Sequence record: NC_054894.1 | Strand: one strand, 5' to 3' | Length of the DNA: 49,526 nucleotides | Source: Escherichia phage Henu7 | Shown: one piece after another, positions 1-49,526 of the stretch | Layout of the letters: each line of letters opens with the position of its first letter | Numbering within the stretch: the first letter of the stretch is position 1 | Notes under the pieces: model-generated | What the model was told of the DNA's origin: nothing | Seen by the model: only the letters and a program-made list of their open reading frames with translations | Database searches by the model: none | Made by a program: the position numbers and the translations under genes

Positions 1-610
1 GCTGCACAAAGCACGCAGCCAGTTTGTTAAGGTGAAGAAAGATCGCCAAAACACACACCTAAAAAACAAATACGCAACTCTTGACAGCGTTCTTGATGCA
101 ATCACGCCAGCATTGACAGAAAACAAACTTATGATCATGCAGGACGGCGAGCGTATCGAAAGCACAATGCGCGTTGAAACGACCGTGATCCACATTTCCG
201 GTCAATGGGCTAAATTTTACTTTGATATCCCAATAGTCAAAAACGACCCGCAAGGCGTAGGATCTGCTTTCACATACGGGCGACGTTATGCGCTTGCTGC
301 TGCTTTCGGATTGAGTCAGGCTGACGACGACGCGCAAATTGCCGTTAAGTCTGCGCAGGATTGGAAACGAGATCTCGACAAGTGCGAGACTGTAGACGAC
401 TTGCAAGGCGTGTTGCGTGATGCGTGGAAGTCAAGCGACAAAGCGAACCAGGTGATCATTAAAGAGCACTACGAGAAGCGAAAAGCAGAGATTGAGATAG
501 GAAGCGCTCGCGGTTTTAGCGCCGCAGCTCCAAAGCAAAACCTTGCCGCTAAGGTTGACGAGCCGCAAAAGCAAGCTGTAGAATCACAGCCAATCACCAG
601 CTTTGAATAA
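1..610 (+). CDS. ERF-family single-strand annealing recombinase, 5'-truncated by window edge
   Basis: Frame is open from nt 2; the track ORF starts at GTG 32 with no good RBS. N-terminal pattern [12 protein letters not shown] and GRRYAL motif resemble ERF. In a circular join an in-frame stop lies 11 codons upstream with no ATG, so the gene most likely continues beyond the window. Confidence 0.55.
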
Positions 611-652
611 TCACACGGGGCGCTAGCTGCCCCAATTTTACAGGAGAAAGCA

Positions 653-1075
653 ATGCACATTATCACCGGAGAAATTCGAAAAGAGCCTCGAATCAAACAG
701 ACCCAAAACGGCACACTATACGTAGTTGAATTATCCGAGCGATATAAGGATCGAGAAGGTAACGCTCAATACACGAACTACACATTTTTCTTTAACGCTC
801 GCGCCGGATCTGAGGGAATGAAAAACTGGTATGATGAAGCATTCCAGGTTGGCAAGGTGATCTCAGTTTCTTGCGAAGTGCTCAAAGCTGAATTGCGAGA
901 GTACGAGGGTAAAACGTATGTCACCATGCAAGCGGCAGACTTCCCGAAACTGCTGTTTAGCCAGCGCGGAGGCGCAGCGCCACAACAGCAAAGCCAGCCG
1001 CGACAGCAAGCGCAGAGCCAGCCACGGAAGAGCCAAGAGCCTCCGATTGACTTTGACGACGATATCCCATTCTAA
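653..1075 (+). CDS. ssb: single-stranded DNA-binding protein
   Basis: RBS CAGGAGA upstream of the ATG; Gln/Pro-rich linker; acidic C-terminal tail DFDDDIPF typical of SSB. Confidence 0.75.
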   Translation: MHIITGEIRKEPRIKQTQNGTLYVVELSERYKDREGNAQYTNYTFFFNARAGSEGMKNWYDEAFQVGKVISVSCEVLKAELREYEGKTYVTMQAADFPKLLFSQRGGAAPQQQSQPRQQAQSQPRKSQEPPIDFDDDIPF

Positions 1076-1077
1076 AA

Positions 1078-1108
1078 ATAAAGGAGCCTTTCGGCTCCTT
1101 TTTTTATT
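1078..1108. terminator. bidirectional intrinsic terminator between convergent ssb and tail fibre genes
   Basis: Hairpin AAGGAGCC-TTTCG-GGCTCCTT flanked by an A-run and a T-run. Confidence 0.7.
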
Positions 1109-2939
1109 TGGCAATCAATGCCGCAACCATAGCTTTCAACTCCTCAACCTCGCCCTCAAGTTTTGCGATCCTCTCCTTGTTCTCATCATCACGCGCACGC
1201 AATGCCTTAATGGCGGCCAGAGCATCCATCATCAGTGGGTTAAGGTCAAGCGTCACTTTCCCTACGCCCTCAGCAGAGTGAACATATTCCTTGTCGATTT
1301 GTTCGATCTGCTGAGCAATTACGCCACGGCGCTCTGTCTGTTCATCATCATCAAGATAGTAGAATCGCTTAAACTCCATTTGACAGATGTTTTCAAGAGA
1401 ATCAGCAACATCGAGATCGCCTTTGACGTGTTTAAAATTAATATCTGATGTTCCAACAGGCTGCATCTGTGTCCATGGAATGGTGGACGAAGGAGTATTC
1501 ATAGCAGCACTAGCCAGGTTCCGGACGAAAAGATTGCCGGATACTCCTGTAAATATTTGCTGTCGGCGCGCAGGGTCATACCCGCATACGATCCCTGATC
1601 CTGCTTGCGGAGCCCAGGCAGTACCAGAGTCGTCAACACCATAAAATCCTGATTCGGTACTTGCTAAAATATTAGTGCCTGGAGTTCCGAAACCAAAGTA
1701 TCCAACTCCTAAGACATTACCAATATTTGCGCCAACATCTTTGGTGGCGGCACTTCCCAAACCGAGGTTTGTGCGAGCGTCAGCAGCATTCTTTGCACCT
1801 GTACCGCCCTGATCAACGCCGAGAGGAATCCAACCAGACCCAAATCTATACAATCCCCAAGTGCTACCATTTGGAGTAATGAGAGCTTGCGCCCCGTCGG
1901 CTGACAATACCTTAGTTTCAGTTGTCGAATCTTGATTAAGTCTATCAACCTGTAGATTTGCTCTTGCGGTTGCCTTGTTCGCAACGTCTGACAGGTTATT
2001 AGCTTTCTTCAACTGGTTGTCAGGGTTAGCGCTAGCAGCTCTATCCGCCTCCGTTTTTGCCCGATCCGCTTGCTGAGTTGCCGTGGTAGCCGATGCCTCC
2101 GCAGCGGTTTTGCTTGATGCCGCATTAGTCTCTGACGTTTTGGCGTTAGTCTCTGACGTTTTTGCGTTAGTCTCTGACGTTTTGGCAGCAGTTGCAGATC
2201 CAGAAGCGGCGCTTGCAGAGTTAGCCGCCGCGCTTGCTGATGATGCCGCCGCCGTCTTGCTTGCATTTGCGTTTGTCTCGCTTGTTTTCGCAGCGCTGGC
2301 GCTAGCAGCCGCAGCATCCTTATGCTGGCTTGCGGTTGTCGCTGAGCTTGCCGCAGAACTAGCGGAGTTAGCCGCCGCCGTTTTGCTCGATGCCGCATTG
2401 TTCTCGCTGGTTTTTGCTGCACTTGCTGATGATGCCGCTGAGCTTGCTTGCTGGCTTGCGGTTGTTGCTGATGCAGCCGCCGCATTCTTGCTTGCGTTTG
2501 CGTTGCTTTCGCTTTGCGCCGCAGCTTTTGCGCTTGCGCCTGCTGCCAATTCGCTTGCCTTAGTATTTCGCTCAATTTCTTCAAGCTTTTGCCAATCAAA
2601 GCTTTTCAGGAAGTCAACAAACTCCTGATACATTGTTTCCTGACCCTGGTAATAACGCAGAGTTTCGGCAACATCTTGCGCCAGGCCGTCAACAGTGATT
2701 GAGTCATGAAGCAGGATCACGTAGTCTCCACGAGGAACTACCGCGCCGCCAGTAGACGTGGCACGCAGTGAGGTATCATTCACGATCTCGCTAATTGTTG
2801 CGTATGCAACCGGATTGGATGCAAACACGATTGTTGCACCTGGACGAATCAGCGTTAATGCTGTTTTCCACTTTGTTCCGTAACCAGTGATATAGCCGTT
2901 AGCGTCCATTGACGCTTGACCAGTGCGATAAATAGCCAT
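1104..2939 (-). CDS. tail fibre protein with C-terminal intramolecular chaperone (peptidase S74-like) domain
   Basis: Start chosen at ATG 2939 (MAIYRTGQ...) with GGGAG RBS; track start is an upstream GTG. Ala/Ser-rich repeat region (3x KTSETNA). C-terminal region FKHVKGDLDVADSLENICQMEFKRFYYLDDDEQ followed by a coiled coil resembles the endosialidase chaperone domain. Confidence 0.7.
   Translation of the reverse strand: MAIYRTGQASMDANGYITGYGTKWKTALTLIRPGATIVFASNPVAYATISEIVNDTSLRATSTGGAVVPRGDYVILLHDSITVDGLAQDVAETLRYYQGQETMYQEFVDFLKSFDWQKLEEIERNTKASELAAGASAKAAAQSESNANASKNAAAASATTASQQASSAASSASAAKTSENNAASSKTAAANSASSAASSATTASQHKDAAAASASAAKTSETNANASKTAAASSASAAANSASAASGSATAAKTSETNAKTSETNAKTSETNAASSKTAAEASATTATQQADRAKTEADRAASANPDNQLKKANNLSDVANKATARANLQVDRLNQDSTTETKVLSADGAQALITPNGSTWGLYRFGSGWIPLGVDQGGTGAKNAADARTNLGLGSAATKDVGANIGNVLGVGYFGFGTPGTNILASTESGFYGVDDSGTAWAPQAGSGIVCGYDPARRQQIFTGVSGNLFVRNLASAAMNTPSSTIPWTQMQPVGTSDINFKHVKGDLDVADSLENICQMEFKRFYYLDDDEQTERRGVIAQQIEQIDKEYVHSAEGVGKVTLDLNPLMMDALAAIKALRARDDENKERIAKLEGEVEELKAMVAALIAK
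2124..2188. repeat. 3 x 21-bp tandem repeat inside tail fibre gene (encodes KTSETNA repeats)
   Basis: CGTTAGTCTCTGACGTTTTG repeated three times head to tail; embedded in a wider low-complexity Ala/Ser-coding region about 2060..2530. Confidence 0.8.
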
Positions 2940-2956
2940 ATGTAAAATCTCCCAAA

Positions 2957-2973
2957 ATAGCACGTTTTGTTAA
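2957..2973 (+). promoter_or_regulatory. TAGCA-N5-TGTTA palindromic element upstream of tail fibre start
   Basis: ATAGCACGTTTTGTTAA, 18 nt from the tail fibre ATG on the opposite strand; member of the dispersed palindrome family. Confidence 0.4.
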
Positions 2974-3004
2974 TGACAAGTCGGATTATAGCATTGCGCA
3001 AGGC

Positions 3005-3031
3005 ATAAAAAAACCCCGCCGAAGCGGGGCA
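3005..3031 (-). terminator. intrinsic terminator after primase (minus strand)
   Basis: Minus strand reads GCCCCGCTTCGGCGGGG followed by TTTTTTT. Confidence 0.7.
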
Positions 3032-3044
3032 AGAAAGCAATGGT

Positions 3045-4001
3045 TTACCGTGTCGGGAGTAAAGTTTCCGGCTTGTAAAGCTTTCGCTCTATCCCTTGCC
3101 GGAAATTATCGTTAATAGGAAGCATCACGTCAAGTCCTCTCTCCTCAGCGGCAATTATTACATCCTGATCAGTTGACCTGCACACTACGCGCATCTTTCG
3201 ATCTCCTTTGTATCTGTGCGCAACAATCTCAACGTTATAACTTGAGAAGCAAGCCCACACCTCCTGGCCTGTAGAGAGGTGAATGTGTTGAGCGTCAACC
3301 CAATCAACGCACAGATAGATCGTGTTGTCAGTTTTACCAGTCACCGCAACGGAGCCGCGCGTATAGTCCTTTGCATAGAAACTTTTCTCGCCTAGCTCGT
3401 CAATCATGAGGATGTTACACATTTCATCATCTAAGCCATCGCCATGCACAAGGTAGCAAGGGATTGCATGAATAAGCGATTCTCCGCCGTTATCCAGCGA
3501 TTTTACGCCTACAGAGTACATTTCATCATCTGGCGTAGCGATGCCCTCAAAAACGCTTAGAGGCGTTTTTAGCACTCCTTTGGTTCTCTCCATTACTGCA
3601 ACGCAGTTTTCATGTGGAGCCTGGGATCCGAAAGAGTAACCTGATGCGCTGGAGGCTCGCTTGTTCGCCTTAACTATATACTCCTGAGGAACCTTTCCGA
3701 GAAAGCGCCCTAAGATGTTGATGCACTCGCTATATGATTCGCCAGTGAGCTTCATTAGCCAGCCAATACCGCTGTCGTTCCCACAACCGTTGCACACTGC
3801 GCCGCCGTCTCCGTCAGTGCTAAGTTTGTCAGTCCAGCGGAATCTGTCTTTACCTCCGCAGTGGGGGCAAGGTTGGTGTTTCTTGTTGAAAACGTCATTG
3901 CTCAATCCGCAAAGGCTTTGTAGCGCATCGCGCCACATCCCTTTCATGTACGGCAAAACGTCCTCTTTCTGAAACATCATGTTTGGGTGTACTTCTTGCA
4001 T
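3045..4001 (-). CDS. DNA primase (zinc-ribbon plus Toprim-like)
   Basis: Start at ATG 4001 (MQEVHP) with GGAG RBS; CPHCGG...CNGCG zinc-binding motif as in phage primases. Confidence 0.65.
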   Translation of the reverse strand: MQEVHPNMMFQKEDVLPYMKGMWRDALQSLCGLSNDVFNKKHQPCPHCGGKDRFRWTDKLSTDGDGGAVCNGCGNDSGIGWLMKLTGESYSECINILGRFLGKVPQEYIVKANKRASSASGYSFGSQAPHENCVAVMERTKGVLKTPLSVFEGIATPDDEMYSVGVKSLDNGGESLIHAIPCYLVHGDGLDDEMCNILMIDELGEKSFYAKDYTRGSVAVTGKTDNTIYLCVDWVDAQHIHLSTGQEVWACFSSYNVEIVAHRYKGDRKMRVVCRSTDQDVIIAAEERGLDVMLPINDNFRQGIERKLYKPETLLPTR

Positions 4002-4059
4002 GACTCGCTCCAATAAAAAAATCGCGTAGCCGGATGATACCAGATACGCGATCTTTGAT

Positions 4060-4500
4060 TTAGCTATTTGTGCTGTTTATGAAGTCCGACTCTTTCACTA
4101 CGCGCAGCATTTCGTATCGGTCACATTTCGTCGTTAGCGCTTTGCCGTTTGAGTCAAATCTCAGATCTGGACGGCAGAATGAAGCGCGATAGCCCTTGCA
4201 GCCGTTTCGCTTATAGTCGGCGTGAACCTTTTCGGCTCCAGAAACGGAAATCATTCCGCGCTTGCGCCACTGCTGGATAACCTGGTGAGTAACCTTTAAG
4301 CGCCTTGTCATTTCTGCCTGAGATCCGTAATATTCGCAAACGGCATCCAGACGAGCACGCAATCCGGCTTTGACTTCATCCTTTAGAACGTAGTAGCCTG
4401 TTTTTCGCTTGCGCTTTTTCTTGTCCTTACCGCGCTTTACACCGTTGTTGCCATTGATTGTGCGCTTGTCAATTTCGCCAGTTGATGCAGCAATTTTCAT
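4060..4500 (-). CDS. helix-turn-helix DNA-binding protein (candidate early regulator)
   Basis: Start at ATG 4500 with GGAGG RBS; basic region KDKKKRKRK; HTH-like segment SQAEMTRRLKVTHQVIQQWRKRG. Confidence 0.55.
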   Translation of the reverse strand: MKIAASTGEIDKRTINGNNGVKRGKDKKKRKRKTGYYVLKDEVKAGLRARLDAVCEYYGSQAEMTRRLKVTHQVIQQWRKRGMISVSGAEKVHADYKRNGCKGYRASFCRPDLRFDSNGKALTTKCDRYEMLRVVKESDFINSTNS

Positions 4501-4513
4501 ATTAAAACCTCCG

Positions 4514-4532
4514 ATAGCACTTTTTGCTAAAA
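4514..4532 (+). promoter_or_regulatory. palindromic element TAGCA-N5-TGCTA in divergent region between HTH gene and helicase
   Basis: ATAGCACTTTTTGCTAAAA; TATTAT hexamer 22 nt downstream at 4552..4557. Confidence 0.45.
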
Positions 4533-4589
4533 ACATTCAAAACGTATGCGCTATTATACATTCAATCGGTTAACGAATAAAGGTTAAAA

Positions 4590-6590
4590 ATGGCAATTCC
4601 AAACATTGATAAACAGCTTTCCGCCTTGGGTGAGGCGGTAATCAAGGCAATTCAAAATCGCTTTACGTTTGGCGAAATCACCCCATACCCTTACCAGTGC
4701 GTTGCTTACACTGAGATCGCAAAACGCATGAAAAATTACGAGCATCCTTTCTTTGTGAAAGCGTCCGTATCTGCTGGCAAAACCATGATTTTTGCAATGG
4801 TAGCGGCTCAGTGCCAGAGAATGGGGCTTAAAATGATGGTTCTTGCTCGCCAGGGTGAGATCGTAGATCAGGATTCAGAGGAGATCAGTAATTTCGGCGT
4901 GCCTAACTCCGTTTACTGCGCGGCGCTGAAACTCAAGGGAGTACACTTCCCCATCGTTGTTGGTTCCGAGGGAACCGTTTCAAATGGACTCTTTAAGGCG
5001 CTTGGTGACTACGTGCCACACGTTATCGGGATTGACGAATGCCACCAAGTAGATTGGGAGGATTTAGCGGAGGCAATCGAAAACGAGGAGCCGTGGGAGC
5101 AAATGACCACGAAAAAAGGCGAGATTGTCCTGAATGGTGACGGATCCCGCGCTCTAAACAATGACGGCGAACCAATGGAGGGAACCGGACGCACGCAGTA
5201 CACGCTTATCATTCGTGAAATGCAGCGCCGATGCAAAGAGACATACGGGCATGAGTTGCGCATTTTTGGAATGACCGGATCTGAGTTTCGCGGCGTGGTT
5301 CCAATCCTGGTGGAAGATAAGCGCCAGCGCGGATTCTGGCGCGAGCAGGTAACGAACATTGATACCAACTACCTGATCAAGTTCGGCTCCGTTGTGCCTA
5401 CAAACTTTGGCTGCGTAGATGGGTTGGGTTATGACCTTTCAGAGTTCACGGCATCCAGCGAGGACGGCGTAGCAGACTTTGACCAGAAAACCCTCAGGAA
5501 GATGGAGGAGAAGATCCATAAAGATGCAACCATGACGCAAAAAATCATGGCACGCGTTCATGAGATCTGCAAAGACCGCAACGGCGTGCTGGTAACTTGC
5601 GCGGGTGAGCGTCACTGTAAAGAGGCCGCCGCCGCACTTCCGCCAGGGGCAACATACAGGATCATCACTGGCAAGACCGGAGAGAAACAACGTAAGGAAT
5701 GGTTAAAAGAGGCATTCGAGGGAAAAGTAAAATACATTTTCCAGGTTCAAGCACTAACAACTGGCGTAAACGTTCCATATTGGGATACTTCCGTTATCCT
5801 GCGCAAAATAGGATCGCTTACACTGCTGATCCAGCTTTTGGGGCGCGGTATGCGACTGTTAAAGAAATGGCACATTGAGCAAGGATTTAAAAAAGACGAT
5901 CACCTTGTTCTCGACTTTGCCGGATGTATGGACGAGTTGGGGCAACTTTACTTTGATCCTATTCTGGAACAAGCGCAGTATCAGCGCCGTGGCGACAACG
6001 GAAAAGATCCTAAATTCTGCCCTGACTGCGGCACGGAAAACTCATTCTATGCACGCCGTTGCGTTCACGTTGACGAAAACGGAAATCGCTGTGAGTATTT
6101 CTGGAAGTATCGAGAGTGCGAGGATCAGGTAGACCCGCGAACGAAAAAGGTTGTCGTTAAAGGTTGCGGCACTAAAAACGACATATCAGCTAGAATTTGC
6201 CGTTGCTGTGACGTGTCGCTTATTGACCCTAACGAAAAGTTATCCGGCAAGCACTACACTAAAAACGATTGGTGTAATGTAAAATCATTCAGAGTTGACA
6301 TGACCAAAAACCAGCGCGGGATCGTGTTCTGTTATGAGCTTGAGTCTCACGGCGAAACGTTCAAAGCTTATGAGCGATTCTTCCCTGAGTCTGACAACCA
6401 GATCTGCAAGACGCTATGGAGGCAAACGGCGCTCAAGCATATTGCAGATCGCAGGATTGCAGGTGTTACTGCGAGCTATCGCAACGCTCGCAAGATTATG
6501 CAAAACGCGCATCACATTATGGCTCCGAAACGCGTTACGCATCGCAAAAACGCGAAAGGAGAGGACATTATTTATCATCGGGAGTTTTGA
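4590..6590 (+). CDS. SF2 DNA helicase (DExH-box) with C-terminal zinc ribbons
   Basis: Walker A SVSAGKT; DECH box (GIDECHQ); Cys-rich C-terminal clusters CPDCG...C..C. Confidence 0.75.
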   Translation: MAIPNIDKQLSALGEAVIKAIQNRFTFGEITPYPYQCVAYTEIAKRMKNYEHPFFVKASVSAGKTMIFAMVAAQCQRMGLKMMVLARQGEIVDQDSEEISNFGVPNSVYCAALKLKGVHFPIVVGSEGTVSNGLFKALGDYVPHVIGIDECHQVDWEDLAEAIENEEPWEQMTTKKGEIVLNGDGSRALNNDGEPMEGTGRTQYTLIIREMQRRCKETYGHELRIFGMTGSEFRGVVPILVEDKRQRGFWREQVTNIDTNYLIKFGSVVPTNFGCVDGLGYDLSEFTASSEDGVADFDQKTLRKMEEKIHKDATMTQKIMARVHEICKDRNGVLVTCAGERHCKEAAAALPPGATYRIITGKTGEKQRKEWLKEAFEGKVKYIFQVQALTTGVNVPYWDTSVILRKIGSLTLLIQLLGRGMRLLKKWHIEQGFKKDDHLVLDFAGCMDELGQLYFDPILEQAQYQRRGDNGKDPKFCPDCGTENSFYARRCVHVDENGNRCEYFWKYRECEDQVDPRTKKVVVKGCGTKNDISARICRCCDVSLIDPNEKLSGKHYTKNDWCNVKSFRVDMTKNQRGIVFCYELESHGETFKAYERFFPESDNQICKTLWRQTALKHIADRRIAGVTASYRNARKIMQNAHHIMAPKRVTHRKNAKGEDIIYHREF

Positions 6591-6592
6591 AT

Positions 6593-7009
6593 ATGGTTAC
6601 TGACAAAGGCGATTATCTGGAATATTACGAACGGGATCCGAGCGACACACGCAAGGAGGATTCACACCAGGTTGATTGTGTGGCGTGGTTGCGCCACCAT
6701 TACCCACACTTGCTCTTTTGGCACACTGTTAATGAGGGGAGCAAGACGATCACCACCGCGCTGCGTGACGAACAGGCCGGATTGCTAAAAGGAGTATCCG
6801 ACTTTGTTATCCTGATTGGTTCTGGTAAATACCCGTTTGCAGCAATAGAGCTAAAGCAAGCCAACAAATCAGGGAAGCGCAAAGCCTCACCAGTCAGCGA
6901 TAACCAGAAAGCTTTCTTGAGCAAGGTCAGAGCGCTTGGTGGATTTGCCGCTGTGTGTTATGGCGTTAAGCAATTCAAGATTGCGATCTCAGATCTTTTA
7001 TGTGAATAG
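6593..7009 (+). CDS. VRR-NUC domain nuclease
   Basis: Start ATG 6593 with GGAG RBS right after helicase stop; motifs GVSDFVIL and AAIELK are PD-(D/E)xK-like. Confidence 0.65.
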   Translation: MVTDKGDYLEYYERDPSDTRKEDSHQVDCVAWLRHHYPHLLFWHTVNEGSKTITTALRDEQAGLLKGVSDFVILIGSGKYPFAAIELKQANKSGKRKASPVSDNQKAFLSKVRALGGFAAVCYGVKQFKIAISDLLCE

Positions 7010-7024
7010 CACTTTTTGCTAAAA
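7006..7024 (+). promoter_or_regulatory. palindromic element plus hairpin upstream of lipoprotein gene
   Basis: ATAGCACTTTTTGCTAAAA, hairpin GGCGCAAAGGAATGCGCC, CATAAT at 7044..7049, leader CAACGAAACAAAC. Confidence 0.45.
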
Positions 7025-7081
7025 CAGGCGCAAAGGAATGCGCCATAATGCACCCAACGAAACAAACACGGAGAATTAACC

Positions 7082-7360
7082 ATGAAAAAGATGTTATCAG
7101 TAGTTGCTTTATCGCTTTCCATTGTCGGTTGCATGGATAAACCAAAAGCATATATTTGCGGAAATGAAGTGTTTGAGGTTACAAGCGAATACATGAAAGT
7201 TGTAAAAGGTAAAAACACAGGCGTTGTAATGGATAATATCAGCAAAAATAAATACAAGCTGTTTACGCCAATTGGAACAGCTTTTTACACTGTTAACGAT
7301 AGCACAATTGATGTTAGAGTCGGAATCTTTCAGCACACTTTAACTTGCGAGGTGAAATAA
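7082..7360 (+). CDS. small lipoprotein (moron; candidate superinfection-exclusion protein)
   Basis: Signal peptide with lipobox LSIVGC; AT-rich codon usage relative to neighbours; own upstream regulatory unit. Confidence 0.6.
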   Translation: MKKMLSVVALSLSIVGCMDKPKAYICGNEVFEVTSEYMKVVKGKNTGVVMDNISKNKYKLFTPIGTAFYTVNDSTIDVRVGIFQHTLTCEVK

Positions 7361-7361
7361 A

Positions 7362-7498
7362 ATGGCTAAAGACATTCTGGACAACTCAACAATTGATGGT
7401 ATCGAGCAGGTTGATGAAATGGACTTTCACGAATTGCAGCACGGCAAGTATTCAGACATAGCCCTGCGCTCAGGCGGTCATTACCAGGCCGTGAAACC
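7362..7498 (+). CDS. ORF upstream of methyltransferase, probably its N-terminal part separated by an 8-bp tandem duplication
   Basis: Strong RBS GAGGTG before ATG 7362; reading frame runs to 7703; deleting one copy of ACAAGGTT (7510..7525) fuses it in frame to the methyltransferase. Confidence 0.4.
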
Positions 7499-8116
7499 AT
7501 GCCAGTATTACAAGGTTACAAGGTTACAGGCAACCGTTACGCCGGAAGCAACACTCCAGATGTTGTCCGTGACCTTTGGGCTACTCCGCGCGATGTTGTC
7601 GCGTATATGGAAAGCCGCTACGGTAAATATGATCTTGATGCTGCGGCTAGCGAGGACAATAAAGTCTGTGAAAAATTCTACAGCAAGGAAACAAACTGCT
7701 TAAAGCGTTGGTGGGGTAGCAAGAAGCACGTATGGCTGAATCCTCCATATTCGAATCCAGATCCGTTTGTGCTCAAGGCCATTGAGCAAATGGAGCACGA
7801 AAACCAGATCGACATATTGCTTCCAGCCGATAACTCAACGGCATGGTTTAGCGATGCGCAGAAACATGCTGCGGAAATCATCTGGATTACTGGCGAAACC
7901 TGGAAAGATGAAGAAGGGCGCGAATATTCCCGAACCGGACGATTAGCGTTTATTTCCGGCCTGACAGGTGAGCCAGTTAGCGGCAACAACAAAGGCAGTG
8001 TGATCTTTGTGATGCGCAAATTGAAAGAGGGAGAAACGCAACAAACTCACTACGTGAAAATCAGCGATATTTGCCCGTCTGTAAAAAACAAGCGAGCCAA
8101 AGCAAGGAGTTTTTAA
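7499..8116 (+). CDS. DNA N6-adenine methyltransferase (phage Dam-like)
   Basis: Motifs DLWATPRDV, DLDAAAS and NPPYS typical of phage Dam-family amino-methyltransferases; weak RBS at 7499. Confidence 0.7.
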   Translation: MPVLQGYKVTGNRYAGSNTPDVVRDLWATPRDVVAYMESRYGKYDLDAAASEDNKVCEKFYSKETNCLKRWWGSKKHVWLNPPYSNPDPFVLKAIEQMEHENQIDILLPADNSTAWFSDAQKHAAEIIWITGETWKDEEGREYSRTGRLAFISGLTGEPVSGNNKGSVIFVMRKLKEGETQQTHYVKISDICPSVKNKRAKARSF

Positions 8117-8226
8117 TGAAAGATGATATTTCAGCACTTGGAATGCTTTGTGCATTCATGATCGGCGGCGGTTTTTGTTCTTACGCGCTCATTGCGCTAA
8201 TCATCAAAATAGTGGAGTTGATTTAA
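8116..8226 (+). CDS. 36-aa hydrophobic membrane peptide
   Basis: AAGGAG RBS; ATG overlaps the methyltransferase stop (TAATG); sequence MKDDISALGMLCAFMIGGGFCSYALIALIIKIVELI; not in ORF track because of length. Confidence 0.45.
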   Translation: MKDDISALGMLCAFMIGGGFCSYALIALIIKIVELI

Positions 8227-8474
8227 TGGGCGAGAGAAATGTAACACTAAACGAGACTGGTTTATTTCTGCTGTATCGCGCAATGGTGTGCCAGGCTATT
8301 GACCTAAATCCACACATCAAGGATGTGATAGGGGTTGACCCGTGGGAGTTTTCCAGCGCTCTTGACATGAGCTTTGAGGAAACCGCAAATCTACCTCTTG
8401 AGAAGTGGCACATCAAGATTGCTGATGATCTAGGTGAAATGTGGCAAGATCTTAAAAAGCGAGCGTCTCACTAA
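8226..8474 (+). CDS. hypothetical protein
   Basis: ATG 8226 overlaps upstream stop (TAATG), GGAG RBS; track ORF 8148..8474 trimmed to this start. Confidence 0.5.
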   Translation: MGERNVTLNETGLFLLYRAMVCQAIDLNPHIKDVIGVDPWEFSSALDMSFEETANLPLEKWHIKIADDLGEMWQDLKKRASH

Positions 8475-8493
8475 ATAGCACTTTTGGTTAAAA
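8475..8493 (+). promoter_or_regulatory. palindromic element (degenerate right half) plus hairpin
   Basis: ATAGCACTTTTGGTTAAAA, hairpin ATGCCCGACTAAAGTCGGGCAT, ATAAT, leader CCAACGAAAACC. Confidence 0.4.
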
Positions 8494-8550
8494 ATGCCCG
8501 ACTAAAGTCGGGCATAATCATTTCCAACGAAAACCACTGAGGAAAACGAA

Positions 8551-8760
8551 ATGAAAATCTACAGCAAAGCAGCCATGGAAATTGCACAGCAAGCAGCACG
8601 CGAGGCCGTTGAGTTGGGCGTTGTCGGCGGTGGCGACCTTGATTGGGCTGCGGCTATGATTTGGCTGAAAATCGCAACCGGACACGCGCCAGTTTTCAAG
8701 TATGAGGAGCGCGGAATTCGTTCAATCGTCGCGTCGATGGAGGGCAAAGATGAAGGTTGA
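8551..8760 (+). CDS. hypothetical protein
   Basis: ORF with RBS GAGGAAAACGAA immediately upstream; follows regulatory unit. Confidence 0.5.
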   Translation: MKIYSKAAMEIAQQAAREAVELGVVGGGDLDWAAAMIWLKIATGHAPVFKYEERGIRSIVASMEGKDEG

Positions 8761-8998
8761 GCAAGGCCGCGAGGCCGTTTGGAATCACGCCAAAGAAACC
8801 GGAATGGCAGACGATATAGCACGAATTGCTAAAATCTTTGATCTGGCTGATGTTAGCATTATCAGCAACGGGAAAATGACTTACTTGCACGAGAGGCCGC
8901 GCAAAATGCATCGCGTTCCAGCAATCCCGACAAAAATCGACTTCAAAGAAGCAATGGAAAAAATTAGAGAGCCGAAAAAGTATTACAAAGGAGAATAG
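8750..8998 (+). CDS. hypothetical protein
   Basis: ATG 8750 with GGAGGG RBS, overlapping the end of the upstream ORF. Confidence 0.45.
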   Translation: MKVEQGREAVWNHAKETGMADDIARIAKIFDLADVSIISNGKMTYLHERPRKMHRVPAIPTKIDFKEAMEKIREPKKYYKGE

Positions 8999-9092
8999 TT
9001 ATCATGTGGCGCTTGCTTGTTCTTCCAATGCCCGTTATCATTGCCGCCGTTGTTATGTACGCACTTGTTATGTGATTTAAGAGGAAAAATTA

Positions 9093-10211
9093 ATGATTCA
9101 GAAAATGACAGACCAGCAGTTTAAAGACGCACGAGCGGAGGGTAAAACCTACAAGCAGATCGCGGAGGAATTTGGCTTGAATGTTCGCACAGTTGAGCGA
9201 CGAGCGGCAAACCTTGCTCGCAAGGGTGAGACTGACGCGAAAGGCGCTCCAGGTTTTGCGGTTGTTCGCGAGTCAGTCCTTACGCGTGCGAACGGCGAGG
9301 AAGTTATGCGCTGGACTATCACCAACAAGGATAAAGAGCAGTTGGAGGCATTAATGCAAGCCGCTATGGAAGCATTCGCAGAGGAAGTGCCACGCCTTGA
9401 TCCTCAGCCTGAAAGCCGCAAAGACTACAGCGAGAGCCTAGCGCTATACCCAATCTTTGATATGCACATTGGCGCAATGGCTCACAAGCATGAGTGTGGT
9501 GAGAATTGGGATACGGCAACAGCCGAAAATGTCATGAATGACTTCTTTGATTATGCGGTTGAGTGTGCGCCAAATAGCGAGAAAGCCGTGCTCCTGATTG
9601 GTGGAGATATGCTTCACAGTGACGGCCTTGAGGCTGTAACACCTGCCAGCGGTCACGTTCTGGATCAGGATAGCCGCTACGCCAAACTTGTTTATGTCGC
9701 AATCCGAGCAACGCGCCGCGCTATCTCCTTGATGTTGACCAAGCACAAAGAGGTTGAAATTCAGGTGATCGAGGGCAATCATGACCAATCAGGCATGATC
9801 TGGCTACGCGCAGCAATGGCTGCGGCATACGAAAACGAGCCACGAGTTACGGTTGATGTTTCTCCCCGCGTGGTGCATCACACGCAGTACGGAAAAACCT
9901 TCCTCGCGTATCATCACGGTCACACCGTGCGCAAGCCTGAAACGTTATTGATGATGTGTGCGGCAGATTGGCGCGAGGATTTTGGCAAATCAAAATCAAT
10001 GTATGCTCATGTAGGCCATTGGCATCACCAGACCGTAACAGAAACCAGCCTGGGGATTGTTGAAGTTCACAGCACTATGGCGGCTAAAGATGCGTATGCG
10101 GCACGCGGCGGCTGGCGCTCTCGTCGTCGCGCGGCGGTTATCATCTACGACAAAGAGCACGGCGAGATCGGGAGATTTATGTTCTACCCTGAAATGATGG
10201 AGTCAAAATAA
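9093..10211 (+). CDS. HTH domain fused to calcineurin-like metallophosphoesterase
   Basis: N-terminal HTH YKQIAEEFGLNVRTVERR; metallophosphoesterase motifs DMHIG, GGDMLHSDG, GNHD, HHGH, GHWHH; RBS AAGAGGA. Confidence 0.6.
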   Translation: MIQKMTDQQFKDARAEGKTYKQIAEEFGLNVRTVERRAANLARKGETDAKGAPGFAVVRESVLTRANGEEVMRWTITNKDKEQLEALMQAAMEAFAEEVPRLDPQPESRKDYSESLALYPIFDMHIGAMAHKHECGENWDTATAENVMNDFFDYAVECAPNSEKAVLLIGGDMLHSDGLEAVTPASGHVLDQDSRYAKLVYVAIRATRRAISLMLTKHKEVEIQVIEGNHDQSGMIWLRAAMAAAYENEPRVTVDVSPRVVHHTQYGKTFLAYHHGHTVRKPETLLMMCAADWREDFGKSKSMYAHVGHWHHQTVTETSLGIVEVHSTMAAKDAYAARGGWRSRRRAAVIIYDKEHGEIGRFMFYPEMMESK

Positions 10212-10381
10212 TGAAAGTTAAATGCGTTGAGAATTCATCTAAAACACTGCCTTACTACGAGGGCTTTGTGTACGAGGCGGATACTTTACCTGGCGGGATG
10301 TATAAGATTAAAGATGAATCAGGGCAGCACATTATTGCGCCGCTAAAGGGGCATTATCTGGAGTTTTTACGGGTTGATTAA
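10211..10381 (+). CDS. small hypothetical protein
   Basis: ATG overlaps upstream stop (TAATG); followed directly by an intrinsic terminator. Confidence 0.4.
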   Translation: MKVKCVENSSKTLPYYEGFVYEADTLPGGMYKIKDESGQHIIAPLKGHYLEFLRVD

Positions 10382-10403
10382 CATTTAACTTCATGAGCTT
10401 ACA

Positions 10404-10434
10404 AAGGGTTAGCATTTGCTAGCCCTTTTTTTAT
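10404..10434 (+). terminator. intrinsic terminator
   Basis: Hairpin GGGTTAGCATTTGCTAGCCC followed by TTTTTTT; the stem itself contains a TAGCA...TGCTA palindrome. Confidence 0.75.
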
Positions 10435-10508
10435 TGTTTTGTTTTTACTCGTTGCTGGTTAACATACACACACTTGACTATTGACATTTAAAACAAGGAG
10501 ATCAGATT

Positions 10509-10724
10509 ATGAGAGAATTTTTAAACGCAGCTACCACCAGCACCGGAGGCGCGTCACTGGCTGGAGCGGCAACAGGTCAAATTACAATTGCGGTTGCTGG
10601 CCTTGTACTTATGGCTGCCTTTGGATTTTGGGGCGCTTACTTGCGCTGGAAAGATAGCAAGGCGCTGCGAGAGGCTTTGGATCGTGAAGATATCAAAGAG
10701 GCAATTCGAATCAGGGGGAAATAA
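10509..10724 (+). CDS. holin (probable pinholin)
   Basis: 71 aa with one strongly hydrophobic segment [21 protein letters not shown] and charged C-terminus; immediately upstream of endolysin; RBS AAGGAG. Confidence 0.6.
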
Positions 10725-10726
10725 TC

Positions 10727-11221
10727 ATGAGTTTACAGAGAAGCGCGGCATACGCTTTATTTGGCGCTGCGCTCTCGTTAACTTCTCCACTCCTGGAGGA
10801 GATCGAGGGCATCCGGTACAAGCCTTATAAAGATATTGCAGGAATCTGGACAGTCTGCGCGGGTATTACCGGATCTGACGTTGTGCTTGGTAAGACGTAC
10901 ACGCAGAGAGAATGTGACGCACTTCTTGCCAAGCATATCGGGATTGCAAAGGCAGAAGTCGATAAGCGCGTAAAGGTTGAGATACCGGACACTATGCGTG
11001 CGGCAATGTACTCCTTTACGTACAACGCTGGTACTGGAGCGTTTCGCAAGTCAACCATGCTCAAGAAGATCAACAATGGCGATCTTTATGGGGCGTGCGA
11101 CGAGCTTTGGAAATGGACGTATTACTACAATCCAAAAACGGGCAAGCGCGAGAAGTCCAAAGGTTTAAAAAACCGTCGCGCGGTTGAGTATAAATATTGC
11201 ACTAAGGATCTGAAAAAATGA
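10727..11221 (+). CDS. SAR endolysin (T4-lysozyme-type glycoside hydrolase with N-terminal signal-anchor-release domain)
   Basis: Gly/Ala-rich N-terminal hydrophobic domain; catalytic E-x8-D-x5-T pattern [22 protein letters not shown] like phage 21 R and T4 lysozyme. Confidence 0.8.
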
Positions 11222-11613
11222 AACGATTAGCTTTGGCGGTACTGGTTGCCGCCTCTCTTTCTGGTTGTTCAGCGTCAAGCGCTCTGAGCGGTTTAATCGG
11301 CAGCAAGCCGGAAATCACAGCACAGGCCGGAGCCGAAAACGTAAAGCAAACAGTAGGCGTGACGGCAAAGAATGACGAGAGCAGCAAGCAGGAAAGCACG
11401 ATCAAGGATTCGCAGGTTGGAAAGGTTGACTCCTCCAACAAAAAGAAGGTGAGCACTTCAAGCATCCAGGCTGAGACAATCACAGCCGACAAGATCGAGA
11501 TCAGAAACAGCGAGAGCGATTTGTATGTGATGTTCTTTGCGCTGGCTTGCTTATTTGTTGCTGGCTTTGCCGCTGGCGTTTTTTGGAAGGGCAGAAAAAA
11601 TAAAGGGGCATAA
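11218..11613 (+). CDS. unimolecular spanin (lipoprotein with C-terminal transmembrane domain)
   Basis: Lipobox LSGC at the N-terminus and C-terminal [24 protein letters not shown]; position after endolysin; architecture of the T1-type u-spanin. Confidence 0.7.
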
Positions 11614-11626
11614 TGCCCCTTTTTTC
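11595..11626. terminator. bidirectional intrinsic terminator
   Basis: GGGGCATAATGCCCC hairpin flanked by an A-run and a T-run; ends the lysis cassette (+) and the leftward early operon (-). Confidence 0.7.
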
Positions 11627-11745
11627 ATTCCAGTAGTCTGGCGTTGACTAATACAACTCCGTCCTCGTCGTGCAGGTTGTGCTCCTTTGCCGGATTAGCT
11701 CGCATATCGCTGTACAGGATCAGGAGCAGCGCCGCAATCATTTCG

Positions 11746-12138
11746 TCATGCGATACCGAATTTTTTGCGCAGTGCATCATAATCGCATCTATTAGATTTT
11801 GTGTTGAATAATTCATCGTCGCTTAACTCGTCAAGGTGAAACAGATCGTAAATGTATTTATTGCTCTCACCCTCCAGGCTATACAGTTCAAACCCAAACG
11901 GCCTCTTGTGCGAGCCGTGGCACGTCACCACGCCTTTATCTATCCCAAGATAGCCCAATGTAGCCATTCGCGGTATAAACTCAAGAGAGACGCTTGAGGC
12001 GAATTTGCGAGGCGTCATATTGGCGGCTCTTGCGAGCCGCTCACATTCTTTGTGCTGAAAAACAAATCTGGCTAAGTGCTGACGGTTAAACCAATCGTAA
12101 CTTTCGCAAAACTTATACAGATCCAGCAGAAACATCAT
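11746..12138 (-). CDS. hypothetical protein
   Basis: ATG follows the upstream stop by 3 nt (TGA TAA ATGATG), suggesting translational coupling. Confidence 0.5.
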   Translation of the reverse strand: MMFLLDLYKFCESYDWFNRQHLARFVFQHKECERLARAANMTPRKFASSVSLEFIPRMATLGYLGIDKGVVTCHGSHKRPFGFELYSLEGESNKYIYDLFHLDELSDDELFNTKSNRCDYDALRKKFGIA

Positions 12139-12141
12139 TTA

Positions 12142-13719
12142 TCACCCCATTAAAGCAGGATTAACAAACACGCGCCCATTCGTGAGGCATACGTAATTCA
12201 GATCTTCAAGGATTGGCAGCAAGTGCTCCTCAATTCGCTTCATCACGCCAGCCTGACCTAAGAACGGACGAACCTTTCGCACAGATTCGTAAATCGCTCG
12301 CGCAGTGATAGCGCCCTTATTGGCTTTTCCGAGTCTGGTTATCGTGTCGATAATCTTGATCAACTCTGCATCCTGACCAGCATGACCGGAGGCGTTTGCC
12401 GCGCTAATGTAGGTCTTGCTTAACTCCTGGAACATCAAGAGCGCCTCTTGCATTGTCTCAACGTCAATCTCTCGTGACTTTGTGGCGGTTCCGTTAACGT
12501 CCTGCCAGTTTCGGATCGTATGGATAACGGAGGCCAGGCGAATAACCTGCTTATCCATTTTACCCAACGCGCCGCGTAGCATGGTGTGAGAATATTCTCC
12601 TCCGTCTGCAAGCTTTGGCTCCATTTCCTGGCGTGCCATGTTGAGCACTCGCATAGCGGAGCGGCTAACCTTCAACGAAACGTATTGCTCCGTCATGATA
12701 TTGTGGATCAGCTTGTAATAATCCGCCTTAAGACCCGCATCAACTGGCGTGTAGGTTGTGTCTCCTTTGTCGTCAACAAACTTACGGCGGCCTAAGAATG
12801 ATTCCTCGCGCACCAGCAAGAAGCGCTCAGAAACACCGATACCACGAGCACCAGCCTCCATAATGCCGCTGATTGTTTCGTCCTGCGCAATCACAGCCAT
12901 GCAACCAAGAGCCGTAAAGCTCATGTTGTTCTCTGCGTTTGCACGAGCAATTGAAACGTGACCACTATCCCAAGCCTTTAACACCAATTCGCTGTTAGTC
13001 TTGCGCTCGCTATTGGCGTATGTTAGGCCGAGCAGTGAGTTGATACTTGTTGCCTCGTCCGAGATAACAGCAAAGTTACCCTGGCGGAAGTTGATTTTAG
13101 CCAAACCCTCTGGAGTGGTATCTGAAACAGGAAATACAACGTCGCACAGTTTAGCCAGCTTCTCCTCGTACTCCTCTTTTTCCTCGTAAAGAGCAGCATA
13201 CTCAGTGCCGGAGCGCTCGCTCTTTAATTCCTTTGCGATCCCGTTGAGTTTTGCCTGAATCTTTTTGCGCTCTTTCTTTCGTTGCTCGTTGATGCGCTCA
13301 ACCTCTGCAACAATCGGAGCAATAGCCATTGAGTTGATCGCGGATTTACCAGTAGACGGCGGCTGGCTGGTAACAACGTATAGCGCCGTTGGCTGATCGG
13401 TTCCGTGGTACTCCACGGTGAATCGTCCGAGCATTGCGGCAGACACGCAGCCTACAAAGTGCATATAGGCAGATGAAACAGGGAATTGCACAGACTCAGC
13501 CAGGCTGCGAGACAACTTGCCTACAACGTCGCAATCGTTGCCGAGGGAAATAACAGGGTATTTGTCGTTTCCGCTGTTAATGTCCTTCACGTCACCCCAA
13601 AAACCAGACGAGCGAGAGTATCCGTTTGCCTGGATTGCAACCTTAACGGCGCTCAAGCCTTGAGCCTCAGCCGTTGAAATGATTTGTTGTGGTGTCAGCG
13701 TGGATTGTTCAAAAAACAT
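12142..13719 (-). CDS. P-loop NTPase of unknown function (possibly DUF3987/YfjI-like replication-associated ATPase)
   Basis: Walker A SQPPSTGKS and Walker B FAVISDE; 525 aa; preceded by full regulatory unit with TATAAT; family assignment is from memory and unverified. Confidence 0.5.
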   Translation of the reverse strand: MFFEQSTLTPQQIISTAEAQGLSAVKVAIQANGYSRSSGFWGDVKDINSGNDKYPVISLGNDCDVVGKLSRSLAESVQFPVSSAYMHFVGCVSAAMLGRFTVEYHGTDQPTALYVVTSQPPSTGKSAINSMAIAPIVAEVERINEQRKKERKKIQAKLNGIAKELKSERSGTEYAALYEEKEEYEEKLAKLCDVVFPVSDTTPEGLAKINFRQGNFAVISDEATSINSLLGLTYANSERKTNSELVLKAWDSGHVSIARANAENNMSFTALGCMAVIAQDETISGIMEAGARGIGVSERFLLVREESFLGRRKFVDDKGDTTYTPVDAGLKADYYKLIHNIMTEQYVSLKVSRSAMRVLNMARQEMEPKLADGGEYSHTMLRGALGKMDKQVIRLASVIHTIRNWQDVNGTATKSREIDVETMQEALLMFQELSKTYISAANASGHAGQDAELIKIIDTITRLGKANKGAITARAIYESVRKVRPFLGQAGVMKRIEEHLLPILEDLNYVCLTNGRVFVNPALMG

Positions 13720-13774
13720 CTTAAAGTCTCCTTGTTGGTTGACCCGTATTATAGGTCAACCATCTTACAGCCTT

Positions 13775-13795
13775 TTGGCAATTCGTGCTATTTTA
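13775..13795 (-). promoter_or_regulatory. palindromic element plus hairpin plus TATAAT upstream of P-loop gene
   Basis: Minus strand reads AAAATAGCACGAATTGCCAAAA, hairpin GGTTGACC-TATAAT-ACGGGTCAACC, RBS AAGGAG. Confidence 0.45.
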
Positions 13796-14033
13796 AACGT
13801 TCAACTTTTGCGAGAAGTTTCGATCCGTCATGGCTCCAGCATTCGAGCGTCTCAGGATCAAAGTCTAAAGACCTGTGGAATGTGTGACCAATCAGCAGAT
13901 ATCCGCCACGTTGACGAATCTGATAAACCGTTTCGCCAACCGTGAATATTGAAATGTCGCTGTATGTCACCTTAAATCTGTTAGCCAGCATACTCTTTGG
14001 TATGTGGCGCGTGTATTCTACACCTTTAATCAT
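13788..14033 (-). CDS. hypothetical protein
   Basis: ATG overlaps the stop of the upstream gene (ATGA). Confidence 0.45.
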   Translation of the reverse strand: MIKGVEYTRHIPKSMLANRFKVTYSDISIFTVGETVYQIRQRGGYLLIGHTFHRSLDFDPETLECWSHDGSKLLAKVERLK

Positions 14034-14416
14034 GAGTATTTCGCCTCGAATAAGTAAGCACCACCAGCAGAGAAACCAACCTCCTCCCGATACAGAGTGA
14101 AGCGGTCGCCGTCCTCGTCAAACACGTAGCCAGCAACGCCGCCCAACACGCGCCCTTGTTCGATCTGGTAGCGATTGCCAGCCTTAAACGTTTTCTTGTG
14201 CTTCATGCTATGATCAACCCAAGTACATTTTATTGTTTTGGTCTTGATCTCGCGGAAATCATTAATGTTAGCCTCAGTCCACTTGCTACCTTTCGTCAGT
14301 TCTCGAACCTGGAAAACCTCCATTTCAACGAATTCACCACTGTCATTGACAGGAACCATTGCCGCTTTAAAGCGAGCTTTCATTAATTTGTTGTCAGAGT
14401 TACGGATAACTTTCAT
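14030..14416 (-). CDS. hypothetical protein
   Basis: Start ATG 14416 (MKVIRNSD) with RBS AAAGGGGA; preceded by palindromic unit with TATTAT. Confidence 0.5.
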   Translation of the reverse strand: MKVIRNSDNKLMKARFKAAMVPVNDSGEFVEMEVFQVRELTKGSKWTEANINDFREIKTKTIKCTWVDHSMKHKKTFKAGNRYQIEQGRVLGGVAGYVFDEDGDRFTLYREEVGFSAGGAYLFEAKYS

Positions 14417-14470
14417 GATTTTCCCCTTTCGTTTGATGTGGTTGCATAATAGCGGATCTAATAGACCCGC

Positions 14471-14492
14471 TTTTAACAAAAAGTGCTATTTT
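14471..14492 (-). promoter_or_regulatory. palindromic element plus hairpin
   Basis: Minus strand reads AAAATAGCACTTTTTGTTAAAA then GCGGGTCTATTAGATCCGC, TATTAT, leader CAAACGAAAGG. Confidence 0.45.
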
Positions 14493-15199
14493 GAGTTGGC
14501 AAGCCATACAGCAATAGCCAGGCCGCGAGGAGTGAGCGAGTGAATCAGTTTTGTTCGCGCTGATTTACCGCCTAATTTCTTCCAGCCTGGATTATCATTC
14601 CCAACCGGATCAACTGGCAAAGCCTCAGGCATCACAAAGCCGTTACCAGTCCAAAGGCAAGTTTGCTTATTGTAAGCGTCGCTCGCTGGGATGATATCAG
14701 GGAAAGCAGGGTGAGCTTCATCCTTGATATGGATGTAGCCGCCATAGTCGCACGGATGGAATTTGTGATCCGGCTTGCGCCATAGCGTTGACAGCTTGCC
14801 TACAGGGTTTTCGATCATGTACGGAGCGCCGAAATGATCAGCAATCTCCGCCGCAATCTTGCAGGTCGCCGCCGCCTTAACCTGGAAATCTGGATCAATC
14901 TCAGCTTTACGCTTCCAGTGGCGAGATCCGGAGTTTGCAAGGTCAGTACATGGAGGAAACGCCATAATGAAATCAGGCTTACCCCAAAGCAGGTTGCACG
15001 CGCTCGCCTTGAAATCCTCGTCAATCCAGGCGTTAACGTAGCGAATATTGGGATGCGTTACGCGCACTGACTGGTATGAGCCGTGATCACCTTCATCGGC
15101 ATTAAAACAGACAACTTCATAACCAGCTTTCGCCCACGGCATAGCCGCATAGCCGGAGCCGTCGAACATTGAGAAAACCAGGCCTTTACGTTCAAACAT
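14486..15199 (-). CDS. cytosine-C5 DNA methyltransferase-like protein
   Basis: Start ATG 15199 with GAGGTG RBS; motifs FDGSG (motif I-like), FPPCTD (PC catalytic motif IV-like) and IENPVG (ENV motif VI-like); short at 237 aa, so target-recognition domain is minimal. Confidence 0.5.
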   Translation of the reverse strand: MFERKGLVFSMFDGSGYAAMPWAKAGYEVVCFNADEGDHGSYQSVRVTHPNIRYVNAWIDEDFKASACNLLWGKPDFIMAFPPCTDLANSGSRHWKRKAEIDPDFQVKAAATCKIAAEIADHFGAPYMIENPVGKLSTLWRKPDHKFHPCDYGGYIHIKDEAHPAFPDIIPASDAYNKQTCLWTGNGFVMPEALPVDPVGNDNPGWKKLGGKSARTKLIHSLTPRGLAIAVWLANSK

Positions 15200-15209
15200 A
15201 TCTATCACC

Positions 15210-15494
15210 TCAGAACGGGAAGCAACGTTTGCAAGCCGGATCAAAATCACAGCCGCAGTCATTTACAATCATGGTTGGATCGGCAAACATCGCTCCGCTT
15301 TCCATATCCATATCCATATCGCCAAGCGCATCATCCAGCGTGCGCAGTTTATAAGCAACCTCAAGCGCAGCCTCTTTATTCAGTCCAGCCGCCTCCGCCT
15401 CTTGCAGACGGGCAAAGAAACCATCTTGTACCACAATTTTCTCCTCTAAACTGGCGGCGAAATTGCCGCCTTTAAACCAATCAGGACTTACCAA
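15210..15494 (-). CDS. hypothetical acidic protein
   Basis: ORF overlapping the upstream stop; no clear RBS; DMDMDMESG acidic repeat. Confidence 0.35.
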   Translation of the reverse strand: MVSPDWFKGGNFAASLEEKIVVQDGFFARLQEAEAAGLNKEAALEVAYKLRTLDDALGDMDMDMESGAMFADPTMIVNDCGCDFDPACKRCFPF

Positions 15495-15718
15495 GCTTTC
15501 CAGGTTTCGATATACATCGAATTTTTATCCAGGAAGTCGATCACATCTTGCTTGCTGTACTGGCGCAGAGTGCAGCGCGGCGACGTTCCAACGGTGTAGC
15601 AGCCTTTACCCTCGGTGATGGTCACTTGCTTGATTTTCTCGCCTGGAATGTCGCACTTGATGATTACGCGGTGATTGCTGTCCAGGGTTTTCATGATGTT
15701 TTGGGTTTTGAGCTTCAT
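15488..15718 (-). CDS. hypothetical protein
   Basis: Preceded by a full regulatory unit; RBS AAGGAG. Confidence 0.5.
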   Translation of the reverse strand: MKLKTQNIMKTLDSNHRVIIKCDIPGEKIKQVTITEGKGCYTVGTSPRCTLRQYSKQDVIDFLDKNSMYIETWKAW

Positions 15719-15774
15719 TCGTTTCTCCTTGTTCTTTGTTGATGGCGCTACTATACCAGGCCGCAGCGCCGGAG

Positions 15775-15795
15775 TTTTAACAAAAGGTGCTATCA
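15775..15795 (-). promoter_or_regulatory. palindromic element plus hairpin plus TATAGT
   Basis: Minus strand reads GATAGCACCTTTTGTTAAAA, hairpin GGCGCTGCGGCCTGGTATAGTAGCGCC, leader, RBS. Confidence 0.45.
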
Positions 15796-15871
15796 GTTCC
15801 AGAATGAGTGGCGGGGCGCACGTTTACCATCACCGCCGTAGTGGTCATTGGCAACTGCAATCATCCAGGCG

Positions 15872-16153
15872 TTAGCGAATATCAGCAGCCGCATAAATCA
15901 CTCCTTTAATCTTCTTGATCTCGTCAACTAGCTCTTGCTCGTCGTGAATCATGGCTGGCGAGCACTCCCAACAAGCGGAGGGAAGTTTCTTGTTCTTGCC
16001 CTTGATCAGAAATCCGCCCATCAACTCCCAATTGCAGATAAGGCGATCATCACGCATATCGTACAGGTTGAACAAGTTGCGGCGCTCGCCGCTAACATAA
16101 ATCTTCATGCCATTGTTGCGGCAGAATACGCGTAATTCTTTTGTCACTCGCAT
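15872..16153 (-). CDS. hypothetical protein
   Basis: GGAGAG RBS; ATG overlaps upstream stop. Confidence 0.45.
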   Translation of the reverse strand: MRVTKELRVFCRNNGMKIYVSGERRNLFNLYDMRDDRLICNWELMGGFLIKGKNKKLPSACWECSPAMIHDEQELVDEIKKIKGVIYAAADIR

Positions 16154-16347
16154 TATTCACTCTCCAGTACGGTTACAGGATCCAGACGCTCCAGCACAAC
16201 TTTGAAGTCGGCAAAGAATGTCGGCCTACGTTCGGTTAACTCTGTATAGGTGTCAGTCGCCAGCGTTGCGCATTCACCTTCATAGCACACCACACGCTTT
16301 CCGTTCTCGCGACTGATTGCCACCACGCGATAGGTATTCTTGACCAT
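16153..16347 (-). CDS. hypothetical protein
   Basis: GGAGG RBS; ATG overlaps upstream stop. Confidence 0.45.
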   Translation of the reverse strand: MVKNTYRVVAISRENGKRVVCYEGECATLATDTYTELTERRPTFFADFKVVLERLDPVTVLESE

Positions 16348-16547
16348 TAAATAACCTCCATCACAGTATGCTCGTCACCAGCAAGTGACCAGAGAGTGTT
16401 AGTAAGTTGCTTCACTTTCCAGGTTAGGCCGGAGTGATAGCAGACCATTTCCTCAAGGTCTATTGTGATCTCAACGCCTTTCTTGAAGATCCCACGCGTC
16501 AGCTCTGGATTGCGGCGAATAACTTTAACGTCGATCTGGTCTTGCAT
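16347..16547 (-). CDS. hypothetical protein
   Basis: Start ATG 16547 with RBS CTGAGGAA and leader AACGAAAC; the longer track ORF starts at a TTG inside the palindrome. Confidence 0.45.
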   Translation of the reverse strand: MQDQIDVKVIRRNPELTRGIFKKGVEITIDLEEMVCYHSGLTWKVKQLTNTLWSLAGDEHTVMEVI

Positions 16548-16604
16548 TTTTGATTCCTCAGTTTCGTTTTGTTGAGGCAATGATAGCGCATCGCCTCTGA
16601 TTGG

Positions 16605-16625
16605 TTTTAGCAAATCGTGCTATTC
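16605..16625 (-). promoter_or_regulatory. palindromic element
   Basis: Minus strand reads GAATAGCACGATTTGCTAAAA then TATCAT hexamer and CAACAAAACGAAAC leader. Confidence 0.45.
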
Positions 16626-16887
16626 AGTTCTTAACCTGGCTCATGCGATCCATTTCACGATACCAGATAACCAAATCTTCCAGCGCCAGGAACAAGTCAG
16701 CTTTCTTTGTCTCCCTGATGGTGTCACATACCAGGTTGATATCACATTCCAGCACGCCCAGGTACTCGCCATACTGACGGCAACCTTCAATGTTGTCTGC
16801 CTTGCTGGTGCGGCGATTGTTACGCTGCGCACGGCAAATCAGGCTGATGATGTTGCTGGTTTCTTTGCTGGTGATGTGATAGGTCAT
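16624..16887 (-). CDS. hypothetical protein (first gene of leftward early operon)
   Basis: Leader CGAAACGAACTGAGGAAAACGAAA-ATG, the same pattern as rightward early genes. Confidence 0.5.
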   Translation of the reverse strand: MTYHITSKETSNIISLICRAQRNNRRTSKADNIEGCRQYGEYLGVLECDINLVCDTIRETKKADLFLALEDLVIWYREMDRMSQVKN

Positions 16888-16944
16888 TTTCGTTTTCCTC
16901 AGTTCGTTTCGATGAATGCATTATGCCAAATCCAGATCACGGAG

Positions 16945-16965
16945 TTTTAGCAAAAAGTGCTATTC
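16945..16965 (-). promoter_or_regulatory. palindromic element plus CATAAT upstream of leftward early operon
   Basis: Minus strand reads GAATAGCACTTTTTGCTAAAA, then CATAAT, then leader. Confidence 0.45.
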
Positions 16966-17253
16966 AATCGGTAGTTAGATGATTTGGTGATTTTCTGACC
17001 TGCATTTTGATGGTTAGTTTGATGTGCGTCAGCTTTTGACGAGATTTGATGATTGTTGATTAGATTTGATTGAATTTGATTGTGGGAATCATCATGGTCT
17101 GACGATGCCGTTTTTGCGCTCTCGAAAACTCCGTTCTGTTATCTTCTGTTTACACTCGTTTCCTCTTGTTACCGAAAGTACGGTGGCGTAGTTTGTTCGC
17201 GTTTTTCGCGTGGCAGAAACAAAAAAAACTTTTAATCTCCCTATAAACAACTA

Positions 17254-17296
17254 ATAAAATCAATAGTTTATTTTATATATATTATATTTGTTTTCA
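17254..17296. repeat. AT-rich conserved element, copy 1 (second copy at 47770..47815)
   Basis: 17-bp identical core ATAAAATCAATAGTTTA followed by a TTTATAT(A/G)TAT-type tract. Confidence 0.7.
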
Positions 17297-17549
17297 CTAC
17301 GTTATACTTGTTCCATATGGTATGGGGTGGTTATGGGATTTTATTATTGGTGGTATTGGTTAATTTATAGGCATGTTCCGCTCAGGATGTGTGCGATTCA
17401 TCATTTCGTTGTGGTTGCTTTGGGTGACATATACATATCTATTATGGCCTCCGAAAAAACTGTAACACCGGTAACATGGAAAAAACACGTTTTGTGGTTA
17501 AGCAAATCAGCAACTTACGACAAATTTTGTTTTTCGGCTCAAAAAAAAC

Positions 17550-17578
17550 TTGTGGAAACCGATTGTAACATGCATAAT
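17550..17578 (+). promoter_or_regulatory. candidate sigma70-type promoter for rightward early operon
   Basis: TTGTGG, 17-nt spacer, CATAAT, preceded by an A8 tract; followed by CGAAACGAACAAATGGAGG leader and ATG 17611. Confidence 0.4.
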
Positions 17579-17610
17579 GCACCCCGAAACGAACAAATGG
17601 AGGTAAAACG

Positions 17611-18036
17611 ATGTCAGATCAATCATTTGGCGATCAGTTGCGTGCAGCAGCGCGAATGTTGGCGAGTGGTGAGCGTGATGAAATCATCATGACCGACTAC
17701 CAGTTACAGCAAGCGTCCGGCAGGGAGAAAATCAACCCAAGCCATATCCGTACAACTATGGCGCGAGAGGTTCGCACCCTGGGAGCTATCAGCGTGAAGC
17801 GAATCACGGATCCGATGGGGTACGTTTGCACATTCAACCCTGACCCGAAAAAGCGAGCGATTGCCAGCGACGAGCTACCAGCAATCAAGGCGCGTGCGGC
17901 TAACAAGGCACTGAAAGCAATTGCAGACGTGATGCCAAATCTCACAGACCTGGAGGGCGAGCAGTTGCAGGGCGCTATCATTGCAGTGCAGCGCTACCAG
18001 GATTTAATCAAGAAGCAAATCAAAGAGGAGGCTTAA
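17611..18036 (+). CDS. hypothetical early protein
   Basis: RBS AAATGGAGG; first ORF of the rightward early array. Confidence 0.55.
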   Translation: MSDQSFGDQLRAAARMLASGERDEIIMTDYQLQQASGREKINPSHIRTTMAREVRTLGAISVKRITDPMGYVCTFNPDPKKRAIASDELPAIKARAANKALKAIADVMPNLTDLEGEQLQGAIIAVQRYQDLIKKQIKEEA

Positions 18037-18038
18037 TT

Positions 18039-18299
18039 ATGAGCAACGAGAAAATCGATCAGCTTGTGGACGAAATCATTGAGACGCACGACTACGCCGG
18101 ATTCAACTCTATCTTTATGATATACCCTGACGAGTGCGGTGTGACAGAAAGCGAGCTTAAAGAAGCAGTTGAGCAGGTTGAGTCCGTACTCAGAACCGAT
18201 AACCCTGACGACGAAATCTTTTCATCCTTGACCGCTTGCGATGGTGGCGGAGTGTTTGCCCTGTCATTCATCAATGCGAATACGATCTTGACCGTCTGA
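18039..18299 (+). CDS. hypothetical acidic protein
   Basis: Starts 3 nt after upstream stop; acidic composition. Confidence 0.5.
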   Translation: MSNEKIDQLVDEIIETHDYAGFNSIFMIYPDECGVTESELKEAVEQVESVLRTDNPDDEIFSSLTACDGGGVFALSFINANTILTV

Positions 18300-18306
18300 T
18301 AGGTAA

Positions 18307-18325
18307 ATAGCACTTTTTGTTAAAA
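18307..18325 (+). promoter_or_regulatory. palindromic element plus hairpin plus ATAAT
   Basis: ATAGCACTTTTTGTTAAAA, hairpin TGCCCCGCGCGAGTGGGGCA, ATAAT, leader CTCAACGAAACGAA. Confidence 0.45.
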
Positions 18326-18383
18326 CTGCCCCGCGCGAGTGGGGCATAATAGCCTCAACGAAACGAATTGAGGAGATTGCAAA

Positions 18384-18539
18384 ATGGTTACACTGATTAC
18401 CTGGGAGCACGAGAGCAGCTACGCGGTAGTACGCGAGTTTGATTCAGTAGCAGCGTGCTACAGCCTGGCCGCTAACGGCGGTTTCTACAAAGCGCAGATT
18501 GTAAACGAGTTTGGGGTTGTTGATTATGAGTTTCATTAA
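18384..18539 (+). CDS. small hypothetical protein (51 aa)
   Basis: RBS GAGGAG; not in ORF track because of length. Confidence 0.4.
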   Translation: MVTLITWEHESSYAVVREFDSVAACYSLAANGGFYKAQIVNEFGVVDYEFH

Positions 18540-18735
18540 TGCAAGCGATGTTAAGACTGGCGCAGTGTACCGCTCAAAGTACACAGATCGGCTGTGGCGC
18601 TGGGATGGTGAAACCATGTGGACTAAAGGCGCTGGCGATGTGATTTGGCATCAAAGCGGCTGGCCTCACCCAACAATGACGCGCAAGGATATTGCTTATT
18701 ATCTGGCAGTTGGAGAATTCGAGGAGGTTAAATAA
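18526..18735 (+). CDS. hypothetical Trp-rich protein
   Basis: ATG 18526 overlapping the end of the preceding small ORF. Confidence 0.45.
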   Translation: MSFINASDVKTGAVYRSKYTDRLWRWDGETMWTKGAGDVIWHQSGWPHPTMTRKDIAYYLAVGEFEEVK

Positions 18736-18923
18736 TGGTCAAGACAGTACACCCTGACGCGTGCGGCGACGAAATGAGAATCTATGAGAGCCATAACAAG
18801 ATCTATATTGATGGATGCTTTGGCGGCGACAGAATCTCGTGGCGTGGCAGCTATACGCCAAAACAAGCGCGGGAGATTGCAAAGCGACTTAATGACCTGG
18901 CAGACATTATGGATGGCAAATAA
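18735..18923 (+). CDS. hypothetical protein
   Basis: RBS GAGGAGG; ATG overlaps upstream stop. Confidence 0.5.
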   Translation: MVKTVHPDACGDEMRIYESHNKIYIDGCFGGDRISWRGSYTPKQAREIAKRLNDLADIMDGK

Positions 18924-19273
18924 TGCAAATCACCGCACAAGCACGCAACTATGCACTCAAGCACGGCGTGCATATCTACGGCCTGACCAATGAGCAGAGC
19001 CGCGCCCTGGTTTTCTACGATATCGACAGCGGCACAAAGCTATGCACATACAAGAGCTACAGCGATGATAACCCATTGCAGAAGTCGCTCAACTACAAGA
19101 TGAAGCCGGAAACCTGGCAAGCGATGCCGGATTATATCCGCACGGCTCAGGGTGTGCAAAAGGCAATCGAGGCGATGGTTGCAACTGGCACGGCGCGACT
19201 GCTGGACGAGGACGAGCTAGCGGAAGCACGCAACAAGATCCTGGCGCGGTCAACGGGAGTTGAGATCCTATGA
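18923..19273 (+). CDS. hypothetical protein
   Basis: ATG overlaps upstream stop (TAATG). Confidence 0.5.
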   Translation: MQITAQARNYALKHGVHIYGLTNEQSRALVFYDIDSGTKLCTYKSYSDDNPLQKSLNYKMKPETWQAMPDYIRTAQGVQKAIEAMVATGTARLLDEDELAEARNKILARSTGVEIL

Positions 19274-19333
19274 GCAGTTGGCACAATGAGCACGTAATGC
19301 AATTCTACCGCCAAAGGATAAAGAAAATCCTCA

Positions 19334-19352
19334 ATAGCACGAATTGCTAAAA
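19334..19352 (+). promoter_or_regulatory. palindromic element plus hairpin containing TATAGT
   Basis: ATAGCACGAATTGCTAAAA, hairpin GGGGTTGCGC-TATAGT-AACCCC, leader ATCGAAACGAAAC. Confidence 0.45.
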
Positions 19353-19413
19353 CACCAGATCGGGGTTGCGCTATAGTAACCCCATCGAAACGAAACACGC
19401 TGAGGAGCACAAA

Positions 19414-19581
19414 ATGAAATCTCGCAAATACCGCAATATCTTCAACGGCCTGACCTACTGGCTGGAGAACGGAAAAGTTATGGTGCAGAAGAACTACGTG
19501 ATCAGGGAGTCGCTCCTCTCTGGAAGCGAGTTCTTTGTGGCGGTTGCCCGTGACATTCTGGTACTGATTGAGGAGGAATAA
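19414..19581 (+). CDS. hypothetical protein (55 aa)
   Basis: RBS GAGGAG after conserved leader. Confidence 0.45.
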   Translation: MKSRKYRNIFNGLTYWLENGKVMVQKNYVIRESLLSGSEFFVAVARDILVLIEEE

Positions 19582-19584
19582 TAA

Positions 19585-19827
19585 ATGCTGTCAATTCGAA
19601 ATTGGTTTATGCGCCTCATTGGGAAAGAGGTTGGGGCTTTCGGTTATAACATCCCTGCAAACTTCAAGCGTGCTTGCCCTGGCAACTCCAGCGGGGTTTA
19701 TTGGGAAATGCCAGACGGCACATTCTGGTTCACTGTAATTTCTGGAACGTCAATCCAGGTTAGTGAGCGCGGCTATGAGCGCGGAACGTGGCTTACAGCA
19801 ATGCTGGAAGTAGGGGAGGAATTTTAA
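19585..19827 (+). CDS. hypothetical protein
   Basis: RBS GAGGAGG. Confidence 0.5.
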   Translation: MLSIRNWFMRLIGKEVGAFGYNIPANFKRACPGNSSGVYWEMPDGTFWFTVISGTSIQVSERGYERGTWLTAMLEVGEEF

Positions 19828-20360
19828 TGATCAAGTTTGAGATTTGGGGTTATACATACTATCTGCGCGGCACTTACGGCGTTGCAATCGTTGACCTGGA
19901 CGGCACACTGAGCGACGGTTCGCACCGATTGCACCTGCTACCAACAAAGGACTTGCACCTCACCGAAAGCTGGAGCGAGTTTAACAAGGCGGCTATTGAC
20001 GACAAGCCGATCCAGAGCACGATTGATGTTGTGCGTAACCTTTGGCGTGCTGGGATGGGAGTAGTTATCCTGACTGGTCGCAGTGACGAGGTTGAAACAG
20101 ACACTATCCTTTGGCTAGACCGCCACAAGGTGAAATATGACTGGCTTATCATGCGCCGCGCGGAGGACAACCGCAAGGACACCGTTATCAAAGAGGAAGT
20201 GTTGCGTGCAATCGGCCTGCATCATATTACGTGCGCCTTTGATGATTCGCCAAATGTGATCAACCACTTCCGCAGCCTTGGAATCACAACCTATCAGGTG
20301 ACGGAATACGATAAGCCGCATTCTCATTTACAAAGTCACGGCGTGGAGGAGTTGAAATGA
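19827..20360 (+). CDS. HAD-superfamily phosphatase (nucleotidase or polynucleotide 3'-phosphatase-like)
   Basis: HAD motif I IVDLDGTLSDG; downstream ILTGR and FDDSPN resemble HAD motifs II to IV; start ATG 19827 overlaps upstream stop. Confidence 0.6.
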   Translation: MIKFEIWGYTYYLRGTYGVAIVDLDGTLSDGSHRLHLLPTKDLHLTESWSEFNKAAIDDKPIQSTIDVVRNLWRAGMGVVILTGRSDEVETDTILWLDRHKVKYDWLIMRRAEDNRKDTVIKEEVLRAIGLHHITCAFDDSPNVINHFRSLGITTYQVTEYDKPHSHLQSHGVEELK

Positions 20361-20512
20361 TTAGCGCATGGATTTTGGTATCGATCTCATATTACGGTGG
20401 GTTGCAGCCAATCGAATTTACCAGCCACAGTGCTTGCGTGGAGGCGCTAGAGGTTATCAAAAATAATACTCCTGGTAGCTGGTCTAACACTTATGTTTGC
20501 GTGAAGAAGTAA
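20357..20512 (+). CDS. small hypothetical protein with hydrophobic N-terminus (51 aa)
   Basis: ATG overlaps upstream stop (ATGA); N-terminus ISAWILVSISYYGGL. Confidence 0.4.
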   Translation: MISAWILVSISYYGGLQPIEFTSHSACVEALEVIKNNTPGSWSNTYVCVKK

Positions 20513-20524
20513 AGGGGCTGAGCA

Positions 20525-20740
20525 ATGATTATTTCACACAACGTTGAACCAAGCGCAAACACTGCGCGTGATATGATTGCCGGAATGCCGCCAAAATCTC
20601 ACAGAATTGTACGTGTACGCGGTTATAACTTCAACGTAAGCCAAACACTCAAGGAAATTTTAGCCTTGCCAGAGGTCGATACAGCGCTTGTGGGAGTGCA
20701 TACAAATGAGTATGTTTCTTTCCACATTGTGACGAAATAG
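20525..20740 (+). CDS. hypothetical protein
   Basis: RBS AAAGGGG; stop TAG lies inside the next palindromic element. Confidence 0.5.
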   Translation: MIISHNVEPSANTARDMIAGMPPKSHRIVRVRGYNFNVSQTLKEILALPEVDTALVGVHTNEYVSFHIVTK

Positions 20741-20755
20741 CACGAATTGCTAAAA
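20737..20755 (+). promoter_or_regulatory. palindromic element plus TATAAT
   Basis: ATAGCACGAATTGCTAAAA, GC-rich segment, TATAAT, leader CCAACCAACGAGGAG. Confidence 0.45.
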
Positions 20756-20812
20756 CGCGCTCCGACAGGGGCGCTATAATTCACCCATACCAACCAACGA
20801 GGAGCAATAAAA

Positions 20813-21058
20813 ATGGAACAAGTAAAAGTTAAGCTAATTTCCAACGGTGGCTATAATGGTTTGAAACACCTTTCATTCCCAATTGTAGTTGATGGATTTG
20901 TGCATCCGGTTCTTGGTTACGTTGATGTGACAATGCGCGAGCTTGAGCGAGTCGGTTATGACTTTGAAAAGGGGCAGATCGGAGAAATTGCAGACTGCGC
21001 GAAAGATAGTGACTCTCTTACATTCTTCCAGGGTGGCGAGTGCGAGGTGTTGAAATGA
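20813..21058 (+). CDS. hypothetical protein
   Basis: RBS GAGGAG. Confidence 0.5.
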   Translation: MEQVKVKLISNGGYNGLKHLSFPIVVDGFVHPVLGYVDVTMRELERVGYDFEKGQIGEIADCAKDSDSLTFFQGGECEVLK

Positions 21059-21285
21059 AATTCCAGATCTTCAAAGCTATTGACAAAATCGACGGCGAGC
21101 TTTCACTTTTCATGTTCGACGAGGAAAACAACTACACTGTTATTGACTACTCGCCGGAAATGATTGGGCGCATGATTCGTGATATCAAGGCTGGCGGGGG
21201 CTGCCACTGGAGCGATAGCGCAAACGAAACTCCGCGCCGTGACGACATGCTTGATGCAGTTTTAATGTGTGAGTTTGAAGCATGA
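21055..21285 (+). CDS. hypothetical protein
   Basis: ATG overlaps upstream stop (ATGA). Confidence 0.45.
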   Translation: MKFQIFKAIDKIDGELSLFMFDEENNYTVIDYSPEMIGRMIRDIKAGGGCHWSDSANETPRRDDMLDAVLMCEFEA

Positions 21286-21473
21286 AGTGCATCAGGTCAA
21301 CATACGATCTATTCAAGGCGGGTGAAAGTTACCCGCTAATTGAGAAAGGCCAGGCTGGGCGGTTCACGTTGTACGAATACACAGACGCGAAAGGCTGGGT
21401 TTACACGTTCGGCCTCGACGAGAACGGCGAGAACGAAACAGACGGCAATTTCATTAAATTTACAAAGGAGTAA
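21282..21473 (+). CDS. hypothetical protein
   Basis: ATG overlaps upstream stop (ATGA). Confidence 0.45.
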   Translation: MKCIRSTYDLFKAGESYPLIEKGQAGRFTLYEYTDAKGWVYTFGLDENGENETDGNFIKFTKE

Positions 21474-21477
21474 TAAG

Positions 21478-21708
21478 ATGATTGAGATCAAATTCGATGG
21501 CAACTCTAAGCCATTCAACGGCGTACAGATCCACAAAGATGCAACACACGCGGTAGCGGGTCGCAATTTCGGTACTTACTTTAAACTCAATGGCGAATGG
21601 TATTTCACAGTTTTCACTTGTCACGCGCTGAAAGTGGCGGTTATGTCTCATGACTTTGATATCAGCGATCACATCATGGACGGCGCAGAAATCACAGAGT
21701 TTAAATAG
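21478..21708 (+). CDS. hypothetical protein
   Basis: RBS AAAGGAG; stop TAG lies inside the next palindromic element. Confidence 0.5.
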   Translation: MIEIKFDGNSKPFNGVQIHKDATHAVAGRNFGTYFKLNGEWYFTVFTCHALKVAVMSHDFDISDHIMDGAEITEFK

Positions 21709-21723
21709 CACTTTTTGCTAAAG
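21705..21723 (+). promoter_or_regulatory. palindromic element plus hairpin containing TATAGT (module copy A)
   Basis: ATAGCACTTTTTGCTAAAG, hairpin GAGGCCATTGG-TATAGT-GGCCTC, leader TTGAAAGCAACCAA. Confidence 0.45.
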
Positions 21724-21786
21724 ACTTTCCGCGAGGCCATTGGTATAGTGGCCTCATTGAAAGCAACCAATCAAAAGGAAAACGAA

Positions 21787-22122
21787 ATGAAATTAGTTCG
21801 CAATGCGGTGTATGGCCTGGAAACAAGCGGCGGAATGATCCAGGTTTTTCATGTGGCAAACAACGGACACATTCAGATCGCGATGTATCGTGACGCTCGC
21901 GGCGCTTGCCAGCCTGGTTATAGTGGCGAAGTGCGAATGATGTTCAGCATGATTCAGCGGCAAGCTGATCACATCAATAACCACGATCACTGGATCGAAG
22001 ATCTCAAACGCAAAGGTGTGATGATAGCAAGTCACGTTATAGACCCGATGAAGCTCACCTCTCGCGACTATCGCGAAATGGCGAGAAAGGCAGCAAAGAA
22101 ACTGAATATCACGAATTGCTAA
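21787..22122 (+). CDS. hypothetical protein
   Basis: Start ATG 21787 with RBS AAAGGAAAACGAA; the longer track ORF reads through the regulatory unit. Confidence 0.5.
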   Translation: MKLVRNAVYGLETSGGMIQVFHVANNGHIQIAMYRDARGACQPGYSGEVRMMFSMIQRQADHINNHDHWIEDLKRKGVMIASHVIDPMKLTSRDYREMARKAAKKLNITNC

Positions 22123-22124
22123 AG
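22106..22124 (+). promoter_or_regulatory. palindromic element (degenerate left half) plus hairpin containing TATAGT (module copy B)
   Basis: ATATCACGAATTGCTAAAG followed by a near-identical copy of the 21724..21780 module. Confidence 0.4.
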
Positions 22125-22187
22125 ACTTTCCGCGAGGCCATTGCTATAGTGGCCTCATTGAAAGCAACCACGCAAACAGGAGATAAA

Positions 22188-22346
22188 ATGCGTAACTTTG
22201 AGAAAATCCGCACTAACAAAGACCGCCGCGCTGCTGGTGAGATTGTAGATTCACACCGTCGCCGCAAGAAAACACAAAAGCGCGGGAGTGCGGCAAAGCG
22301 CATGGATTTGGAACAGCTTCAAACTAACTACAAGGTAGGTCGATAA
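22188..22346 (+). CDS. small highly basic protein (52 aa)
   Basis: RBS CAGGAG; Arg/Lys-rich sequence KDRRAAGEIVDSHRRRKKTQKRGSAAKR. Confidence 0.45.
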   Translation: MRNFEKIRTNKDRRAAGEIVDSHRRRKKTQKRGSAAKRMDLEQLQTNYKVGR

Positions 22347-22915
22347 TGAAAAAGGTAATTATTCTCAACGCACCGCCAGGCGCTGGCAAGGACACAATCG
22401 GCAGCCTGATCTGCAAGCACGCTCCGCAATACGTTGTTAAGCGCTCATTCAAAGAGCCAATGTTTAAGATCGCAAAGGCTATGTTGGGCGATTATCGTTT
22501 CGGCCTGTTTATGCAAGCGTATGACGACAGGGGGCAGAAAGAAAGAGCGCAATCGTTCCTGAATGGTAAATCACCTCGCCAGTTTATGATCTGGATTAGC
22601 GAGGACGTGATAAAACCTCAGTTTGGGAATCAGTATTTTGGTTCGGTAATGGCTGAGGCGGTGAGAGATAGCCAAGTGCCAGTTGTCATTACTGACGGAG
22701 GTTTTCCAGATGAAGTTAAGCCACTGGTTAGTGCTGGCATTCAGGTAAACATTTGCCGATTGCACCGCACAGGATATGCGTTTGATGGTGACAGCCGCGA
22801 TTATCTAAACCTGGATGGCTACCATCACCGCATTGTTACGCGAGATTACATTCTTGTGCATGGTGATCCAATGCACACGGTAGACCAGATTTGCGAGGAT
22901 ATATTAAGTGATTAG
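22346..22915 (+). CDS. P-loop nucleotide kinase (dNMP-kinase-like)
   Basis: Walker A NAPPGAGKDT, resembling the GxGKDT P-loop of phage deoxynucleoside-monophosphate kinases (from memory; not confirmed by search); ATG overlaps upstream stop. Confidence 0.55.
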   Translation: MKKVIILNAPPGAGKDTIGSLICKHAPQYVVKRSFKEPMFKIAKAMLGDYRFGLFMQAYDDRGQKERAQSFLNGKSPRQFMIWISEDVIKPQFGNQYFGSVMAEAVRDSQVPVVITDGGFPDEVKPLVSAGIQVNICRLHRTGYAFDGDSRDYLNLDGYHHRIVTRDYILVHGDPMHTVDQICEDILSD

Positions 22916-23011
22916 CACACCGAACGATCCAAAAGAGCCGTTTGACTTCCACAAGGCAGCCGTTATCGGCCTTACAATCCTGACTGTCATTTACACTGCA
23001 AGAGGTATTTT

Positions 23012-23209
23012 ATGGCTTCTAACACACTAAAGCGAATCGGCGTTATCATGCTAATTATCGGAGGGTCATTGCTAACAGAGCCAGGTTTTGCAAACACGGC
23101 TGGAGGTATGGCGCTGTTAATAGGCGGTCTTATTGGTGGCTACATGGACGGCGTAAAGGCTGGTCGGCGCGAGGCGTTCGGAGGCGAAGATAAAAATCCG
23201 ATCAAATAG
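23012..23209 (+). CDS. small membrane protein (two predicted transmembrane segments)
   Basis: RBS AAGAGG; hydrophobic stretches IGVIMLIIGGSLL and GMALLIGGLIGGYM. Confidence 0.5.
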   Translation: MASNTLKRIGVIMLIIGGSLLTEPGFANTAGGMALLIGGLIGGYMDGVKAGRREAFGGEDKNPIK

Positions 23210-23224
23210 CACGAATTGCTAAAA
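23206..23224 (+). promoter_or_regulatory. palindromic element plus hairpin (module copy C)
   Basis: ATAGCACGAATTGCTAAAA followed by a sequence related to module copies A and B, with TAAAGT. Confidence 0.4.
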
Positions 23225-23290
23225 CTTCCGCGAGGGCATTTGGTAAAGTGTCCTCATTGAAGCAAAGCAACCAATCAAGGAGATAACGAA

Positions 23291-23569
23291 ATGGCTACTA
23301 TCCGCAAACACCTGGTAAACGCATTCGAGAACGTAGGCGAGCGCTACGGCTGGGATGATGGACTGAAAACACCGTACACGGCACGCCGTCAAGGTTTCAA
23401 CTCACTGCGCGAGTGGGCGCGTTGCATGGCAGCTAACTACATGCCGGAGAACTGGCAACTTATGCCTGACTCGCTGCGCGAAATGATCGAAGAAGCACAG
23501 GCGGCAGGTGTGCCACTCACTCAGCATGATTTTGACGACTACGCAGAGGAAGAAATTTTATGCTGGTGA
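23291..23569 (+). CDS. hypothetical protein
   Basis: RBS AAGGAG. Confidence 0.5.
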   Translation: MATIRKHLVNAFENVGERYGWDDGLKTPYTARRQGFNSLREWARCMAANYMPENWQLMPDSLREMIEEAQAAGVPLTQHDFDDYAEEEILCW

Positions 23570-23754
23570 AAATCCGCACGGATTATGACGACTCGCCGTG
23601 GATAGCGGCTGGTAAGATTTACGAGGCGGTATTGGTCAAAACAGGCCGCTACGCAGGAACGTATAAGTTTATTGGGGAGTTAGGCTCCCCGTGCTACACA
23701 AGACTTGAGCACTCTGTGCATATCAACGGAAAAGATTGGGAGATTGTAGAATGA
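23560..23754 (+). CDS. hypothetical protein
   Basis: Overlaps the upstream ORF by 10 nt. Confidence 0.45.
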   Translation: MLVKIRTDYDDSPWIAAGKIYEAVLVKTGRYAGTYKFIGELGSPCYTRLEHSVHINGKDWEIVE

Positions 23755-24206
23755 AATATTATGTACGCCCTACTGTGGACGGTGAAAACTTTACTGCTGG
23801 CAAGCTCTACGAGATCCAGCGTTGTTTCGGTGGCGGTCGCTTTGTCGTGCTAAACGATGCAAAGGAGGAAATCATTGTGCGGTGCGATGGTATCGCGTCG
23901 GCTCGCCTGAATTGGCGCGGGAGATTTGAGTGTGTGAGCATTCCAAGTGCGCAAGAAGCAGTTGGGTCGGCACAGCAAGCGGCGGCGCAAGCCTTTCGGG
24001 ATATGTGTAAGGGTAGCGGATGGCGCATTGAGAAAGGCGGGGTGTTTATCGCAAGCAGTAGTTTCAAGGCGGCAGATAAAGATCCAAATGTCGAAGTCCT
24101 GGAAAAGCTGCGTGAAATCCTGCGCGTACCGGATGGTGAGAACATCCTGACACATGCGAAAGTTGTGCGCGTGCTGGCTGACGGGTTAATCAACCTCCAA
24201 AAGTAA
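23751..24206 (+). CDS. hypothetical protein
   Basis: ATG 23751 overlaps upstream stop (ATGA). Confidence 0.5.
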   Translation: MKYYVRPTVDGENFTAGKLYEIQRCFGGGRFVVLNDAKEEIIVRCDGIASARLNWRGRFECVSIPSAQEAVGSAQQAAAQAFRDMCKGSGWRIEKGGVFIASSSFKAADKDPNVEVLEKLREILRVPDGENILTHAKVVRVLADGLINLQK

Positions 24207-24207
24207 A

Positions 24208-24226
24208 ATAGCACTTTTTGCTAAAA
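24208..24226 (+). promoter_or_regulatory. palindromic element plus hairpin containing TATAGT
   Basis: ATAGCACTTTTTGCTAAAA, hairpin GGGGTAGGCTGG-TATAGT-TACCCC, leader ATCGAAACGAAAC. Confidence 0.45.
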
Positions 24227-24282
24227 CTCCGATGGGGTAGGCTGGTATAGTTACCCCATCGAAACGAAACGGAGATATCAAA

Positions 24283-24501
24283 ATGTCAGTATTTACAGAA
24301 AGCTACTTTGAAGCCCGTCGCACTTACGGCGCAATCATGGCGGGTTGCCAGTATGAGCTTGTGGCAACCGATGATGGATATGGTCTCGTGATTGACGATT
24401 GCGGCACTTGCTACGAGGTGACTTTCGATAAGTATGATCCAGATGTGGCAATGCTGAAAAATGCACCACTGATTAAATTTGACCGTGTGGAGGAAGAATG
24501 A
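24283..24501 (+). CDS. hypothetical protein
   Basis: RBS ACGGAG after conserved leader. Confidence 0.5.
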   Translation: MSVFTESYFEARRTYGAIMAGCQYELVATDDGYGLVIDDCGTCYEVTFDKYDPDVAMLKNAPLIKFDRVEEE

Positions 24502-24758
24502 TCCAGATTAACCTTTCAGTAGAGCAAGCGCGAAAACTCCTTGAGTCCCTGGGGTGGCGCATCGACATTGGCAACATTTCCGCATGTCACATTGACGCTG
24601 ATGTTGCAAAGGAAATTTTTATGCAGCTTGAGCAAAAGATGATGCCAGCAGGAACCGAACAGGCAAATCTTGCGGCATGGCGTGCAGAAGCTGGTTACAC
24701 TGCAAAAGCTGTCGAGGATTGGAAGCGTAAAAATGAACTTATGGAGGGATTTGAATGA
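24498..24758 (+). CDS. hypothetical protein
   Basis: ATG overlaps upstream stop (ATGA). Confidence 0.5.
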   Translation: MIQINLSVEQARKLLESLGWRIDIGNISACHIDADVAKEIFMQLEQKMMPAGTEQANLAAWRAEAGYTAKAVEDWKRKNELMEGFE

Positions 24759-25075
24759 TTTTCGTACACACATACAAGATCGGAACCAACGAGAACAAGA
24801 AGGAGCGCCGCGCCATTTGGGATACCGAGGAGAAAGCGTTGGCGCAGCAGCGAGTTTTAGGTGGCGTTGTTCAGGCGTTCGAATCGGTGGAGAATCTCGC
24901 AGCAAACGAGTATTACAAAGACGTTATCATTGACGAGGTGGCAACAATAATCGACGAAATGAGCACAGACGCGCCAGGCTCGCCACGAGAGCTTGAGCCA
25001 GGTTCGGCGGCGTGGGATATCTACAAAGTTAAGACGCTGAATAACATTAGCGCTCTACTTGACGAAATTAATTAA
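24755..25075 (+). CDS. hypothetical acidic protein
   Basis: ATG overlaps upstream stop (ATGA). Confidence 0.5.
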   Translation: MIFVHTYKIGTNENKKERRAIWDTEEKALAQQRVLGGVVQAFESVENLAANEYYKDVIIDEVATIIDEMSTDAPGSPRELEPGSAAWDIYKVKTLNNISALLDEIN

Positions 25076-25141
25076 AATTAGATAGTGTTTAAAGCGCCTC
25101 AGAGCGATTATAAGAGGCGCAAAAATTGGAGGTGCGATTGC

Positions 25142-25270
25142 ATGGATAACTACGAAAAACCGTCTCAGTGGTGCGCACGCAAGCAGGAGGAGGCACTTGA
25201 GCGAGGAGACCAGAGAGCGTCTTTAAATTATTTTCAGATGTTCCAACTTTGGCAGAGCAGAGGACTATAA
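25142..25270 (+). CDS. small hypothetical protein (42 aa)
   Basis: RBS GGAGGTG before ATG 25142; track ORF 25085 has no RBS. Confidence 0.4.
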   Translation: MDNYEKPSQWCARKQEEALERGDQRASLNYFQMFQLWQSRGL

Positions 25271-25271
25271 A

Positions 25272-25502
25272 ATGTTCGGATTGAATGAGGCAGAATTCAA
25301 CATCGTCAAGCGTGCGGCAAAAGATTGCGTAAACGAGATCGCTGATCGCATTGAGCAGAAGGACGAGAAATATGATCGCATTGCTGCGGGTATTATCTGC
25401 AAACACTATCAGCCGATTAGCACTCTTCTGACGAAAACGCAGTTTATATGGCTCGCCGGATATCTGCGCGGAAGGTGGGGAAAGAATTTTGACCGCGAAT
25501 GA
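25272..25502 (+). CDS. hypothetical protein
   Basis: Starts 2 nt after the upstream stop. Confidence 0.45.
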   Translation: MFGLNEAEFNIVKRAAKDCVNEIADRIEQKDEKYDRIAAGIICKHYQPISTLLTKTQFIWLAGYLRGRWGKNFDRE

Positions 25503-25644
25503 TTGACGTCACGGCTCTGATTGGTTAACCTAAGCCCCGTAAACATAAGAGGCTAAAACGAGCAACGCGCCAGGCGATACTGGCAACTACAGCGCCGCGC
25601 TGGTTATTCAACCGTAAGACGCGGCGTTTTAACAGGAGAAAGCA

Positions 25645-25812
25645 ATGAAACGATATCCAGAAGAAACAGCCAAAGTGACCATCATCGTAGAGCGAAACGG
25701 CGTTAAGACTCGCTACAAGAAACGATTCAAGAAAGGCGAGGCGATGTTAGGCCGAATCTCTGACTTCATGATCAAGATCCAAGAGGATAAGCCAGATGAA
25801 GTGGAAAGTTAA
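25645..25812 (+). CDS. small basic hypothetical protein (55 aa)
   Basis: RBS CAGGAGA; not in ORF track. Confidence 0.4.
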   Translation: MKRYPEETAKVTIIVERNGVKTRYKKRFKKGEAMLGRISDFMIKIQEDKPDEVES

Positions 25813-25981
25813 GCTGACCATCCGGCGAATGGGGCGACAATGCCGCTCATGCAAGCAAGTTTTTGAATGCGAGGTTTCAGCCTCAAACGAGGTAGAGGCG
25901 GCGCAGTTTGCAAAGGAGCTTTCTGGCGCAGATCCAGAAACACATAAATTTTCAATCGAGTATTTAAGGAGCTTATCATGA
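25796..25981 (+). CDS. hypothetical Cys-containing protein
   Basis: ORF overlapping the previous small ORF; CRSC...FEC motif. Confidence 0.4.
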   Translation: MKWKVKLTIRRMGRQCRSCKQVFECEVSASNEVEAAQFAKELSGADPETHKFSIEYLRSLS

Positions 25982-26211
25982 TCTTAGGTTTTGTAATTGG
26001 ATTCATTGCCGCTATCGTTATGGTTATGGTTATCGGCGGAGCAGCGCAGAAATACGCAATCAAAAAAGGCTGGTTTGCCTCCGCTATCTGGATCGAGAAA
26101 GAGAAGCGCTGGAAGGTGCGCGGTCGATTCCTCAGCGTGGCATCAAAGATTCATACTGGCATCCTGGAAGAGTACCGCTCAGGACGTAAAACCGTCAAAT
26201 ACGTAGATTAA
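25978..26211 (+). CDS. small membrane protein
   Basis: N-terminal TMD ILGFVIGFIAAIVMVMVIGG; ATG overlaps upstream stop. Confidence 0.5.
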   Translation: MILGFVIGFIAAIVMVMVIGGAAQKYAIKKGWFASAIWIEKEKRWKVRGRFLSVASKIHTGILEEYRSGRKTVKYVD

Positions 26212-26215
26212 CCTA

Positions 26216-26241
26216 AGCCCCGCGTTTGCGGGGTTTTTTTG
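26216..26241 (+). terminator. intrinsic terminator ending rightward early operon
   Basis: Hairpin CCCCGCGTTTGCGGGG followed by TTTTTTT. Confidence 0.75.
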
Positions 26242-26245
26242 TGCC

Positions 26246-26254
26246 TGTTATAAT
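26246..26254 (+). promoter_or_regulatory. extended -10-like element TGTTATAAT upstream of terminase genes
   Basis: TGnTATAAT match 27 nt upstream of terS ATG; the downstream GCCTCC...GGAGGC inverted repeat could sequester the RBS. Confidence 0.35.
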
Positions 26255-26280
26255 TGGCCTCCAACAAGAGGAGGCTAACC

Positions 26281-26811
26281 ATGAGCAGAGAAGAAAAGCA
26301 AAAGCCATTCACGGCTTACAATTTCAAGAAGCTATATAACAAGCAATATGGCGACATTGCCACGTTAGGCAAGCAACACCGATACACGCCGGAGCAGGTT
26401 TTCAATCTTGCGGTCAAATACTTTGAATGGGCGGAATCCAATGCACTAAAGGCGGCTGAATCTTCATCGTTCCAGGGTCGCACGTACCAGGATGAAGTAA
26501 ACAAGCCACGCGTTTTCACGTTCAACGGTCTGCGCCTGTTTTGCGGCTGGTCGCGCTGTGCTATGGAGAAATGGAAGAAAGAGCCTGGCTTCTCTGAGGT
26601 CATGGAGTTTATCGAATCTGTGATCTATGAGCAGAAATTCCAGCTTGCGGCTAACGGCGTGATTAACGCTGCATTCATCGCCAAAGACTTGGGGGTTGAT
26701 CAGCCGACGCAAATCAACGTTAGCGCAAACTCCGAGTCAAGCGCTGCAATCGCAGAGGTTGGGGCTGATGAAGTGCGCGAGGCGGTTCGTGATATCCTGG
26801 CGGAGATCTGA
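26281..26811 (+). CDS. terminase small subunit
   Basis: Position directly before the large terminase; RBS GAGGAGG; ORF trimmed to ATG 26281; N-terminal DNA-binding-like region. Confidence 0.55.
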   Translation: MSREEKQKPFTAYNFKKLYNKQYGDIATLGKQHRYTPEQVFNLAVKYFEWAESNALKAAESSSFQGRTYQDEVNKPRVFTFNGLRLFCGWSRCAMEKWKKEPGFSEVMEFIESVIYEQKFQLAANGVINAAFIAKDLGVDQPTQINVSANSESSAAIAEVGADEVREAVRDILAEI

Positions 26812-26813
26812 TT

Positions 26814-28385
26814 ATGCTTATATGGGAAGATTTAACAGTGGCGCAGAAACGCGCCATTAAAGAAATGAGTGAATACTCTTTTGAGAAGATGATCCGAATC
26901 TGGTTCCAGTTGCTACAGGGTCAGAAATTCCTGGGTAACTGGCATTTCAGTTATTTGTGTCACGAGGTGGAGAAAATCATTTCCGGCGAGTCGCAAAACG
27001 TGATCTTTAACATCACGCCAGGCTCAGGCAAAACTGAGGTTTTCTCGATCCATATGTCGCCCTATGCGTCACTGAAAAGCAGGAAGGTGCGAAACCTCAA
27101 CCTGTCATTCTCTGATGGGCTTGTCCAGCAGAACAGCAACCGGATAAAAGAAATTATAGGCTCTCCAGAGTGGCAAGAGTTATGGCCTGGCAAGCTGGCA
27201 AAAGCAAGCGCAAAAGATCTGATTGTTCAGGACGGCAACGGCAAGGTTAAATTGCAGGTCAACTCTCGCTCCATCGGCGGCCAGGTAACGGGTTTGCGTG
27301 GCGGCTATATGGATGATGGATTTACCGGAATGTTGGTACTTGACGATCCAGATAAACCTGACGACATGTTTTCAAAGGTGCGGCGCGAAGCGATTCACAA
27401 CCGCCTAAAAAACACCGTCCGATCTCGTCGAATGAAGGACACAACGCCTATCGTGATGGTTCAGCAGCGGCTACACGTCAACGATTCGACGTGGTTTATG
27501 ACGAGCGGCGGCATGGGCGGCATTGAGTTTAAAGTTGTGAGCATTCCGGCGCTGGTCACGAAAGAGTATGGCGATTCGCTCCCTGATTGGTTAAAACCAG
27601 AGTTTGAGCGTGACGTGCTGAATAGCGATCCAGTTTACATTGACGGCGTGGCGCACTACTCATTCTGGCCTGCAAAGGAGAGTGCAAAGGACTTGCTCTC
27701 GCTACGCGAAGCTGATCCATATACTTTTGCGTCTCAGTACCAGCAGCAGCCAATAGCGCTGGGTGGCAACGTATTCAAGGTGGATTGGTTCCAGTTTTAC
27801 GGCGACGGCGAGAAATGCACGCTGCCTAAACCGGATCGCTTTGAATATACGTTTATCACTGGCGATACTGCGCAGAAAGCCGGAGAGCTTAACGACTACT
27901 CTGTTTTCTGTTATTGGGGCATGTTCAAGAATCGCGTTTACTTCATTGACGGCATCCGTGGAAAGTGGGAGGCTCCAGAACTTGAAACCAACTTCAAGGC
28001 GTTTGTCAATCAATGCTGGAAGCGTAATAAAGAGTGCGGAAGCTTGCGACGGATCCACATAGAGGACAAAGCGAGCGGTACGGGTCTGATTCAGGGGGCG
28101 CAAAAGAGCTTACCTATTGATATAAATCCCGTTCAGCGAAGCACGGACAAAGTTACCCGCGCAATGGATGCCGCGCCAGTTATGCGAGCAGGACGCGTTG
28201 CGCTGCCAGAGAGTCACCCGATGTTAAACGAGATTCTCGCAGAGGTAGCAGCTTTCACTTTCGACGACTCGCACCCGAACGACGATATCGTAGATAACAT
28301 CGTTGATGCTGTTAACGTTGAAATGAACCTGGCAGACGATCCAGTAGCGCGAATGAAAAAGCTTGCTGGGCTACGGAAGAAATAG
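26814..28385 (+). CDS. terminase large subunit
   Basis: 523 aa; P-loop-like ITPGSGKTE; acidic nuclease-type C-terminal half; followed by portal gene. Confidence 0.75.
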   Translation: MLIWEDLTVAQKRAIKEMSEYSFEKMIRIWFQLLQGQKFLGNWHFSYLCHEVEKIISGESQNVIFNITPGSGKTEVFSIHMSPYASLKSRKVRNLNLSFSDGLVQQNSNRIKEIIGSPEWQELWPGKLAKASAKDLIVQDGNGKVKLQVNSRSIGGQVTGLRGGYMDDGFTGMLVLDDPDKPDDMFSKVRREAIHNRLKNTVRSRRMKDTTPIVMVQQRLHVNDSTWFMTSGGMGGIEFKVVSIPALVTKEYGDSLPDWLKPEFERDVLNSDPVYIDGVAHYSFWPAKESAKDLLSLREADPYTFASQYQQQPIALGGNVFKVDWFQFYGDGEKCTLPKPDRFEYTFITGDTAQKAGELNDYSVFCYWGMFKNRVYFIDGIRGKWEAPELETNFKAFVNQCWKRNKECGSLRRIHIEDKASGTGLIQGAQKSLPIDINPVQRSTDKVTRAMDAAPVMRAGRVALPESHPMLNEILAEVAAFTFDDSHPNDDIVDNIVDAVNVEMNLADDPVARMKKLAGLRKK

Positions 28386-28400
28386 CACGAATTGCTAAAA
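28382..28400 (+). promoter_or_regulatory. palindromic element between terminase and portal genes
   Basis: ATAGCACGAATTGCTAAAA, then terminator-like hairpin GGCTGGACTTTTCCAGCC plus T-run at 28413..28440. Confidence 0.4.
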
Positions 28401-28456
28401 GCGTGTACAATGAAGGCTGGACTTTTCCAGCCTTTTTTATTATGGGAGATCAGATA

Positions 28457-29737
28457 ATGACCGAGAAAACAAAACTCGTTAAGGCTGACGGCTACAACGA
28501 GATCTTTAAGGGAGAGCAGCGAGTAGAAACGCCATTTTATATGCAGGGCGGCGTTGCAAAACAAAGTCTTGCAACATTCTACGAGCGTGACGGTATGGCA
28601 AAGAGAATCATCGACGTGATCCCTGAGGACATGGTTACGCCAGGCTTTAACGTTGACGGCGTGAAAGACGAGGCAGCATTCCGCTCTTTGTGGGATGAAA
28701 AGAAGCTAAACGCTAAAATCATTGACGCGCTTTGCTGGTCGCGCTTGTTTGGCGGCTCCGCTATTGTCGCAGTTATCAACGATGGGCGCATGTTGAAATC
28801 TCCAGTTAAAGAGGGAGCGCCACTTGAAGATATTCGCGTTTATGACCGATTCCAGATCCGAGTTGAGAAGCGAGAAACAAACGCGCGTAGCGTGCGCTAC
28901 GGCGAGCCTGTTTTGTACACCATCATGCCAGGCGGCGAGATTCCAGAGTATCAGGTGCATTACACGCGAATCTGCATTATTGACGGAGAGCGCTTGCCTA
29001 ACGAGCAGCGCCGGAAAAATGATGGTTGGGGTGCGTCAGTCCTCAACAAGAAGCTGATCGAAGCAATCCACGATTACAACTATTGTGAGGAGTTAGCAAC
29101 TCAGCTTTTACGACGCAAGCAGCAAGCAGTTTGGAAAGCCAAAGGACTCGCTGATTTGTGCGACGATGAAGAAGGTATGTCGGCGGCGCGGCTGCGATTG
29201 GCTCAAGTTGACGACGAGGGCGGCGTTGGTAAGGCAATCGGCATTGACGCAAATGACGAGGAATACGAGGTGCTTAACTCTGATATTTCCGGCGTAGACG
29301 CTTTCCTTGAGAAGAAAATGGATCGCATCGTTTCGCTTACTGGCATCCATGAAATCATCTTGAAGAACAAAAACACCGGAGGCGTTAGCGCAAGCCAAAA
29401 CACCGCGCTTGATACATACCACAAGCTAATTGAGCGCAAGCGCAAAGAGGACTACAAGCCGATCCTGGAGTTCCTCTTGCCATTCATGATCGCAGAGCAA
29501 GAATGGTCTATTTCGTTTGATCCGCTTTCGGTTCCAAGTAGCAAAGACCAGGCTGAGATCTTGAATAAAAACATTGAATCGATCAGTAAGGCGATTGAAG
29601 GTCAGTTTATGGATGTTGAGGAAGGACGCGACACATTGAGATCTATCGCTCCATCTCTTAAACTGAAAGACGGCAACAAAATCAAGCTACCGGAGCCGGA
29701 GCAGGAACCGGAGCCGGAGCCAGGAACGGAGGTCTAA
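28457..29737 (+). CDS. portal protein
   Basis: About 427 aa directly after terminase; RBS GGGAG before ATG 28457; acidic C-terminus with EPEPEP repeats. Confidence 0.65.
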   Translation: MTEKTKLVKADGYNEIFKGEQRVETPFYMQGGVAKQSLATFYERDGMAKRIIDVIPEDMVTPGFNVDGVKDEAAFRSLWDEKKLNAKIIDALCWSRLFGGSAIVAVINDGRMLKSPVKEGAPLEDIRVYDRFQIRVEKRETNARSVRYGEPVLYTIMPGGEIPEYQVHYTRICIIDGERLPNEQRRKNDGWGASVLNKKLIEAIHDYNYCEELATQLLRRKQQAVWKAKGLADLCDDEEGMSAARLRLAQVDDEGGVGKAIGIDANDEEYEVLNSDISGVDAFLEKKMDRIVSLTGIHEIILKNKNTGGVSASQNTALDTYHKLIERKRKEDYKPILEFLLPFMIAEQEWSISFDPLSVPSSKDQAEILNKNIESISKAIEGQFMDVEEGRDTLRSIAPSLKLKDGNKIKLPEPEQEPEPEPGTEV

Positions 29738-29740
29738 TCC

Positions 29741-30490
29741 ATGAAGGTAAAAGGAATCGTTAAACAGTGGCGATTCCCCGAAGCCAGCGAGCGGCAATTA
29801 AGCCGCTCCATTAAAGAGGCTGTAAGGGATCTTGTTGTGTTTATGCGCAGCAAAACAAAGGCGATGAAGTTTGATGCTACAGATCAGGAGATCAGCAGCG
29901 CAGAGGACGAGATCAAGGAGTTCGCAAAAGATCTTGCTCTCTCCCTGATTGGTCTGCTTCCCGCGCTCGCGTCGGCTGTTTACAAGTTCAACTCAAAGCA
30001 GTGGGTTAATGTTGCGAAGTCAACCGGAGGGGCTAACAATCCAGTTATCATCCTGCTAATCGCAGTCGGAGCCAATCAGGGCGAGGATTGGTATAAAACA
30101 CTTTACGGAGAGTGGTACAACATGAGCGCCGCCTCGTTTGACAAGCTTTTCACCAACATAATTAACGACTGGTCTGCTAACATACGCCAGGCCAATTTCA
30201 CCGGAAAGAAAGCGGATCAGGTGAACGAGATCGCGGAACGTCGTTTCATGGTCTACTCGTCTTGGGCTGGAAACCGCGCAACGGGAATCATTGGATCGTG
30301 GAATAGCCGACTCATGCGCCAGAGGTTGCTAGATGCTGGGGTGAATTCTTATTACTGGCATGGTATGCTAGACGAGCGCGAGCGACTCAAGCACTTACAA
30401 TGGGAGGGAAAGGAGATCGGGATTGACGAGATTCACCCGTTCCCTGGTGAGGAGTACGGTTGCAGATGTTGGGCGATTCCAAAATGGTAG
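29741..30490 (+). CDS. head morphogenesis / minor capsid protein
   Basis: Position after portal; size 249 aa; assignment by synteny only. Confidence 0.45.
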   Translation: MKVKGIVKQWRFPEASERQLSRSIKEAVRDLVVFMRSKTKAMKFDATDQEISSAEDEIKEFAKDLALSLIGLLPALASAVYKFNSKQWVNVAKSTGGANNPVIILLIAVGANQGEDWYKTLYGEWYNMSAASFDKLFTNIINDWSANIRQANFTGKKADQVNEIAERRFMVYSSWAGNRATGIIGSWNSRLMRQRLLDAGVNSYYWHGMLDERERLKHLQWEGKEIGIDEIHPFPGEEYGCRCWAIPKW

Positions 30491-30501
30491 AGGAGAATTG
30501 A

Positions 30502-31617
30502 ATGAAAAAGGTACAGCGTTTTGATAGCGTTCAGGTGAAAGCAAAGATTGACGAGCACGGTTTTCTTGTAGACCGTCCGATTGTTGCCCGTATCGGATTG
30601 CAGGTTTACAAGACTCCGTTTGGAGAGCGTCGAGAGTTTCGCCCAGCCTCCGAGGTTTTCAAGGCTGACTCATTGGCTACGTTCTCAGGGAAGCCGATCA
30701 CAATCGGTCACGTAACAGTTACGCCGGAGAATGCAAAAGAGGTTGTAGTTGGTGCGTGTGCTGGCGCTGGCGTGCCAAACGGGATCGGCGTTGAGGTTCC
30801 GTTGAGCATTTACGACAAGCGAGCCATTCAGAGCGCGAAGGAAAAACAGACGGCGGAGTTATCGGTTGGTTACACCTCCGTTGATATTGATAAACCAGGT
30901 TGGGGTAATAATGCCACTGGTGAGTATTTCTTTGATGAAGATATGCCTGAGGGCTGGAAAGCTGACTCGGATGATTGGGTGCGATTCGATGCGGTTCAAA
31001 CGAATATCAGCGTGAATCATATCGCTATGGTGTTCAAAGGCCGCGCAGGTATCGCAAAATTAAATCTTGATAGCGAGCAGGAATTCCCGTATCATGACGA
31101 GGAATTTTCAAACAAAGAGGATGAAGTTATGACCGTAAAAATCAAACTGGACGGCGCTGTAGAGTTTGACGTGCCAAAAGAGGTGGCAGCTCACATCAAC
31201 GAGATCACCGCAAAAGCAGATGAAGCAACCGCAAAAGCTGACGGACTGGAAGCGGAGCGTGATGCACTGCAAGCGAAAGTAGACGGCATTCCGGCACAAA
31301 TCGAGGCTGCGGTTGCTCAGGCAAAAGCTGACGCAGAGGCGCACGCCGAACTGGTTGCGGTTGCTGGTGAGGCAGGCGTTAAGTGCGACGGCCTGGACGC
31401 AAAAGCGATCAAAGTTGCCTACGTCAAAGAGGTTACTGGCGCTGACATTGCAGAGAAAACCGACGCTTATATTGATGCGGCGTTTGATCTGGCGAAAAAC
31501 TCTGATAAAATGGCAGCACAGCGCAAAGCCATTAAAGGCGATGCAGAGAAGCAAGAGAAGCAAGACGGCGAAGATAAACCGCTGAATCCTGCGGCTCGTT
31601 TGGCTAAAGTACAGTAA
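30502..31617 (+). CDS. capsid scaffolding protein (possible protease-scaffold)
   Basis: Ala/Lys/Glu-rich coiled-coil C-terminal half, position before capsid genes. Confidence 0.45.
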   Translation: MKKVQRFDSVQVKAKIDEHGFLVDRPIVARIGLQVYKTPFGERREFRPASEVFKADSLATFSGKPITIGHVTVTPENAKEVVVGACAGAGVPNGIGVEVPLSIYDKRAIQSAKEKQTAELSVGYTSVDIDKPGWGNNATGEYFFDEDMPEGWKADSDDWVRFDAVQTNISVNHIAMVFKGRAGIAKLNLDSEQEFPYHDEEFSNKEDEVMTVKIKLDGAVEFDVPKEVAAHINEITAKADEATAKADGLEAERDALQAKVDGIPAQIEAAVAQAKADAEAHAELVAVAGEAGVKCDGLDAKAIKVAYVKEVTGADIAEKTDAYIDAAFDLAKNSDKMAAQRKAIKGDAEKQEKQDGEDKPLNPAARLAKVQ

Positions 31618-31629
31618 GGAGAAATAAAC

Positions 31630-32109
31630 ATGGCAATTCCAGCAACTTATCAAGCTACAATGGCACGCGCACTGCCTGGCCAGGTATCCGACACCTCAGC
31701 TTATAACATCGACGGCGCTTGCGTTCTTGACGGCAGCGCGAATGTGTTCGTTGGCGTAGCGGTTCAGAATGGCGGCGTTGATTCTATGGGTAACAAGCTG
31801 ATCAAGCCTATGGCATCCGGCGGCGCAGCTTACGGCGTGGCGATTCGCTCCCACTTCCAGACAACTTCCGCTGATGGTCGAATGGTTTACGTGCCTGGCG
31901 GCGGGATCAACGTAATGAACGAGGGTCGCGTTTGGATGCTGGCTGTAGATGGTCAGACTCAACAGCCATATGGCACTGCGATCAAGGTTGACGAATCTAC
32001 TGGTAAAGTAGATACCACTTCCGGCACTGTAGAGCCGAACTGGATCGCAACTGGCGACTTCACTGAGTTTGACGGCCTCAAGCTGATCGAGGTACAGGTT
32101 AAACCGTAA
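31630..32109 (+). CDS. capsid-associated structural protein, paralog A
   Basis: Shares motifs GRVWM and ATGDF with the next ORF; RBS AAGGAGA. Confidence 0.4.
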   Translation: MAIPATYQATMARALPGQVSDTSAYNIDGACVLDGSANVFVGVAVQNGGVDSMGNKLIKPMASGGAAYGVAIRSHFQTTSADGRMVYVPGGGINVMNEGRVWMLAVDGQTQQPYGTAIKVDESTGKVDTTSGTVEPNWIATGDFTEFDGLKLIEVQVKP

Positions 32110-32113
32110 TAAA

Positions 32114-32141
32114 CAGGGCGCTCATTGAGCGCCTTTTTTTA
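32114..32141 (+). terminator. intrinsic terminator
   Basis: Hairpin GGCGCTCATTGAGCGCC followed by TTTTTTT. Confidence 0.7.
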
Positions 32142-32153
32142 TGGAGGTGTTAA

Positions 32154-32615
32154 ATGATTGATTACGGAGTCATTTCTGGATGCGCAAATCCTGGGTATCT
32201 CGTTGATTCTACGATAAGCGTTATAAACGGCGGCGGCGTTGTATATGGCGATGCTGTTTTCCCTGGGTTTGCCGTGTCTCACTACGGGATTATTGATAGC
32301 TGTCACACATACGGTCAATTTGATGGTGATCGAGCCGCTTGCGGTATTGTGATCGCAGGTAATGAAATTTGCGTTGAGGATGGAATACCTAACGGGGAAG
32401 CTTTGAGCGTTTTAGTTAAGGGCAGAGTTTGGGCTGTAATGCTTTCAGATGAAGGAGCGCCGAGAGAGGGCGATAGCGTCATGATCTCAGATGGTGGCGT
32501 GATAACTTCACTCGCTGAGCGGTTCATTCAAGCCCCTAGAGGCTGGGTATTTACCGGAGACTACGAGAAATTTTCTCATGATCTATCACTAGTTGGCGTG
32601 TGGATTACCCAATAA
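32154..32615 (+). CDS. capsid-associated structural protein, paralog B
   Basis: Motifs GRVWA and FTGDYE parallel the preceding ORF. Confidence 0.4.
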   Translation: MIDYGVISGCANPGYLVDSTISVINGGGVVYGDAVFPGFAVSHYGIIDSCHTYGQFDGDRAACGIVIAGNEICVEDGIPNGEALSVLVKGRVWAVMLSDEGAPREGDSVMISDGGVITSLAERFIQAPRGWVFTGDYEKFSHDLSLVGVWITQ

Positions 32616-32634
32616 CATAAAAACATATTGCACG

Positions 32635-32654
32635 TTTAGCAAAAAGTGCTATCA
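32635..32654 (-). promoter_or_regulatory. palindromic element (inverted orientation) plus hairpin upstream of major capsid gene
   Basis: Plus strand reads TTTAGCAAAAAGTGCTATCA, then hairpin GGCTGTTAATCGCTAACAGCC, RBS AAGGAGA. Confidence 0.4.
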
Positions 32655-32696
32655 TTGAGGCTGTTAATCGCTAACAGCCTTTAAGGAGAAAGAAAC

Positions 32697-33659
32697 ATGA
32701 CTAAAAAGTATGACGAATTTGACGCTAGCGTAGTTACCGCTCACCTGCAAATGCAGGGCGTTAAGGCTGACGCTTCCGACATGGGTATCTGGACTGCGCA
32801 GGAGCTTCACAAGATCCGCTCCTCTGCATACGAAAAAGAATACCCTGTAGGCTCCGCACTGCGTGTGTTCCCTGTCACCAACGAACTGAGCGACACGGAT
32901 AAGACTTTCGAATACCAGACTTTCGATAAAGTTGGCTACGCGAAAATCATCGCAGACTACACCGACGACCTGCCAACCGTTGACGCGCTTATGTCTACTG
33001 AGTTTGGTAAGGTGTTCCGCCTGGGTAACGCGTTCCTGATCTCCATTGACGAAATCAAAGCGGGTCAACGTACTGGTAAGAGCCTGAGCGCTCGCAAGGC
33101 AAACGCCGCGCAGAATGCTCACGATCAGCTTGTTAACTTCCTGGTGTTCAAGGGTTCCAATCCGCACAAAATTCTGAGCGTGTTTGATCACCCTAACCTC
33201 ACCAAGATTGTTGCGGCTAAACAGTGGTACGACTCAAGCACCAAGACGAAAGAGCCAGAGCAAGCTTTCGACGATCTGACTGCGGCAATCGAAGCGCTGG
33301 AAACTCAGACCAATGGGCAGCACCGCGCAACCCACATTCTGATCCCTCCAAGCGTGCGCAAAGTCCTGACGGTTCGCATGGAAAACACTACTGAGAGCTA
33401 CCTGGAATACTTCCAGAAGCAAAACGGCGGTATCACCATTGAAGCAATCGCAGAGCTTGAAGATATCGACGGCTCAGGCGGCAAGGGCGTACTGGTGTAC
33501 GAAAAAGATCCAATGAATATGTCCATTGAGATCCCTGAGGCATTCAATATGCTACCAGCGCAGCCTAAAGACCTGCATTTCAAAGTGCCTTGCACCTCTA
33601 AATGCACTGGCCTGACAATCTATCGCCCGTTAACTCTTGTGTTAATCACTGGCGTGTAA
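32697..33659 (+). CDS. major capsid protein
   Basis: 320 aa, strong RBS, dedicated upstream unit and strong downstream terminator; position in head module. Confidence 0.55.
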   Translation: MTKKYDEFDASVVTAHLQMQGVKADASDMGIWTAQELHKIRSSAYEKEYPVGSALRVFPVTNELSDTDKTFEYQTFDKVGYAKIIADYTDDLPTVDALMSTEFGKVFRLGNAFLISIDEIKAGQRTGKSLSARKANAAQNAHDQLVNFLVFKGSNPHKILSVFDHPNLTKIVAAKQWYDSSTKTKEPEQAFDDLTAAIEALETQTNGQHRATHILIPPSVRKVLTVRMENTTESYLEYFQKQNGGITIEAIAELEDIDGSGGKGVLVYEKDPMNMSIEIPEAFNMLPAQPKDLHFKVPCTSKCTGLTIYRPLTLVLITGV

Positions 33660-33664
33660 TATCA

Positions 33665-33700
33665 TGGGAGCCTCTTTGGAGGTTCCCTTTTTTTTTATTC
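33665..33700 (+). terminator. intrinsic terminator
   Basis: Hairpin GGGAGCCTCTTTGGAGGTTCCC followed by T10. Confidence 0.7.
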
Positions 33701-33713
33701 AGGAGATAAAGTA

Positions 33714-33986
33714 ATGGCTAAAGAAAAAAATGTAACACTTGTAAACTCTGGCGTTTGCTCAATTTTCATCAAAGGTGATCGCTATGTTCCAGGTGATGAA
33801 ATTGAAGTCCTTGAGTCGGATCTGGAAACTTCCGGCATTGAAATGTTGATCGCTCGCGGCGATCTGAAAGTTAAGAACGACGAAGAAAAGACCGAAGAAG
33901 TAAGGGAGCGCGTTACCAAGCGCAAGAAAGCAAGCCCAACCGAGGGCAAGACGAAAAACGAGCTTGAGGACGGCGGCGAGTTTTAA
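33714..33986 (+). CDS. hypothetical Lys/Glu-rich protein flanked by two terminators
   Basis: RBS AGGAGA; terminators on both sides. Confidence 0.5.
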   Translation: MAKEKNVTLVNSGVCSIFIKGDRYVPGDEIEVLESDLETSGIEMLIARGDLKVKNDEEKTEEVRERVTKRKKASPTEGKTKNELEDGGEF

Positions 33987-33991
33987 TAACA

Positions 33992-34018
33992 AGGGAGCCT
34001 ATGCTCCCTTTTCTTTTA
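33992..34018 (+). terminator. intrinsic terminator
   Basis: Hairpin GGGAGCCTATGCTCCC followed by TTTTCTTTT. Confidence 0.65.
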
Positions 34019-34028
34019 GGGGGAAATC

Positions 34029-34427
34029 ATGAATCAAGATGTTATTGACCAGATCGTAAAAATTGCGCCTCCTTTCGCTGGTGTTGATCCAGCTTTACTA
34101 CAGGCGTGGGTTGAGCTAGCAGAGGAGTTTGTTTGTAAGAAGCGTTTCAAGGACTCATACACCAAAGCGGTTGCGCTCTACACTTTGCACCTCATGACTC
34201 TTGACGGAGCCATGAAGCAAGAAGGGGAAAGCGTAGAATCATACTCTCAGCGCGTCGCGTCATTCTCCCTGACTGGTGAGTTTTCGCAGACGTTTGATCG
34301 CGTCTCCTCAGATTCCTCAGGCAAGGAGATCCGACAAACTCCGTGGGGGAAAATGTATGAGGCTTTAAACCGCAAGAGAGGCGGAGGGTTTGGGCTTGTA
34401 ACTGGATTGCGCCGGAGGTCTTGCTGA
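34029..34427 (+). CDS. head-tail connector / head completion protein
   Basis: Synteny after capsid genes; size 132 aa. Confidence 0.4.
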
Positions 34428-34798
34428 TGAATTACGCTAACATTGCACGAATGGCTAAATCTGGAATCGCGTTTTTCAGTGATCGTAATGGGGTGTTTAA
34501 GCTTATCACTAGCGGAGGCGGCGTTGAGATTGTCGGCGGAGTTGAGGTTGAAAAGCCGGAGCAATCCACAACAATTAAGGGGCTTATTCGAGCGCCAAAA
34601 GTCCGAGAGGTTGACGGAGAAACAATCCGTGTGACGGACAAGCTGGGAGTGTTTGACGCAGACATTGAGATCAAGAACGGAAACCAGATCGAGGTTGACG
34701 GCGAGCGGTATGTTGTCGTTGAGGCAAGACCAATCAGACCGACAGGGCTAACGGTTGCTTATCGCCCGATACTGCGGAGGGTTGCGGTTCATGGCTAA
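34421..34798 (+). CDS. head-tail adaptor-like protein
   Basis: Synteny; overlaps neighbouring genes. Confidence 0.35.
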
Positions 34799-35231
34799 CT
34801 ATTCGATCCGAGAGTTTCAGGGTAATATTGACAAGTGGATAAGCGCGGTTGAGAGCGGACTAACTGATTGCATTGATATTTTCGGCGGTAAAGTTCAGGA
34901 AGCGCTCGTTAATGGATCGCCAGTTGATACTGGAAGATTCCGAGGAAACTGGCAGGTAACAGCAAACGAGCCTCCGCTATACGCGCTCAACCAGTACGAC
35001 AAGGACGGAAGCAAAACAATCGCATACGGAGAGCGAGCCATTCGCGCCATAATGCGCGGCGGCGGTGCGGTTCGCGCTATCTACTTTTCAAATATGCTTA
35101 TCTACGCCAACGCGCTAGAATACGGACACTCAAAACAGGCTCCCGCTGGCGTTGTTGGTATCGTTGCAATTCGCTTACGCTCATTCATGGCGGAGGCTAT
35201 TAGAGAGTCGAGGGCTAAAAATGGATTATGA
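34791..35231 (+). CDS. neck / tail component protein
   Basis: ATG 34791 with GGAGGG RBS; synteny. Confidence 0.35.
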   Translation: MANYSIREFQGNIDKWISAVESGLTDCIDIFGGKVQEALVNGSPVDTGRFRGNWQVTANEPPLYALNQYDKDGSKTIAYGERAIRAIMRGGGAVRAIYFSNMLIYANALEYGHSKQAPAGVVGIVAIRLRSFMAEAIRESRAKNGL

Positions 35232-35622
35232 TCTCATGCTGGCGGCACGCAAGGCATTCGCCGCCGAATACGAAAACAGATACGCAATCGCCTATGAAAA
35301 CGTTGAGTTTACGCCTCCTGGCGATGGCTCTATGTGGTTGGCGTTTCACTACGTTGAATCTGAGCCGTTGAGGTTGTCGCTTGATCGCAAATGCGTTTCT
35401 TATATGGGGATGGTTCAGATCAATGTCACGTTTGCGCCTGGCACTGGAACAGAGAAGCCGCGCAAGCTGGCAAAAGAGATTGCTGATTTTTTCAAAGATG
35501 GTAAAATGCTTGACGTGGGCTACATCTACGAGGGCGCTAGCGTCCGGTCAGTCCAGAAATCAGAAACGGGCTGGATTGTTCCGATCCGGTTTGTTGTAAG
35601 AGTTGACACAAAAGGAGAATAA
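35221..35622 (+). CDS. tail completion / terminator protein
   Basis: ATG 35221 with GAGGG RBS; synteny. Confidence 0.35.
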   Translation: MDYDLMLAARKAFAAEYENRYAIAYENVEFTPPGDGSMWLAFHYVESEPLRLSLDRKCVSYMGMVQINVTFAPGTGTEKPRKLAKEIADFFKDGKMLDVGYIYEGASVRSVQKSETGWIVPIRFVVRVDTKGE

Positions 35623-35623
35623 C

Positions 35624-36283
35624 ATGCATCTTCCAAACGGTTCACAGATTTTTATCGAAGCGTCTCGCGGCTCAGAGCTTTCCGCTAGCGCAATCAGCAA
35701 CGCAGAAAAGCCAGTTTTCACAATGGCTGATACTGGCGATCTCGAAAAGGGTAATTACGTCATTGTAACTGAGTCCTCGTGGGGTAAACTGCTTGATCGC
35801 GTACTGCGCGTTAGCGAGGTTTCCAGCAACTCAAGCGCAACGCTTGAAGGTATCGACACCACTGATACCAACGTGTTCCCTGCCGGAGCAACAGCGAAGA
35901 TCGCAAAGATTAACGCGTGGTCTGAAATCCCTTGCGTTCAGGATCTTGCGCAGGACGGCGGCGAGCAGCAGTATTATACTTATCAGTGCTTGTCCGACGA
36001 TCAAGAGCAGCAGCTACCTACCTATAAGAGCGCTGTTTCCCTGACGTACACCTTTGCGCACGAGTACGACAACTTGATCTATCCTCTGCTGCGTAAAGCA
36101 GATGAAAGCGGCGAAGTCACAGCAATGCGTATGTACGTACCGAAAGCGAAGGAAATGCGTTGCTGGGCTGGCGTGCTGTCATTCAACGAGATCCCGCAAA
36201 CTGCGGTTAACGAAATGGAAACTGTTTCCCTTTCTTGCTCGCTGAAAGGCCGATACACATTCCTTCCTGTATCACAGGATTAA
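35624..36283 (+). CDS. major tail protein
   Basis: RBS AAGGAG before ATG 35624; followed by strong terminator and then chaperone and tape-measure genes. Confidence 0.5.
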   Translation: MHLPNGSQIFIEASRGSELSASAISNAEKPVFTMADTGDLEKGNYVIVTESSWGKLLDRVLRVSEVSSNSSATLEGIDTTDTNVFPAGATAKIAKINAWSEIPCVQDLAQDGGEQQYYTYQCLSDDQEQQLPTYKSAVSLTYTFAHEYDNLIYPLLRKADESGEVTAMRMYVPKAKEMRCWAGVLSFNEIPQTAVNEMETVSLSCSLKGRYTFLPVSQD

Positions 36284-36287
36284 TCAC

Positions 36288-36312
36288 AAGGGGCGTTGCG
36301 CCCCTTTTTTAT
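36288..36312 (+). terminator. intrinsic terminator
   Basis: Hairpin GGGGCGTTGCGCCCC followed by TTTTTT. Confidence 0.75.
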
Positions 36313-36358
36313 TTGATGTAATATTACCCCAACATTTAACCACTAAGGAGAAACACCA

Positions 36359-36673
36359 ATGGCTAAAATGAAATTGACTCTTGCCCCGCTTCCAGACTTC
36401 AAACTTCCAGTTAAATTTGTGTTGCCGGATGGTAACGAGCAAAAAATTGTGTTTACAGTTAAGCATAAAAAGGCAAGCGAGATTCAAGCACTTTACCAGA
36501 AAGAAGGCATTAAAGATCCAGAATTCATCATGAATGTTGCGTCAGGTTGGGATCTGGAAGAAGAATTCAACGAAGAAAACGCGCAACTGTTAGTTGATTA
36601 TTACCCTAGCGCGGCGCTGGCACTAATGGGATCTTATTTAAGCGCTCTGGCAGGGCAGCGAGTAAAAAACTAA
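36359..36673 (+). CDS. tail assembly chaperone (G-like)
   Basis: Position between major tail and tape-measure genes; ends just after slippery heptamer A_AAA_AAC. Confidence 0.65.
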   Translation: MAKMKLTLAPLPDFKLPVKFVLPDGNEQKIVFTVKHKKASEIQALYQKEGIKDPEFIMNVASGWDLEEEFNEENAQLLVDYYPSAALALMGSYLSALAGQRVKN

Positions 36674-36987
36674 AACGGGCGGTTTATCTGTACTACCAGA
36701 AGCCGCCCACAGATGCAGAGCTTGAGGCCGTAGGTTTAACCCGCGCAGACTATGAAGGCGAGGAGCCGCCGGAAGTTATATTTGATGAATCAATGATGCA
36801 GTCATGGGATGTATTCTGCGCAATGCAGACTCAATGGCGATCTGCTGGTGGCGGCGCTTATGGCCTTGATTACAATGTTTTGCCTATGTTGTTCAAAATC
36901 TATAAAATAGACGATGAAGAAATGGCATTGAACGACTTGCGGATCATGGAAAGTAAAGCGCTCGAAATGATGCACGCAGGAAAATAA
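36359..36987 (+). CDS. tail assembly chaperone GT-like fusion via programmed -1 frameshift
   Basis: Slippery heptamer A AAA AAC at 36664..36670; the -1 frame is open from 36610 to the stop at 36987; this matches the conserved G/GT arrangement upstream of the tape measure. Confidence 0.6.
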
Positions 36988-36988
36988 A

Positions 36989-37015
36989 CGAGCGCCTTTT
37001 GGCGCTCTTTTCTTA
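36989..37015 (+). terminator. intrinsic terminator
   Basis: Hairpin AGCGCCTTTTGGCGCT followed by a T-rich run. Confidence 0.6.
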
Positions 37016-37029
37016 TCTGGAGGTACTTA

Positions 37030-40000
37030 ATGGCGGAACAATACGCAGGCTTGACGTTAGGCGTTGACGTTCAGCAGGTAAACAACGCAGTTAAATCCCT
37101 GAGGGATTTTAAGACCGCTTCCGAGGGTGCGGCTGATGGTCTTGAGTCTTTCGTCAATGAGGAGCAGATTGCCAGACAGAGAGCCAAAGATTTGGCCTCA
37201 GAGCTTGCAAAGCAGAGAAAGGAATTTCAGAGCGTACAGGCCGCAATAGATCCGACTGCGGCAAAAATGGAGCGACTAAAGGTTGCTGCGGCTGACCTTG
37301 ATAAGCTTTGGAAAAATGGAGTGGTTCCAGACGAGACATTTTTCCAGCTTGGAGAAATGATTGAGGCTCAGACAAACAAGCTTGCAGCAAACAGAAAAGC
37401 GTTAACGGCTGAGGGCATGGCGGCAATCGAGGAGTCAAAGCAGAAAGCTAAAGCGGCGGCTGAGGCTCAGAAATTCATTGCGGCTCTTGAGGCGCAAGCT
37501 GCTGCTGCTGGCAAGACGCAATCCGAACTGATGGAAATGAAAGCGGCTCAACTTGGTGTTACAGCGCAAGCGGCTCCATTCATTGAGAGAATGCGCCAGC
37601 AAGAGCAAGCGACACAGAAACTTGGAATCTCAATGGGTCAGTATAACCAAGCTATGCGAATGCTTCCGGCTCAGATCACTGACGTTGTAACGTCGCTTGC
37701 TTCCGGTATGCCTGTTTGGATGGTTGCAATTCAGCAGGGCGGTCAGATTAAGGACTCTTTCGGCAGCATAGGGAATGCATTTCAGGGGCTGAAAGATTTA
37801 ATCCTTGGTGCGGGCGTAGATATTAATGAATCTCTGGATGAAACCAGCGAAAACGCCAACGATCTTGCTGAGGGTTTTAATAATATAGCCGATGCTGGCG
37901 GTAGGGTTGGCGGTCTCGCTAGGTTCATTAACCCAGTAACCATCGGTGCGGTTGCCCTTGTTGGTGCTATCGCAGCAATTGCAAAAGCTGGTTTCGATGC
38001 GTGGAAGTCACAAAGGGATCTGGCTAATGCTTTGGTAATTACTGGTGGATATGCTGCCACTACCACAGGGCAGATTGACGATCTGGCGAATGAATTGAGC
38101 GAGACTTCAAGCGCAACTTCCGGAAGAATCAAGGATATCGCGTCAACTTTGGCATCCTCTGGGAAATACACTGTTAGCCAGATTAAGACCATTACCAAGA
38201 CTACTGCGGAATGGGAAGCGCAAACAGGAGAGAGCAGCGATAAAATCAAAGGGTACTTTGACATGATTTTAAAAGATCCTGTCAAGGGTCTTGTCGAACT
38301 TAACGATAAATTCAACTTCCTGAATGAAGGGCAGCTAACCTATATTGATACACTGAGCAAAACCAAGGGCGAGGTAGCAGCAGCAGATGAAGCGACAAAA
38401 CTATTTGCTGAAACGATGGATAAGCGACTGAAAGATGTGGCTGACAGCGCAACACCTCTTGAAGATATGTGGATGGATATCAAGAAGTGGGCGTCAGATG
38501 CATGGGATTGGGTTGGGGATCACACGATGGCGGCGCTTAACCTGATCATTGACGTTGTAGCCGGAACGGTTGAGCAGGTTCGTTATTTGCTTAATCAGGG
38601 TGATATTCTCATTGGTGAATTTATTATATCTGCAACAAATGCTATGCAAAAAATACCTGGTCTTGATGGTGTTGGTGACTCAGTAATTGCAAAGCAACAG
38701 AATATTATAAATAACGCTAAGGAGAACAACAAGGAGCTATTAAAATCAATTGCCGAACGTAACGAGCGAGTCAAAAAAGGCGAGCAGGGTTACATTGACA
38801 TGATGAAAAATCGTGCAGCGGTTGAACAGCAATATGCGACAAAAACAAAAGAGAATATCAGGAAGGAAGCCGAGGAATTAGCTAAGCGCAACAAAAAGCA
38901 AAAGGCTGAAAAAGCTAAGGTATCGGCTGGCGATAAGCTGGAAGAACAATATCAGCGTGATATCCTTGCGCTAGAAACTCAATTAAGAGTTTTGAAAGAG
39001 CACAAGACGATCACAGATACAATAAGCCAGCAACGTAAATCTTTATGGGCTGAACAAGCTAAAATTCAGATTTTGCAAGAAGCCTCAACAAAACGGCAAC
39101 TTACTGATGAAGAAAAAAGCATTTTAGCAAACAAAGATAAGATCCTGGCGATGGCTGAACAAAAAGCTATTTTGGGCGATCAGATTGTTGCGCAAACGCG
39201 CCTTAATCAGTTGCAAGATAGCTCAATCAAGTTTATCCAGCAGCAGAAAGCAGCAACGGAAGCACTAGCCAAAACCAGAGGGTTAAGTGAACGTGAAGCA
39301 GCAAGAGCGGAGGAACGTGCAAAGGTTGAGGCTGATTATCTTGCCAAAGGAGGCAAGGAAGGAGATCCGCAACTCACCGCAATGATGGATGAATTAGACA
39401 ATCGCTATAAAGAGGAAGATGCTAAACGTGCTGATTGGTTGGCTGGCGCTAAAAATGCCTTTGCGGAGTACGGCGAGGAAGCAATGAACATGTATGATAA
39501 TATCGGCAACATTGCGAGCCAGGCGCTAAACGGCCTATCGCAACAAATGTCTGATTTTTTGACTACTGGACAAGCCAGCTTCAAAGACTTTGCAAAATCG
39601 ATCATTAGCATGATTGTTCAGATGATCACAAAGATGGTTATCTTCAATAGCATTTCCGGCATGATGGGCGGCTCAACCTGGACAATGGGATCGCTAATGA
39701 GCGGCTTCTCGTCTGGTGGGTACACTGGCGACGGCGGAAAGTATGATCCGGCTGGCATTGTTCACAAAGGCGAGTTTGTTTTCACTAAGGAAGCAACGCA
39801 GCGAATCGGCGCTCGTAACCTTTACCGCCTGATGCGTGGATATGCAAACGGCGGCAGCGTTGGCGGCTCAGGTTACAGCAGGGCTTCAACTGGCGGCGCT
39901 GGACTTGCTTACTCGTTCGGTGATATCAACGTTGATATCAACAACGGGAGCGATCCAAAAGGTCTTGAAACTGGTGTTAGAATGCTTGTTGCTGATATGC

Positions 40001-40059
40001 TCAAGCGTGAAATGGGTCAAGGCGGCAGCATTTATAATTTCGTTATGGAAAGGAGGTAA
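37030..40059 (+). CDS. tail tape measure protein
   Basis: 1009 aa, coiled-coil-rich, Gly-rich C-terminal region; canonical position. Confidence 0.85.
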
Positions 40060-40061
40060 TT

Positions 40062-40415
40062 TTGGCTAACCTGGAGATGTTTAAATGGTGTACCCAAACG
40101 CAGGGAGGCGGAGGGAGCATGACGACTGAGGACACCGTGAGGGAGGTTGTTTTTGGGAATGGATACACGCAAGTTGCGTCGTCTGGTTTAAACATGACGA
40201 AGCGCAGCTTTAGTGTTATCTACGCTGGTGCTGATTACATGGATGTGATCAGCTTCATGCAAAGGCATCTTGTTAAACCTTTCGCGTGGATTGCGCCTGA
40301 TGGAAAGGCTGGATTGTTCAGGGTTAAATCTGGAACTATCGCAGCCAAGCCAATCTCCCCAACCGCTCAGGAGGTAGCGGCGACTTTCGTTGAGCAATTT
40401 ACCAGCATGGAATAA
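40062..40415 (+). CDS. minor tail protein (lambda M-like)
   Basis: 117 aa immediately after the tape measure. Confidence 0.55.
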   Translation: MANLEMFKWCTQTQGGGGSMTTEDTVREVVFGNGYTQVASSGLNMTKRSFSVIYAGADYMDVISFMQRHLVKPFAWIAPDGKAGLFRVKSGTIAAKPISPTAQEVAATFVEQFTSME

Positions 40416-40418
40416 TCA

Positions 40419-40443
40419 AAGCCGCCTTTGTGCGGCTTTTTTA
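40419..40443 (+). terminator. intrinsic terminator
   Basis: Hairpin AGCCGCCTTTGTGCGGCT followed by TTTTTT. Confidence 0.7.
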
Positions 40444-40485
40444 TTGGTGCTACAATATGCAATTATCACAAAAGGAGGTCTATCA

Positions 40486-41238
40486 ATGGCTACAGGTAAA
40501 GAAGAATTTGAGAACTGCTTACAGAGCCTTTACCCTGGCGAGATCATGACACTGGTAGAGGTTGACGGTACAAAGTTTGGCGCTGGCGTTTACCGATTCC
40601 ATAATGAGAATGTGCAATACACGCCGGAGGAGATCATGAAAGCGGTTGAGAGCGGCACGCTACCGCCAAAGGAGATTATCTTCCAGGGTGAGGCATACGG
40701 AGCGCGTCCTTTCGGAATTACTGGTATCAGCTTTACAAGTGACGGCAAAGCCGGAAAGCCGGAACTAACACTGTCAAACATTGACAGCCAGGTATCGGCA
40801 TTGATTCGTGCTTACAACGGCATGATGCAAGCAAAGGTCACAATATGGGTCACGTCAAAAGAAATGATTCAGAGTGACGGCAGCGTAAAAGACGGCGCTT
40901 ATCGCAAGCTTGTCTACTACGTCGAGCGCCCTAGCTACTGCAATAAGAGCATAGCCAGATTCGAGCTAACCTCTCCATATGATATGGATGGAATAATGAT
41001 CCCGCCACGAATCACTCAAAGCGTTTGCTATTGGGCGCAACGTGGATGGTATCGAAGCGGAAAGGGTTGCAGCTACAACGGATCGCGAATGTTCGACAAG
41101 GACAATAACCCTGTAACAGATCCGAGCCTTGACCAATGCGCGGGAACAGTAACGGCCTGTAAGTTGCGTTTTGGCGCGGATCAAGAGTTAGATTTTGGCG
41201 GCTGCGCAGTCGCATCACTTTTAAGGAGCTACCAATGA
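40486..41238 (+). CDS. minor tail protein (lambda L-like)
   Basis: RBS AAGGAGG before ATG 40486; C-terminal Cys cluster (possible Fe-S site as in lambda L). Confidence 0.6.
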   Translation: MATGKEEFENCLQSLYPGEIMTLVEVDGTKFGAGVYRFHNENVQYTPEEIMKAVESGTLPPKEIIFQGEAYGARPFGITGISFTSDGKAGKPELTLSNIDSQVSALIRAYNGMMQAKVTIWVTSKEMIQSDGSVKDGAYRKLVYYVERPSYCNKSIARFELTSPYDMDGIMIPPRITQSVCYWAQRGWYRSGKGCSYNGSRMFDKDNNPVTDPSLDQCAGTVTACKLRFGADQELDFGGCAVASLLRSYQ

Positions 41239-41951
41239 TTAGCGCAAAAATTAAACTGGAAATAATGCGCCACGCGCAGGACGTATACCCCGCTGAGTGT
41301 TGCGGGGTTGTAACCCAAAAGTCACGCGTCCAGCGATATCACCGAATCAATAACGTGCATGATGATCCAGAAAATCATTTCTTGATGGATGCAGACGAGT
41401 ACGCAGAGATTGAGGGAGGGGATCATGAGATTATCGCAATCGTTCACAGTCACACCGGAGACGGCGCAACAACGCTACCGAGCGCACACGATACTTGCAT
41501 GTGTGACGAAATGGGCGTGACTTGGGTTATCGTATCGCTTCCAGAGGGTGATATGAGAATGATTGAACCTGCAACGCGTCCTCTGATTGGTCGCCCGTGG
41601 TCGCTAGGATCGTATGATTGCTGGGGCTTGATTATGGCGTGGCACAAAGAGCAGGGCGTGATCCTTAATGACTTCCGCAAGCCTTACGAGTGGTGGAAGC
41701 CTGAATATGGCGAAAATCTATATCAGGAGAACTATCTGAAAGAGGGTTTCATTCCAACAGGTAAGGAGCCGGAGCCTGGCGATATGATCATAATGCAGCT
41801 TCAAGCGCCAGTATGGAACCATGCCGGAATCTACTTAGGCAATAATCAAATCCTGCATCATGCTTTTGGCAAGCTGTCAAGATCTGATATCTATTCTGGA
41901 TGGTATCAGGAGCACACGGTAATGATTTGCAGACATAAGGAGCTAAAGTAA
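41235..41951 (+). CDS. tail assembly protein (lambda K-like; JAB/MPN plus NlpC/P60)
   Basis: JAMM-like motif HSHTGDGATTLPSAHD; Cys/His pair DCWGL...HAGIY of NlpC/P60 type. Confidence 0.7.
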   Translation: MISAKIKLEIMRHAQDVYPAECCGVVTQKSRVQRYHRINNVHDDPENHFLMDADEYAEIEGGDHEIIAIVHSHTGDGATTLPSAHDTCMCDEMGVTWVIVSLPEGDMRMIEPATRPLIGRPWSLGSYDCWGLIMAWHKEQGVILNDFRKPYEWWKPEYGENLYQENYLKEGFIPTGKEPEPGDMIIMQLQAPVWNHAGIYLGNNQILHHAFGKLSRSDIYSGWYQEHTVMICRHKELK

Positions 41952-42550
41952 TGCAGACACTAAAGAGAATTAAGCTTTCCGGCTCGCTGGGGCGGCGTTT
42001 CGGCGTTTTTCATGAATTAGCCGTTGAATCATACCCCGAAGCGATTCGTGCTCTCTCTGTGGCGCTGGATGGCTTTAAAGACTATATGCAAAGTGAAGTT
42101 GGTTCGCGTATGCACTACGCCGTTTTTGTTGACGGGAAAAATGTAGGGCAGTATGACGAAAAGGCGTGGAAGTGCGGAAAGGAAATTCGAATCATCCCGA
42201 TCCCGTCCGGCTCAAAATCTGGCGGATTGTTCCAGGTTGTTTTAGGAGCAGCAATCATGGCTACGGCGTTCTTTACTGGCGGCGCATCACTTGCCGCAAT
42301 GGGCGCTCTATCCTCCTCAGCGTTCATGATGGGTGGCGCTATGGTTTTGGGTGGTGTTATGCAGATGATATCACCACAGCGCGGCGGTATGCAGATGGAA
42401 GTGAAGAGTACGGAAAACAAGCCGTCATATGCGTTCGGCGGCGCTGTAAATACCACGGCGGCTGGTTATCCATTACCCCTTCCATATGGCTATCGAACCG
42501 TTGGAGGAGCCATCTGGAGTTCAGGAAGCTATGCAGAGGACAAAGTATAA
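41951..42550 (+). CDS. tail assembly protein (lambda I-like)
   Basis: Position between K-like and J-like genes; Gly/Ala-rich hydrophobic C-terminal half. Confidence 0.55.
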   Translation: MQTLKRIKLSGSLGRRFGVFHELAVESYPEAIRALSVALDGFKDYMQSEVGSRMHYAVFVDGKNVGQYDEKAWKCGKEIRIIPIPSGSKSGGLFQVVLGAAIMATAFFTGGASLAAMGALSSSAFMMGGAMVLGGVMQMISPQRGGMQMEVKSTENKPSYAFGGAVNTTAAGYPLPLPYGYRTVGGAIWSSGSYAEDKV

Positions 42551-42554
42551 AACA

Positions 42555-42579
42555 AACCCCGCATTGCGGGGTTTTTTAT
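42555..42579 (+). terminator. intrinsic terminator
   Basis: Hairpin CCCCGCATTGCGGGG followed by TTTTTT. Confidence 0.75.
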
Positions 42580-42603
42580 TGGTTGCTATAATGCAACCTC
42601 AAA

Positions 42604-42622
42604 ACAGCACAAATTGTTAAAA
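42604..42622 (+). promoter_or_regulatory. degenerate palindromic element upstream of J-like gene
   Basis: ACAGCACAAATTGTTAAAA, preceded by hairpin GGTTGC-TATAAT-GCAACC at 42581..42598. Confidence 0.35.
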
Positions 42623-42637
42623 CTGGAGGCCAAAACT

Positions 42638-45600
42638 ATGATAAGCGGCAATAAGGGCGGCTCCTCTAAGCCGTATACGCCAAAGGAGATGGAGGATAAC
42701 CTGATCTCCATCAACAAAATCAAGATCCTCCTGGCGGTTTCAGACGGAGAGGTAGACGGCGAGTTTTCGCTAAAAAATCTCTACCTTGACGACGTGCCAG
42801 TGCAAAACGCAGACGGCTCGCTTAACTATAGCGGTGTTAGTGCTGAGTTCCGGCCAGGCACTCAAACGCAGGACTACATCAAGGGATTTTCAGACACGTC
42901 AAGCGAAGTAACAATTCAGCGAGATCTGGCGCAGAATAACCCTTACAGCATTGCGGTAACAAACAAATCACTATCTGCTATCAGGATCAAAATCCTGATG
43001 CCTCAGGGATACAAGCAGGAGGATAACGGCGATCTGGTTGGTGTATCAGTGCAATACGCGGTTGATATGGCTGTAGACGGCGGCTCATTCAAGCGAGTTC
43101 TGACTGATACGATCACTGGCAAGACAAAAAGCGGCTACGACCGCAGCCAGCGAATCGACCTGCCAGCATTCAACGAGCAGGTGATTTTGCGCGTTAGCCG
43201 AATCACGCCGGACTCTAACACAGGACGAGTTGTTGACGCGATCAGATTGCAGAGCTATGCGGAGGTTGTTGATGCAAAATTCCGTTACCCTCTGACTGGT
43301 CTTGTTTATGTTGAGTTTGATAGCGAGCTTTTCCCGACTCAGCTACCGAACATTTCTATCAAGAAGAAATGGAAGCTGATCAAGGTTCCTGTTAACTACG
43401 ATCCAGATTCGCGCACCTATAGCGGATCATGGAATGGTTTATTCAAGACTGCGTGGAGCAATAACCCTGCCTGGGTTCTGTATGACCTGATCACCAATCA
43501 GCGCTACGGACTCGACCAAAGGGAGCTTGGGATTGAGATCGACAAGTGGAGCATCTACGAGGCTGCGCAATATTGCGATCAGATGGTTCCAGATGGCAAG
43601 GGAGGTTTAGAGCCTCGCTATCTTTGTGATGTGGTTATCCAGAGCCAGATTGAGGCGTTTAACCTTATCCGCGATATTTGCTCAATCTTCCGTGGTATGA
43701 GCTTTTGGAACGGCGAGAGCCTTTCTATCGTGGTGGATAAGCCGCGCGATCCGTCTTACATTTTCAGCAATGACAACGTGGTAAACGGCGATTTTCAGTA
43801 CACATTTGCTAGCGAGAAAAGCATGTATACGCAGTGCAACGTGACTTTCGACGACGAGCAAAACATGTACAGCCAGGATATTGAGGGCGTTTTCGACACT
43901 GAGGCCGCTTTGCGTTTTGGTCACAATCCGACAAGTATCACAGCAATCGGATGCACACGACGCAGCGAGGCGAACCGACGAGGGCGCTGGATTCTCAAGA
44001 CTAACCTGCGCAGCACTACGGTAAACTTTGCAACAGGTCTTGAGGGTATGATCCCGACAATCGGAGACGTGATCGCAATCGCGGATAACTTCTGGTCAAG
44101 TAACTTGACGCTGAATCTTTCGGGGCGCGTCATGGAGGTTTCAGGGCTGCAAGTTTTCCTCCCGTTCCGAGTTGATGCGCGGCCTGGTGATTTTATCCTG
44201 ATAAACAAGCCGGACGGAAAGCCAGTTAAGCGCACTATCTCACGAGTTAGCGCAGACGGGAAAACTATTGAGTTAAACGTTGGCTTTGGTTTCGACGTTA
44301 AGCCGGACACGGTTTTCGCAATCGACAGGACTGATCTTGCGTTGCAGCAGTACGTTGTTACCGGAATAACAAGGGGCGACGATACGGAGCAATTCACGTA
44401 CTCAATAACGGCGGTCGAATACGATCCAAACAAGTACGACGAGATTGATTACGGAGTGAACATTGACGACAGGCCAACAAGCATTGTAAACCCTGGAGTG
44501 ATGAGAGCGCCTGAAAATGTGCAGGTGTCCTCTTACTCTCGCATTGTTCAGGGGCAGAGCGTAGAAACGATGGTTGTTAGCTGGGATAAAGTCGAATACG
44601 CAAGCTTGTACGATGTGCAATGGAGAAAGGACAATAGCAACTGGCTAAACGTTCCTCAGACTGCAAACAAAGAGGTTAGCGTTGAGGGTATTTACTCAGG
44701 CAACTACTTTGTAAGGGTTCGATCAGTATCCGCTTCTGGAAGCACATCGCCTTGGTCTGGCGTTGTTTCCGCCGCATTAACTGGCAAGGTTGGAGAGCCT
44801 AAAATGCCTATTAACTTGACAGCCTCAGATAATGAGATATTTGGGATCCGCGTCAAGTGGGGTATGCCGGAGGGTGCTGGAGATACTGCTTACATAGAGC
44901 TACAGCAAGCGCCGGACGTAGACGGAATGGCTAGCGAAGAAAACGCAACACTGCTAACTCTCGTTCCGTATCCTCAAATGGAGTATTGGCACGCAACGTT
45001 ACCACCTGGATATATCAACTGGTATCGAGTGCGAAGTGTTGACAGGATCGGAAACGTTTCTGCATGGACTGACTTTGTGCGCGGTATGTCGTCAACTAAC
45101 GTTGATGATGTTTTAGGCGACATTCTTGATGATATTTTAAACTCTGCTGGGTTTGAGGAGTTCAAAGAGAATGCCGTAGATACTGCAAACAAGGTTAAAG
45201 ACCAGGCGCAAAGCGTGATCCAGAATGCGCTAGCTATTGATACTAATCTACGCTGGAACCGAGTAGAAAACGGGAAGCGTAAAGCGGAGCACGGACAGGC
45301 GCTGGAGCTTATCGCTAACGAGACTGAGGCGCGAATTCAGGCGGTTGATGTTCTGCGCACTGAGTTTGACGAGGGTATCTCCTCTAACATTACAGAGGTT
45401 AAAACCCTTATCTCTAACGAGGCGGAGACGCGAGCGAGCCAGGTTCAGCAGCTTGAATCTACGTTCACAACAGAGATCGGAAAGACAAACGCAAACGTGA
45501 GTAGCGCACAGCAAGCGATTGCAAAAGAGACTGAGGCAAGGACTCAAGCGGTTAGCTCTCTTGACTCCAAGTTTACAGGGCAGATCAATGGCGTTAAGCA

Positions 45601-46174
45601 GGATTTATCCTCAAACGTCACGAGGTTGGATCAGTCTATCGCGAGCGAGACTCAAGCGAGATCCAGTGCTGACACTGCGTTGTCAACTCGTGTTGGTAAA
45701 ACTGAATCGGCAATTACTCAGAAGCTTGACTCTTGGGTAGACAACGGATCTATAGGTGCTCAGTACGCTCTCAAGCTTGGGATTAAACGTGCTGGTGTTG
45801 AGTACACGGCTGGAGTTTCGCTATCGCTAATCCAGTCAGGTAGCGAGATAAAATCTCAATTCCTGGTTGATGCGGCGAGGTTCGGGGTAATGACTAGGCA
45901 GGGAGGAAGCTACACATTGCCGTTTGTAGTTGATAATGGAACGGTTATCATGAATACGGCGCTAATTAAAAACGGCTCTATAACCAACGCAATGATTGGT
46001 AACGTGATTCAGTCAAATAATTATGTTGCTGGCAAGTCCGGTTGGAGGCTGGACAAAAACGGAAACCTTGAGATCAATGGCAGCGCCGGAAATGGCAGAC
46101 TGACCATTAACAATAACATTATCGCGGTTTACGATGGTAATGGTGTCTTGAGGGTTCGAATGGGGTTGTTCTAA
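42638..46174 (+). CDS. tail tip / central tail fibre protein (lambda J-like host specificity protein)
   Basis: About 1178 aa after M/L/K/I; RBS GGAGG; C-terminal region with ETEAR-type repeats. Confidence 0.8.
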   Translation: MISGNKGGSSKPYTPKEMEDNLISINKIKILLAVSDGEVDGEFSLKNLYLDDVPVQNADGSLNYSGVSAEFRPGTQTQDYIKGFSDTSSEVTIQRDLAQNNPYSIAVTNKSLSAIRIKILMPQGYKQEDNGDLVGVSVQYAVDMAVDGGSFKRVLTDTITGKTKSGYDRSQRIDLPAFNEQVILRVSRITPDSNTGRVVDAIRLQSYAEVVDAKFRYPLTGLVYVEFDSELFPTQLPNISIKKKWKLIKVPVNYDPDSRTYSGSWNGLFKTAWSNNPAWVLYDLITNQRYGLDQRELGIEIDKWSIYEAAQYCDQMVPDGKGGLEPRYLCDVVIQSQIEAFNLIRDICSIFRGMSFWNGESLSIVVDKPRDPSYIFSNDNVVNGDFQYTFASEKSMYTQCNVTFDDEQNMYSQDIEGVFDTEAALRFGHNPTSITAIGCTRRSEANRRGRWILKTNLRSTTVNFATGLEGMIPTIGDVIAIADNFWSSNLTLNLSGRVMEVSGLQVFLPFRVDARPGDFILINKPDGKPVKRTISRVSADGKTIELNVGFGFDVKPDTVFAIDRTDLALQQYVVTGITRGDDTEQFTYSITAVEYDPNKYDEIDYGVNIDDRPTSIVNPGVMRAPENVQVSSYSRIVQGQSVETMVVSWDKVEYASLYDVQWRKDNSNWLNVPQTANKEVSVEGIYSGNYFVRVRSVSASGSTSPWSGVVSAALTGKVGEPKMPINLTASDNEIFGIRVKWGMPEGAGDTAYIELQQAPDVDGMASEENATLLTLVPYPQMEYWHATLPPGYINWYRVRSVDRIGNVSAWTDFVRGMSSTNVDDVLGDILDDILNSAGFEEFKENAVDTANKVKDQAQSVIQNALAIDTNLRWNRVENGKRKAEHGQALELIANETEARIQAVDVLRTEFDEGISSNITEVKTLISNEAETRASQVQQLESTFTTEIGKTNANVSSAQQAIAKETEARTQAVSSLDSKFTGQINGVKQDLSSNVTRLDQSIASETQARSSADTALSTRVGKTESAITQKLDSWVDNGSIGAQYALKLGIKRAGVEYTAGVSLSLIQSGSEIKSQFLVDAARFGVMTRQGGSYTLPFVVDNGTVIMNTALIKNGSITNAMIGNVIQSNNYVAGKSGWRLDKNGNLEINGSAGNGRLTINNNIIAVYDGNGVLRVRMGLF

Positions 46175-46179
46175 CAGAA

Positions 46180-46209
46180 AAGGGAGCCTTGCGGCTCCCT
46201 CTTTTTTTA
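46180..46209. terminator. intrinsic terminator between convergent J-like gene and leftward gene
   Basis: Hairpin GGGAGCCTTGCGGCTCCC followed by TCTTTTTTT. Confidence 0.7.
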
Positions 46210-46539
46210 CATCAATTTGTTGTGGTCAACAGGGATTCTGTTTGTTTGCTTGGTGATCATATCAAGCTTGTATTCATCGCCGCGCTTCCACTCGAATCGA
46301 AGGGTATACGTGTTAGCGTCACCGTAGCACATTACGTGCTTGAATTTTCGCAAGTGCTTATCAAAGATCGCGTTTGTGCTCTCCTCAATCTTCAACGTCC
46401 GATCTGAGCAGTTTACAACGGCGACGGTTGAGCCAGTAAGAGACATTCTGGAAGCTTCAACCGGATAGCCGATATTAACGTTCAAAGCCATAGCGTTTAA
46501 GGGAGCTACAAGAGCCATAGCGAGCATGATTTTTTTCAT
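46207..46539 (-). CDS. secreted/periplasmic small protein (candidate superinfection-exclusion or receptor-masking factor)
   Basis: Start ATG 46539 (MKKIMLAMALVAPLNAMA...) with signal peptide; own regulatory unit upstream on minus strand. Confidence 0.55.
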   Translation of the reverse strand: MKKIMLAMALVAPLNAMALNVNIGYPVEASRMSLTGSTVAVVNCSDRTLKIEESTNAIFDKHLRKFKHVMCYGDANTYTLRFEWKRGDEYKLDMITKQTNRIPVDHNKLM

Positions 46540-46596
46540 TTGCATTTCCTCGTTTCGTTAAGTTGAAATGAGTATAGCCCCATTTGCGTGGCTTGT

Positions 46597-46614
46597 TTTA
46601 GCAATTTGTGCGGT
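46597..46614 (-). promoter_or_regulatory. palindromic element plus TATACT
   Basis: Minus strand reads CCGCACAAATTGCTAAAA, then TATACT and leader AACGAAACGAGGA. Confidence 0.4.
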
Positions 46615-47267
46615 TAGTTGTAACCCTGGAATTTTGCGTATGGTATTTTGAGGTTTCCGCGCCCGTTAAATATTTCAGAGAAAGATCGCTGGTTTCTTCT
46701 GATCCAGTATGTCTGCAACTGCGAACCAGTCCAGCGCATGAGGTTTCCTGAATAACCCTGCGTTTCTCCGTCGTCGCTCCATTCGCCGTAGCAGGCATCC
46801 CAGAGAAAGAATGGGTTAAAACCTGGAGTCACTGAGGCAACGTTAGCCTCAAGGTTGAATGAAGCCGGAACGTCAAGGAATCCCATTATTCGAGGCATTG
46901 TTGCGGCGCTAGCGGCAGTCCAAACAAGATTACCGGAAGCGTCGAATACGTCGAGATAGCCTGACGTAAGCGCCTTGTTTCTCGAAGTCCTGATTATCCT
47001 GATTGCGTTAGTGCTGAACATATCCGCGCCAGGGTAGCCCCACTGGTTATTACCTGTAAACTGAATCCAGGTTAGAAAGCCATCCTTGCGCTTATCACCA
47101 TCGCGAAGATTGCCAAGGGCTTTAACGTTGCCAAATGGCGTGCTTAGGCTGTAAGCCCCAACGTCAATTAGCGGTTGCGGAGTGTAGATAGAATCAAAGA
47201 TCGTATGCTTTTGATCTGAGTTGATCAGGACAACACCCGCGTTATTACGTACCTCAAAGCCTGACAT
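46614..47267 (-). CDS. hypothetical protein, paralog of next gene (possible tail-fibre-associated)
   Basis: Shares DASGNLV motif with 47276..47581. Confidence 0.45.
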   Translation of the reverse strand: MSGFEVRNNAGVVLINSDQKHTIFDSIYTPQPLIDVGAYSLSTPFGNVKALGNLRDGDKRKDGFLTWIQFTGNNQWGYPGADMFSTNAIRIIRTSRNKALTSGYLDVFDASGNLVWTAASAATMPRIMGFLDVPASFNLEANVASVTPGFNPFFLWDACYGEWSDDGETQGYSGNLMRWTGSQLQTYWIRRNQRSFSEIFNGRGNLKIPYAKFQGYN

Positions 47268-47275
47268 AAAGCCTC

Positions 47276-47581
47276 CTAGTTAAACATGTAAACTTCAATG
47301 GTAAGAGTCTGATCAACAAGCGGATTGCTTGTTGGCAGGTAAAGAACATCAACGCCGCCGTTTCTCGTCACGGCTGCATAGCTTGGTTTATACACAGCGC
47401 CAGCAGATGCCGCCATGACAACCGCGAACGAGTTGGAACCAGTCAGCCCAGCTACGTTGAAAGAAACCGCGCGAGTAGTTCGCGGGAATGAAATGTTTTG
47501 CCGGACAACAAAGCGCGTACTGAAATCGCCAAGATCGACAACCAGGTTTCCGCTTGCATCCCAGGCTTGAAGACCAGGCAT
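47276..47581 (-). CDS. hypothetical protein (DASGNLV motif)
   Basis: Motif WDASGNLVVD; first gene of a leftward unit transcribed out of the AT-rich control region. Confidence 0.45.
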   Translation of the reverse strand: MPGLQAWDASGNLVVDLGDFSTRFVVRQNISFPRTTRAVSFNVAGLTGSNSFAVVMAASAGAVYKPSYAAVTRNGGVDVLYLPTSNPLVDQTLTIEVYMFN

Positions 47582-47769
47582 AATGCCACCTCTCTAGTTT
47601 GCTTATTAAGTGCATTTAATATACAGGCGCGGCGTAATCATTTCAATGGCAAATGCAAAACCTTACCTTGATTGTTCTTTTTGTTTCTCGATGTTCTCTA
47701 TTGCGCCCACCGCAGAATCGCACAACGTTTCAGAACAGAAAAAACAAAATAAATCATCTATAATATATA

Positions 47770-47815
47770 ATAAAATCAATAGTTTAGTTTATATGTATTT
47801 GTATATTGTTATTTA
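47770..47815. repeat. AT-rich conserved element, copy 2
   Basis: ATAAAATCAATAGTTTA identical to 17254..17270, followed by a similar TTTATATGTATTTGTATATTGTT tract. Confidence 0.7.
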
Positions 47816-48030
47816 TTGTTTCCAGTGTTTCAGTGTTAATTGATGTACTGGCTTTCTTTAGTCTTGATATCTCTATTATCCATTTGATGTGTGTATTTAT
47901 ATAAACCCCACCGCAAATCCGTGAACAATGAAACAAAAAATAACGACGTTTAAAATCATTCACTTAAGAGCTGATTTTGTTATCGAGGTTGAAAGATGTG
48001 TTTCGAGAACAGAAAAAACAATTGAAGGTA

Positions 48031-48058
48031 TTGACTAAACGCCACAAATGGCTACAAT
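48031..48058 (+). promoter_or_regulatory. candidate sigma70 promoter for recombination operon
   Basis: TTGACT, 16-nt spacer, TACAAT, about 30 nt upstream of RBS CAGGAG and ATG 48089. Confidence 0.5.
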
Positions 48059-48088
48059 GCACGTATACCAACACACAGGAGCGAAAGA

Positions 48089-49147
48089 ATGAGTGAGTTT
48101 AAAGTTTTCACTAGCGCAGAAATGCCGAACGAGGTTTATCACGATCCGAATAGCTGGACGGCTGAGTACACAAGCGGATCGAATCTGGCTGAGGTTTTCC
48201 AGTCCTCCCCCGCATCCTGGAAATTTAAGGAGCGAGACGAAAACGCAAAGCCGCTAATTTTCGGCACTCAGTCGCATACAAACTTTGAGAGCAAGGCACT
48301 GTTTGAGGCTCAATATCGCAGAGCGCCAGCGCCGGAGGACTTCAAAGATCTTATTACCAGCCAAACGGCTCTCGCTGCGAAATTGAAATCTTTCGGCCTG
48401 AAAGGTACAAGCGGGAAGCAGTATCCAGATCTGATTAAGATGATGGTTGATTGTGGTGAGGATTTGCAGGTTCAATGGCTGATTGAAATGATCGCAGAAT
48501 CCGAAGCGCGTGCGGCTGGGGTTGAGCTTGTAAACGCAAAAGATTATGACGCTTGCGTAGCCATGCGCCAGGTTCTTGAGTCGATACCAGAGCACAATGC
48601 GTGCATGAATAGCCCAACAGCACAGCGCGAGCTTTCGATTTTCGGTGTTATCAATGGCGTTAAGGTTAAAGTACGACTTGATCACATTGACGAATGCGAA
48701 AACGTAGAGTTTACGCTAATCACTGGATATGACGACAAAGGACAGCCGATTTGCGAGGACGTTATTTATCCTGAGGCTATTGTGATCACGGACTATAAAA
48801 CCACAATGAGCGCCAATCCTCTTGAATTTGAGCGCCTGGCATTCAATCACGGCTACTATTTAAAAATGGCCTTGCAGCATGATTTATTCCGCAAGGCTTA
48901 CCCGAACGAAACGCGCCCCGTAGTGGTTCGACTTCTGGCGCAGGAGAAGAAAAAGCCTTACTTGCCGCTGGCGTACCGAATGAACAGCGAGCAACTCAAG
49001 ATCGGGCGCATTCAGTACATGAGCGTAATCAATCAGTTTGCAATGTGCCAGGCGCATAACATCTGGCCTTCATACGCAAACGGAGCGCCGGAGGTTTCGC
49101 TTACTACTCCTGATTGGGTTCGCCGCCAATACAAAGAATTTCTGTAA
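48089..49147 (+). CDS. PD-(D/E)xK family exonuclease (recombination exonuclease partner of ERF)
   Basis: Motif ITDYKT followed by YY..Q, typical of RecB/Cas4-like nuclease motif III; located upstream of ERF and SSB. Confidence 0.55.
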   Translation: MSEFKVFTSAEMPNEVYHDPNSWTAEYTSGSNLAEVFQSSPASWKFKERDENAKPLIFGTQSHTNFESKALFEAQYRRAPAPEDFKDLITSQTALAAKLKSFGLKGTSGKQYPDLIKMMVDCGEDLQVQWLIEMIAESEARAAGVELVNAKDYDACVAMRQVLESIPEHNACMNSPTAQRELSIFGVINGVKVKVRLDHIDECENVEFTLITGYDDKGQPICEDVIYPEAIVITDYKTTMSANPLEFERLAFNHGYYLKMALQHDLFRKAYPNETRPVVVRLLAQEKKKPYLPLAYRMNSEQLKIGRIQYMSVINQFAMCQAHNIWPSYANGAPEVSLTTPDWVRRQYKEFL

Positions 49148-49188
49148 ACAGCACAAATAGCTAAACAAGTGAAAATGGAGGTGTTATA

Positions 49189-49518
49189 ATGCCTCCATCA
49201 AGTCAACAAAGAGAGGATATCAAAATGGAAAACATCACCAATGAAGAAATGATTAGCGCGGCATGCGAAGCTCATATGAGTATTTTTGTACACCGCATCA
49301 CTTTCGCCATGAAGGACTTTGTTAAGCCGCTCAATCCGGCAGACGGCGAAGAAGAAATGAAATACATCCGTGATGTGATGGAGGCGGTTTACAACGTTGT
49401 GGCGACTGCGCTGATGGTCAAAGAGGATCCCGAAGCAATCAAGATGATGAAGGAATCCACCGACAAGCTTATCAATCAGCTTATCGAGATCCATAACGGC
49501 GGCGAAGTTAAGCACTAA
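49189..49518 (+). CDS. hypothetical acidic protein
   Basis: RBS GGAGGTG before ATG 49189; an alternative start at 49225 is possible. Confidence 0.45.
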   Translation: MPPSSQQREDIKMENITNEEMISAACEAHMSIFVHRITFAMKDFVKPLNPADGEEEMKYIRDVMEAVYNVVATALMVKEDPEAIKMMKESTDKLINQLIEIHNGGEVKH

Positions 49519-49526
49519 TCAATAAC

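Follow-up and report, generated by a model that had tools for sequence, protein, structure and literature searches.

A helix-turn-helix metallophosphoesterase of Escherichia phage Henu7, a T1 gp16-type protein that may act as an accessory DNA nuclease

The product of the gene at 9093-10211 in Escherichia phage Henu7 (NC_054894.1) joins an N-terminal helix-turn-helix (HTH) to a calcineurin-like metallophosphoesterase (MPE). Judged by its sequence, this gene, called HTH-MPE below, is a member of phrog_704 and the ortholog of T1 gp16 (ST16) and Bas01_0050. We lean somewhat towards the view that HTH-MPE is an accessory DNA nuclease tethered through its HTH; DNA as the substrate, DNA binding by the HTH and the biological role are presumptions in this view.

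As a discovery the gene matters little. It is a core phage gene, and its two-domain make-up and position are already annotated and catalogued (T1 gp16, PHROG 704). The interest of the family lies not in its architecture, but in its size, the absence of assays and a new link to the DRT7/UG10 defences. The T1 gp16 family is among the most widespread phage enzyme families that still lack biochemical characterisation; its sequence clusters number in the thousands and come from phages that infect Proteobacteria, Bacteroidota and other hosts. Its substrate, once defined, could reveal the signal detected by DRT7. It could also identify the gene by which T1 degrades the host chromosome, a process that has long been known.

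The gene and its product

The window, by which we mean the whole stretch of 49,526 nt that was analysed, belongs to a T1-like phage of the Drexlerviridae. Klebsiella phage Samwise (Drexlerviridae, Tempevirinae) shares 96% identity with the region, and the E. coli BASEL phages IsaakIselin and JohannLBurckhardt share 92-94%. The gene and its ribosome-binding signal are as follows.

9093..10211, + strand: HTH-MPE gene (from the ORF list), 372 aa, ATG start
9081..9084, + strand: Shine-Dalgarno GAGG, 8 nt 5' of the ATG at 9093, read from the sequence

The first-pass annotation had read the product as an HTH followed by an MPE, and this is correct: a full-length phrog_704 match, a three-helix N-terminus and an MPE core all agree with it. 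The peptide quoted there, YKQIAEEFGLNVRTVERRAANLARKG, corresponds to aa 20-45. The phrog_704 match (E 1.4e-148) pairs aa 3-369 of the protein with profile positions 2-389 of 390. In Pfam both of the expected domains are matched, yet each falls below its gathering cut-off when HTH-MPE is scanned alone: Sigma70_r4_2 just misses (25.3 against 25.7 bits), and Metallophos (PF00149) reaches 14.2 bits (E 0.062) against 21.5. The family has diverged too far for the Pfam Metallophos model. A PDB sequence search with the single protein as query gave no useful match, a PADLOC scan matched no model at E up to 1, and an NCBIfam scan returned sub-threshold sigma-70 and PdeM fragments and nothing else.

The catalytic core

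The AlphaFold2 model has an alpha/beta core at aa 113-364 with the beta-sandwich fold of MPEs. All five of the metal-binding motifs that had been listed for the protein (DxH, GD, GNHD, H and GHxH) are present. Their conservation was assessed in 150 cluster representatives, nearly all of which are 32-45% identical to HTH-MPE.

9429..10184, + strand: calcineurin-like MPE core, aa 113-364
9459..9467, + strand: motif I, D123-M-H125; D in 148/150 and H in 149/150 representatives, the remainder being gaps; invariant in a second alignment
9603..9617, + strand: motif II, G171-D172-M-L-H175 (GDxxH); D172 in 150/150, H175 in 146/150
9774..9785, + strand: motif III, G228-N229-H230-D231; N229 and H230 both in 150/150
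9915..9917, + strand: motif IV, H275; 150/150
10014..10025, + strand: motif V, G308-H309-W-H311; H309 in 142/150, H311 in 149/150

Loss of metal ligands in an alignment would have spoken against an active MPE; instead D123, H125, D172, N229, H230, H275 and H311 vary little or not at all. The motif set, together with the full-length phrog_704 match, is far above chance.

The motifs also say something about the kind of MPE. Motifs I and II read DxHxG and GDxLH, the latter within the sequence GGDMLHSDG, and GNHD follows; the GDxxH form of motif II is that of archaeal and eukaryotic Mre11. The signatures of PPP phosphatases, GDxVDRG and GNHE, are absent from the HTH-MPE sequence. Fold comparison likewise points more to the nucleic-acid phosphodiesterases (SbcD, Mre11, PolD DP1) than to Ser/Thr phosphatases.

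The N-terminal domain and the linker

9093..9230, + strand: N-terminal three-helix HTH resembling sigma-70 region 4 and LuxR, aa 1-46; helices at 7-15, 20-27 and 31-43
9261..9386, + strand: conserved beta-hairpin (aa 57-77) and helix (aa 81-98) between HTH and core, from AlphaFold2 models and alignment conservation

A full-length AlphaFold2 model, built from a 41-sequence alignment (pLDDT 78, pTM 0.70), has a three-helix HTH fold at the N-terminus, so that structure prediction bears out the fold proposed for this end of the protein. In the linker hairpin, G68 and W74 are almost invariant in the family alignment. When the family profile was compared with the PDB, HTHs of the GerE/LuxR type were the best matches, albeit weak ones (GerE, E 0.019); a designed repeat protein was matched as well. 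The HTH would be expected to bind DNA.

The possibility that the ORF encodes a sigma factor was rejected. It has no region 2, its sole region 4 match covers aa 14-42 and the remainder is MPE; the TIGR02937 score is 23.2 bits against a cut-off of 42.9.

Size and architecture of the family

The fusion had been described as unusual. It is not: the HTH is the normal architecture of the T1 gp16 / PHROG 704 family, and that family is huge. A tblastn search recovered homologs from 2,038 phage records, with query coverage of at least 80% in 1,927; among the hosts are Escherichia, Klebsiella, Salmonella, Vibrio, Campylobacter, Flavobacterium, Rhodobacter and Ruegeria. When 1.84 billion cluster representatives (clusters at 50% identity) were scanned exhaustively with HMMER, 4,613 clusters reached E <= 1e-3 and 1,014 reached E <= 1e-30, mostly of 360-440 aa. 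The translated gene of phage IsaakIselin is 97.6% identical to HTH-MPE. Bas01_0050 is 58% identical over the full length and has the same genomic position, and T1 gp16 is 56% identical. According to PMC13164509 (2026), a module containing the gene is present in 508 of 522 Drexlerviridae genomes.

In 146 representatives, again nearly all 32-45% identical, the 100-150 residues before the core nearly always contain an HTH-like segment (consensus ...GS..KAAK.LGV...TV......R...KAA..G) and the hairpin (P.GF.VKG.STLY..DG....QWVKT). A Pfam scan of 119 diverse relatives found HTH_1 in 23, Sigma70_r4_2 in 16 (best E 1.5e-9), HTH_8 in 16, HTH_23 in 15 and GerE in 6, while Metallophos was found in 25 (E < 0.01) and Metallophos_2 in 20. 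Homologs from Rhodobacter and Vibrio phages were considered as HTH-less members and rejected as such; their CDSs are 387-415 aa long and their N-termini have diverged. In a few relatives the N-terminus is shorter than HTH, hairpin and helix combined. The 46-58 aa left over in these probably keep the hairpin and helix alone, and some of them may be truncated gene calls.

Members of the family are annotated variously as "DNA repair exonuclease", "putative phosphoesterase" and "DNA polymerase II small subunit". The first of these names derives from remote homology only.

Neighbouring genes

Upstream of HTH-MPE on the same strand are an SF2 helicase gene (4590-6590), a Dam-type methyltransferase gene and several small ORFs. 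The following features lie downstream.

10211..10381, + strand: DUF7244, a 56-aa standalone SH3-like ORF (Pfam E 1e-27); its start overlaps the HTH-MPE stop
10403..10436, + strand: intrinsic-terminator-like hairpin with an 11-bp stem and a T run (terminator scan and sequence)
10509-10724: holin gene, downstream of the terminator-like hairpin

Holin, endolysin and spanin genes follow the hairpin. The standalone SH3 protein DUF7244 has been described as an accessory of the Drexlerviridae lysis module (PMC13164509). HTH-MPE had been placed immediately upstream of the lysis cassette; the position is right, but the DUF7244/SH3 ORF and a strong terminator hairpin come before the holin gene. Because of this hairpin we place HTH-MPE outside the cassette: it closes an early DNA-metabolism transcription unit and adjoins the lysis genes without belonging to them. 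T1 has an annotated terminator immediately after ST16, and the order HTH-MPE, (SH3), holin, endolysin, spanin is common to Henu7, Samwise, T1 and Bas01. A promoter-like match at 10481-10510 was not taken for a lysis promoter, as it overlaps the holin start codon.

Other phages keep the gene in varied company. In Drexlerviridae that lack the SH3 gene, a polynucleotide kinase (PNK) or dNMP kinase gene comes right after HTH-MPE (PMC13164509). An E. coli lambdoid prophage has a 65%-identical homolog directly upstream of a DnaB-type helicase gene; an initiator-like HTH_36 gene is found farther upstream in the same prophage, and NinB downstream. The gene lies between endolysin and small terminase in Dhillonvirus YD-2008.s, and in Yersinia phage 281 it has a peptidoglycan hydrolase gene on one side and PNK, dNMP kinase and portal genes on the other. 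It adjoins endolysin or holin genes in Vibrio and Rhodobacter phages, and in Jerseyvirus it is on the opposite strand, between tail genes.

We also surveyed neighbours at 102 IMG/VR loci, which come from two single-protein scans and represent 17 lineages at 60% identity. Endolysin recurs in 5 lineages, exonuclease phrog_107 in 3 and a nucleotide-kinase-like protein in 3; polynucleotide kinase, dNMP kinase, holin, methyltransferase and helicase occur in 2 lineages apiece, and a dNTP pyrophosphohydrolase-like protein is also among the neighbours. These genes form two groups, DNA/nucleotide metabolism and lysis. The association with lysis genes may reflect just a position at the boundary of early and late genes.

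The TAGCA-N5-TGCTA palindrome

The window has 12 copies of the palindrome TAGCA-N5-TGCTA (TAGCACGAATTGCTA), where 0.08 would be expected. Exactly 22 nt separate each of eight + strand copies from a -10-like hexamer downstream, in many cases an extended -10, and this spacing puts the centre of the palindrome near -42. A ninth + strand copy, at 8817, fits the pattern less well. The idea that the copies are terminators was rejected. The same palindrome is present in 10 copies in T1 and in 4 copies in 16 kb of Bas01.

4060-4536, minus strand: Cro/YdaS-like regulator, conserved in Drexlerviridae; adjoins one palindrome copy

It had been suggested that HTH-MPE could be a regulator that binds these palindromes. 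We found no support for this. In Dhillonvirus YD-2008.s the HTH-MPE is 46% identical and its recognition helix (R-N-V-x-x-R-x-x-x-L-x-K-x-G) is similar, and the phage has no over-represented palindrome of the TAGCA type; as a leading idea, palindrome binding by HTH-MPE was rejected on this ground. Going by these sequence comparisons, HTH-MPE is not a favoured candidate for the palindrome binder and the Cro/YdaS-like regulator is the more obvious one.

Relation to known enzymes

Between Henu7 HTH-MPE and T1 gp16, Bas01_0050 and PHROG 704 in general nothing of substance differs: family, full-length architecture and genomic position are the same. The T1 gp16-type order runs from helicase and methylase through small ORFs to HTH-MPE, (SH3), holin, endolysin and spanin.

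Relations to characterised MPEs are more distant. When the family profile was aligned with single sequences by hhalign, all three matches were weak (Bxb1 gp47, E 0.004; E. coli SbcD, E 0.016; lambda NinI, E 0.09), too weak for the family to be placed in an MPE subfamily by this means. Similarity to E. coli SbcD at the level of sequence profiles is thus negligible. Mre11 and SbcD have a C-terminal capping domain, which HTH-MPE lacks, its core ending at about aa 364 of 372; HTH-MPE instead carries the N-terminal HTH and the hairpin-helix. They also have a Rad50/SbcC ATPase as partner. No gene for such an ATPase adjoins the ortholog in the annotated Samwise region or in T1, and none is among the annotated top neighbour clusters of the IMG/VR survey. 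The archaeal PolD small subunit DP1, a 3'-5' proofreading exonuclease, differs in having an OB fold and a DP2 partner, neither of which goes with HTH-MPE; a label taken from DP1 or from the inactive B-subunits of eukaryotic polymerases denotes fold similarity only.

The MPEs of cluster A mycobacteriophages (A10ZJ24 Gp48, Bxb1 gp47) resemble HTH-MPE in being phage-encoded and toxic to the host. They have phosphodiesterase and DNase activity, degrade host genomic DNA and are encoded among replication genes, and of the three hhalign references theirs gave the best score, still a weak one. With about 255 aa and motif I at residue 10, they have neither HTH nor hairpin-helix module, and they constitute a different subfamily, in phages of Actinobacteria. 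Lambda NinI belongs to the same superfamily and its gene likewise maps to the region that precedes the lysis genes. It is, however, of the PPP type (GDLVDRG in its sequence), has 221 aa and no HTH, and shows the weakest structural and profile similarity to HTH-MPE.

Toxicity and escape from DRT7

No enzyme assay for the T1 gp16 family was found in the literature, and a literature search for the classical genetics of host DNA degradation by T1 found nothing. In a 2026 bioRxiv preprint on the DRT7/UG10 reverse-transcriptase defences, Bas1 phages that escape DRT7 carry missense or frameshift mutations in Bas01_0050. The preprint calls the protein "a nucleic acid-targeting phosphoesterase" and reports that it was toxic in E. 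coli, which is why it was not co-expressed; the lambda escapers in the same work had lost gam. Since frameshift escapers grow, the laboratory host supports replication without the ortholog. The supplement does not list the positions of the Bas1 mutations, so some escapers may retain the HTH. The gene is not mentioned in the escaper screen of Stokar-Avihail. For comparison, the HTH-less MPE Gp48 of mycobacteriophage A10ZJ24 has been reported to be toxic, to have phosphodiesterase activity and to degrade host DNA both in vivo and in vitro.

A possible function and its alternatives

Several suggestions can be made regarding what HTH-MPE does. In the one that we prefer, T1 gp16-type proteins would be binuclear-metal phosphodiesterases of the calcineurin-like superfamily, the metal probably being Mn2+, and the N-terminal sigma-4/LuxR-like HTH would keep the enzyme on DNA. 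Its gene would be the last enzyme gene of a rightward early operon that includes the helicase and the Dam methylase, parted from lysis by the terminator. In the infected cell the protein would cut or trim DNA. It may degrade the host chromosome, thereby feeding nucleotide salvage and silencing the host; the PNK and dNMP-kinase neighbours, like the analogy with Gp48, speak for this option. Alternatively it may process intermediates of phage replication or recombination, as the prophage homolog next to DnaB would suggest. The DNA ends or single-stranded DNA produced in either way could be the trigger of the DRT7 reverse-transcriptase defence. HTH-MPE is most likely non-essential.

We read the protein as a DNA nuclease because its binuclear-metal site is strictly conserved and has Mre11-like motifs (DxHxG, GDxLH, GNHD) without PPP signatures, and because the HTH is kept throughout the family, the neighbours belong to DNA metabolism, the protein is toxic in E. 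coli and DRT7 escapers are viable. Other activities besides DNA cleavage could account for the toxicity and the escape from DRT7 as well. Among the functions offered in the first-pass annotation a DNA-targeted nuclease fits best, and we found nothing in support of a phosphodiesterase acting on second messengers.

The alternatives differ in how much of this evidence they can accommodate. A replication-associated role, in which HTH-MPE would act at phage forks or origins, as a 3'-5' exonuclease or end-processing factor resembling DP1 or Mre11, and be placed at a specific phage site by its HTH, is unlikely in our view. The chemistry here overlaps that of the preferred nuclease; it is the role that differs. 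The prophage gene directly upstream of DnaB speaks for it, as does the presence of PolD DP1 and polymerase B-subunits within the top fold matches. T1-like phages encode a primase and a helicase; neither the T1 record nor the annotated portion of the Samwise record shows a gene for a DNA polymerase. The mycobacteriophage MPE Bxb1 gp47 is reportedly needed for replication of the phage DNA. Yet the frameshifted Bas1 escapers grow, meaning that the gene is dispensable for replication in the laboratory host, and in most lineages no replication gene is a fixed adjoining partner. The nucleotide kinases and the dNTP pyrophosphohydrolase-like protein among the neighbours could point in another direction, to a phosphodiesterase of small molecules or nucleotides that serves counter-defence or nucleotide metabolism and uses its HTH for regulation or localisation. 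Such an enzyme might, for example, degrade oligonucleotide signals, cyclic or linear, or compounds related to dNTPs. We consider this quite unlikely: a DNA-binding domain throughout the family is hard to explain for a soluble enzyme, toxicity in E. coli is more readily explained by DNA damage, and neither a PADLOC match nor any other tie to a known defence or anti-defence family was found. Moreover, loss of the gene helps the phage to escape DRT7, the opposite of what is expected from an anti-defence factor against it.

If the HTH were instead the main functional part, HTH dimers joined via the MPE domain could bind promoter-proximal sites and switch phage gene expression, with the MPE as a second activity; the sites might be the palindromes or lie before the late lysis or structural operons. 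The strong over-representation of the palindrome, its position exactly 22 nt 5' of -10-like hexamers, which is the geometry of class II activators of the LuxR/CRP type, the GerE/LuxR-type HTHs as best PDB sequence matches of the family profile, and the place of the gene as the last before lysis, terminase or portal genes in several lineages are all in keeping with such a transcription factor. We nevertheless give it little credence. The case of YD-2008.s and the Cro/YdaS-like regulator count against it, frameshift mutants of the Bas1 ortholog are viable, and the strict conservation of the catalytic site argues for enzymology as the main function. A Ser/Thr (or Tyr) protein phosphatase akin to lambda NinI, acting on phosphoproteins of host or phage, would belong to the same superfamily, and the lambda gene order (NinI, Q, then S-R-Rz) gives NinI roughly the same place on the map. 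This we regard as highly improbable, given GGDMLHSDG and GNHD in place of GDxVDRG and GNHE, the weakest hhalign match of the three and no obvious role for an HTH.

A variant of the preferred DNA nuclease deserves mention, even if we allow it only an outside chance. In it the HTH would be specific for a sequence or structure and would steer the nuclease to defined sites, or would double as a sigma-4-like regulator at the early/late boundary. If correct, the family would be a class of site-directed MPE nucleases or nuclease-regulators that is widespread and has gone unrecognised, and its action would make a specific DNA lesion that is sensed by reverse-transcriptase defences such as DRT7. Candidates for the defined sites are host chromosomal sites, the phage origin or pac regions, and promoter-proximal palindromes.

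Palindromes and predicted promoters

The palindromic element TAGCAC(TTTTT/GAATT)GCTA occurs 12 times in the window against an expectation of 0.08, nine copies lying on the + strand and three in the reverse orientation. The copies, of 15 nt each, are found at the following positions:

4515, 7007, 8817, 16608, 16948, 19335
20738, 21706, 23207, 24209, 28383, 32637

In eight of the nine + strand copies exactly 22 nt separate the palindrome from a downstream -10-like hexamer (gcgcTATAAT, tgGTATAGT and similar sequences); the ninth, at 8817, fits this arrangement more poorly. Such spacing puts the centre of the palindrome near -42, the position expected for an operator or a class II activator site and not for a terminator. 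The large terminase ORF ends at 28385 and the portal ORF begins at 28403; this 17-nt gap contains one copy (28383-28397), which suggests an internal promoter or operator within the structural operon. The element is also present in T1 (10 copies) and in phage Bas01, and is absent from the one Dhillonvirus compared.

What might bind the palindrome? The most obvious candidate is a regulator encoded in the window itself:

4060-4536, - strand, Cro/YdaS-like HTH protein of 157 aa, orthologous to ST23 of T1 ("transcriptional regulator")

Its gene is transcribed divergently from the helicase operon, and the palindrome copy at 4515 lies at its 5' end, overlapping the first codons.

The region downstream of the HTH-metallophosphoesterase gene

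Two features follow the HTH-metallophosphoesterase (HTH-MPE) gene:

10211-10381, + strand, DUF7244 protein of 56 aa, standalone SH3-like (E 1e-27)
10403-10436, + strand, strong terminator-like hairpin AAAGGGTTAGCATTTGCTAGCCCTTT with a T run after it

A recent paper (PMC13164509) proposes that the standalone SH3 (DUF7244) protein is an accessory to the lysis module in Drexlerviridae. In the window its start codon overlaps the HTH-MPE stop codon and the ORF lies upstream of the terminator, in one unit with the HTH-MPE gene and not with holin. The hairpin resembles the promoter palindrome, since its stem carries TAGCA..TGCTA half-sites, here with a spacer of 2 nt.

A conserved segment in the metallophosphoesterase core

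Between metal-binding motifs II and III stands a family-specific and highly conserved segment:

ORF residues 178-195 (nt 9624-9677), V-T-P-x-S-G-H-x-L-D-x-D-x-R

T183 shows no variation, and L190, D191 and R195 show almost none. AlphaFold2 confidence for the segment is very low (pLDDT below 50), and a role as a loop that binds substrate or DNA is possible.

The gene in other phages

In several unrelated phage groups HTH-MPE is the last or nearly the last gene before lysis, terminase or portal genes:

L011 / L013, Dhillonvirus YD-2008.s
L010, Yersinia phage 281
L004, Vibrio phage K367
L003, Rhodobacter phage RcAquaphina

This recurrent placement could reflect an early/late boundary or a functional link. 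The gene also occurs in the replication module of an E. coli lambdoid prophage (positions 5665-10559 of L005, from GCA_005390225.1, contig BFWK01000076). The gene order there is unusual: first an initiator-like gene of the HTH_36 type, next one for a 330-aa protein, and after these HTH-MPE and DnaB helicase. The 330-aa protein, with faint T5orf172/DUF4379 matches, is possibly a homing endonuclease. Within the whole 17-kb locus GTGTC-N5-GACAC is found in four copies.

Follow-up and report, generated by a model that had tools for sequence, protein, structure and literature searches.

A T1-like host-lysis cassette encoding a holin, a SAR-type endolysin and a unimolecular spanin in Escherichia phage Henu7

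Three closely spaced plus-strand ORFs (10509-10724, 10727-11221 and 11218-11613) of Escherichia phage Henu7 (NC_054894.1; all 49,526 nucleotides were analysed, and are called here the 49.5 kb window) raise the question of whether they together form a host-lysis module and, if so, to which of the known types its components belong. The original prediction had read them as a holin, an endolysin with a signal-anchor-release (SAR) domain, and a unimolecular spanin (u-spanin). Our comparisons bear this out, by orthology to gp13, gp12 and gp11 of phage T1, by the annotation of the T1 record and of near-identical genomes, and by the conservation of all the defining motifs in about 40 distinct relatives; the sequence features that had been described all lie at the positions given for them. 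The three genes, and the ribosome-binding site of the first, are:

10509..10724, plus strand: holin gene, 71 aa; PHROG 2877 'holin', E=4.6e-35; 58% identity with T1 gp13
10727..11221, plus strand: endolysin gene, 164 aa; muramidase of the T4-lysozyme type (GH24), SAR-like at its N-terminus; Pfam PF00959, E=8.9e-38
11218..11613, plus strand: unimolecular spanin gene, 131 aa; PHROG 1804 'Rz-like spanin', E=5.5e-49
10495..10500, plus strand: holin Shine-Dalgarno sequence AAGGAG, 8 nt 5′ of the ATG, read from the sequence

The spanin start and the endolysin stop overlap as ATGA, and a Shine-Dalgarno-like site lies 5′ of every ORF of the cassette (AGGGGGA at 10713-10719 and TAAGGA at 11203-11208, in addition to the AAGGAG listed above). 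The genes 3′ of the spanin are on the minus strand, convergent with the cassette, and no tRNA or Rfam feature was found in the window. The order holin-endolysin-spanin is shared by 47 of 48 related loci; the 48th (L041) has no visible holin because its sequence begins only ~130 nt upstream of the endolysin gene. There is no Pfam or curated NCBIfam family for the holin or the spanin, and it is only the PHROGs that name both. We conclude, with a probability of about 0.9, that the three genes are a late lysis module, belonging to a T1-like siphophage (Drexlerviridae and Tempevirinae-like) and made up of a holin, a phage 21 R-type SAR lysozyme and a T1 gp11-type u-spanin. The three-gene module is real but not new, as the same annotation is already found in near-identical published genomes.

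The holin has an uncharged stretch of 42 residues (4-45), followed by a highly charged C-terminal tail. Residues 25-45 are strongly hydrophobic (2.04) and are the sole segment whose hydropathy passes the customary transmembrane threshold; residues 4-24 are rich in Gly/Ala/Ser/Thr and weakly hydropathic (about 0.5-0.9, TMD1 of the phage 21-family holin EssD scoring 0.68), and no polar or charged loop separates the two putative helices. The single-sequence AlphaFold model is one long helix, and is uninformative on topology.

The cassette had also been taken to imply pinholin-type lysis timing. This does not follow: the SAR endolysin of phage P1 works with a canonical holin, so that a SAR endolysin alone is no proof of a pinholin, and the Henu7 holin has no similarity to the phage 21-type holin (BLASTP against EssD gave no alignment at E<=100). 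Its pinholin status is a weaker conclusion, drawn by analogy through a topology-based family annotation. The T1 record (AY216660) labels gp13 'pinholin class 2', yet notes '1 transmembrane domain, predicted N-out and C-in', and we found no experimental test of pinholin status for T1 gp13 or its relatives in the literature searched. It is possible, if rather unlikely, that the Henu7 protein is not a pinholin, but either a single-helix N-out/C-in protein or a canonical large-hole former, beside an SAR-type endolysin that merely needs no holes. The hydropathy profile (residues 4-24 lying at ~0.5), the single transmembrane domain predicted in T1, the dissimilarity to EssD and the known pairing of canonical holin and SAR endolysin, as in P1, would all fit this reading, as would the absence of a dual-start antiholin: the gene has one ATG only, and an in-frame TGA at 10482-10484 means that there is no alternative start upstream of it, although a dual start is not a strict requirement for the pinholin class. 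Against it, 42 uncharged residues suffice for a helical hairpin, and the first half resembles TMD1 of EssD and S21 in both composition and hydropathy, and is conserved at least as much as the second helix (sequence entropy of 0.74 versus 0.95 bits). Furthermore, the holin gene adjoins that of a SAR-type endolysin, and this pairing with an endolysin bearing an N-terminal hydrophobic segment recurs in the 47 related loci showing both genes; Young-lab-style annotations also give class II pinholin. U-spanins, for their part, accompany both types of lysis system (PMC6139136). We prefer to regard the holin as probably pinholin-like.

The second gene encodes an enzyme of T4-lysozyme-type fold, with E27, D36 and T42 as its catalytic triad:

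10742..10795, plus strand: SAR-like N-terminal segment, residues 6-23 after R5; no Cys
10805..10852, plus strand: catalytic triad codons, E27 (10805-10807), D36 (10832-10834) and T42 (10850-10852), of an E-x8-D-x5-T motif

The triad is invariant in 41 distinct orthologues and aligns with the same motif in PDB 3HDE, the phage 21 SAR endolysin, which the Henu7 protein matches with E=1.8e-45 over query residues 2-158, the alignment thus beginning inside the N-terminal segment; 3HDF (phage 21 R) and 4ZPU (RrrD) are matched with E about 1e-45. These findings uphold the proposal of an SAR-type N-terminal domain joined to an E/D/T triad. Residues 6-23 are 18 uncharged residues, 56% of them Gly/Ala/Ser/Thr, with a 19-residue Kyte-Doolittle mean of 1.10. 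An uncharged stretch of 15-19 residues after a basic residue is kept in the 41 distinct orthologues, with high sequence entropy, and none of them has a Cys in this segment, which distinguishes these enzymes from the P1 Lyz class. As a comparator we used RrrD, the prophage-encoded homologue of the phage 21 SAR endolysin, which is itself validated, and the Henu7 segment lies at the weak and short end of the range: its Kyte-Doolittle mean of 1.10 compares with 2.11 in RrrD, and its summed insertion energy is about +6.8 kcal/mol versus +0.8 kcal/mol. A segment of only 18 residues, far less hydrophobic than its RrrD counterpart, does not guarantee export and retention. Tethering at the membrane and subsequent release are inferred from homology; Sec dependence has been reported for another class II SAR endolysin of the Drexlerviridae (bioRxiv 10.64898/2026.09.09.750462).

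These properties would also suit an endolysin whose N-terminus is a cleavable Sec signal peptide, leading to a secreted enzyme, or is no export signal at all. A short and weakly hydrophobic segment is typical of signal-peptide h-regions, the small residues A15 and S17 could form a -3/-1 cleavage site (read from the sequence), and the 3HDE alignment has a 6-residue gap after the SAR-like segment, that is, six residues of the phage 21 R linker leading to the catalytic Glu are missing here. We nevertheless consider this improbable: the homology to phage 21 R is full-length and includes the N-terminal segment, the segment is present in 41/41 orthologues, Pro21 comes after the best polar c-region position, and the annotation of T1 gp12 and its relatives is SAR endolysin throughout. 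After release, the segment of R21-type enzymes is said, from the work of Sun et al. in 2009, to become part of the active fold, and cleavage would therefore be unexpected. A phage 21 R-type SAR lysozyme is the reading that we carry forward.

How the cassette is transcribed is a separate question, for which the region upstream of the holin has to be considered together with the terminators on either side:

10211..10381, plus strand: small gene for a DUF7244 (SH3-like) protein, 56 aa, immediately 5′ of the cassette; Pfam PF23896, E=1e-27
10403..10428, plus strand: intrinsic terminator hairpin with T-run, separating the DUF7244 gene from the cassette; fold of -16.4 kcal/mol, z=-5.1
10460..10465, plus strand: TAACAT, a -10-like TAnnAT, candidate core promoter element
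10474..10479, plus strand: TTGACT, first hexamer of the proposed promoter pair; TTAATT in IsaakIselin and other close relatives
10481..10486, plus strand: TTGACA, second hexamer, at -28 from the holin ATG; a conserved element
11602..11622, no strand assigned: hairpin of a bidirectional terminator, lying between the cassette and the minus-strand genes that run towards it; folds of -13.4 and -13.9 kcal/mol, one value per strand

The DUF7244 protein, whose gene had been missed in the original prediction, is 45% identical to T1 Orf14 and has no hydrophobic or export segment; DUF7244 was recently proposed as an accessory of the Drexlerviridae lysis module (PMC13164509).

A hairpin with T-run is also found at the 10403-10428 position in the aligned upstream regions of relatives, and the spanin stop codon lies in the loop of the 11602-11622 hairpin. 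With two flanking terminators, the cassette needs a promoter of its own somewhere within 10429-10508. The TTGACT and TTGACA hexamers at 10474-10486 had been put forward for this role as a possible promoter pair; both are present, but as the promoter of the cassette they are not credible. That they are the -35 elements of a sigma-70 promoter driving lysis is in our judgement a poor prospect, even though TTGACA, an 18-nt spacer and GATTAT score 10/12 in a consensus scan, and among the 32 upstream regions compared, which are diverged and whose flanks vary, 15 have TTGAC[A/T] at exactly -28. The sole -10 partner, GATTAT at 10505-10510, includes the A and T of the holin start codon, so that the transcript would start inside the holin ORF, and lack the holin's ATG and ribosome-binding site. 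For TTGACT no -10 partner exists, and even relatives that are 96-97% identical do not conserve it. TTGAC is absent from T1, from the L009-L014 group of loci and from the Klebsiella-phage group, and a further locus (L017) carries it at -30 without a -10 partner. Promoter-like sites in the region are as many as chance would give (3 found, against 2.6 +/- 1.6 expected from shuffles). Searching the window for a repeated promoter motif with TTGACTATTGACA and TGGTTAACATAC, at <=3 mismatches, gave matches no commoner than in shuffles, and the only repeats in the upstream region are the terminator hairpin and one short palindrome.

By contrast, a different element is conserved in every relative compared: TAnnAT is found at the position aligned with 10460-10465 in 32/32 upstream regions long enough to compare, T1 included. 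Its -35 partner in Henu7 is weak (TTTTGT at 10437-10442, read from the sequence), and by inference only we name TAACAT as a candidate core promoter element; we found no transcription-start literature for Drexlerviridae. It is very unlikely, in our estimate, that TTGAC[A/T] at -28 and the nAnnAT ending in the holin start codon form a real internal promoter, with a transcript from just inside the holin ORF. Were this so, the upstream TAnnAT promoter would yield the full-length message, and a holin-less one could supply the spanin and the harmless, membrane-tethered endolysin uncoupled from the holin 'clock', a transcriptional setting of holin:endolysin stoichiometry that is undescribed for pinholin/SAR-endolysin systems.

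The third gene carries the signals of both membranes in one protein:

11257..11268, plus strand: lipobox L14-S15-G16-C17; Cys17 is the predicted lipidated first residue of the mature protein
11521..11586, plus strand: C-terminal transmembrane domain, residues 102-123, followed by the basic tail KGRKNKGA

The lipobox LSGC is identical in T1 gp11, to which the protein aligns, in the comparison originally called for, with 46% identity (E=5e-32). In 40 distinct orthologues the lipobox is kept and its Cys invariant, and the +2 residue, Ser18 in Henu7, is Ser or Ala in 40/40; Ser18, rather than Asp, at +2 indicates outer-membrane sorting. Residues 102-123 have a 19-residue Kyte-Doolittle mean of 2.46, and single-sequence AlphaFold gives a helix at 100-127 with pLDDT about 80. 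The C-terminal helix is hydrophobic in 40/40 orthologues and varies in sequence, the membrane segments of the spanin being its most variable parts, but always hydrophobic. The single-protein u-spanin architecture that had been proposed is thus found here and in the orthologues; lipidation itself is predicted. The periplasmic part has no Cys, here or in 40/40 orthologues, in agreement with PMC6139136; a part expected to be beta-strand-rich in spanins of the T1 gp11 type, it shows in the single-sequence model no secondary structure, at low pLDDT (about 46-53), and a sequence search of the PDB returned no solved relative. T1 gp11, with the native lipobox LSGC, complements a lambda Rz/Rz1 defect, and it is for T1 gp11 only that complementation and lipidation in vivo are established (PMC6139136).

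The spanin gene is the last of the cassette, which has no separate i-spanin and o-spanin genes, and its product is the only one in the 49.5 kb window to carry both a lipobox and, downstream of it, a hydrophobic segment of membrane grade. We looked for an embedded o-spanin, as its presence had been named as evidence against a u-spanin: the other plus-strand ORFs inside the spanin gene (11265-11375, 11372-11452 and 11537-11647) encode no cysteine, and there is therefore none. Elsewhere in the window, the single further plausible lipoprotein gene (7082-7360) was considered for a second spanin system and rejected, having neither a membrane helix nor an adjacent i-spanin-like gene. That the third gene encodes instead a lipoprotein with another role, a Cor/TrbK-like one in entry or superinfection exclusion, can be dismissed as scarcely conceivable, since the weak matches that suggest it (PHROG 1119 'Cor', E=0.006; TIGR04359 TrbK, E=0.0026, 17.7 bits where the cut-off is 23) are below threshold and confined to the signal-peptide end, while the strong matches are to the spanin PHROG 1804 and to the experimentally characterised T1 gp11 (PMC6139136), and T1 likewise has the C-terminal helix, the place behind the endolysin and the coupling through ATGA.

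We propose that the holin, SAR lysozyme and u-spanin are expressed from one transcription unit between the two intrinsic terminators, and that each of the three proteins would deal with one layer of the Gram-negative envelope. The holin would build up in the inner membrane, then permeabilise and depolarise it at a fixed moment, probably as a pinholin-like small-hole former by analogy, with a stable helix at residues 25-45 and the weakly hydrophobic residues 4-24 possibly releasable. The endolysin, as a cysteine-free SAR lysozyme of class II (the phage 21 R type), would leave the cytoplasm through Sec and stay inactive on the membrane, anchored there by residues 6-23, a tether ending three residues before the catalytic Glu27. 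Depolarisation could then lead, if homology is a guide, to its release and refolding, and to cleavage of peptidoglycan via E27/D36/T42. Meanwhile the spanin, lipidated at Cys17 in the outer membrane and anchored by helix 102-123 in the inner one, would thread the peptidoglycan mesh with its 84-residue cysteine-free periplasmic segment; once the wall is degraded, this segment would collapse and the inner and outer membranes fuse, as in the published gp11 model.

The finding has little importance beyond correct annotation. It classes the window as a genome, complete or nearly so, of the Drexlerviridae (Tempevirinae/Henuseptimavirus-like), and identifies its lysis genes should the endolysin or the spanin be wanted as reagents. 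It also adds one more orthologue for family-wide questions, such as the type of holin in the T1 family, membrane fusion by u-spanins and the role of the cytoplasmic SH3-like DUF7244 protein; the conserved upstream elements mapped here could guide transcription-start mapping.

Considering how this cassette compares with known systems, the closest are those of Enterobacter phage vB_EclS_AS5 (OR753409), Klebsiella phage vB_KppS-Samwise, and the Escherichia phages IsaakIselin/Bas10 (MZ501077) and JohannLBurckhardt, with 94.5-97.7% nucleotide identity over 10400-11700; for vB_EclS_AS5 and IsaakIselin (both Drexlerviridae, Tempevirinae) the cassettes share 96-98% DNA identity. These close relatives annotate theirs as holin, endolysin and u-spanin (the term u-spanin being that of IsaakIselin). 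The IsaakIselin proteins are 97-99% identical to those of Henu7, with few substitutions only, and TTAATT stands for TTGACT at 10474. The nearest genomes belong to the Drexlerviridae, Tempevirinae and Henuseptimavirus. The best genome match to the first 25 kb of the window has 89% coverage at 93.9% identity, values that probably make the window a distinct species within the same genus.

In T1 (AY216660 42878-43982) the cassette consists of gp13, a holin annotated as a pinholin, gp12, a SAR endolysin, and gp11, the prototype u-spanin. The same three genes stand in the same order, with 71/162/133 aa in T1 and 71/164/131 aa in Henu7, and are orthologues at 58, 65 and 46% identity respectively; the E27/D36/T42 positions and the LSGC lipobox are common to both. 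The neighbourhood is syntenic (exonuclease, DUF7244, holin, endolysin, spanin, then convergent genes), and both cassettes have a terminator at each end. However, in T1 an HNH endonuclease gene, missing from the window, stands between those for the exonuclease and DUF7244, there is no TTGAC element 5′ of the holin, and the C-terminal helix of gp11 is entirely different in sequence from that of the Henu7 spanin. A T1-like classification, as originally offered, holds at the level of the family but not beyond it: T1 is a member of the Tunavirinae, whereas the nearest genomes here are Tempevirinae, and the alignment with T1 takes in only 41% of the window, with ~69% nucleotide identity.

The phage 21 and DLP12 systems, made up of S21 or EssD, R21 or RrrD, and Rz/Rz1 or RzpD/RzoD, resemble that of Henu7 most in the endolysin, which is clearly homologous (E about 1e-45), shares the triad and likewise has no cysteine in its N-terminal segment, although this segment is 6 residues shorter in Henu7 than in RrrD/R21 and far less hydrophobic. 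EssD is, like the Henu7 holin, a protein of 71 aa, and has a parallel hydropathy profile of weak first segment, strong second segment and charged tail; yet the two have no detectable sequence similarity, and the Henu7 holin lacks both the charged inter-helix loop and the dual start. For disruption of the outer membrane, phage 21 and DLP12 use an embedded two-gene pair of i-spanin and o-spanin, where Henu7 has one protein.

Three + strand ORFs, in the order holin, endolysin and spanin, exactly occupy the interval 10509-11613, and each has a Shine-Dalgarno-like site 7-9 nt 5′ of it. The endolysin and spanin genes overlap by ATGA; intrinsic-terminator-like hairpins (n=2) lie one at each end of the cassette; and the genes 3′ of it are on the minus strand, convergent with it.

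Features of the lysis cassette (coordinates, strand where applicable, description)
10403-10428, upstream terminator-like hairpin with T-run (fold -16.4 kcal/mol, z=-5.1)
10495-10500, +, Shine-Dalgarno-like AAGGAG, holin
10509-10724, +, holin ORF, 71 aa
10713-10719, +, Shine-Dalgarno-like AGGGGGA, endolysin
10727-11221, +, endolysin ORF, 164 aa
11203-11208, +, Shine-Dalgarno-like TAAGGA, spanin
11218-11613, +, spanin ORF, 131 aa
11602-11622, downstream two-way hairpin, spanin stop codon inside the loop

Matches of the three products (T1 protein; PHROGs match)
Holin: gp13, 58% identity, E=3e-29; holin, E=4.6e-35
Endolysin: gp12, 65% identity, E=2e-78; endolysin, E=8e-54
Spanin: gp11, 46% identity, E=5e-32; Rz-like spanin, E=5.5e-49

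The curated T1 record (AY216660) names gp13, gp12 and gp11 'pinholin class 2', 'SAR endolysin' and 'u-spanin', and in Escherichia phage IsaakIselin (BASEL Bas10), whose sequence is 96.5% identical over the 1.3 kb around the cassette, the genes are labelled holin, endolysin and u-spanin. Over the same 1.3 kb, identity is 97.7% with Enterobacter phage vB_EclS_AS5 and 97.3% with Klebsiella phage Samwise. With this T1 orthology, and with near-identical genomes so annotated, the original prediction of a holin, a SAR-type endolysin and a unimolecular spanin (u-spanin) is right in its core: the observation is real, and the cassette is a textbook T1-family one, already annotated and not new.

The IsaakIselin record is placed in Drexlerviridae; Tempevirinae; Henuseptimavirus, and the window seems to hold all or nearly all of a Henuseptimavirus-like genome; its 49.5 kb gave neither a tRNA gene nor an Rfam match at threshold. 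Across the first 25 kb its best match, vB_EclS_AS5, aligns over 89% at 93.9% identity, which makes a distinct species probable. With T1, the alignment extends to only 41% of the window, at ~69% nucleotide identity, yet both have the same local order of exonuclease, small DUF7244 gene, holin, endolysin, spanin and then convergent genes; the proposed T1-like classification therefore holds at family level and not for Tunavirus. The 372-aa 'DNA repair exonuclease' (9093-10211, +; phrog_704, E=1e-148) shares 57% identity with the SbcD-like exonuclease of T1 and has an N-terminal helix-turn-helix-like segment, residues 13-45 giving sigma-70 region 4 and HTH Pfam matches, all slightly under curated cut-offs. 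Among the convergent genes, the 3′ end of a 130-aa gene (11746-12138, -; phrog_2794) shares 71 nt with a 63-aa ORF (11625-11816, -; phrog_9539, E=5e-20). The two ORFs and their overlap, which is in the +1 frame in every case, are conserved in 48/48 related loci, T1 included, as well as in the window. Neither T1, where it lies at about 43993-44196 on the minus strand, nor IsaakIselin has the small ORF annotated; it may be either an overlapping gene that has been conserved or the product of a frameshift.

The spanin has both elements of the predicted architecture: an N-terminal lipobox, LSGC with Cys17, identical to that of T1 gp11 (PMC6139136), and a strongly hydrophobic segment at residues 102-123 (2.46) followed by a basic tail, modelled by AlphaFold as a helix (100-127, pLDDT about 80). 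Ser18 at +2 indicates outer-membrane sorting, and the 84 residues between lipobox and C-terminal helix contain no Cys. These properties are kept in 40/40 distinct orthologues, in which the lipobox and N-terminal periplasmic stretch are most conserved; the signal peptide and C-terminal helix are most variable (about 1.8 bits) and hydrophobic throughout, a pattern expected for anchors on which the constraint is purely physico-chemical. No second, embedded o-spanin was found, the alternative-frame ORFs within the gene lacking Cys, and no other ORF of the window pairs a lipobox with a downstream membrane-grade segment. T1 gp11, the prototype u-spanin, complements the lambda Rz/Rz1 lysis defect, and its extended periplasmic domain is modelled as collapsing once the wall is gone, with fusion of inner and outer membranes (PMC6139136); at about 0.33 nm per residue, the 84 residues here would have to be mostly extended to span the periplasm. 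A second predicted lipoprotein gene (7082-7360, +; 92 aa, lipobox IVGC, Cys17, phrog_7420), away from the lysis genes and without a membrane helix, could encode a surface or exclusion lipoprotein.

The endolysin matches Pfam Phage_lysozyme (E=8.9e-38), and the predicted lysozyme triad is present as E27-x8-D36-x5-T42, invariant in 41/41 distinct orthologues (from 48 related loci). Its best solved relatives are phage 21 endolysin (3HDE, 3HDF) and E. coli RrrD (4ZPU), at E about 1e-45; in the alignment it lacks six residues between its N-terminal segment and the catalytic Glu. The alignment begins at residue 2, within the N-terminal hydrophobic segment, and residues 6-23, which follow R5, are 56% Gly/Ala/Ser/Thr and Cys-free, and so match the class II SAR pattern of phage 21 R, not that of P1 Lyz. 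However, the 19-residue Kyte-Doolittle mean is 1.10, clearly below that of RrrD (2.11), so that a cleavable signal peptide is a conceivable, less favoured alternative; the segment of T1 gp12 is equally weak (1.13). Homology and conservation suggest that the segment would tether the enzyme to the membrane and later release it. In a 2026 preprint, lysis by another Drexlerviridae class II SAR endolysin is reported to be azide-sensitive and Sec-dependent (bioRxiv 10.64898/2026.09.09.750462).

The proposed promoter pair at 10474-10486 fared worse. Both hexamers, TTGACT and TTGACA, exist, and a consensus scan pairs TTGACA (10481) across 18 nt with GATTAT (10505-10510); this -10 element takes in the first two bases of the holin start codon, so the transcript would begin inside the holin ORF and omit both that codon and the ribosome-binding site. 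For TTGACT there is no -10 partner, and IsaakIselin has TTAATT in its place; promoter-like sites in the region are as numerous as shuffling predicts; the evidence is against these hexamers as the cassette promoter. Of the 32 upstream regions compared, 15 do carry TTGAC[A/T] (10481-10486 in the window) at exactly -28 relative to the ATG, with varying flanks; it is absent from T1, from one group of related loci (L009-L014) and from the Klebsiella-phage group. TAnnAT (TAACAT, 10460-10465), shortly after the terminator and with only a weak -35 partner, is kept in 32/32, T1 included. Neither motif recurs above chance elsewhere in the window, and we found no transcription-start data for Drexlerviridae in the literature.

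Directly upstream of the cassette, and not part of the original prediction, is a 56-aa ORF (10211-10381, +) whose product is an SH3-like DUF7244 protein (PF23896, E=1e-27), 45% identical to T1 Orf14 and encoded in 17/49 loci, window included. A 2026 paper describes DUF7244 as a 'shell' component found only adjoining Drexlerviridae lysis cassettes, and proposes an accessory lysis-module protein modulating endolysin (PMC13164509). The protein lacks any export signal or hydrophobic segment, and between its gene and the holin lies a strong terminator; the proposed wall-binding role is not obvious, since nanometre-scale holes would not let a cytoplasmic protein through to the peptidoglycan.

Pinholin-type timing had been taken to follow from the cassette's architecture. 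A SAR endolysin does not logically imply it, and both types of system include examples with u-spanins (PMC6139136). The 'class II pinholin' label that published annotations give this holin family comes from predicted topology, the T1 record giving gp13 one predicted helix only, and we found no experimental test of pinholin behaviour for a T1-family holin in the available literature. Given the consensus annotation, we rate pinholin behaviour as somewhat better than an even bet. Residues 4-45 of the holin form a single uncharged run of 42 residues, and its C-terminal tail is highly charged. Within the run, residues 25-45 alone (2.04) pass the usual transmembrane threshold, residues 4-24 being weakly hydrophobic and rich in Gly/Ala/Ser/Thr. 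At 0.74 bits, against 0.95 bits for the strong helix, this weak segment is at least as conserved, which argues that it is functional. The layout parallels that of EssD, the DLP12 homologue of the phage 21 pinholin, which is likewise 71 aa long, its first helix weak (0.68) and its second strong (1.72), although no sequence similarity is detectable. Unlike EssD and the phage 21 pinholin, the holin has no charged inter-helix loop and, because of an in-frame TGA at 10482-10484, no dual start.

What the first reader, a model, noticed from the sequence alone, without database searches (positions are those of the whole stretch)
12142..13719. Large P-loop ATPase of unknown function heading a leftward early sub-operon
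The 525-aa protein has Walker A (SQPPSTGKS) and Walker B (FAVISDE) motifs but does not resemble the main helicase (4590..6590) or the primase. It has its own palindrome/hairpin/TATAAT unit and is translationally coupled to a downstream 130-aa ORF (TGA TAA ATGATG). It may be a DUF3987/YfjI-like replication ATPase (from memory) or an accessory NTPase with an anti-defence or host-takeover role. The leftward operon around it also carries the C5-methyltransferase-like gene and eight small unknown ORFs.
Basis: partly seen in the sequence, partly recalled or inferred. Interest (0 to 1): 0.55.

Follow-up and report, generated by a model that had tools for sequence, protein, structure and literature searches.

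The report
T1-type phage MCM-like replication helicase
The 525-aa P-loop protein is the standard DUF3987 (MCM-like AAA+) DNA helicase carried by all T1-like phages, most likely the phage's replication-fork helicase working with its separate primase, so the finding is real but ordinary and already annotated in public genomes.

Summary
A 525-aa ORF lies at 12142..13719 (-), with Walker A QPPSTGKS and Walker B FAVISDE. It has a TGA-TAA-ATG junction to a 130-aa ORF and an upstream hairpin carrying TATAAT. The window is a T1-like phage (Drexlerviridae), 97% identical here to Escherichia phage IsaakIselin, where the gene is annotated 'putative helicase'.

DUF3987 was predicted in 2016 to be an MCM-related replicative helicase. 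One member was shown in 2025 to be an ATP-dependent 5'-3' helicase that binds its primase. Distant homologs sit next to, or are fused with, primases.

No evidence supports an anti-defence role.

The 130-aa partner is a winged-helix protein, linked in 80/80 T1-like loci. The upstream 'unit' is one copy of the known T1-family 21-nt intergenic repeat. Low interest; already known.

The parts
12142..13719 (-). Gene for the 525-aa DUF3987 (MCM-like AAA+, 'SF6') helicase; ortholog of T1 ST9 and IsaakIselin bas10_0048
13528..13719 (-). N-terminal ~64-residue helical region (three short helices plus a loop; W41 invariant). Fused relatives carry primase, PriCT or DnaB-N domains at this position. Proposed primase-docking region (inferred).
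   Evidence: DSSP of the model. Alignments to the fusion proteins begin at residue 65-73. Fusion architectures.
12427..13488 (-). AAA+ ATPase core (residues 78-431), including a long coiled-coil hairpin after the Walker A helix (helices 125-167 and 171-190)
   Evidence: Extent of the Pfam match. DSSP. About 250 residues superpose on MCM AAA+ domains.
13342..13365 (-). Walker A / P-loop QPPSTGKS (K125)
   Evidence: Translation. Invariant Q119 P120 P121 G124 K125 S126 in 30 homologs.
13054..13074 (-). Walker B FAVISDE (E222 invariant; D221 is Ala in some relatives)
   Evidence: Translation. Alignment.
12820..12831 (-). Invariant SERF motif (R299). Candidate trans-acting arginine finger, resembling the MCM 'SRF' motif (inferred).
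   Evidence: Translation. E298 and R299 invariant, S297 nearly so. It lies just before strand 300-304.
12145..12387 (-). C-terminal winged-helix domain (residues 445-525)
13774..13790 (-). Copy of the Drexlerviridae intergenic repeat box TAGCAC-N3-TTGYYAAA. Its TAG is the stop codon of the upstream 81-aa ORF.
   Evidence: 24 hits against 1.56 expected. Described for TLS, Stevie and T1 (PMC11447400, PMC4319613).
13737..13761 (-). 8-bp-stem hairpin GGTTGACC-TATAATACG-GGTCAACC carrying a perfect TATAAT 22 nt after TTGCCA. Promoter-like or RNA element of unknown function.
   Evidence: Compensatory stem changes in relatives. The 22-nt spacing holds in 13 of 16 exact copies.
13728..13733 (-). Shine-Dalgarno AAGGAG, 8 nt before the ATG
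   Evidence: Sequence. Conserved in relatives.
11746..12138 (-). Translationally coupled 130-aa winged-helix protein with an invariant acidic SD(D/E)ELF motif. Ortholog of T1 ST10; restricted to T1-like phages.
11625..11816 (-). 63-aa ORF overlapping the 3' end of the 130-aa ORF by 71 nt; last gene of the leftward block
   Evidence: PHROG 9539 E=5e-20. Homolog found in 38 of 80 related loci.
11602..11622 (.). Bidirectional intrinsic terminator between the leftward block and the convergent lysis cassette
   Evidence: T1 has an annotated terminator at the same position.
3045..4013 (-). Stand-alone Zn-ribbon primase, proposed functional partner (inferred from relatives)
   Evidence: Pfam Zn_Ribbon_Prim E=2.6e-13, with no helicase domain. 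Its ortholog (31% identical, E=2e-47) lies directly upstream of a DUF3987 gene and overlaps it in L004/L005.

Best explanation
The gene encodes the T1-family version of the DUF3987 helicase. The protein has an MCM-like AAA+ ATPase core, a C-terminal winged helix and a short N-terminal helical region.

Proposed mechanism:
- It assembles into a ring, probably a hexamer.
- ATP is bound by Walker A K125 and hydrolysed with Walker B E222 and an arginine finger (R299 of the invariant SERF motif) supplied by the neighbouring subunit.
- The ring translocates on single-stranded DNA and unwinds the phage replication fork.
- It works with the phage's separate Zn-ribbon primase (3045..4013).
- The host DNA polymerase III synthesises the DNA, because the phage has no polymerase gene.
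- The translationally coupled 130-aa winged-helix protein is a lineage-specific accessory made in step with the helicase, possibly a DNA-binding or loading factor.

What is shown: family membership, fold, motif conservation, linkage to primases in relatives, and linkage to the 130-aa ORF.

What is inferred: ring assembly, the arginine-finger assignment, 5'-3' polarity (by analogy with AgaPH), physical contact with the primase, and the role of the 130-aa protein.
For: - **Family.** Pfam DUF3987 scores 140 bits against a cut-off of 27. PHROG 2373 'DNA helicase' gives E=3e-237.
- **Motifs.** Walker A, Walker B, SERF and RGxxGKxD are invariant down to 35% identity.
- **Published work on the family.** DUF3987 was linked to MCM by HHsearch and proposed as a phage replicative helicase with a C-terminal wHTH, often next to or fused with primases; the paper says N4 dns, a DUF3987-AEP fusion, is essential for replication (PMC4889955). 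PriCT-DUF3987 AgaPH is an ATP/dATP-dependent 5'-3' helicase that needs Walker A and B and binds its PrimPol (PMC11724360).
- **Context in relatives, tested here.** Four phage contigs with homologs of 35-37% identity carry the gene in the replication module. It overlaps or abuts a Zn-ribbon primase in three of them, and one of those primases is an ortholog of the window's primase. Among 32 de-replicated loci, the downstream neighbour matches Zn_ribbon_DnaG in 8 and Zn_Ribbon_Prim in 4 of 27, and an SF2 helicase in 6. The upstream neighbour is a Zn-ribbon primase in 2-3 of 13.
- **Fusions.** Relatives are fused to Zn_ribbon_DnaG, BT4734-like AEP, PriCT_2 and the DnaB N-terminal domain.
- **Rest of the genome.** The other helicase is RadD-like SF2 plus VRR-NUC. 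The primase has no helicase domain. No DNA polymerase is annotated in the 97%-identical IsaakIselin genome, and the TLS paper says T1 and TLS lack one.
Against: - No member of the T1-like branch has been tested biochemically or genetically in anything I could find.
- In T1-like phages the gene is not next to the primase. It lies about 8 kb away in a block with a methyltransferase and small accessory ORFs, one of which is a dispensable defence trigger.
- The link to MCM rests on a predicted fold. Sequence profiles do not reach any PDB entry.
- The protein lacks the MCM N-terminal OB/Zn domain.
- Polarity and oligomeric state were not testable here.
- From memory, and not verified: older physiology (Bourque and Christensen 1980) reported that T1 DNA synthesis needs host elongation dna genes. 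If dnaB is among them, this protein would not be the only fork helicase. I could not check this.
Confidence: 0.72

Rival explanations
1. Initiator-helicase. The protein recognises the phage origin through its C-terminal winged helix (alone or with the 130-aa winged-helix partner), melts it and then acts as the helicase, as SV40 large T antigen or P4 alpha do. This overlaps with the best explanation and adds an origin-recognition role.
For: The C-terminal domain resembles the winged helices of Orc2, Cdc6 and MCM. A coupled winged-helix partner is conserved in 80/80 T1-like loci. No other initiator candidate is annotated in the relative. The TLS paper reports no identified origin or iterons.
Against: No origin-like repeats were found in or next to the gene; the only repeat nearby is the genome-wide 21-nt box. 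In MCM the C-terminal winged helix is not a sequence-specific origin reader. The distant branch lacks the 130-aa partner.
Confidence: 0.3
2. Recombination or restart motor. The protein is a branch-migration or fork-remodelling AAA+ helicase, comparable to ComM, RuvB or MCM8/9. It would serve recombination-dependent replication and concatemer formation rather than act as the primary fork helicase.
Against: Recurrent adjacency and fusion are with primases and the DnaB N-terminal domain, not with recombinases. The recombination role already has a dedicated SF2 helicase and nuclease pair. AgaPH behaves as a replicative partner of a PrimPol.
Confidence: 0.1
3. Loader or hijacker of the host DnaB helicase, a lambda P or DnaC analogue. 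It would bring host DnaB to phage DNA rather than unwind DNA itself.
For: It is an AAA+ ATPase in a phage that relies on the host polymerase. From unverified memory, T1 may need host elongation dna genes.
Against: The structural neighbours are MCM-clade helicases, not DnaC, DnaA or IstB. A relative carries the DnaB N-terminal domain fused in place of the DnaB motor domain, which implies substitution for DnaB rather than loading of it. A family member unwinds DNA by itself.
Confidence: 0.05
4. Accessory NTPase with an anti-defence or host-takeover role.
For: The gene shares an operon with a methyltransferase and small accessory ORFs. One of these, 14030..14416, is the ortholog of a Mokosh type I trigger.
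Against: There is no PADLOC match. The gene is a core gene, present in 922 phage records across all Drexlerviridae sampled. Its catalytic motifs are invariant. In distant relatives its context is always the replication module.
Confidence: 0.03

Closest known systems
AgaPH, the PriCT-DUF3987 helicase of a Seonamhaeicola mobile element (Nucleic Acids Res 2025, PMC11724360)
   Same: Same Pfam family (DUF3987), with conserved Walker A and B and a small C-terminal domain. A protein of the same architecture (P0244, PriCT_2 + DUF3987) aligns at 29% identity over 438 residues, E=3e-43. AgaPH is oligomeric, an ATP/dATP-dependent 5'-3' helicase, and it binds its primase-polymerase.
   Different: The window protein has no PriCT domain; a ~64-residue helical N-terminus takes its place. 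Its presumed primase partner is a Zn-ribbon DnaG/T7-type primase, not an AEP PrimPol, and is encoded 8 kb away. No activity has been measured for it.
MCM replicative helicases of archaea and eukaryotes (SF6 AAA+)
   Different: There is no detectable sequence match to the MCM family, and identity in the structural alignments is 11-18%. The MCM N-terminal OB-fold/Zn domain is absent. A long coiled-coil insert follows the Walker A helix. The one DUF3987 member tested runs 5'-3', opposite to MCM.
Phage T1 ST9 'DNA helicase' and IsaakIselin bas10_0048 'putative helicase'
   Same: Direct orthologs (57.9% protein identity; 97% nucleotide identity) with the same synteny: helicase, then a ~130-aa ORF, then a terminator, then the convergent lysis cassette.
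   Different: None of substance. In T1 an HNH endonuclease gene abuts the start of the gene where this window has the repeat/hairpin unit.
Phage N4 dns protein (DUF3987 helicase with a C-terminal AEP primase)
   Same: Placed in the same family by PMC4889955, which says it is essential for N4 replication. This is the only genetic evidence I found that a phage DUF3987 protein serves replication.
   Different: In N4 the helicase and primase are one polypeptide. I did not compare it directly here.
Cch/Cch2 helicases of SCCmec and the SaPI5 primase-helicase (DUF927-type MCM-like helicases)
   Different: They belong to a different Pfam family and are much weaker matches than MCM itself.

Membership tests
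DUF3987 (Pfam PF13148) | Match to the family HMM above the curated gathering score | tested here: met
   140.3 bits against a cut-off of 27, E=1.2e-40, residues 78-431 on profile positions 1-352 of 364.
DUF3987 (Pfam PF13148) | Conserved Walker A (GxxxxGK[ST]-like) and Walker B (DE) motifs | tested here: met
   QPPSTGKS and FAVISDE. K125, S126 and E222 are invariant in 30 homologs. D221 is Ala in some relatives.
DUF3987 (Pfam PF13148) | [quoted passage not shown] | tested here: met
DUF3987 (Pfam PF13148) | Gene adjacent to, or fused with, an AEP or DnaG-type primase | tested here: not met
   In this window the primase (3045..4013) is about 8 kb away in another transcription unit. The feature is met in relatives: adjacency in L002-L005 and in about half of 32 de-replicated loci, and fusions. 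It is a frequent association, not a strict requirement.
DUF3987 (Pfam PF13148) | ATP-dependent 5'-3' DNA unwinding and oligomerisation (shown for AgaPH) | not testable with these tools
   Needs purified protein. Only PMC11724360 speaks to this, and for a distant member.
MCM family / SF6 AAA+ helicases | AAA+ core with the MCM-type fold | tested here: met
MCM family / SF6 AAA+ helicases | Sequence match to the MCM domain (PF00493) | tested here: not met
   Only DUF3987 is reported by Pfam at E<=0.1. No PDB sequence is matched by the protein or its profile.
MCM family / SF6 AAA+ helicases | N-terminal OB-fold / zinc-finger domain that forms the DNA-binding collar | tested here: not met
   Only about 64 residues of short helices and loop precede the AAA+ core, with no beta-rich domain.
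MCM family / SF6 AAA+ helicases | Trans-acting arginine finger in an SRF motif | tested here: inconclusive
   An invariant SERF motif (R299) lies just before strand 300-304. I had no residue-level superposition or multimer model to confirm its position.
DnaB/T7 gp4-type (SF4, RecA-fold) replicative helicases | RecA-type DnaB_C motor domain | tested here: not met
   No DnaB_C match, and the fold is AAA+/MCM-like. A relative fuses the DnaB N-terminal domain to DUF3987 in place of the DnaB motor.
Helicase loaders (DnaC/IstB, lambda P) | Similarity to the DnaC/DnaA-clade AAA+ domain or to lambda P | tested here: not met
Terminase / packaging ATPase | Terminase large-subunit ATPase-nuclease domains | tested here: not met
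   No such Pfam match. The phage's terminase genes are annotated elsewhere in the 97%-identical relative.
Known anti-phage defence or counter-defence proteins (PADLOC-DB) | Match to any defence-system model | tested here: not met
   No match at E<=0.01 for the helicase or the 130-aa ORF.

The most novel reading that the evidence does not exclude
In T1-like phages the DUF3987 helicase and its strictly linked 130-aa winged-helix partner might form a self-contained origin-recognition and helicase-loading module. The partner's invariant acidic SD(D/E)ELF motif would serve as a docking peptide. The module would let the phage build forks on its own DNA without host DnaA, DnaB or DnaC, using an MCM-like motor that runs 5'-3' with a bacterial-type primase. 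That combination has not been described mechanistically.
Probability: 0.2. Interest if true: 0.45.

Novelty: already known. Interest (0 to 1): 0.2.

Why it matters
It matters little as a discovery. The gene is a core, widely annotated replication gene of a classic phage family, and its protein family has a published prediction and, since 2025, a biochemical precedent.

The useful outcome is a corrected picture of the T1-type replication module. The likely fork helicase is this MCM-like DUF3987 protein, paired with a stand-alone Zn-ribbon primase. The larger SF2 protein, often taken to be the replication helicase, is RadD-like and sits with a VRR-NUC nuclease.

T1-like phages are abundant therapy and model phages, and no one appears to have tested their replication proteins. 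The helicase-primase pair and the conserved winged-helix partner are therefore clear, cheap targets for experiments.

Two side observations may be of more practical interest than the ATPase itself:
- The known 21-nt repeat has a fixed promoter-like geometry.
- An ortholog of a Mokosh trigger lies two genes upstream.

Tried and rejected
- **PDB by sequence.** Sequence and profile searches found nothing credible (best E=0.34-0.47, unrelated proteins), so the MCM link rests on fold comparison only.
- **NCBIfam and PADLOC.** Neither gave a match for the helicase or the 130-aa ORF.
- **Profile-seeded homolog search.** A second search did not reach beyond the first (170 against 169 proteins). The exhaustive representative search was needed to see the wider family.
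- **Sigma-70 promoter.** The consensus scan found no canonical promoter directly upstream of the gene. The TATAAT lies 22 nt, not 16-18 nt, after the TTGCCA of the repeat box, so I do not call it a standard promoter.
- **Mokosh trigger.** I suspected that the 130-aa ORF was the '128-aa protein of unknown function' of SECphi27 that triggers Mokosh type I. The paper's supplement shows it is a different gene, the ortholog of 14030..14416.
- **T1 genetics and host dna-gene requirements.** Literature searches found nothing usable. Searches for defence-escape mutations in the T1-like helicase also found none.
- **First viral-contig scan.** It returned only close T1-like relatives. A second scan seeded on the distant branch was needed to test primase adjacency.
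- **K50_evo30 annotation.** I checked whether orf130 is split in K50_evo30, as its annotation suggests. The reading frame is intact, so the split is an annotation artefact.
- **Primase neighbour counts.** These are given as ranges because the tool reports counts per family, and one protein may match both Zn-ribbon families.
Full report
**Observation**

The window holds a 525-aa ORF at 12142..13719 on the minus strand, with an ATG start.
- Walker A (QPPSTGKS) lies at 13342..13365 and Walker B (FAVISDE) at 13054..13074.
- The stop codon is followed by TAA and then ATGATG, so the 130-aa ORF (11746..12138) starts 3 nt after the stop.
- Upstream, a perfect 8-bp inverted repeat, GGTTGACC...GGTCAACC (13737..13761), carries TATAAT in its loop. 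An AAGGAG Shine-Dalgarno follows, 8 nt before the ATG.

Two qualifications apply.
- The gene does not head the leftward gene block. It is third from the distal end, and the block stops at a bidirectional terminator (11602..11622) facing the convergent lysis cassette.
- The upstream unit is one copy of a genome-wide repeat, described below.

**Source of the window**

This stretch is 97% identical to Escherichia phage IsaakIselin (Bas10; Drexlerviridae, Tempevirinae). It is 91-97% identical to several Enterobacter, Klebsiella and Escherichia phages. In IsaakIselin the gene is bas10_0048, 'putative helicase'. A tblastn search finds orthologs in 922 phage records, 907 of them full length. These include T1 itself (ST9, 'DNA helicase', 57.9% identity) with the same local synteny. 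The gene is therefore a core gene of T1-like phages.

**Family**

Pfam assigns residues 78-431 to DUF3987 (PF13148) at 140 bits against a cut-off of 27. PHROG 2373, 'DNA helicase', matches end to end. An exhaustive profile search finds 6,217 cluster representatives at E<=1e-3.

Many relatives are 760-970 aa long with the DUF3987 module in the C-terminal half. Ten were scanned:
- Four carry recognisable primase-related domains at the N-terminus: Zn_ribbon_DnaG, BT4734-like AEP, PriCT_2, and a weak NrS-1 polymerase HBD match.
- A fifth carries the N-terminal domain of DnaB.
- The other five show only DUF3987.

The PriCT_2 fusion aligns with the window protein at 29% identity and the DnaB-N fusion at 30%, over about 440-460 residues. 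Both alignments start near residue 65-73.

**Motifs**

Across 30 homologs down to 35% identity, the invariant positions include:
- Walker A: Q119, P120, P121, G124, K125, S126.
- Walker B: F216, S220, E222. D221 is Ala in a subset.
- IAQDE at 277-281.
- E298 and R299, within a SERF motif that resembles the MCM 'SRF' arginine finger.
- R259, between two short strands.
- RGxxGKxD at 382-389.

**Fold**

AlphaFold2 with this alignment gives a confident model (pLDDT 89.3, pTM 0.86).
- Foldseek independently lists MCM subunits in all top 50 places.
- The last 80 residues form a winged helix that matches the winged helices of Stn1, Orc2, ScpA and Cdc6.

Differences from MCM:
- There is no sequence-level match.
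- There is no N-terminal OB/Zn domain.
- A long coiled-coil hairpin follows the Walker A helix.

**What is already published**

Kazlauskas et al. 2016 linked phage DUF3987 proteins to MCM by HHsearch. They noted the C-terminal wHTH and the frequent adjacency or fusion to AEP or DnaG primases. They proposed these proteins as replicative helicases, and they noted that N4 dns, one such fusion, is essential for replication (PMC4889955). Their 2018 paper repeats the prediction (PMC5862659).

In 2025 a PriCT-DUF3987 protein, AgaPH, was purified. It is oligomeric, unwinds 5'-tailed and forked DNA (5'-3' polarity) with ATP or dATP, needs its Walker A and B residues, and binds its primase-polymerase (PMC11724360).

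**Context, tested here**

The window's primase (3045..4013) has the T7-gp4-type zinc ribbon and no helicase domain. Its best NCBIfam match is the repair helicase RadD (E=3e-57, below the equivalog cut-off). A VRR-NUC nuclease gene follows it. That combination points to repair or recombination, not to a ring helicase at the fork. No DNA polymerase is annotated in the relative, and the TLS paper states that T1 and TLS lack one.

Four phage contigs carry DUF3987 homologs of 35-37% identity, and in all four the gene lies inside the replication module:
- primase then DUF3987, with overlapping stop and start codons (two contigs);
- DUF3987, then primase, then SF2 helicase, then exonuclease;
- DUF3987, two small ORFs, a Zn-ribbon protein, SF2 helicase, then VRR-NUC.

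One of these neighbouring primases is a full-length ortholog of the window's primase (31% identity, E=2e-47).

I then examined 32 loci from viral contigs, de-replicated at 80% identity:
- The downstream neighbour matches Zn_ribbon_DnaG in 8 and Zn_Ribbon_Prim in 4 of 27. The two counts may overlap.
- The downstream neighbour is an SF2 helicase in 6 of 27.
- The upstream neighbour is a Zn-ribbon primase in 2-3 of 13.

T1-like phages thus have the same parts as these relatives, but the DUF3987 gene has moved to a separate leftward block.

**Most likely mechanism**

The protein is a ring-forming, MCM-like AAA+ helicase that unwinds the phage fork and cooperates with the separate Zn-ribbon primase, while host Pol III synthesises the DNA.
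- Shown: family membership, fold, catalytic motif conservation, and primase linkage in relatives.
- Inferred: hexamer formation; R299 as the arginine finger; R259 as a DNA-contacting hairpin residue; 5'-3' polarity; contact with the primase through the N-terminal ~64 residues, which occupy the place of the primase-related domains in fusions.

Confidence is about 0.7.

The rivals are set out in the rival-explanations section:
- an added origin-recognition role (compatible with the main model);
- a recombination or restart motor;
- a loader for host DnaB;
- an anti-defence NTPase.

The main weaknesses:
- I found no experiment on any T1-branch protein.
- The gene is separated from the primase.
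- An unverified memory says that T1 DNA synthesis needs host elongation dna genes, and I could not check it.

**The 130-aa partner**

- It belongs to PHROG 2794 and has about 100 clusters, all from T1-like phages.
- It follows the helicase gene in 80 of 80 T1-like loci, usually within 14 nt.
- T1 ST10 is its ortholog (46% identity, E=6e-41).
- It carries an invariant acidic SD(D/E)ELF motif near the C-terminus.
- The distant DUF3987 branch lacks it.

It is a lineage-specific accessory, possibly a DNA-binding or loading factor. This is speculation.

**The upstream unit**

The box TAGCAC-N3-TTGYYAAA occurs 24 times with up to 2 mismatches (16 exact by regex) against 1.6 expected, always on the local coding strand. 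It is the 21-22-nt intergenic repeat already reported for TLS, Stevie and T1. Its function is listed as an open question (PMC11447400, PMC4319613).

I add two points.
- Almost every copy is followed by a hairpin of variable sequence. The copy before the helicase gene shows compensatory stem changes in relatives.
- A -10-like hexamer (at least 4 of 6 matches, with A2 and T6) lies exactly 22 nt after TTGYYA in 13 of 16 exact copies. The copy before the helicase gene has a perfect TATAAT.

This geometry looks like a promoter with a non-standard upstream element. It does not fit the sigma-70 spacing, and the consensus scan does not call it.

**Verdict**

The finding is real, ordinary and already known.

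Noticed in passing
window, 16 exact copies, e.g. 4515, 7007, 8817, 13790(-), 14488(-), 15792(-), 16622(-), 16962(-), 18308, 19335, 20738, 21706, 23207, 24209, 28383, 32651(-): The known T1-family 21-nt intergenic repeat (TAGCAC-N3-TTGYYAAA) occurs 24 times against 1.6 expected. Nearly every copy is followed by a hairpin of variable sequence. In 13 of 16 exact copies a -10-like hexamer sits exactly 22 nt after TTGYYA, with the SD about 60 nt from the start of the box. This fixed promoter-like geometry, with a non-canonical upstream element, bears on a question the TLS paper lists as open.
   Followed up: partly
window 14030..14416 (-): This 128-aa ORF (PHROG 2684; one search listed it as 149 aa from a TTG) is 62% identical (E=1e-57) to the SECphi27 'protein of unknown function (128aa)'. 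That protein triggers the Mokosh type I defence system, and it is dispensable, because the escaper is a frameshift at codon 7. It lies two genes upstream of the helicase gene in the same block.
   Followed up: yes
window 11746..12138 (-): The 130-aa partner is a winged-helix protein with an invariant acidic SD(D/E)ELF motif (D107, L110, F111). This may be a protein-docking peptide. The protein is found only in T1-like phages, and some records name it 'YdbL' without visible basis.
   Followed up: partly
window 11625..11816 (-): A 63-aa ORF overlaps the last 71 nt of the 130-aa ORF in another frame. It matches PHROG 9539 (E=5e-20) and was found in 38 of 80 related loci. It is not annotated in IsaakIselin.
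   Followed up: no
window 4590..6590 (+) and 6416..7009 (+): The large 'DNA helicase' is an SF2 protein whose best NCBIfam match is RadD/YejH (E=3e-57, below the cut-off). A VRR-NUC nuclease follows it. The same pair recurs next to DUF3987 genes in distant phages (L006, L002, L004). It looks like a repair or recombination module rather than the fork helicase.
   Followed up: partly
window 9093..10211 (+): This 372-aa protein has an N-terminal sigma-70 region-4-like HTH (Pfam E=1e-5) and, by eye, metallophosphatase motifs (DMH...GDMLH...GNHD). A DNA-binding phosphoesterase of unknown role. K50-type records and a Macdonaldcampvirus annotate a similar neighbour as 'DNA repair exonuclease'.
   Followed up: no
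alignment A1, Walker B column (residue 221 of the window protein): In several homologs (P0100, P0104, P0115, P0116, P0118, P0119) the Walker B aspartate is alanine (ISAEA) while the glutamate stays invariant. This is unusual for an active AAA+ ATPase and may say something about metal coordination in this family.
   Followed up: no
protein P0187 (666 aa, from the representative search): A natural fusion of the DnaB N-terminal (primase-interacting) domain with a DUF3987 motor, 30% identical to the window protein over 458 residues. Here an MCM-like motor appears to have replaced the RecA-type motor of DnaB.
   Followed up: partly
L007 (phage T1) 1962..2501: In T1 an HNH endonuclease gene abuts the start codon of the helicase gene, at the place where this window has the repeat/hairpin unit. 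Homing endonucleases seem to insert at this junction in some T1-like phages.
   Followed up: no

Follow-up and report, generated by a model that had tools for sequence, protein, structure and literature searches.

A compact C5-cytosine DNA methyltransferase, probably targeting CCWGG, in the T1-like Escherichia phage Henu7

Results

The methyltransferase gene and its surroundings

The window analysed here, meaning the whole 49,526 nt stretch of Escherichia phage Henu7 DNA (NC_054894.1), is a complete or nearly complete genome of a T1-like siphovirus (Drexlerviridae, Tempevirinae, Henuseptimavirus-like). The region of interest is ~95-96% identical to Enterobacter phage AS5, Klebsiella phage Samwise and Escherichia phage IsaakIselin. 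The minus-strand open reading frame (ORF) at 14486..15199, from which a first-pass annotation of the sequence had reported a 237-aa protein, was confirmed to be real (Table 1). It is located in a leftward block of replication-associated genes. Three ORFs downstream lies a gene for a 525 aa DUF3987 protein (window 12142-13719, minus strand; E=1.2e-40), which is named as a helicase in relatives, and the linkage of methyltransferase (MTase) and helicase also appears in the tblastn table for the Dhillonvirus-type phages HK578 and SECphi4. Directly upstream is a 94-aa ORF (window 15210-15494, minus strand) with a Cys-rich C-terminus, CGCDFDPACKRCFPF, the stop codon of which overlaps the Shine-Dalgarno (SD) sequence of the MTase, and the MTase appears to be translationally coupled to this preceding small ORF. 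A Pfam search with the Cys-rich ORF returned no match, and it is conserved in 345 phage records, mostly from Drexlerviridae. A scan for promoters and terminators across 12000-18500 yielded fewer matches than shuffled sequence.

The stop codon, SD and ATG that define the short start are conserved in phages KarlJaspers, IsaakIselin and Samwise; a longer, 258-aa frame is not. This frame reflects the GenBank start in IsaakIselin, Samwise and AS5, an ATG 63 nt further upstream (the extension corresponding to window 15200-15262, and to L001:4692-4754, L002:4709-4771 and L037:38-100 in the related loci). As the extension overlaps the previous ORF, has no SD of its own and, in KarlJaspers, does not stay in the reading frame, the upstream start is, judging from these sequence features, probably a mis-annotation. 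In phage K42, a point mutation carried by mutants that escape a retron lies 9 bp before the start that corresponds to the short one (10.1101/2023.08.16.553469).

Table 1. Positions of the two methyltransferase genes and of the motifs and signals of the short C5-cytosine enzyme (whole-window numbering)
Feature	Position	Strand	Details
Short C5-cytosine DNA methyltransferase gene	14486..15199	(-)	237 codons + TAA
Shine-Dalgarno GAGGTG	15206..15211	(-)	6 nt upstream of ATG 15199; overlaps TGA of upstream ORF (15210-15212)
Motif I, F12-D-G-S-G16 (SAM-binding glycine loop)	15152..15166	(-)	G14, S15 and G16 invariant in 22 homologues
Motif IV, F81-P-P-C84-T-D86 (catalytic cysteine)	14942..14959	(-)	C84 invariant in both alignments (22 homologues; 85 diverse members)
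Motif VI, I129-E-N-P-V-G134 (ENV-type; Glu130)	14798..14815	(-)	E130 and N131 at least 90% conserved; P132 invariant
Motif IX/X-like block, H220-S-L-T-P-R-G-L-A...L-A-N235-S-K	14489..14542	(-)	S221-L-T-P-R-G226 and N235 invariant in 22 homologues
Loops flanking strand 180-185, residues about 146-206, in the place of the target-recognition domain	14582..14764	(-)	Secondary structure of the model
Dam-family N6-adenine DNA methyltransferase	7499..8116	(+)	PF05869 E=1.1e-62; NPPY motif in translation

Assignment to a family of short phage methyltransferases

The protein matched the PHROG 757 'DNA methyltransferase' profile with E=4.5e-83, residues 3-236 aligning to profile positions 12-219 of 247. 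Clustered at 90% identity, this family yields over 3000 clusters, nearly all of them of 225-260 aa; it gave 1134 representatives at E<=0.001, and is present in 1497 of 50,697 phage records spanning several phage families. More general resources were less informative. The first-pass annotation had proposed checking its C5-cytosine reading by a search against Pfam PF00145, and this did not give a significant match (E=0.1), the score being 12.4 bits where 22 are required and the alignment being confined to residues 8-94. Among 22 close homologues, 14 touched the same model, the best with E=1.3e-6, and 2 of 85 diverse members reached E<0.01. The window protein had no match in NCBIfam, and sequence searches of the PDB, family profiles included, found nothing significant (E at least 0.12). 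Alignment to Escherichia coli Dcm with hhalign gave a probability of 1% over 26 columns around motif IV, although with a single sequence as the template this was a weak test.

As the PF00145 threshold was not reached, assignment to the C5-MTases rests on other evidence. The earlier proposal of a C5-cytosine MTase-like gene beside a Dam-like enzyme is upheld by the fold, the conservation of the motifs, membership of PHROG 757 and the 68% identity shared with an enzyme whose function has been studied in published work. Hence the window gene belongs to an already known and annotated family of phage methyltransferases, and is in this respect an ordinary finding. We conclude with good confidence that its product is an orphan SAM-dependent DNA cytosine-C5 methyltransferase, compact (~230 aa) and of the PHROG 757 type, likely acting on CCWGG.

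A catalytic domain without a separate recognition domain

The FDGSG, FPPCTD and IENPVG sequences occur in the order that had been claimed for motifs I, IV and VI (Table 1). The first of these aligns to motif I of both DNMT3B and PF00145, and is looser (LFDxTG) in the widest alignment, that of the 85 diverse members. These 85 representatives share 33-51% identity with the query, and across them C84 and P132 are invariant, while conservation is 90% or more at E130, N131, K178 and R220. Motif VI, read as E130-N131-P132-V133, corresponds to ENV with an inserted proline. Near the C-terminus, the condensed R/H220-S-L-T-P-R-G...L-A-N235 block looks, in its pattern of residues, like motifs IX (RxLTxRE) and X (GN) as if the two were fused.

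Two elements of the canonical enzymes are missing. Firstly, motif VIII (QxRxR) was not found in the window protein or in the family consensus; W140-R141-K together with K178 may be its functional substitutes. Secondly, there is no discrete target-recognition domain (TRD) between motifs VIII and IX, the structure model having only ~60 loop residues between strand 145-147 and helix 214-221. The first-pass annotation was therefore correct in noting that this 237 aa protein has no obvious large TRD. The loop region includes D174-A-Y-N-K178-Q179-T-C and a D-N-P-G-W loop, the latter marking a 'DNPGW' subtype shared with KarlJaspers, and the loops of residues about 146-206 have a putative role in recognition.

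The model adopts a class I SAM-methyltransferase fold, and its nearest structural neighbours are C5-MTases, the best being DNMT3A and DNMT3B. Structural alignments matched 176-195 residues of the protein to enzymes of 284-1834 aa, with the DNMT3A and DNMT3B catalytic domains sharing 13-18% identity with it. DNMT3 enzymes have a minimal TRD with 2-bp specificity, recognise CG, and operate as hetero- or homo-tetramers with regulatory domains. The window protein shares with M.HhaI and M.HaeIII the class I fold and the canonical succession of motifs I, IV and VI, and resembles them, by pattern of residues, in an RxLTPR like that of motif IX and a (G/A)N like that of motif X, but it is ~90-100 residues shorter than they are, and is without the discrete TRD, or small domain, and QxRxR. 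The protein is thus the catalytic domain of a C5-MTase stripped of the usual TRD. We know of no short MTase of the PHROG 757 type with a solved structure.

Two BFVD entries from uncultured phages, A0A6J5SE15 (1397 aa) and A0A6J5NPY6 (1126 aa), are very large helicase-type proteins that contain a structurally similar short MTase module (TMq 0.63-0.67; 23-27% identity), which suggests that the minimal MTase module also serves as a domain of fusion proteins.

Orthologues with published function

The functional data come from a syntenic orthologue. KarlJaspers (Bas06) bas06_0055, also a PHROG 757 protein, is 236 aa long, compared with 237 aa for the window protein, to which it is 68% identical over its full length (E=1e-118). 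The two phages share the order of helicase, small ORFs, MTase and Cys-rich small ORF, with the MTase in the same place beside the helicase. Phage K42 is 95% identical to KarlJaspers and has a near-identical enzyme, and the lesions of K42 mutants that escape retron Ec86 fall in its 711-bp dcm gene (10.1101/2023.08.16.553469). Expression of K42 dcm was toxic only in cells bearing the retron; LC-MS detected high 5mC on the msDNA of dcm-expressing cells; and changing either cytosine of the CCTGG site in the msDNA abolished retron defence (10.1101/2023.08.16.553469). A C82A/E128A/K175A/K176A mutant of K42 Dcm was inactive (10.1101/2023.08.16.553469). Three of these residues, C82, E128 and K175, are equivalent to C84, E130 and K178 of the window protein; the fourth, K176, differs, being Gln179 in the window, at a position that is variable in this sub-lineage. 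The CCWGG specificity of the K42 enzyme was assumed from that of host Dcm, with support only from the msDNA site mutants, in a dcm+ strain (10.1101/2023.08.16.553469). Later papers cite the K42-type methyltransferase as the accepted trigger of retron Eco1.

Other homologues have mostly been annotated consistently with this function. The BASEL collection labels the gene 'Dcm-like C5 cytosine methyltransferase'. Among the Henuseptimavirus relatives, in which the gene is syntenic and the protein 93-97% identical, IsaakIselin (Bas10) and Samwise carry either this label or 'DNA methyltransferase', and the AS5 product is a 'hypothetical protein'. In the description of Pantoea phage AAS23, the homologue of which is 60% identical to the window protein, HHpred matched the phage protein to a canonical cytosine C5-MTase at 99.7%, and restriction analysis led its authors to report the virion DNA as both Dam- and Dcm-methylated. 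Nevertheless, 'Dcm-like' is a functional label rather than a statement of close kinship: E. coli Dcm and M.EcoRII-type enzymes use, like the window protein, a cysteine of motif IV for C5 methylation, and they probably have their target sequence in common with it, but E. coli Dcm, at 472 aa, has a large TRD and is extended at its N-terminus, and has no detectable full-length similarity to the 237 aa protein.

The first-pass annotation had also allowed that so short a protein might modify a different substrate. We do not favour this alternative, even though the orthologue has retron msDNA as a further, documented DNA substrate. Under ALTERNATIVES, three possibilities were considered, including a separate recognition subunit and an RNA substrate, as for DNMT2. 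The Cys-rich ORF was rejected as a partner subunit for recognition: present in 345 phage records, compared with 1497 for the MTase, it is not an obligate companion. It is highly unlikely that the protein is not a DNA methyltransferase in vivo, whether through acting on RNA, for which similarity of fold is the sole support, or through transferring a carboxymethyl group from Cx-SAM in the manner of phage CmoX. The detection of 5mC on DNA by LC-MS for the orthologue argues against both. The carboxymethyltransferase reading was rejected on this product and on the motif X asparagine, as CmoX (PDB 8yf3) is defined by an arginine in place of this residue and by a neighbouring cmoA (PMC12783734), whereas Asn235 is retained in the window family, being invariant in 22 homologues, and no cmoA-like gene was seen among the neighbouring ORFs scanned.

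A single-residue variant specific to the window

The residue at the head of the motif IX-like block distinguishes the window protein from its relatives. The window encodes histidine at position 220 (codon CAC at 14540-14542 on the minus strand, corresponding to a change from CGC), whereas arginine occupies this position in each of the 21 close homologues, in 82 of the 84 diverse ones and throughout the 29 related loci with an intact gene. Arginine is likewise present in IsaakIselin, Samwise and KarlJaspers, in AS5, the protein of which is 97% identical, and in the representative of the 95%-identity cluster, which has 391 member sequences; hence His220 is unique to the window among the sequences compared. 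From the sequence, R220H may have no effect, may stem from a sequencing error or may mark a hypomorphic allele. As a lesser possibility, it may be a natural hypomorph selected to escape defences that sense methylation, such as retron Eco1.

We weighed whether the family is a genuine one of MTases while this allele is attenuated or inactive, either through neutral decay or through selection to avoid such defences. The near-invariance of Arg220, and the fact that loss of function in this gene frees K42 from retron Ec86, are both consistent with such an allele. Yet the change is single and fairly conservative and does not touch the catalytic motifs IV and VI, the ORF is otherwise undamaged and retains every other invariant residue, the genome still contains 136 CCWGG sites, and a sequencing error could account for the histidine. 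An attenuated allele is accordingly quite unlikely, and the enzyme carrying His220 is expected to be active.

Evidence for CCWGG as the target

The enzyme most likely methylates CCWGG at the inner cytosine, which would be the same mark as that made by host Dcm. The 136 CCWGG sites in the window compare with 86 expected from composition and 134 from a Markov model, and CCSGG, GGWCC and GGSCC are each entirely absent from it, against ~80-86 expected from composition. However, phage T1 (L036, NC_005833) similarly retains CCWGG (83 observed; 71 expected), and a search of its genome found no homologue of the short C5-MTase (best tblastn E=3.4), although it does have a Dam gene. The absence of the gene from this type phage means it is not universal in Drexlerviridae, and also that retention of CCWGG is not diagnostic of a phage enzyme, and this was downgraded as evidence.

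Thirty related IMG/VR loci of Tempevirinae type around the helicase gene were compared, in which the MTase was intact in 26 and disrupted in three, with one truncated short of the gene's position. Every locus with an intact MTase had CCWGG at ~1.5-2.6 times expectation, whereas those with disrupted genes (L033-L035) had counts of 1/29, 0/28 and 1/20. This apparent natural experiment tying the gene to protection of CCWGG was rejected as an artefact of nanopore miscalling. The loci are Shigella phage 2019SD1 (L034, NC_049820), Citrobacter phage HCF1 (L035, NC_054897) and a relative of Vc1/STSR3. The first was assembled, using Albacore and Canu, only from ONT R9.4 reads of native DNA, and the same error pattern in the other two points to a similar origin. 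Of 67 positions that read CCWGG in relatives, none was kept and 27 contained deletions, while 27-74% of control motifs were kept, the errors at CCWGG being stereotyped substitutions and deletions of 1-2 nt. In a motif-agnostic scan of 2019SD1, CCAGG/CCTGG was kept at 0 of 46 positions, whereas the next-worst 5-mer was kept at 36%, and a control locus had no such outlier. The MTase frameshifts in L033 and L035 fall exactly on a CCAGG. Hence assemblies made exclusively from nanopore reads of native DNA (2019SD1 and, judging from their error pattern, HCF1 and the Vc1-like phage) are left with virtually no CCWGG and with spurious frameshifts and stops, some of them in the MTase gene itself, and such public records can badly mislead analyses of motif avoidance and pseudogenes.

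The artefact is nevertheless informative, as it implies near-complete modification of CCWGG in the native virion DNA of the three relatives, with no sign of it at any other 5-mer that nanopore miscalls could reveal. This pattern fits a phage enzyme of the Dcm type, but fits host Dcm too, and the restriction and nanopore evidence cannot separate the two.

An active C5-cytosine DNA methyltransferase might alternatively recognise a shorter or different motif, as do DNMT3 (CG) and CmoX (GC). This would accord with the lack of a TRD and with DNMT3A and DNMT3B, which have a minimal TRD and 2-bp specificity, being the best structural neighbours. Furthermore, only low 5mC was detected on msDNA in dcm+ MG1655 controls (10.1101/2023.08.16.553469), such that host Dcm and the K42 enzyme differ at this substrate. 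Four observations make another motif unlikely. Firstly, mutation of either cytosine in the CCTGG of the msDNA was sufficient to abolish retron defence. Secondly, AAS23 DNA was Dcm-methylated by its authors' analysis. Thirdly, CCWGG was the only 5-mer with anomalous calls in the native nanopore data of 2019SD1. Fourthly, general methylation of CC, CCNGG or GC would make a total purge of CCSGG and GGSCC unnecessary. The window protein is accordingly likely to be specific for CCWGG; both this specificity and its protective role are what we infer.

Discussion

The mechanism proposed for the window protein is that common to all C5-MTases, from which it is extrapolated. The FDGSG of motif I would bind SAM, and the target cytosine would be flipped out of the helix, for Cys84 of motif IV (PPC) to attack C6 while Glu130 of motif VI (ENPV) protonates N3. 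The methyl group would then pass to C5, with release of the enzyme by beta-elimination. In place of a separate TRD, the sequence would have to be read by the short loops (about residues 146-213) in combination with the condensed motif IX/X block. The likely benefit to the phage would be complete methylation of its rapidly replicating DNA, protecting it from EcoRII-type enzymes. The known cost, shown for the K42 enzyme, is that the mark on the msDNA of retron Eco1/Ec86 triggers abortive infection.

The window gene itself matters little, as it is a routine and already annotated part of T1-like (Drexlerviridae) genomes. The family is of greater consequence, being both a counter-restriction tool of phages and an Achilles heel, since marking the msDNA of retron Eco1 sets off abortive infection. 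Its members are also unusually minimal for C5-methyltransferases, and their interest lies in how ~230 aa without a TRD would read 5 bp. It is a tentative possibility that these proteins are the smallest class of sequence-specific DNA C5-MTases, marking the 5-bp CCWGG with neither TRD nor QxRxR, and reading DNA in a way unlike that of any C5-MTase of solved structure, for example by the 146-213 loops of a DNMT3-like dimer.

The prediction of an N6-adenine methyltransferase elsewhere in the genome was borne out by its PF05869 match and NPPY motif (Table 1), and this second METHYLTRANSFERASE, at 7499..8116, is 75% identical to the Dam region of T1. It is therefore plausible that the phage has two DNA-modification activities, a known property of Drexlerviridae, in which the BASEL paper describes N6-adenine and/or C5-cytosine MTases as abundantly encoded. 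The first-pass annotation took this pair to be consistent with broad evasion of restriction-modification (RM). Its two activities stand as plausible, but the breadth was overstated, as at most two motifs would be covered, GATC and probably CCWGG. In the BASEL study, most Drexlerviridae proved highly sensitive to RM systems, in a way not simply related to their methyltransferase genes, and this sensitivity, along with the extreme avoidance of palindromes in the window, runs counter to broad evasion through methylation.

The main anti-restriction signature of this genome is instead the wholesale loss of palindromic sites. Across the whole window (1-49526), GGCC occurs 67 times against 165 expected and CTAG 39 times against 191, and 19 of the 64 hexamer palindromes are absent. 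GATC (320 observed; 191 expected), CCWGG, GCGC and GCWGC are at or above expectation. T1 has not undergone the purge of CCSGG (65 observed; 59 expected). Avoidance of sites differs between sub-lineages, presumably reflecting the RM repertoires of their hosts. Three IMG/VR contigs (L011, L012 and L013) have an intact MTase 73-89% identical to that of the window, and in these CCSGG is tolerated (28/39, 43/38) while GGWCC is lacking.

Follow-up and report, generated by a model that had tools for sequence, protein, structure and literature searches.

A divergent non-coding region of the T1-like phage Henu7: a likely site of packaging start and early transcriptional control

The divergent gap and its surroundings

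Henu7 is a T1-like phage (Drexlerviridae, Tempevirinae, Henuseptimavirus), and its complete genome of 49.5 kb (49,526 nucleotides, referred to here as the window) was the stretch of DNA that we analysed. We read the gene order off the near-collinear annotation of Enterobacter phage AS5, which, as does Escherichia phage IsaakIselin, shows 96% identity to Henu7 in the region of interest. The genes that surround this region are the following:

up to 16887, minus strand: leftward block of small early genes, from the AS5 annotation (first ATG at 16885-16887)
from 17611 (ATG), plus strand: rightward run of small genes, which leads to the small terminase, large terminase, head and tail genes
26281-26811: small terminase gene (PF16677, GP3_package, 8.5e-14)
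26814-28385: large terminase gene, directly after the small terminase gene and annotated in AS5
wrapped around the sequence ends: recombination, primase, helicase and lysis genes (AS5 annotation)

Between the leftward and the rightward early genes there is a divergent gap of about 720 bases, from 16888 to 17610. An earlier note on this DNA had described it as a long non-coding divergent control region, and we confirmed both the flanking ATG codons (16887 and 17611) and the presence, each at its position, of all the words and repeats that were named there. That description had overlooked the 22-bp family repeat of the putative leftward promoter, at 16945-16966, and the possible reading of part of the gap as a packaging site. 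The features recognized in the gap are listed below, with the strand where a feature has one:

16888-16944, minus strand: predicted leftward leader and -10 region, TGgCATAAT (CATAAT at 16920-16925)
16902-16911, minus strand: leader box CGAAACGAAC, with a Shine-Dalgarno sequence between it and the ATG at 16887
16945-16966, minus strand: 22-bp family repeat TGAATAGCACTTTTTGCTAAAA, the 'DR' of phage TLS (aaATAGCACnnnTTGnTAAAA), with 0 mismatches to the consensus
16975-17095, plus strand: short-repeat array with TTGAT/TGATT words throughout, a candidate pac recognition site
17096-17215: conserved spacer that holds two small dyads and, at 17167-17172, an inverted GTAACA box (TGTTAC)
17216-17300, plus strand: segment with the A-rich box AGAAACAAAAAAAAC (A8 at 17221-17228)
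17242-17247, plus strand: TATAAA, within the preceding segment
17258-17270, plus strand: putative IHF core AATCAATAGTTTA, in the same segment as a (TA)n run and within the least stable duplex of the genome
17301-17440: conserved middle segment with TTGTTCCATATGGTATGGGG..., GGTATTGGTTAATT and TTCCGCTCAGGAT
17441-17537, plus strand: operator-like boxes, namely CCTCCGAAAAAAC, tandem GTAACA at 17462-17467 and 17471-17476, and then AAATCAGCAACTTA
17538-17610, plus strand: predicted rightward early promoter and leader, with A8 at 17541-17548 (UP-like), TTGTGG at 17550-17555 and CATAAT at 17573-17578
17565-17570, plus strand: GTAACA within the 17-nt promoter spacer
17585-17594, plus strand: rightward leader box CGAAACGAAC, followed by GGAGG and the ATG at 17611

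This arrangement is not peculiar to Henu7. We fetched 80 loci around homologues of the small terminase and used as a landmark the point at which copies of the 22-bp repeat change from leftward to rightward, which could be located in 45 distinct T1-like loci; the architecture of the gap recurred across the family that they represent. In most of the 45, the order started with the last leftward 22-bp repeat and with lineage-specific short repeats over about 110–130 bp, made up of words such as GATTG/TGATT, GGAATA or AATCA and usually closed by a G-rich box. It then continued through a spacer, an A-rich box, a very AT-rich block and GT(G/T)AACA boxes to a promoter and the first rightward gene. Loci of the T1 type have an intact 22-bp repeat on the right side of the array instead. 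Words related to those of the middle segment of Henu7 were also seen at the same place in TLS and in other lineages. The genes that flank the gap received no functional assignment from Pfam or PHROGs, where their matches were to DUF7174 and to PHROGs of unknown function, and the first rightward gene had no match in a PDB sequence search.

Putative promoters and a duplicated AT-rich module

The 22-bp repeat, which reads TGAATAGCACnnTTTGCTAAAA in the sense of transcription, occurs in 14 copies genome-wide when up to 3 mismatches are allowed, as compared to 0.01 expected. All copies are oriented with the transcription of the genes. A -10-like hexamer (CATAAT, TATAAT, TATAGT or similar) follows at a distance of 19 nt at 14 of 18 copies and of 20 nt at 2 more, and the copy at 16945-16966 ends exactly 19 nt upstream of its -10 hexamer. 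This fixed spacing indicates that the repeat occupies the place of the -35 and UP elements. By this criterion, the repeat at 16945-16966 and the TGgCATAAT sequence would together constitute the leftward promoter of the gap, such that the module from 16888 to 16966, with the repeat instead of a -35 element and with an extended -10 element, would drive the leftward early genes. In TLS, a 21-nt direct repeat has been described, the function of which was listed by the authors as an open question (PMC11447400).

A TAGCA-N5-TGCTA dyad within the repeat suggests that it may be bound by a dimeric protein. A unit of GCATAATGCA...CGAAACGAAC, comprising the -10 and leader sequences, is present at the putative leftward promoter, at the rightward one and after many of the 22-bp repeats, and its presence at both promoters accounts for the inverted repeats on the two sides of the gap. 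The middle promoters of T4, in which a MotA box stands in place of the -35 element, offer an analogy, and an analogy only, in that a phage-specific box at a fixed distance from a normal -10 element is found at most transcription units. The Henu7 repeat differs from the MotA box in sequence and in position, spanning about -53 to -32, and no homologue of MotA or AsiA was identified in Henu7.

On the rightward side, the A8 tract and TTGTGG replace the 22-bp repeat, and the -10/leader unit is the same. The earlier note had proposed TTGTGG-N17-CATAAT at 17550-17578 as a promoter candidate, and several observations favor this assignment. The site is nearly invariant in 8 relatives (10% variable sites), and it is homologous to P01 (523-549) of TLS, one of only three sigma-70 promoters predicted in that phage, of which P51, upstream of the exonuclease gene, is another (PMC11447400). 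It agrees with the consensus at 8 of 12 positions, with a weak -35 element (3 of 6) and with the -10 element placed 32 nt before the ATG. A generic promoter scan did not call the rightward site, because TTGTGG matches TTGACA at only 3 of 6 positions. Our searches of the literature found no transcription-start data for any T1-like phage. As predicted here, a sigma-70 promoter with a UP-like A8 tract would drive the rightward early genes. The A8 tract had been pointed out previously; there are in fact two such tracts on the plus strand of the genome, and both are located in the gap, at 17221 and 17541.

Two words that had been reported as recurring in the gap, TTGTGG and GTAACA, are both present. 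Four of the 15 plus-strand copies of TTGTGG in the genome are in the gap, yet only 2 of these 4 are conserved in relatives, which argues that the word recurs there partly by chance. The three GTAACA boxes (17462, 17471 and 17565) and the one inverted copy (17167) are kept in 8 of 8 relatives. Counterparts are found at the same places in TLS (GTGAACA, two copies), T1 (GATTAACAC, three copies) and Samwise (GGAACA, two copies). This pattern suggests that the boxes are operators for a regulator, and a sequence-specific protein might act on them, including the one that lies in the promoter spacer.

The segment 17216-17300 is the most conserved part of the gap, with 8% variable sites. The AT-rich block that it contains had been noted earlier as shared with a second locus, and we found that the likeness extends well beyond the 17-mer at 47770, in that the whole right-hand portion of the gap, about 400 bp, has a paralogue in a second divergent gap:

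47582-48088, plus strand: second divergent gap, paralogue of the right ~400 bp of the 16888-17610 gap, with an A-rich box, GTGAACA/GAAACA boxes and an A6 tract
47741-47841, plus strand: AT block of the second gap, with the same IHF core at 47774-47786
48031-48058, plus strand: predicted promoter TTGACT-16-TACAAT

The second gap is situated upstream of the exonuclease VIII gene, which in T1 and AS5 heads an exonuclease-recombinase-SSB operon. Common to both gaps are the A-rich box, the AT block, 'CCnCCGAAAAAnC plus GTRAACA' boxes, a AAATCAnnnACTTA box, an A-tract and a putative sigma-70 promoter; the TTGAT array is missing from the second gap. This second gap is also present in T1 and in JK16, the latter with an identical 17-mer, and the AT block is kept across genera in both gaps. 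Since the AT-rich element occurs in both, it is not specific to packaging, and the duplication of the right-hand module at the exonuclease VIII gene indicates that the module serves early expression in general, or is an origin, and does not belong to a packaging signal.

Nowhere else in the genome is the duplex as unstable as in the AT blocks of the two gaps (z of about 5, as compared to 3.3 for the next unrelated site). The 17-mer ATAAAATCAATAGTTTA occurs in exactly two copies, at 17254 and 47770, where we estimate about 0.01 such recurrences by chance. A scan of viral contigs for this 17-mer returned many unrelated contigs and was uninformative, because so AT-rich a word recurs by chance in a large collection. 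Within the shared 17-mer, AATCAATAGTTTA agrees perfectly with the IHF core WATCAANNNNTTR and has A/T-rich sequence on its 5' side; 2 of only 4 such cores genome-wide are in the two AT blocks (17258 and 47774). The suggestion made earlier that host factors bind in the gap is thus plausible for the AT block, where IHF might bend the DNA about 290 bp upstream of the promoter, in a region that is very easily melted. Of the IHF and Fis sites that had been proposed as a check, only the former gave an interpretable result; matches to Fis were too degenerate. Of the 45 loci, 10 had a perfect IHF core at the corresponding position, as compared to a chance expectation of about 1% per locus, and the N4 bases varied among them; since the display of this conservation was built from loci chosen for having the match, there is some circularity in the invariance of the specified bases. 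The core is absent from loci of the T1 and Webervirus types.

The short-repeat array as a candidate packaging site

The segment from 16975 to 17095 contains the clustered TTGAT-type repeats that had been noted, and the clustering is non-random. On the plus strand, TTGAT occurs at 17007, 17019, 17046, 17056, 17066 and 17076, GATTTGAT at 17043 and 17063, and TTTGATG at 17006, 17018 and 17045. Six copies of TTGAT in one 120-bp window (spanning 17007-17080, about 75 bp) represent the maximum density in the genome, the next such window having 3, and the array has no second copy elsewhere in it. In the core of the array, 17035-17090, TTGA(T/C) recurs at 17036, 17046, 17056, 17066 and 17076, exactly 10 bp apart, and the autocorrelation at lag 10 is correspondingly high (z = 4.4). 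Tandem Repeats Finder reported periods of 5, 10 and 20 at 17042-17082. With this 10-bp phasing, all of these words would face the same side of the double helix. In the arrays of other lineages too, no lag was enriched as consistently as lag 10. The array of Henu7 ends with TGTGGGAATCA.

The array is also the most variable segment of the gap, with 33% variable sites among seven close relatives in which the flanks are conserved. Compared with a more distant locus, L012, its identity drops to 24%, as against 72% for the adjoining spacer. In the Klebsiella phage Samwise there is a recombination junction at about 17140, where the same leftward promoter region and array (95% identical) are joined to a different version of the right-hand module and of the first two genes. 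This junction demonstrates that the two halves of the gap are separable modules.

The location of the array relative to known DNA ends is of particular interest. The pac site of TLS was located through a submolar pac-HindIII fragment of about 6 kb and an EcoRV fragment of about 2.7 kb, and the exact base was picked by its resemblance to the pac site of P22 (PMC11447400). In the TLS record (AY308796), we find EcoRV at 2733 and HindIII at 5876, which fits the published fragment sizes and, within the resolution of the gels, puts the TLS end at the array, with packaging proceeding rightward. This record begins with AGATTTTGTGATTGAAATTGATTTGATTTGATTAGATTTGAG and ends with ...GATGATGATTGATGTGTG, and its first base is inside a TTGAT array much like that of Henu7. 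Position 1 of the T1 record (AY216660) is likewise in the middle of the homologous array, and a paper on phage SU57 placed pac of T1-like phages in the same untranslated region (PMC7718038). The TLS mapping may resolve only 100–300 bp, and likeness to P22 pac is at chance level, so any position in the left half of the gap could be the site of the cut. In Henu7, the 22-mer most similar to P22 pac agrees at 16 of 22 positions and lies outside the array, with about 0.35 such matches estimated by chance, and AGATTT, a component of the P22 pac core that does occur in the array, has 42 copies genome-wide. We therefore dropped resemblance to P22 pac as evidence. PhageTerm pac coordinates for T1-like phages were not found in our literature search.

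Short, phased and fast-evolving repeats at a mapped pac end are as expected of the site for an oligomeric small terminase, and the small terminase of Henu7 belongs to the P22 gp3 family (PF16677). The array is probably the recognition site for this protein. In the mechanism that we envisage, an oligomeric small terminase would bind at 16975-17095, the first cut, by the large terminase, would fall within the array or close to it, and headful packaging would proceed rightward through the run of small genes toward the terminase and structural genes.

Across the 45 loci, similarity of the array tracked that of the adjacent spacer (rho of 0.76) more closely than that of the N-terminus of the small terminase (rho of 0.39); alignments of such low complexity have a high baseline, however, so that this comparison does not discriminate. 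Seven GenBank records have a small-terminase gene at least 93% identical to that of Henu7, and they are the same seven that have the array, all from one genus. This co-occurrence and the loci L021 and L023 are compatible with co-variation of array and terminase but are confounded by phylogeny, and in some lineages near-identical small-terminase N-termini are found with different arrays.

The region as a whole closely resembles its counterparts in T1 and TLS. In these phages too, the gap separates leftward early genes from rightward small genes that lead to the small terminase; the 22-bp repeat, short-repeat array, AT-rich block, GTRAACA boxes and sigma-70 promoter (P01) come in the same order; the small terminase is of the same family; and the GenBank records open inside the array. 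The words of the array are lineage-specific, although those of TLS form a TTGAT array very similar to that of Henu7. In T1, the words are GGAATA and GATTG, and the intact 22-bp repeat stands on the right side of the array. For TLS, the pac end was mapped by restriction digests; for Henu7, it is predicted from the sequence. In the literature that we covered, there was no description of the 10-bp phasing, the IHF core, the operator-like boxes or the duplication at the exonuclease operon.

Among other packaging signals, repeated boxes for terminase binding are known from pacL/pacR of SPP1, from pac of P1 (hexamer repeats and an IHF site) and from cosB of lambda (R sites and the IHF site I1). The candidate terminase target of Henu7 is similar to these in having short, helically phased repeats and a putative site for a host bending protein nearby. 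It differs in that the small terminase is of the gp3/PF16677 family, and in that the IHF core, instead of being within the array, is at a distance of about 170 bp from it and recurs at a second locus, which has no pac function. Henu7 has no repeats that contain GATC, hence Dam control in the manner of P1 is not evident. P22 pac, by comparison, is a single asymmetric site of 22 bp inside gene 3. Henu7 shares with P22 the Pfam family of the small terminase and the AGATTT word of the array, yet its putative site is repeated rather than single, and is 9.2 kb from the small-terminase gene.

Alternative readings and significance of the region

In the aggregate, we favor the interpretation that the gap is a conserved packaging-start and early-control region of T1-like phages, built of three separable modules: a leftward promoter, the array and, at about 17216-17610, an early-promoter module. 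That the region is real, non-random and functional is clear from the observations above, and we consider this particular assignment of functions to be somewhat more probable than any failure of it. Three other explanations were weighed against it. Could the gap instead encode a small RNA, a structured leader RNA or an unannotated small protein? Annotators disagree on small open reading frames here, some calling none, and such frames are annotated in AS5 and BubbaBully; a TATAAT-like box also precedes the AT block in many lineages. The only frame common to close relatives is 17080-17235, of 51 amino acids in Henu7 and kept in most of these relatives. Yet its substitutions number 14, 11 and 5 at codon positions 1, 2 and 3, the reverse of a coding pattern, it has no Shine-Dalgarno sequence, single-base indels occur among the relatives, and its length is 96 amino acids in AS5 despite 96% identity. 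On the codon-position pattern and the inconsistent length, we rejected the small frames as genes. As for RNA, which the earlier note had included among its options as a small-RNA locus, Rfam yielded nothing at the gathering threshold across the whole sequence (the best relaxed match, at 19 bits against a threshold of 100, is at the level of noise), and 17095-17250 and 17290-17545 were predicted to fold no better than shuffled sequence (z = 0.5). An RNA or protein product of the gap is accordingly very improbable. A purely transcriptional role for the array, as a bank of regulator sites or of decoy TTGAT hexamers resembling a -35 element, which would control the divergent promoters and leave the true pac elsewhere in the gap or genome, draws on the likeness of TTGAT to the first five bases of TTGACA, the position of the array between two putative promoters, the many conserved operator-like boxes of the gap and the coarseness of the TLS mapping. 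It is difficult to reconcile with the paralogous promoter module of the second gap, which has no such array, with recombination of the array independently of the rightward promoter module, with its rapid divergence next to conserved promoters, and with the positions of the TLS pac end and of the start of the T1 record, both within the array. We regard such a role as decidedly unlikely.

The possibility that the region is a replication origin comes in two forms, which we hold to be unlikely but would keep in view. In the stronger one, the array would be a set of iterons with an accompanying IHF site and AT-rich unwinding element, as in the earlier note's description of the repeats as iteron-like; in the weaker one, only the AT/IHF modules at 17216-17300 and 47741-47841 would serve, perhaps activated by transcription from the adjacent promoters, and the array would be the pac site. 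Known origins with which to compare are those of the iteron type with IHF sites (R6K gamma and pSC101) and those that combine a promoter with an unwinding element (T4 and T7). Henu7 is like all of these in having an easily melted AT-rich segment and an IHF core beside repeats and promoters, and its succession of repeats, spacer, IHF core and AT-rich run resembles the layout of iteron plasmid origins in particular. The extreme instability of the two AT blocks, the perfect IHF core in each and the conservation of the blocks, across genera in both gaps, are compatible with origin function as well. The TLS authors found no origin (PMC11447400), and our literature search gave no paper that maps one for the T1 family. 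The iteron description of the array is not supported. Its units are of 5–10 bp, as opposed to about 20 bp for iterons, it is the fastest-evolving segment of the gap, it has no copy in the paralogous gap, it coincides with the mapped pac end of TLS, no DnaA box was found, and the flanking genes have no recognizable initiator domain, all of which makes the array a poor candidate for iterons. GC skew was rejected as an indicator of an origin, since it follows only the direction of transcription. For the AT blocks themselves, tests on the sequence give no separation between an origin and a bent element upstream of a promoter, and it is for this reason that we retain the weaker form as a tentative and rather doubtful proposal. 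Each module lies about 260–290 bp upstream of one of the few predicted canonical sigma-70 promoters, and bending by IHF together with early transcription nearby might melt the (TA)n segment and so admit the helicase and primase of the phage. The two modules would then be replication origins of T1-like phages, the first of them beside a pac signal of a new kind for the gp3 family, namely a TTGAT array with 10-bp phasing at a distance of 9 kb from the terminase gene; this combined reading we likewise judge to be unlikely.

We return to the interpretation of the gap as a region for packaging start and early control. In outline, the identity of this region as the pac site and divergent early promoters is already known for T1 and TLS. 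What our analysis adds, in the fine anatomy and in the duplication of the AT/IHF module, is detail that can be tested; it does not amount to an element of a new type. Classic phage though it is, T1 has never had its packaging signal, its origin or the logic of its promoters defined at the level of sequence. Our analysis provides a list of parts for the region, which includes a phased array as the candidate terminase target, a duplicated IHF-type site located where the genome melts most easily, and operator-like boxes. Such a list may be of use for the engineering of T1-like phages and of pac-based transduction vectors.

The 22-bp family repeat as a proposed part of a promoter

The 22-bp family repeat (the "DR" of phage TLS), whose function was given as unknown by the TLS authors (PMC11447400), occurs at 18 sites in the window. 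A -10-like hexamer lies at precisely 19 nt past the end of the repeat in 14 of the 18 copies, and 20 nt past it in 2 more; the repeat itself contains a TAGCA-N5-TGCTA dyad. This arrangement argues for the repeat being the upstream portion of a promoter type specific to the phage, and not a "stoperator". Example sites are as follows.

7003-7024, 22-bp repeat
16605-16626, 22-bp repeat
18304-18325, 22-bp repeat
19331-19352, 22-bp repeat
24205-24226, 22-bp repeat

Most of these putative promoters also carry a GC-rich dyad, such as GAGGCCAttggtatagTGGCCTC, located in the interval from the repeat to the -10 element or else enclosing that element, and a leader box, CGAAACGAA, is common to the start of many of the transcripts predicted from them. 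Examples of the spacers are listed here.

8494-8520, promoter spacer
18326-18350, promoter spacer
21724-21760, promoter spacer
24227-24260, promoter spacer

At 28379-28430, a repeat copy overlaps the 3' end of the large terminase gene. It has no -10 element at 19 nt; what comes after it is a hairpin resembling a terminator, GGCTGGActtttCCAGCCtttttt, the two being placed directly ahead of the portal gene.

GATC content and resemblance to P22 pac

The genome contains 320 GATC sites, as compared with ~193 expected from its length. The 723-bp non-coding gap between the leftward and rightward early genes (16888-17610) contains one (16935), as compared with ~4.7 expected at genome density. GATC sites adjoin the record start in the short-repeat arrays of T1 and TLS; in contrast, the Henu7 array has none. 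Both a Dam and a Dcm-like methyltransferase are annotated in the close and near-collinear relatives AS5 and IsaakIselin.

The genome's best match to the 22-bp P22 pac (16 of 22 positions) is on the minus strand at 17606-17627, where it overlaps the ATG with which the first rightward gene begins. Since we estimate that ~0.35 matches of this quality would be expected by chance, we took the resemblance to be a coincidence.

The gap in Henu7 and in related phages

The right half of gap 16888-17610 has a paralogue in a second divergent non-coding gap of ~500 bp, at 47582-48088, which is the genome's other extreme low-stability site. The AS5 annotation places three small leftward ORFs, which are probably spurious, over the corresponding stretch.

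One near-identical phage is represented by a 51.6-kb metagenome contig (IMGVR_UViG_3300045988_043925) that ends inside the counterpart of gap 16888-17610, 136 bp ahead of the first rightward gene; this end may be only an assembly break.

Klebsiella phage Samwise (OY639337) is a natural recombinant with its junction at the equivalent of 17140. To the left of the junction, identity to the window is 95% across the leftward genes, the leftward promoter and the array; to the right, the AT module, the rightward promoter and the first two genes (17141-18295) have been exchanged for another allele, which has GGAACA boxes and, as its promoter, TTGACA-17-CACAAT.
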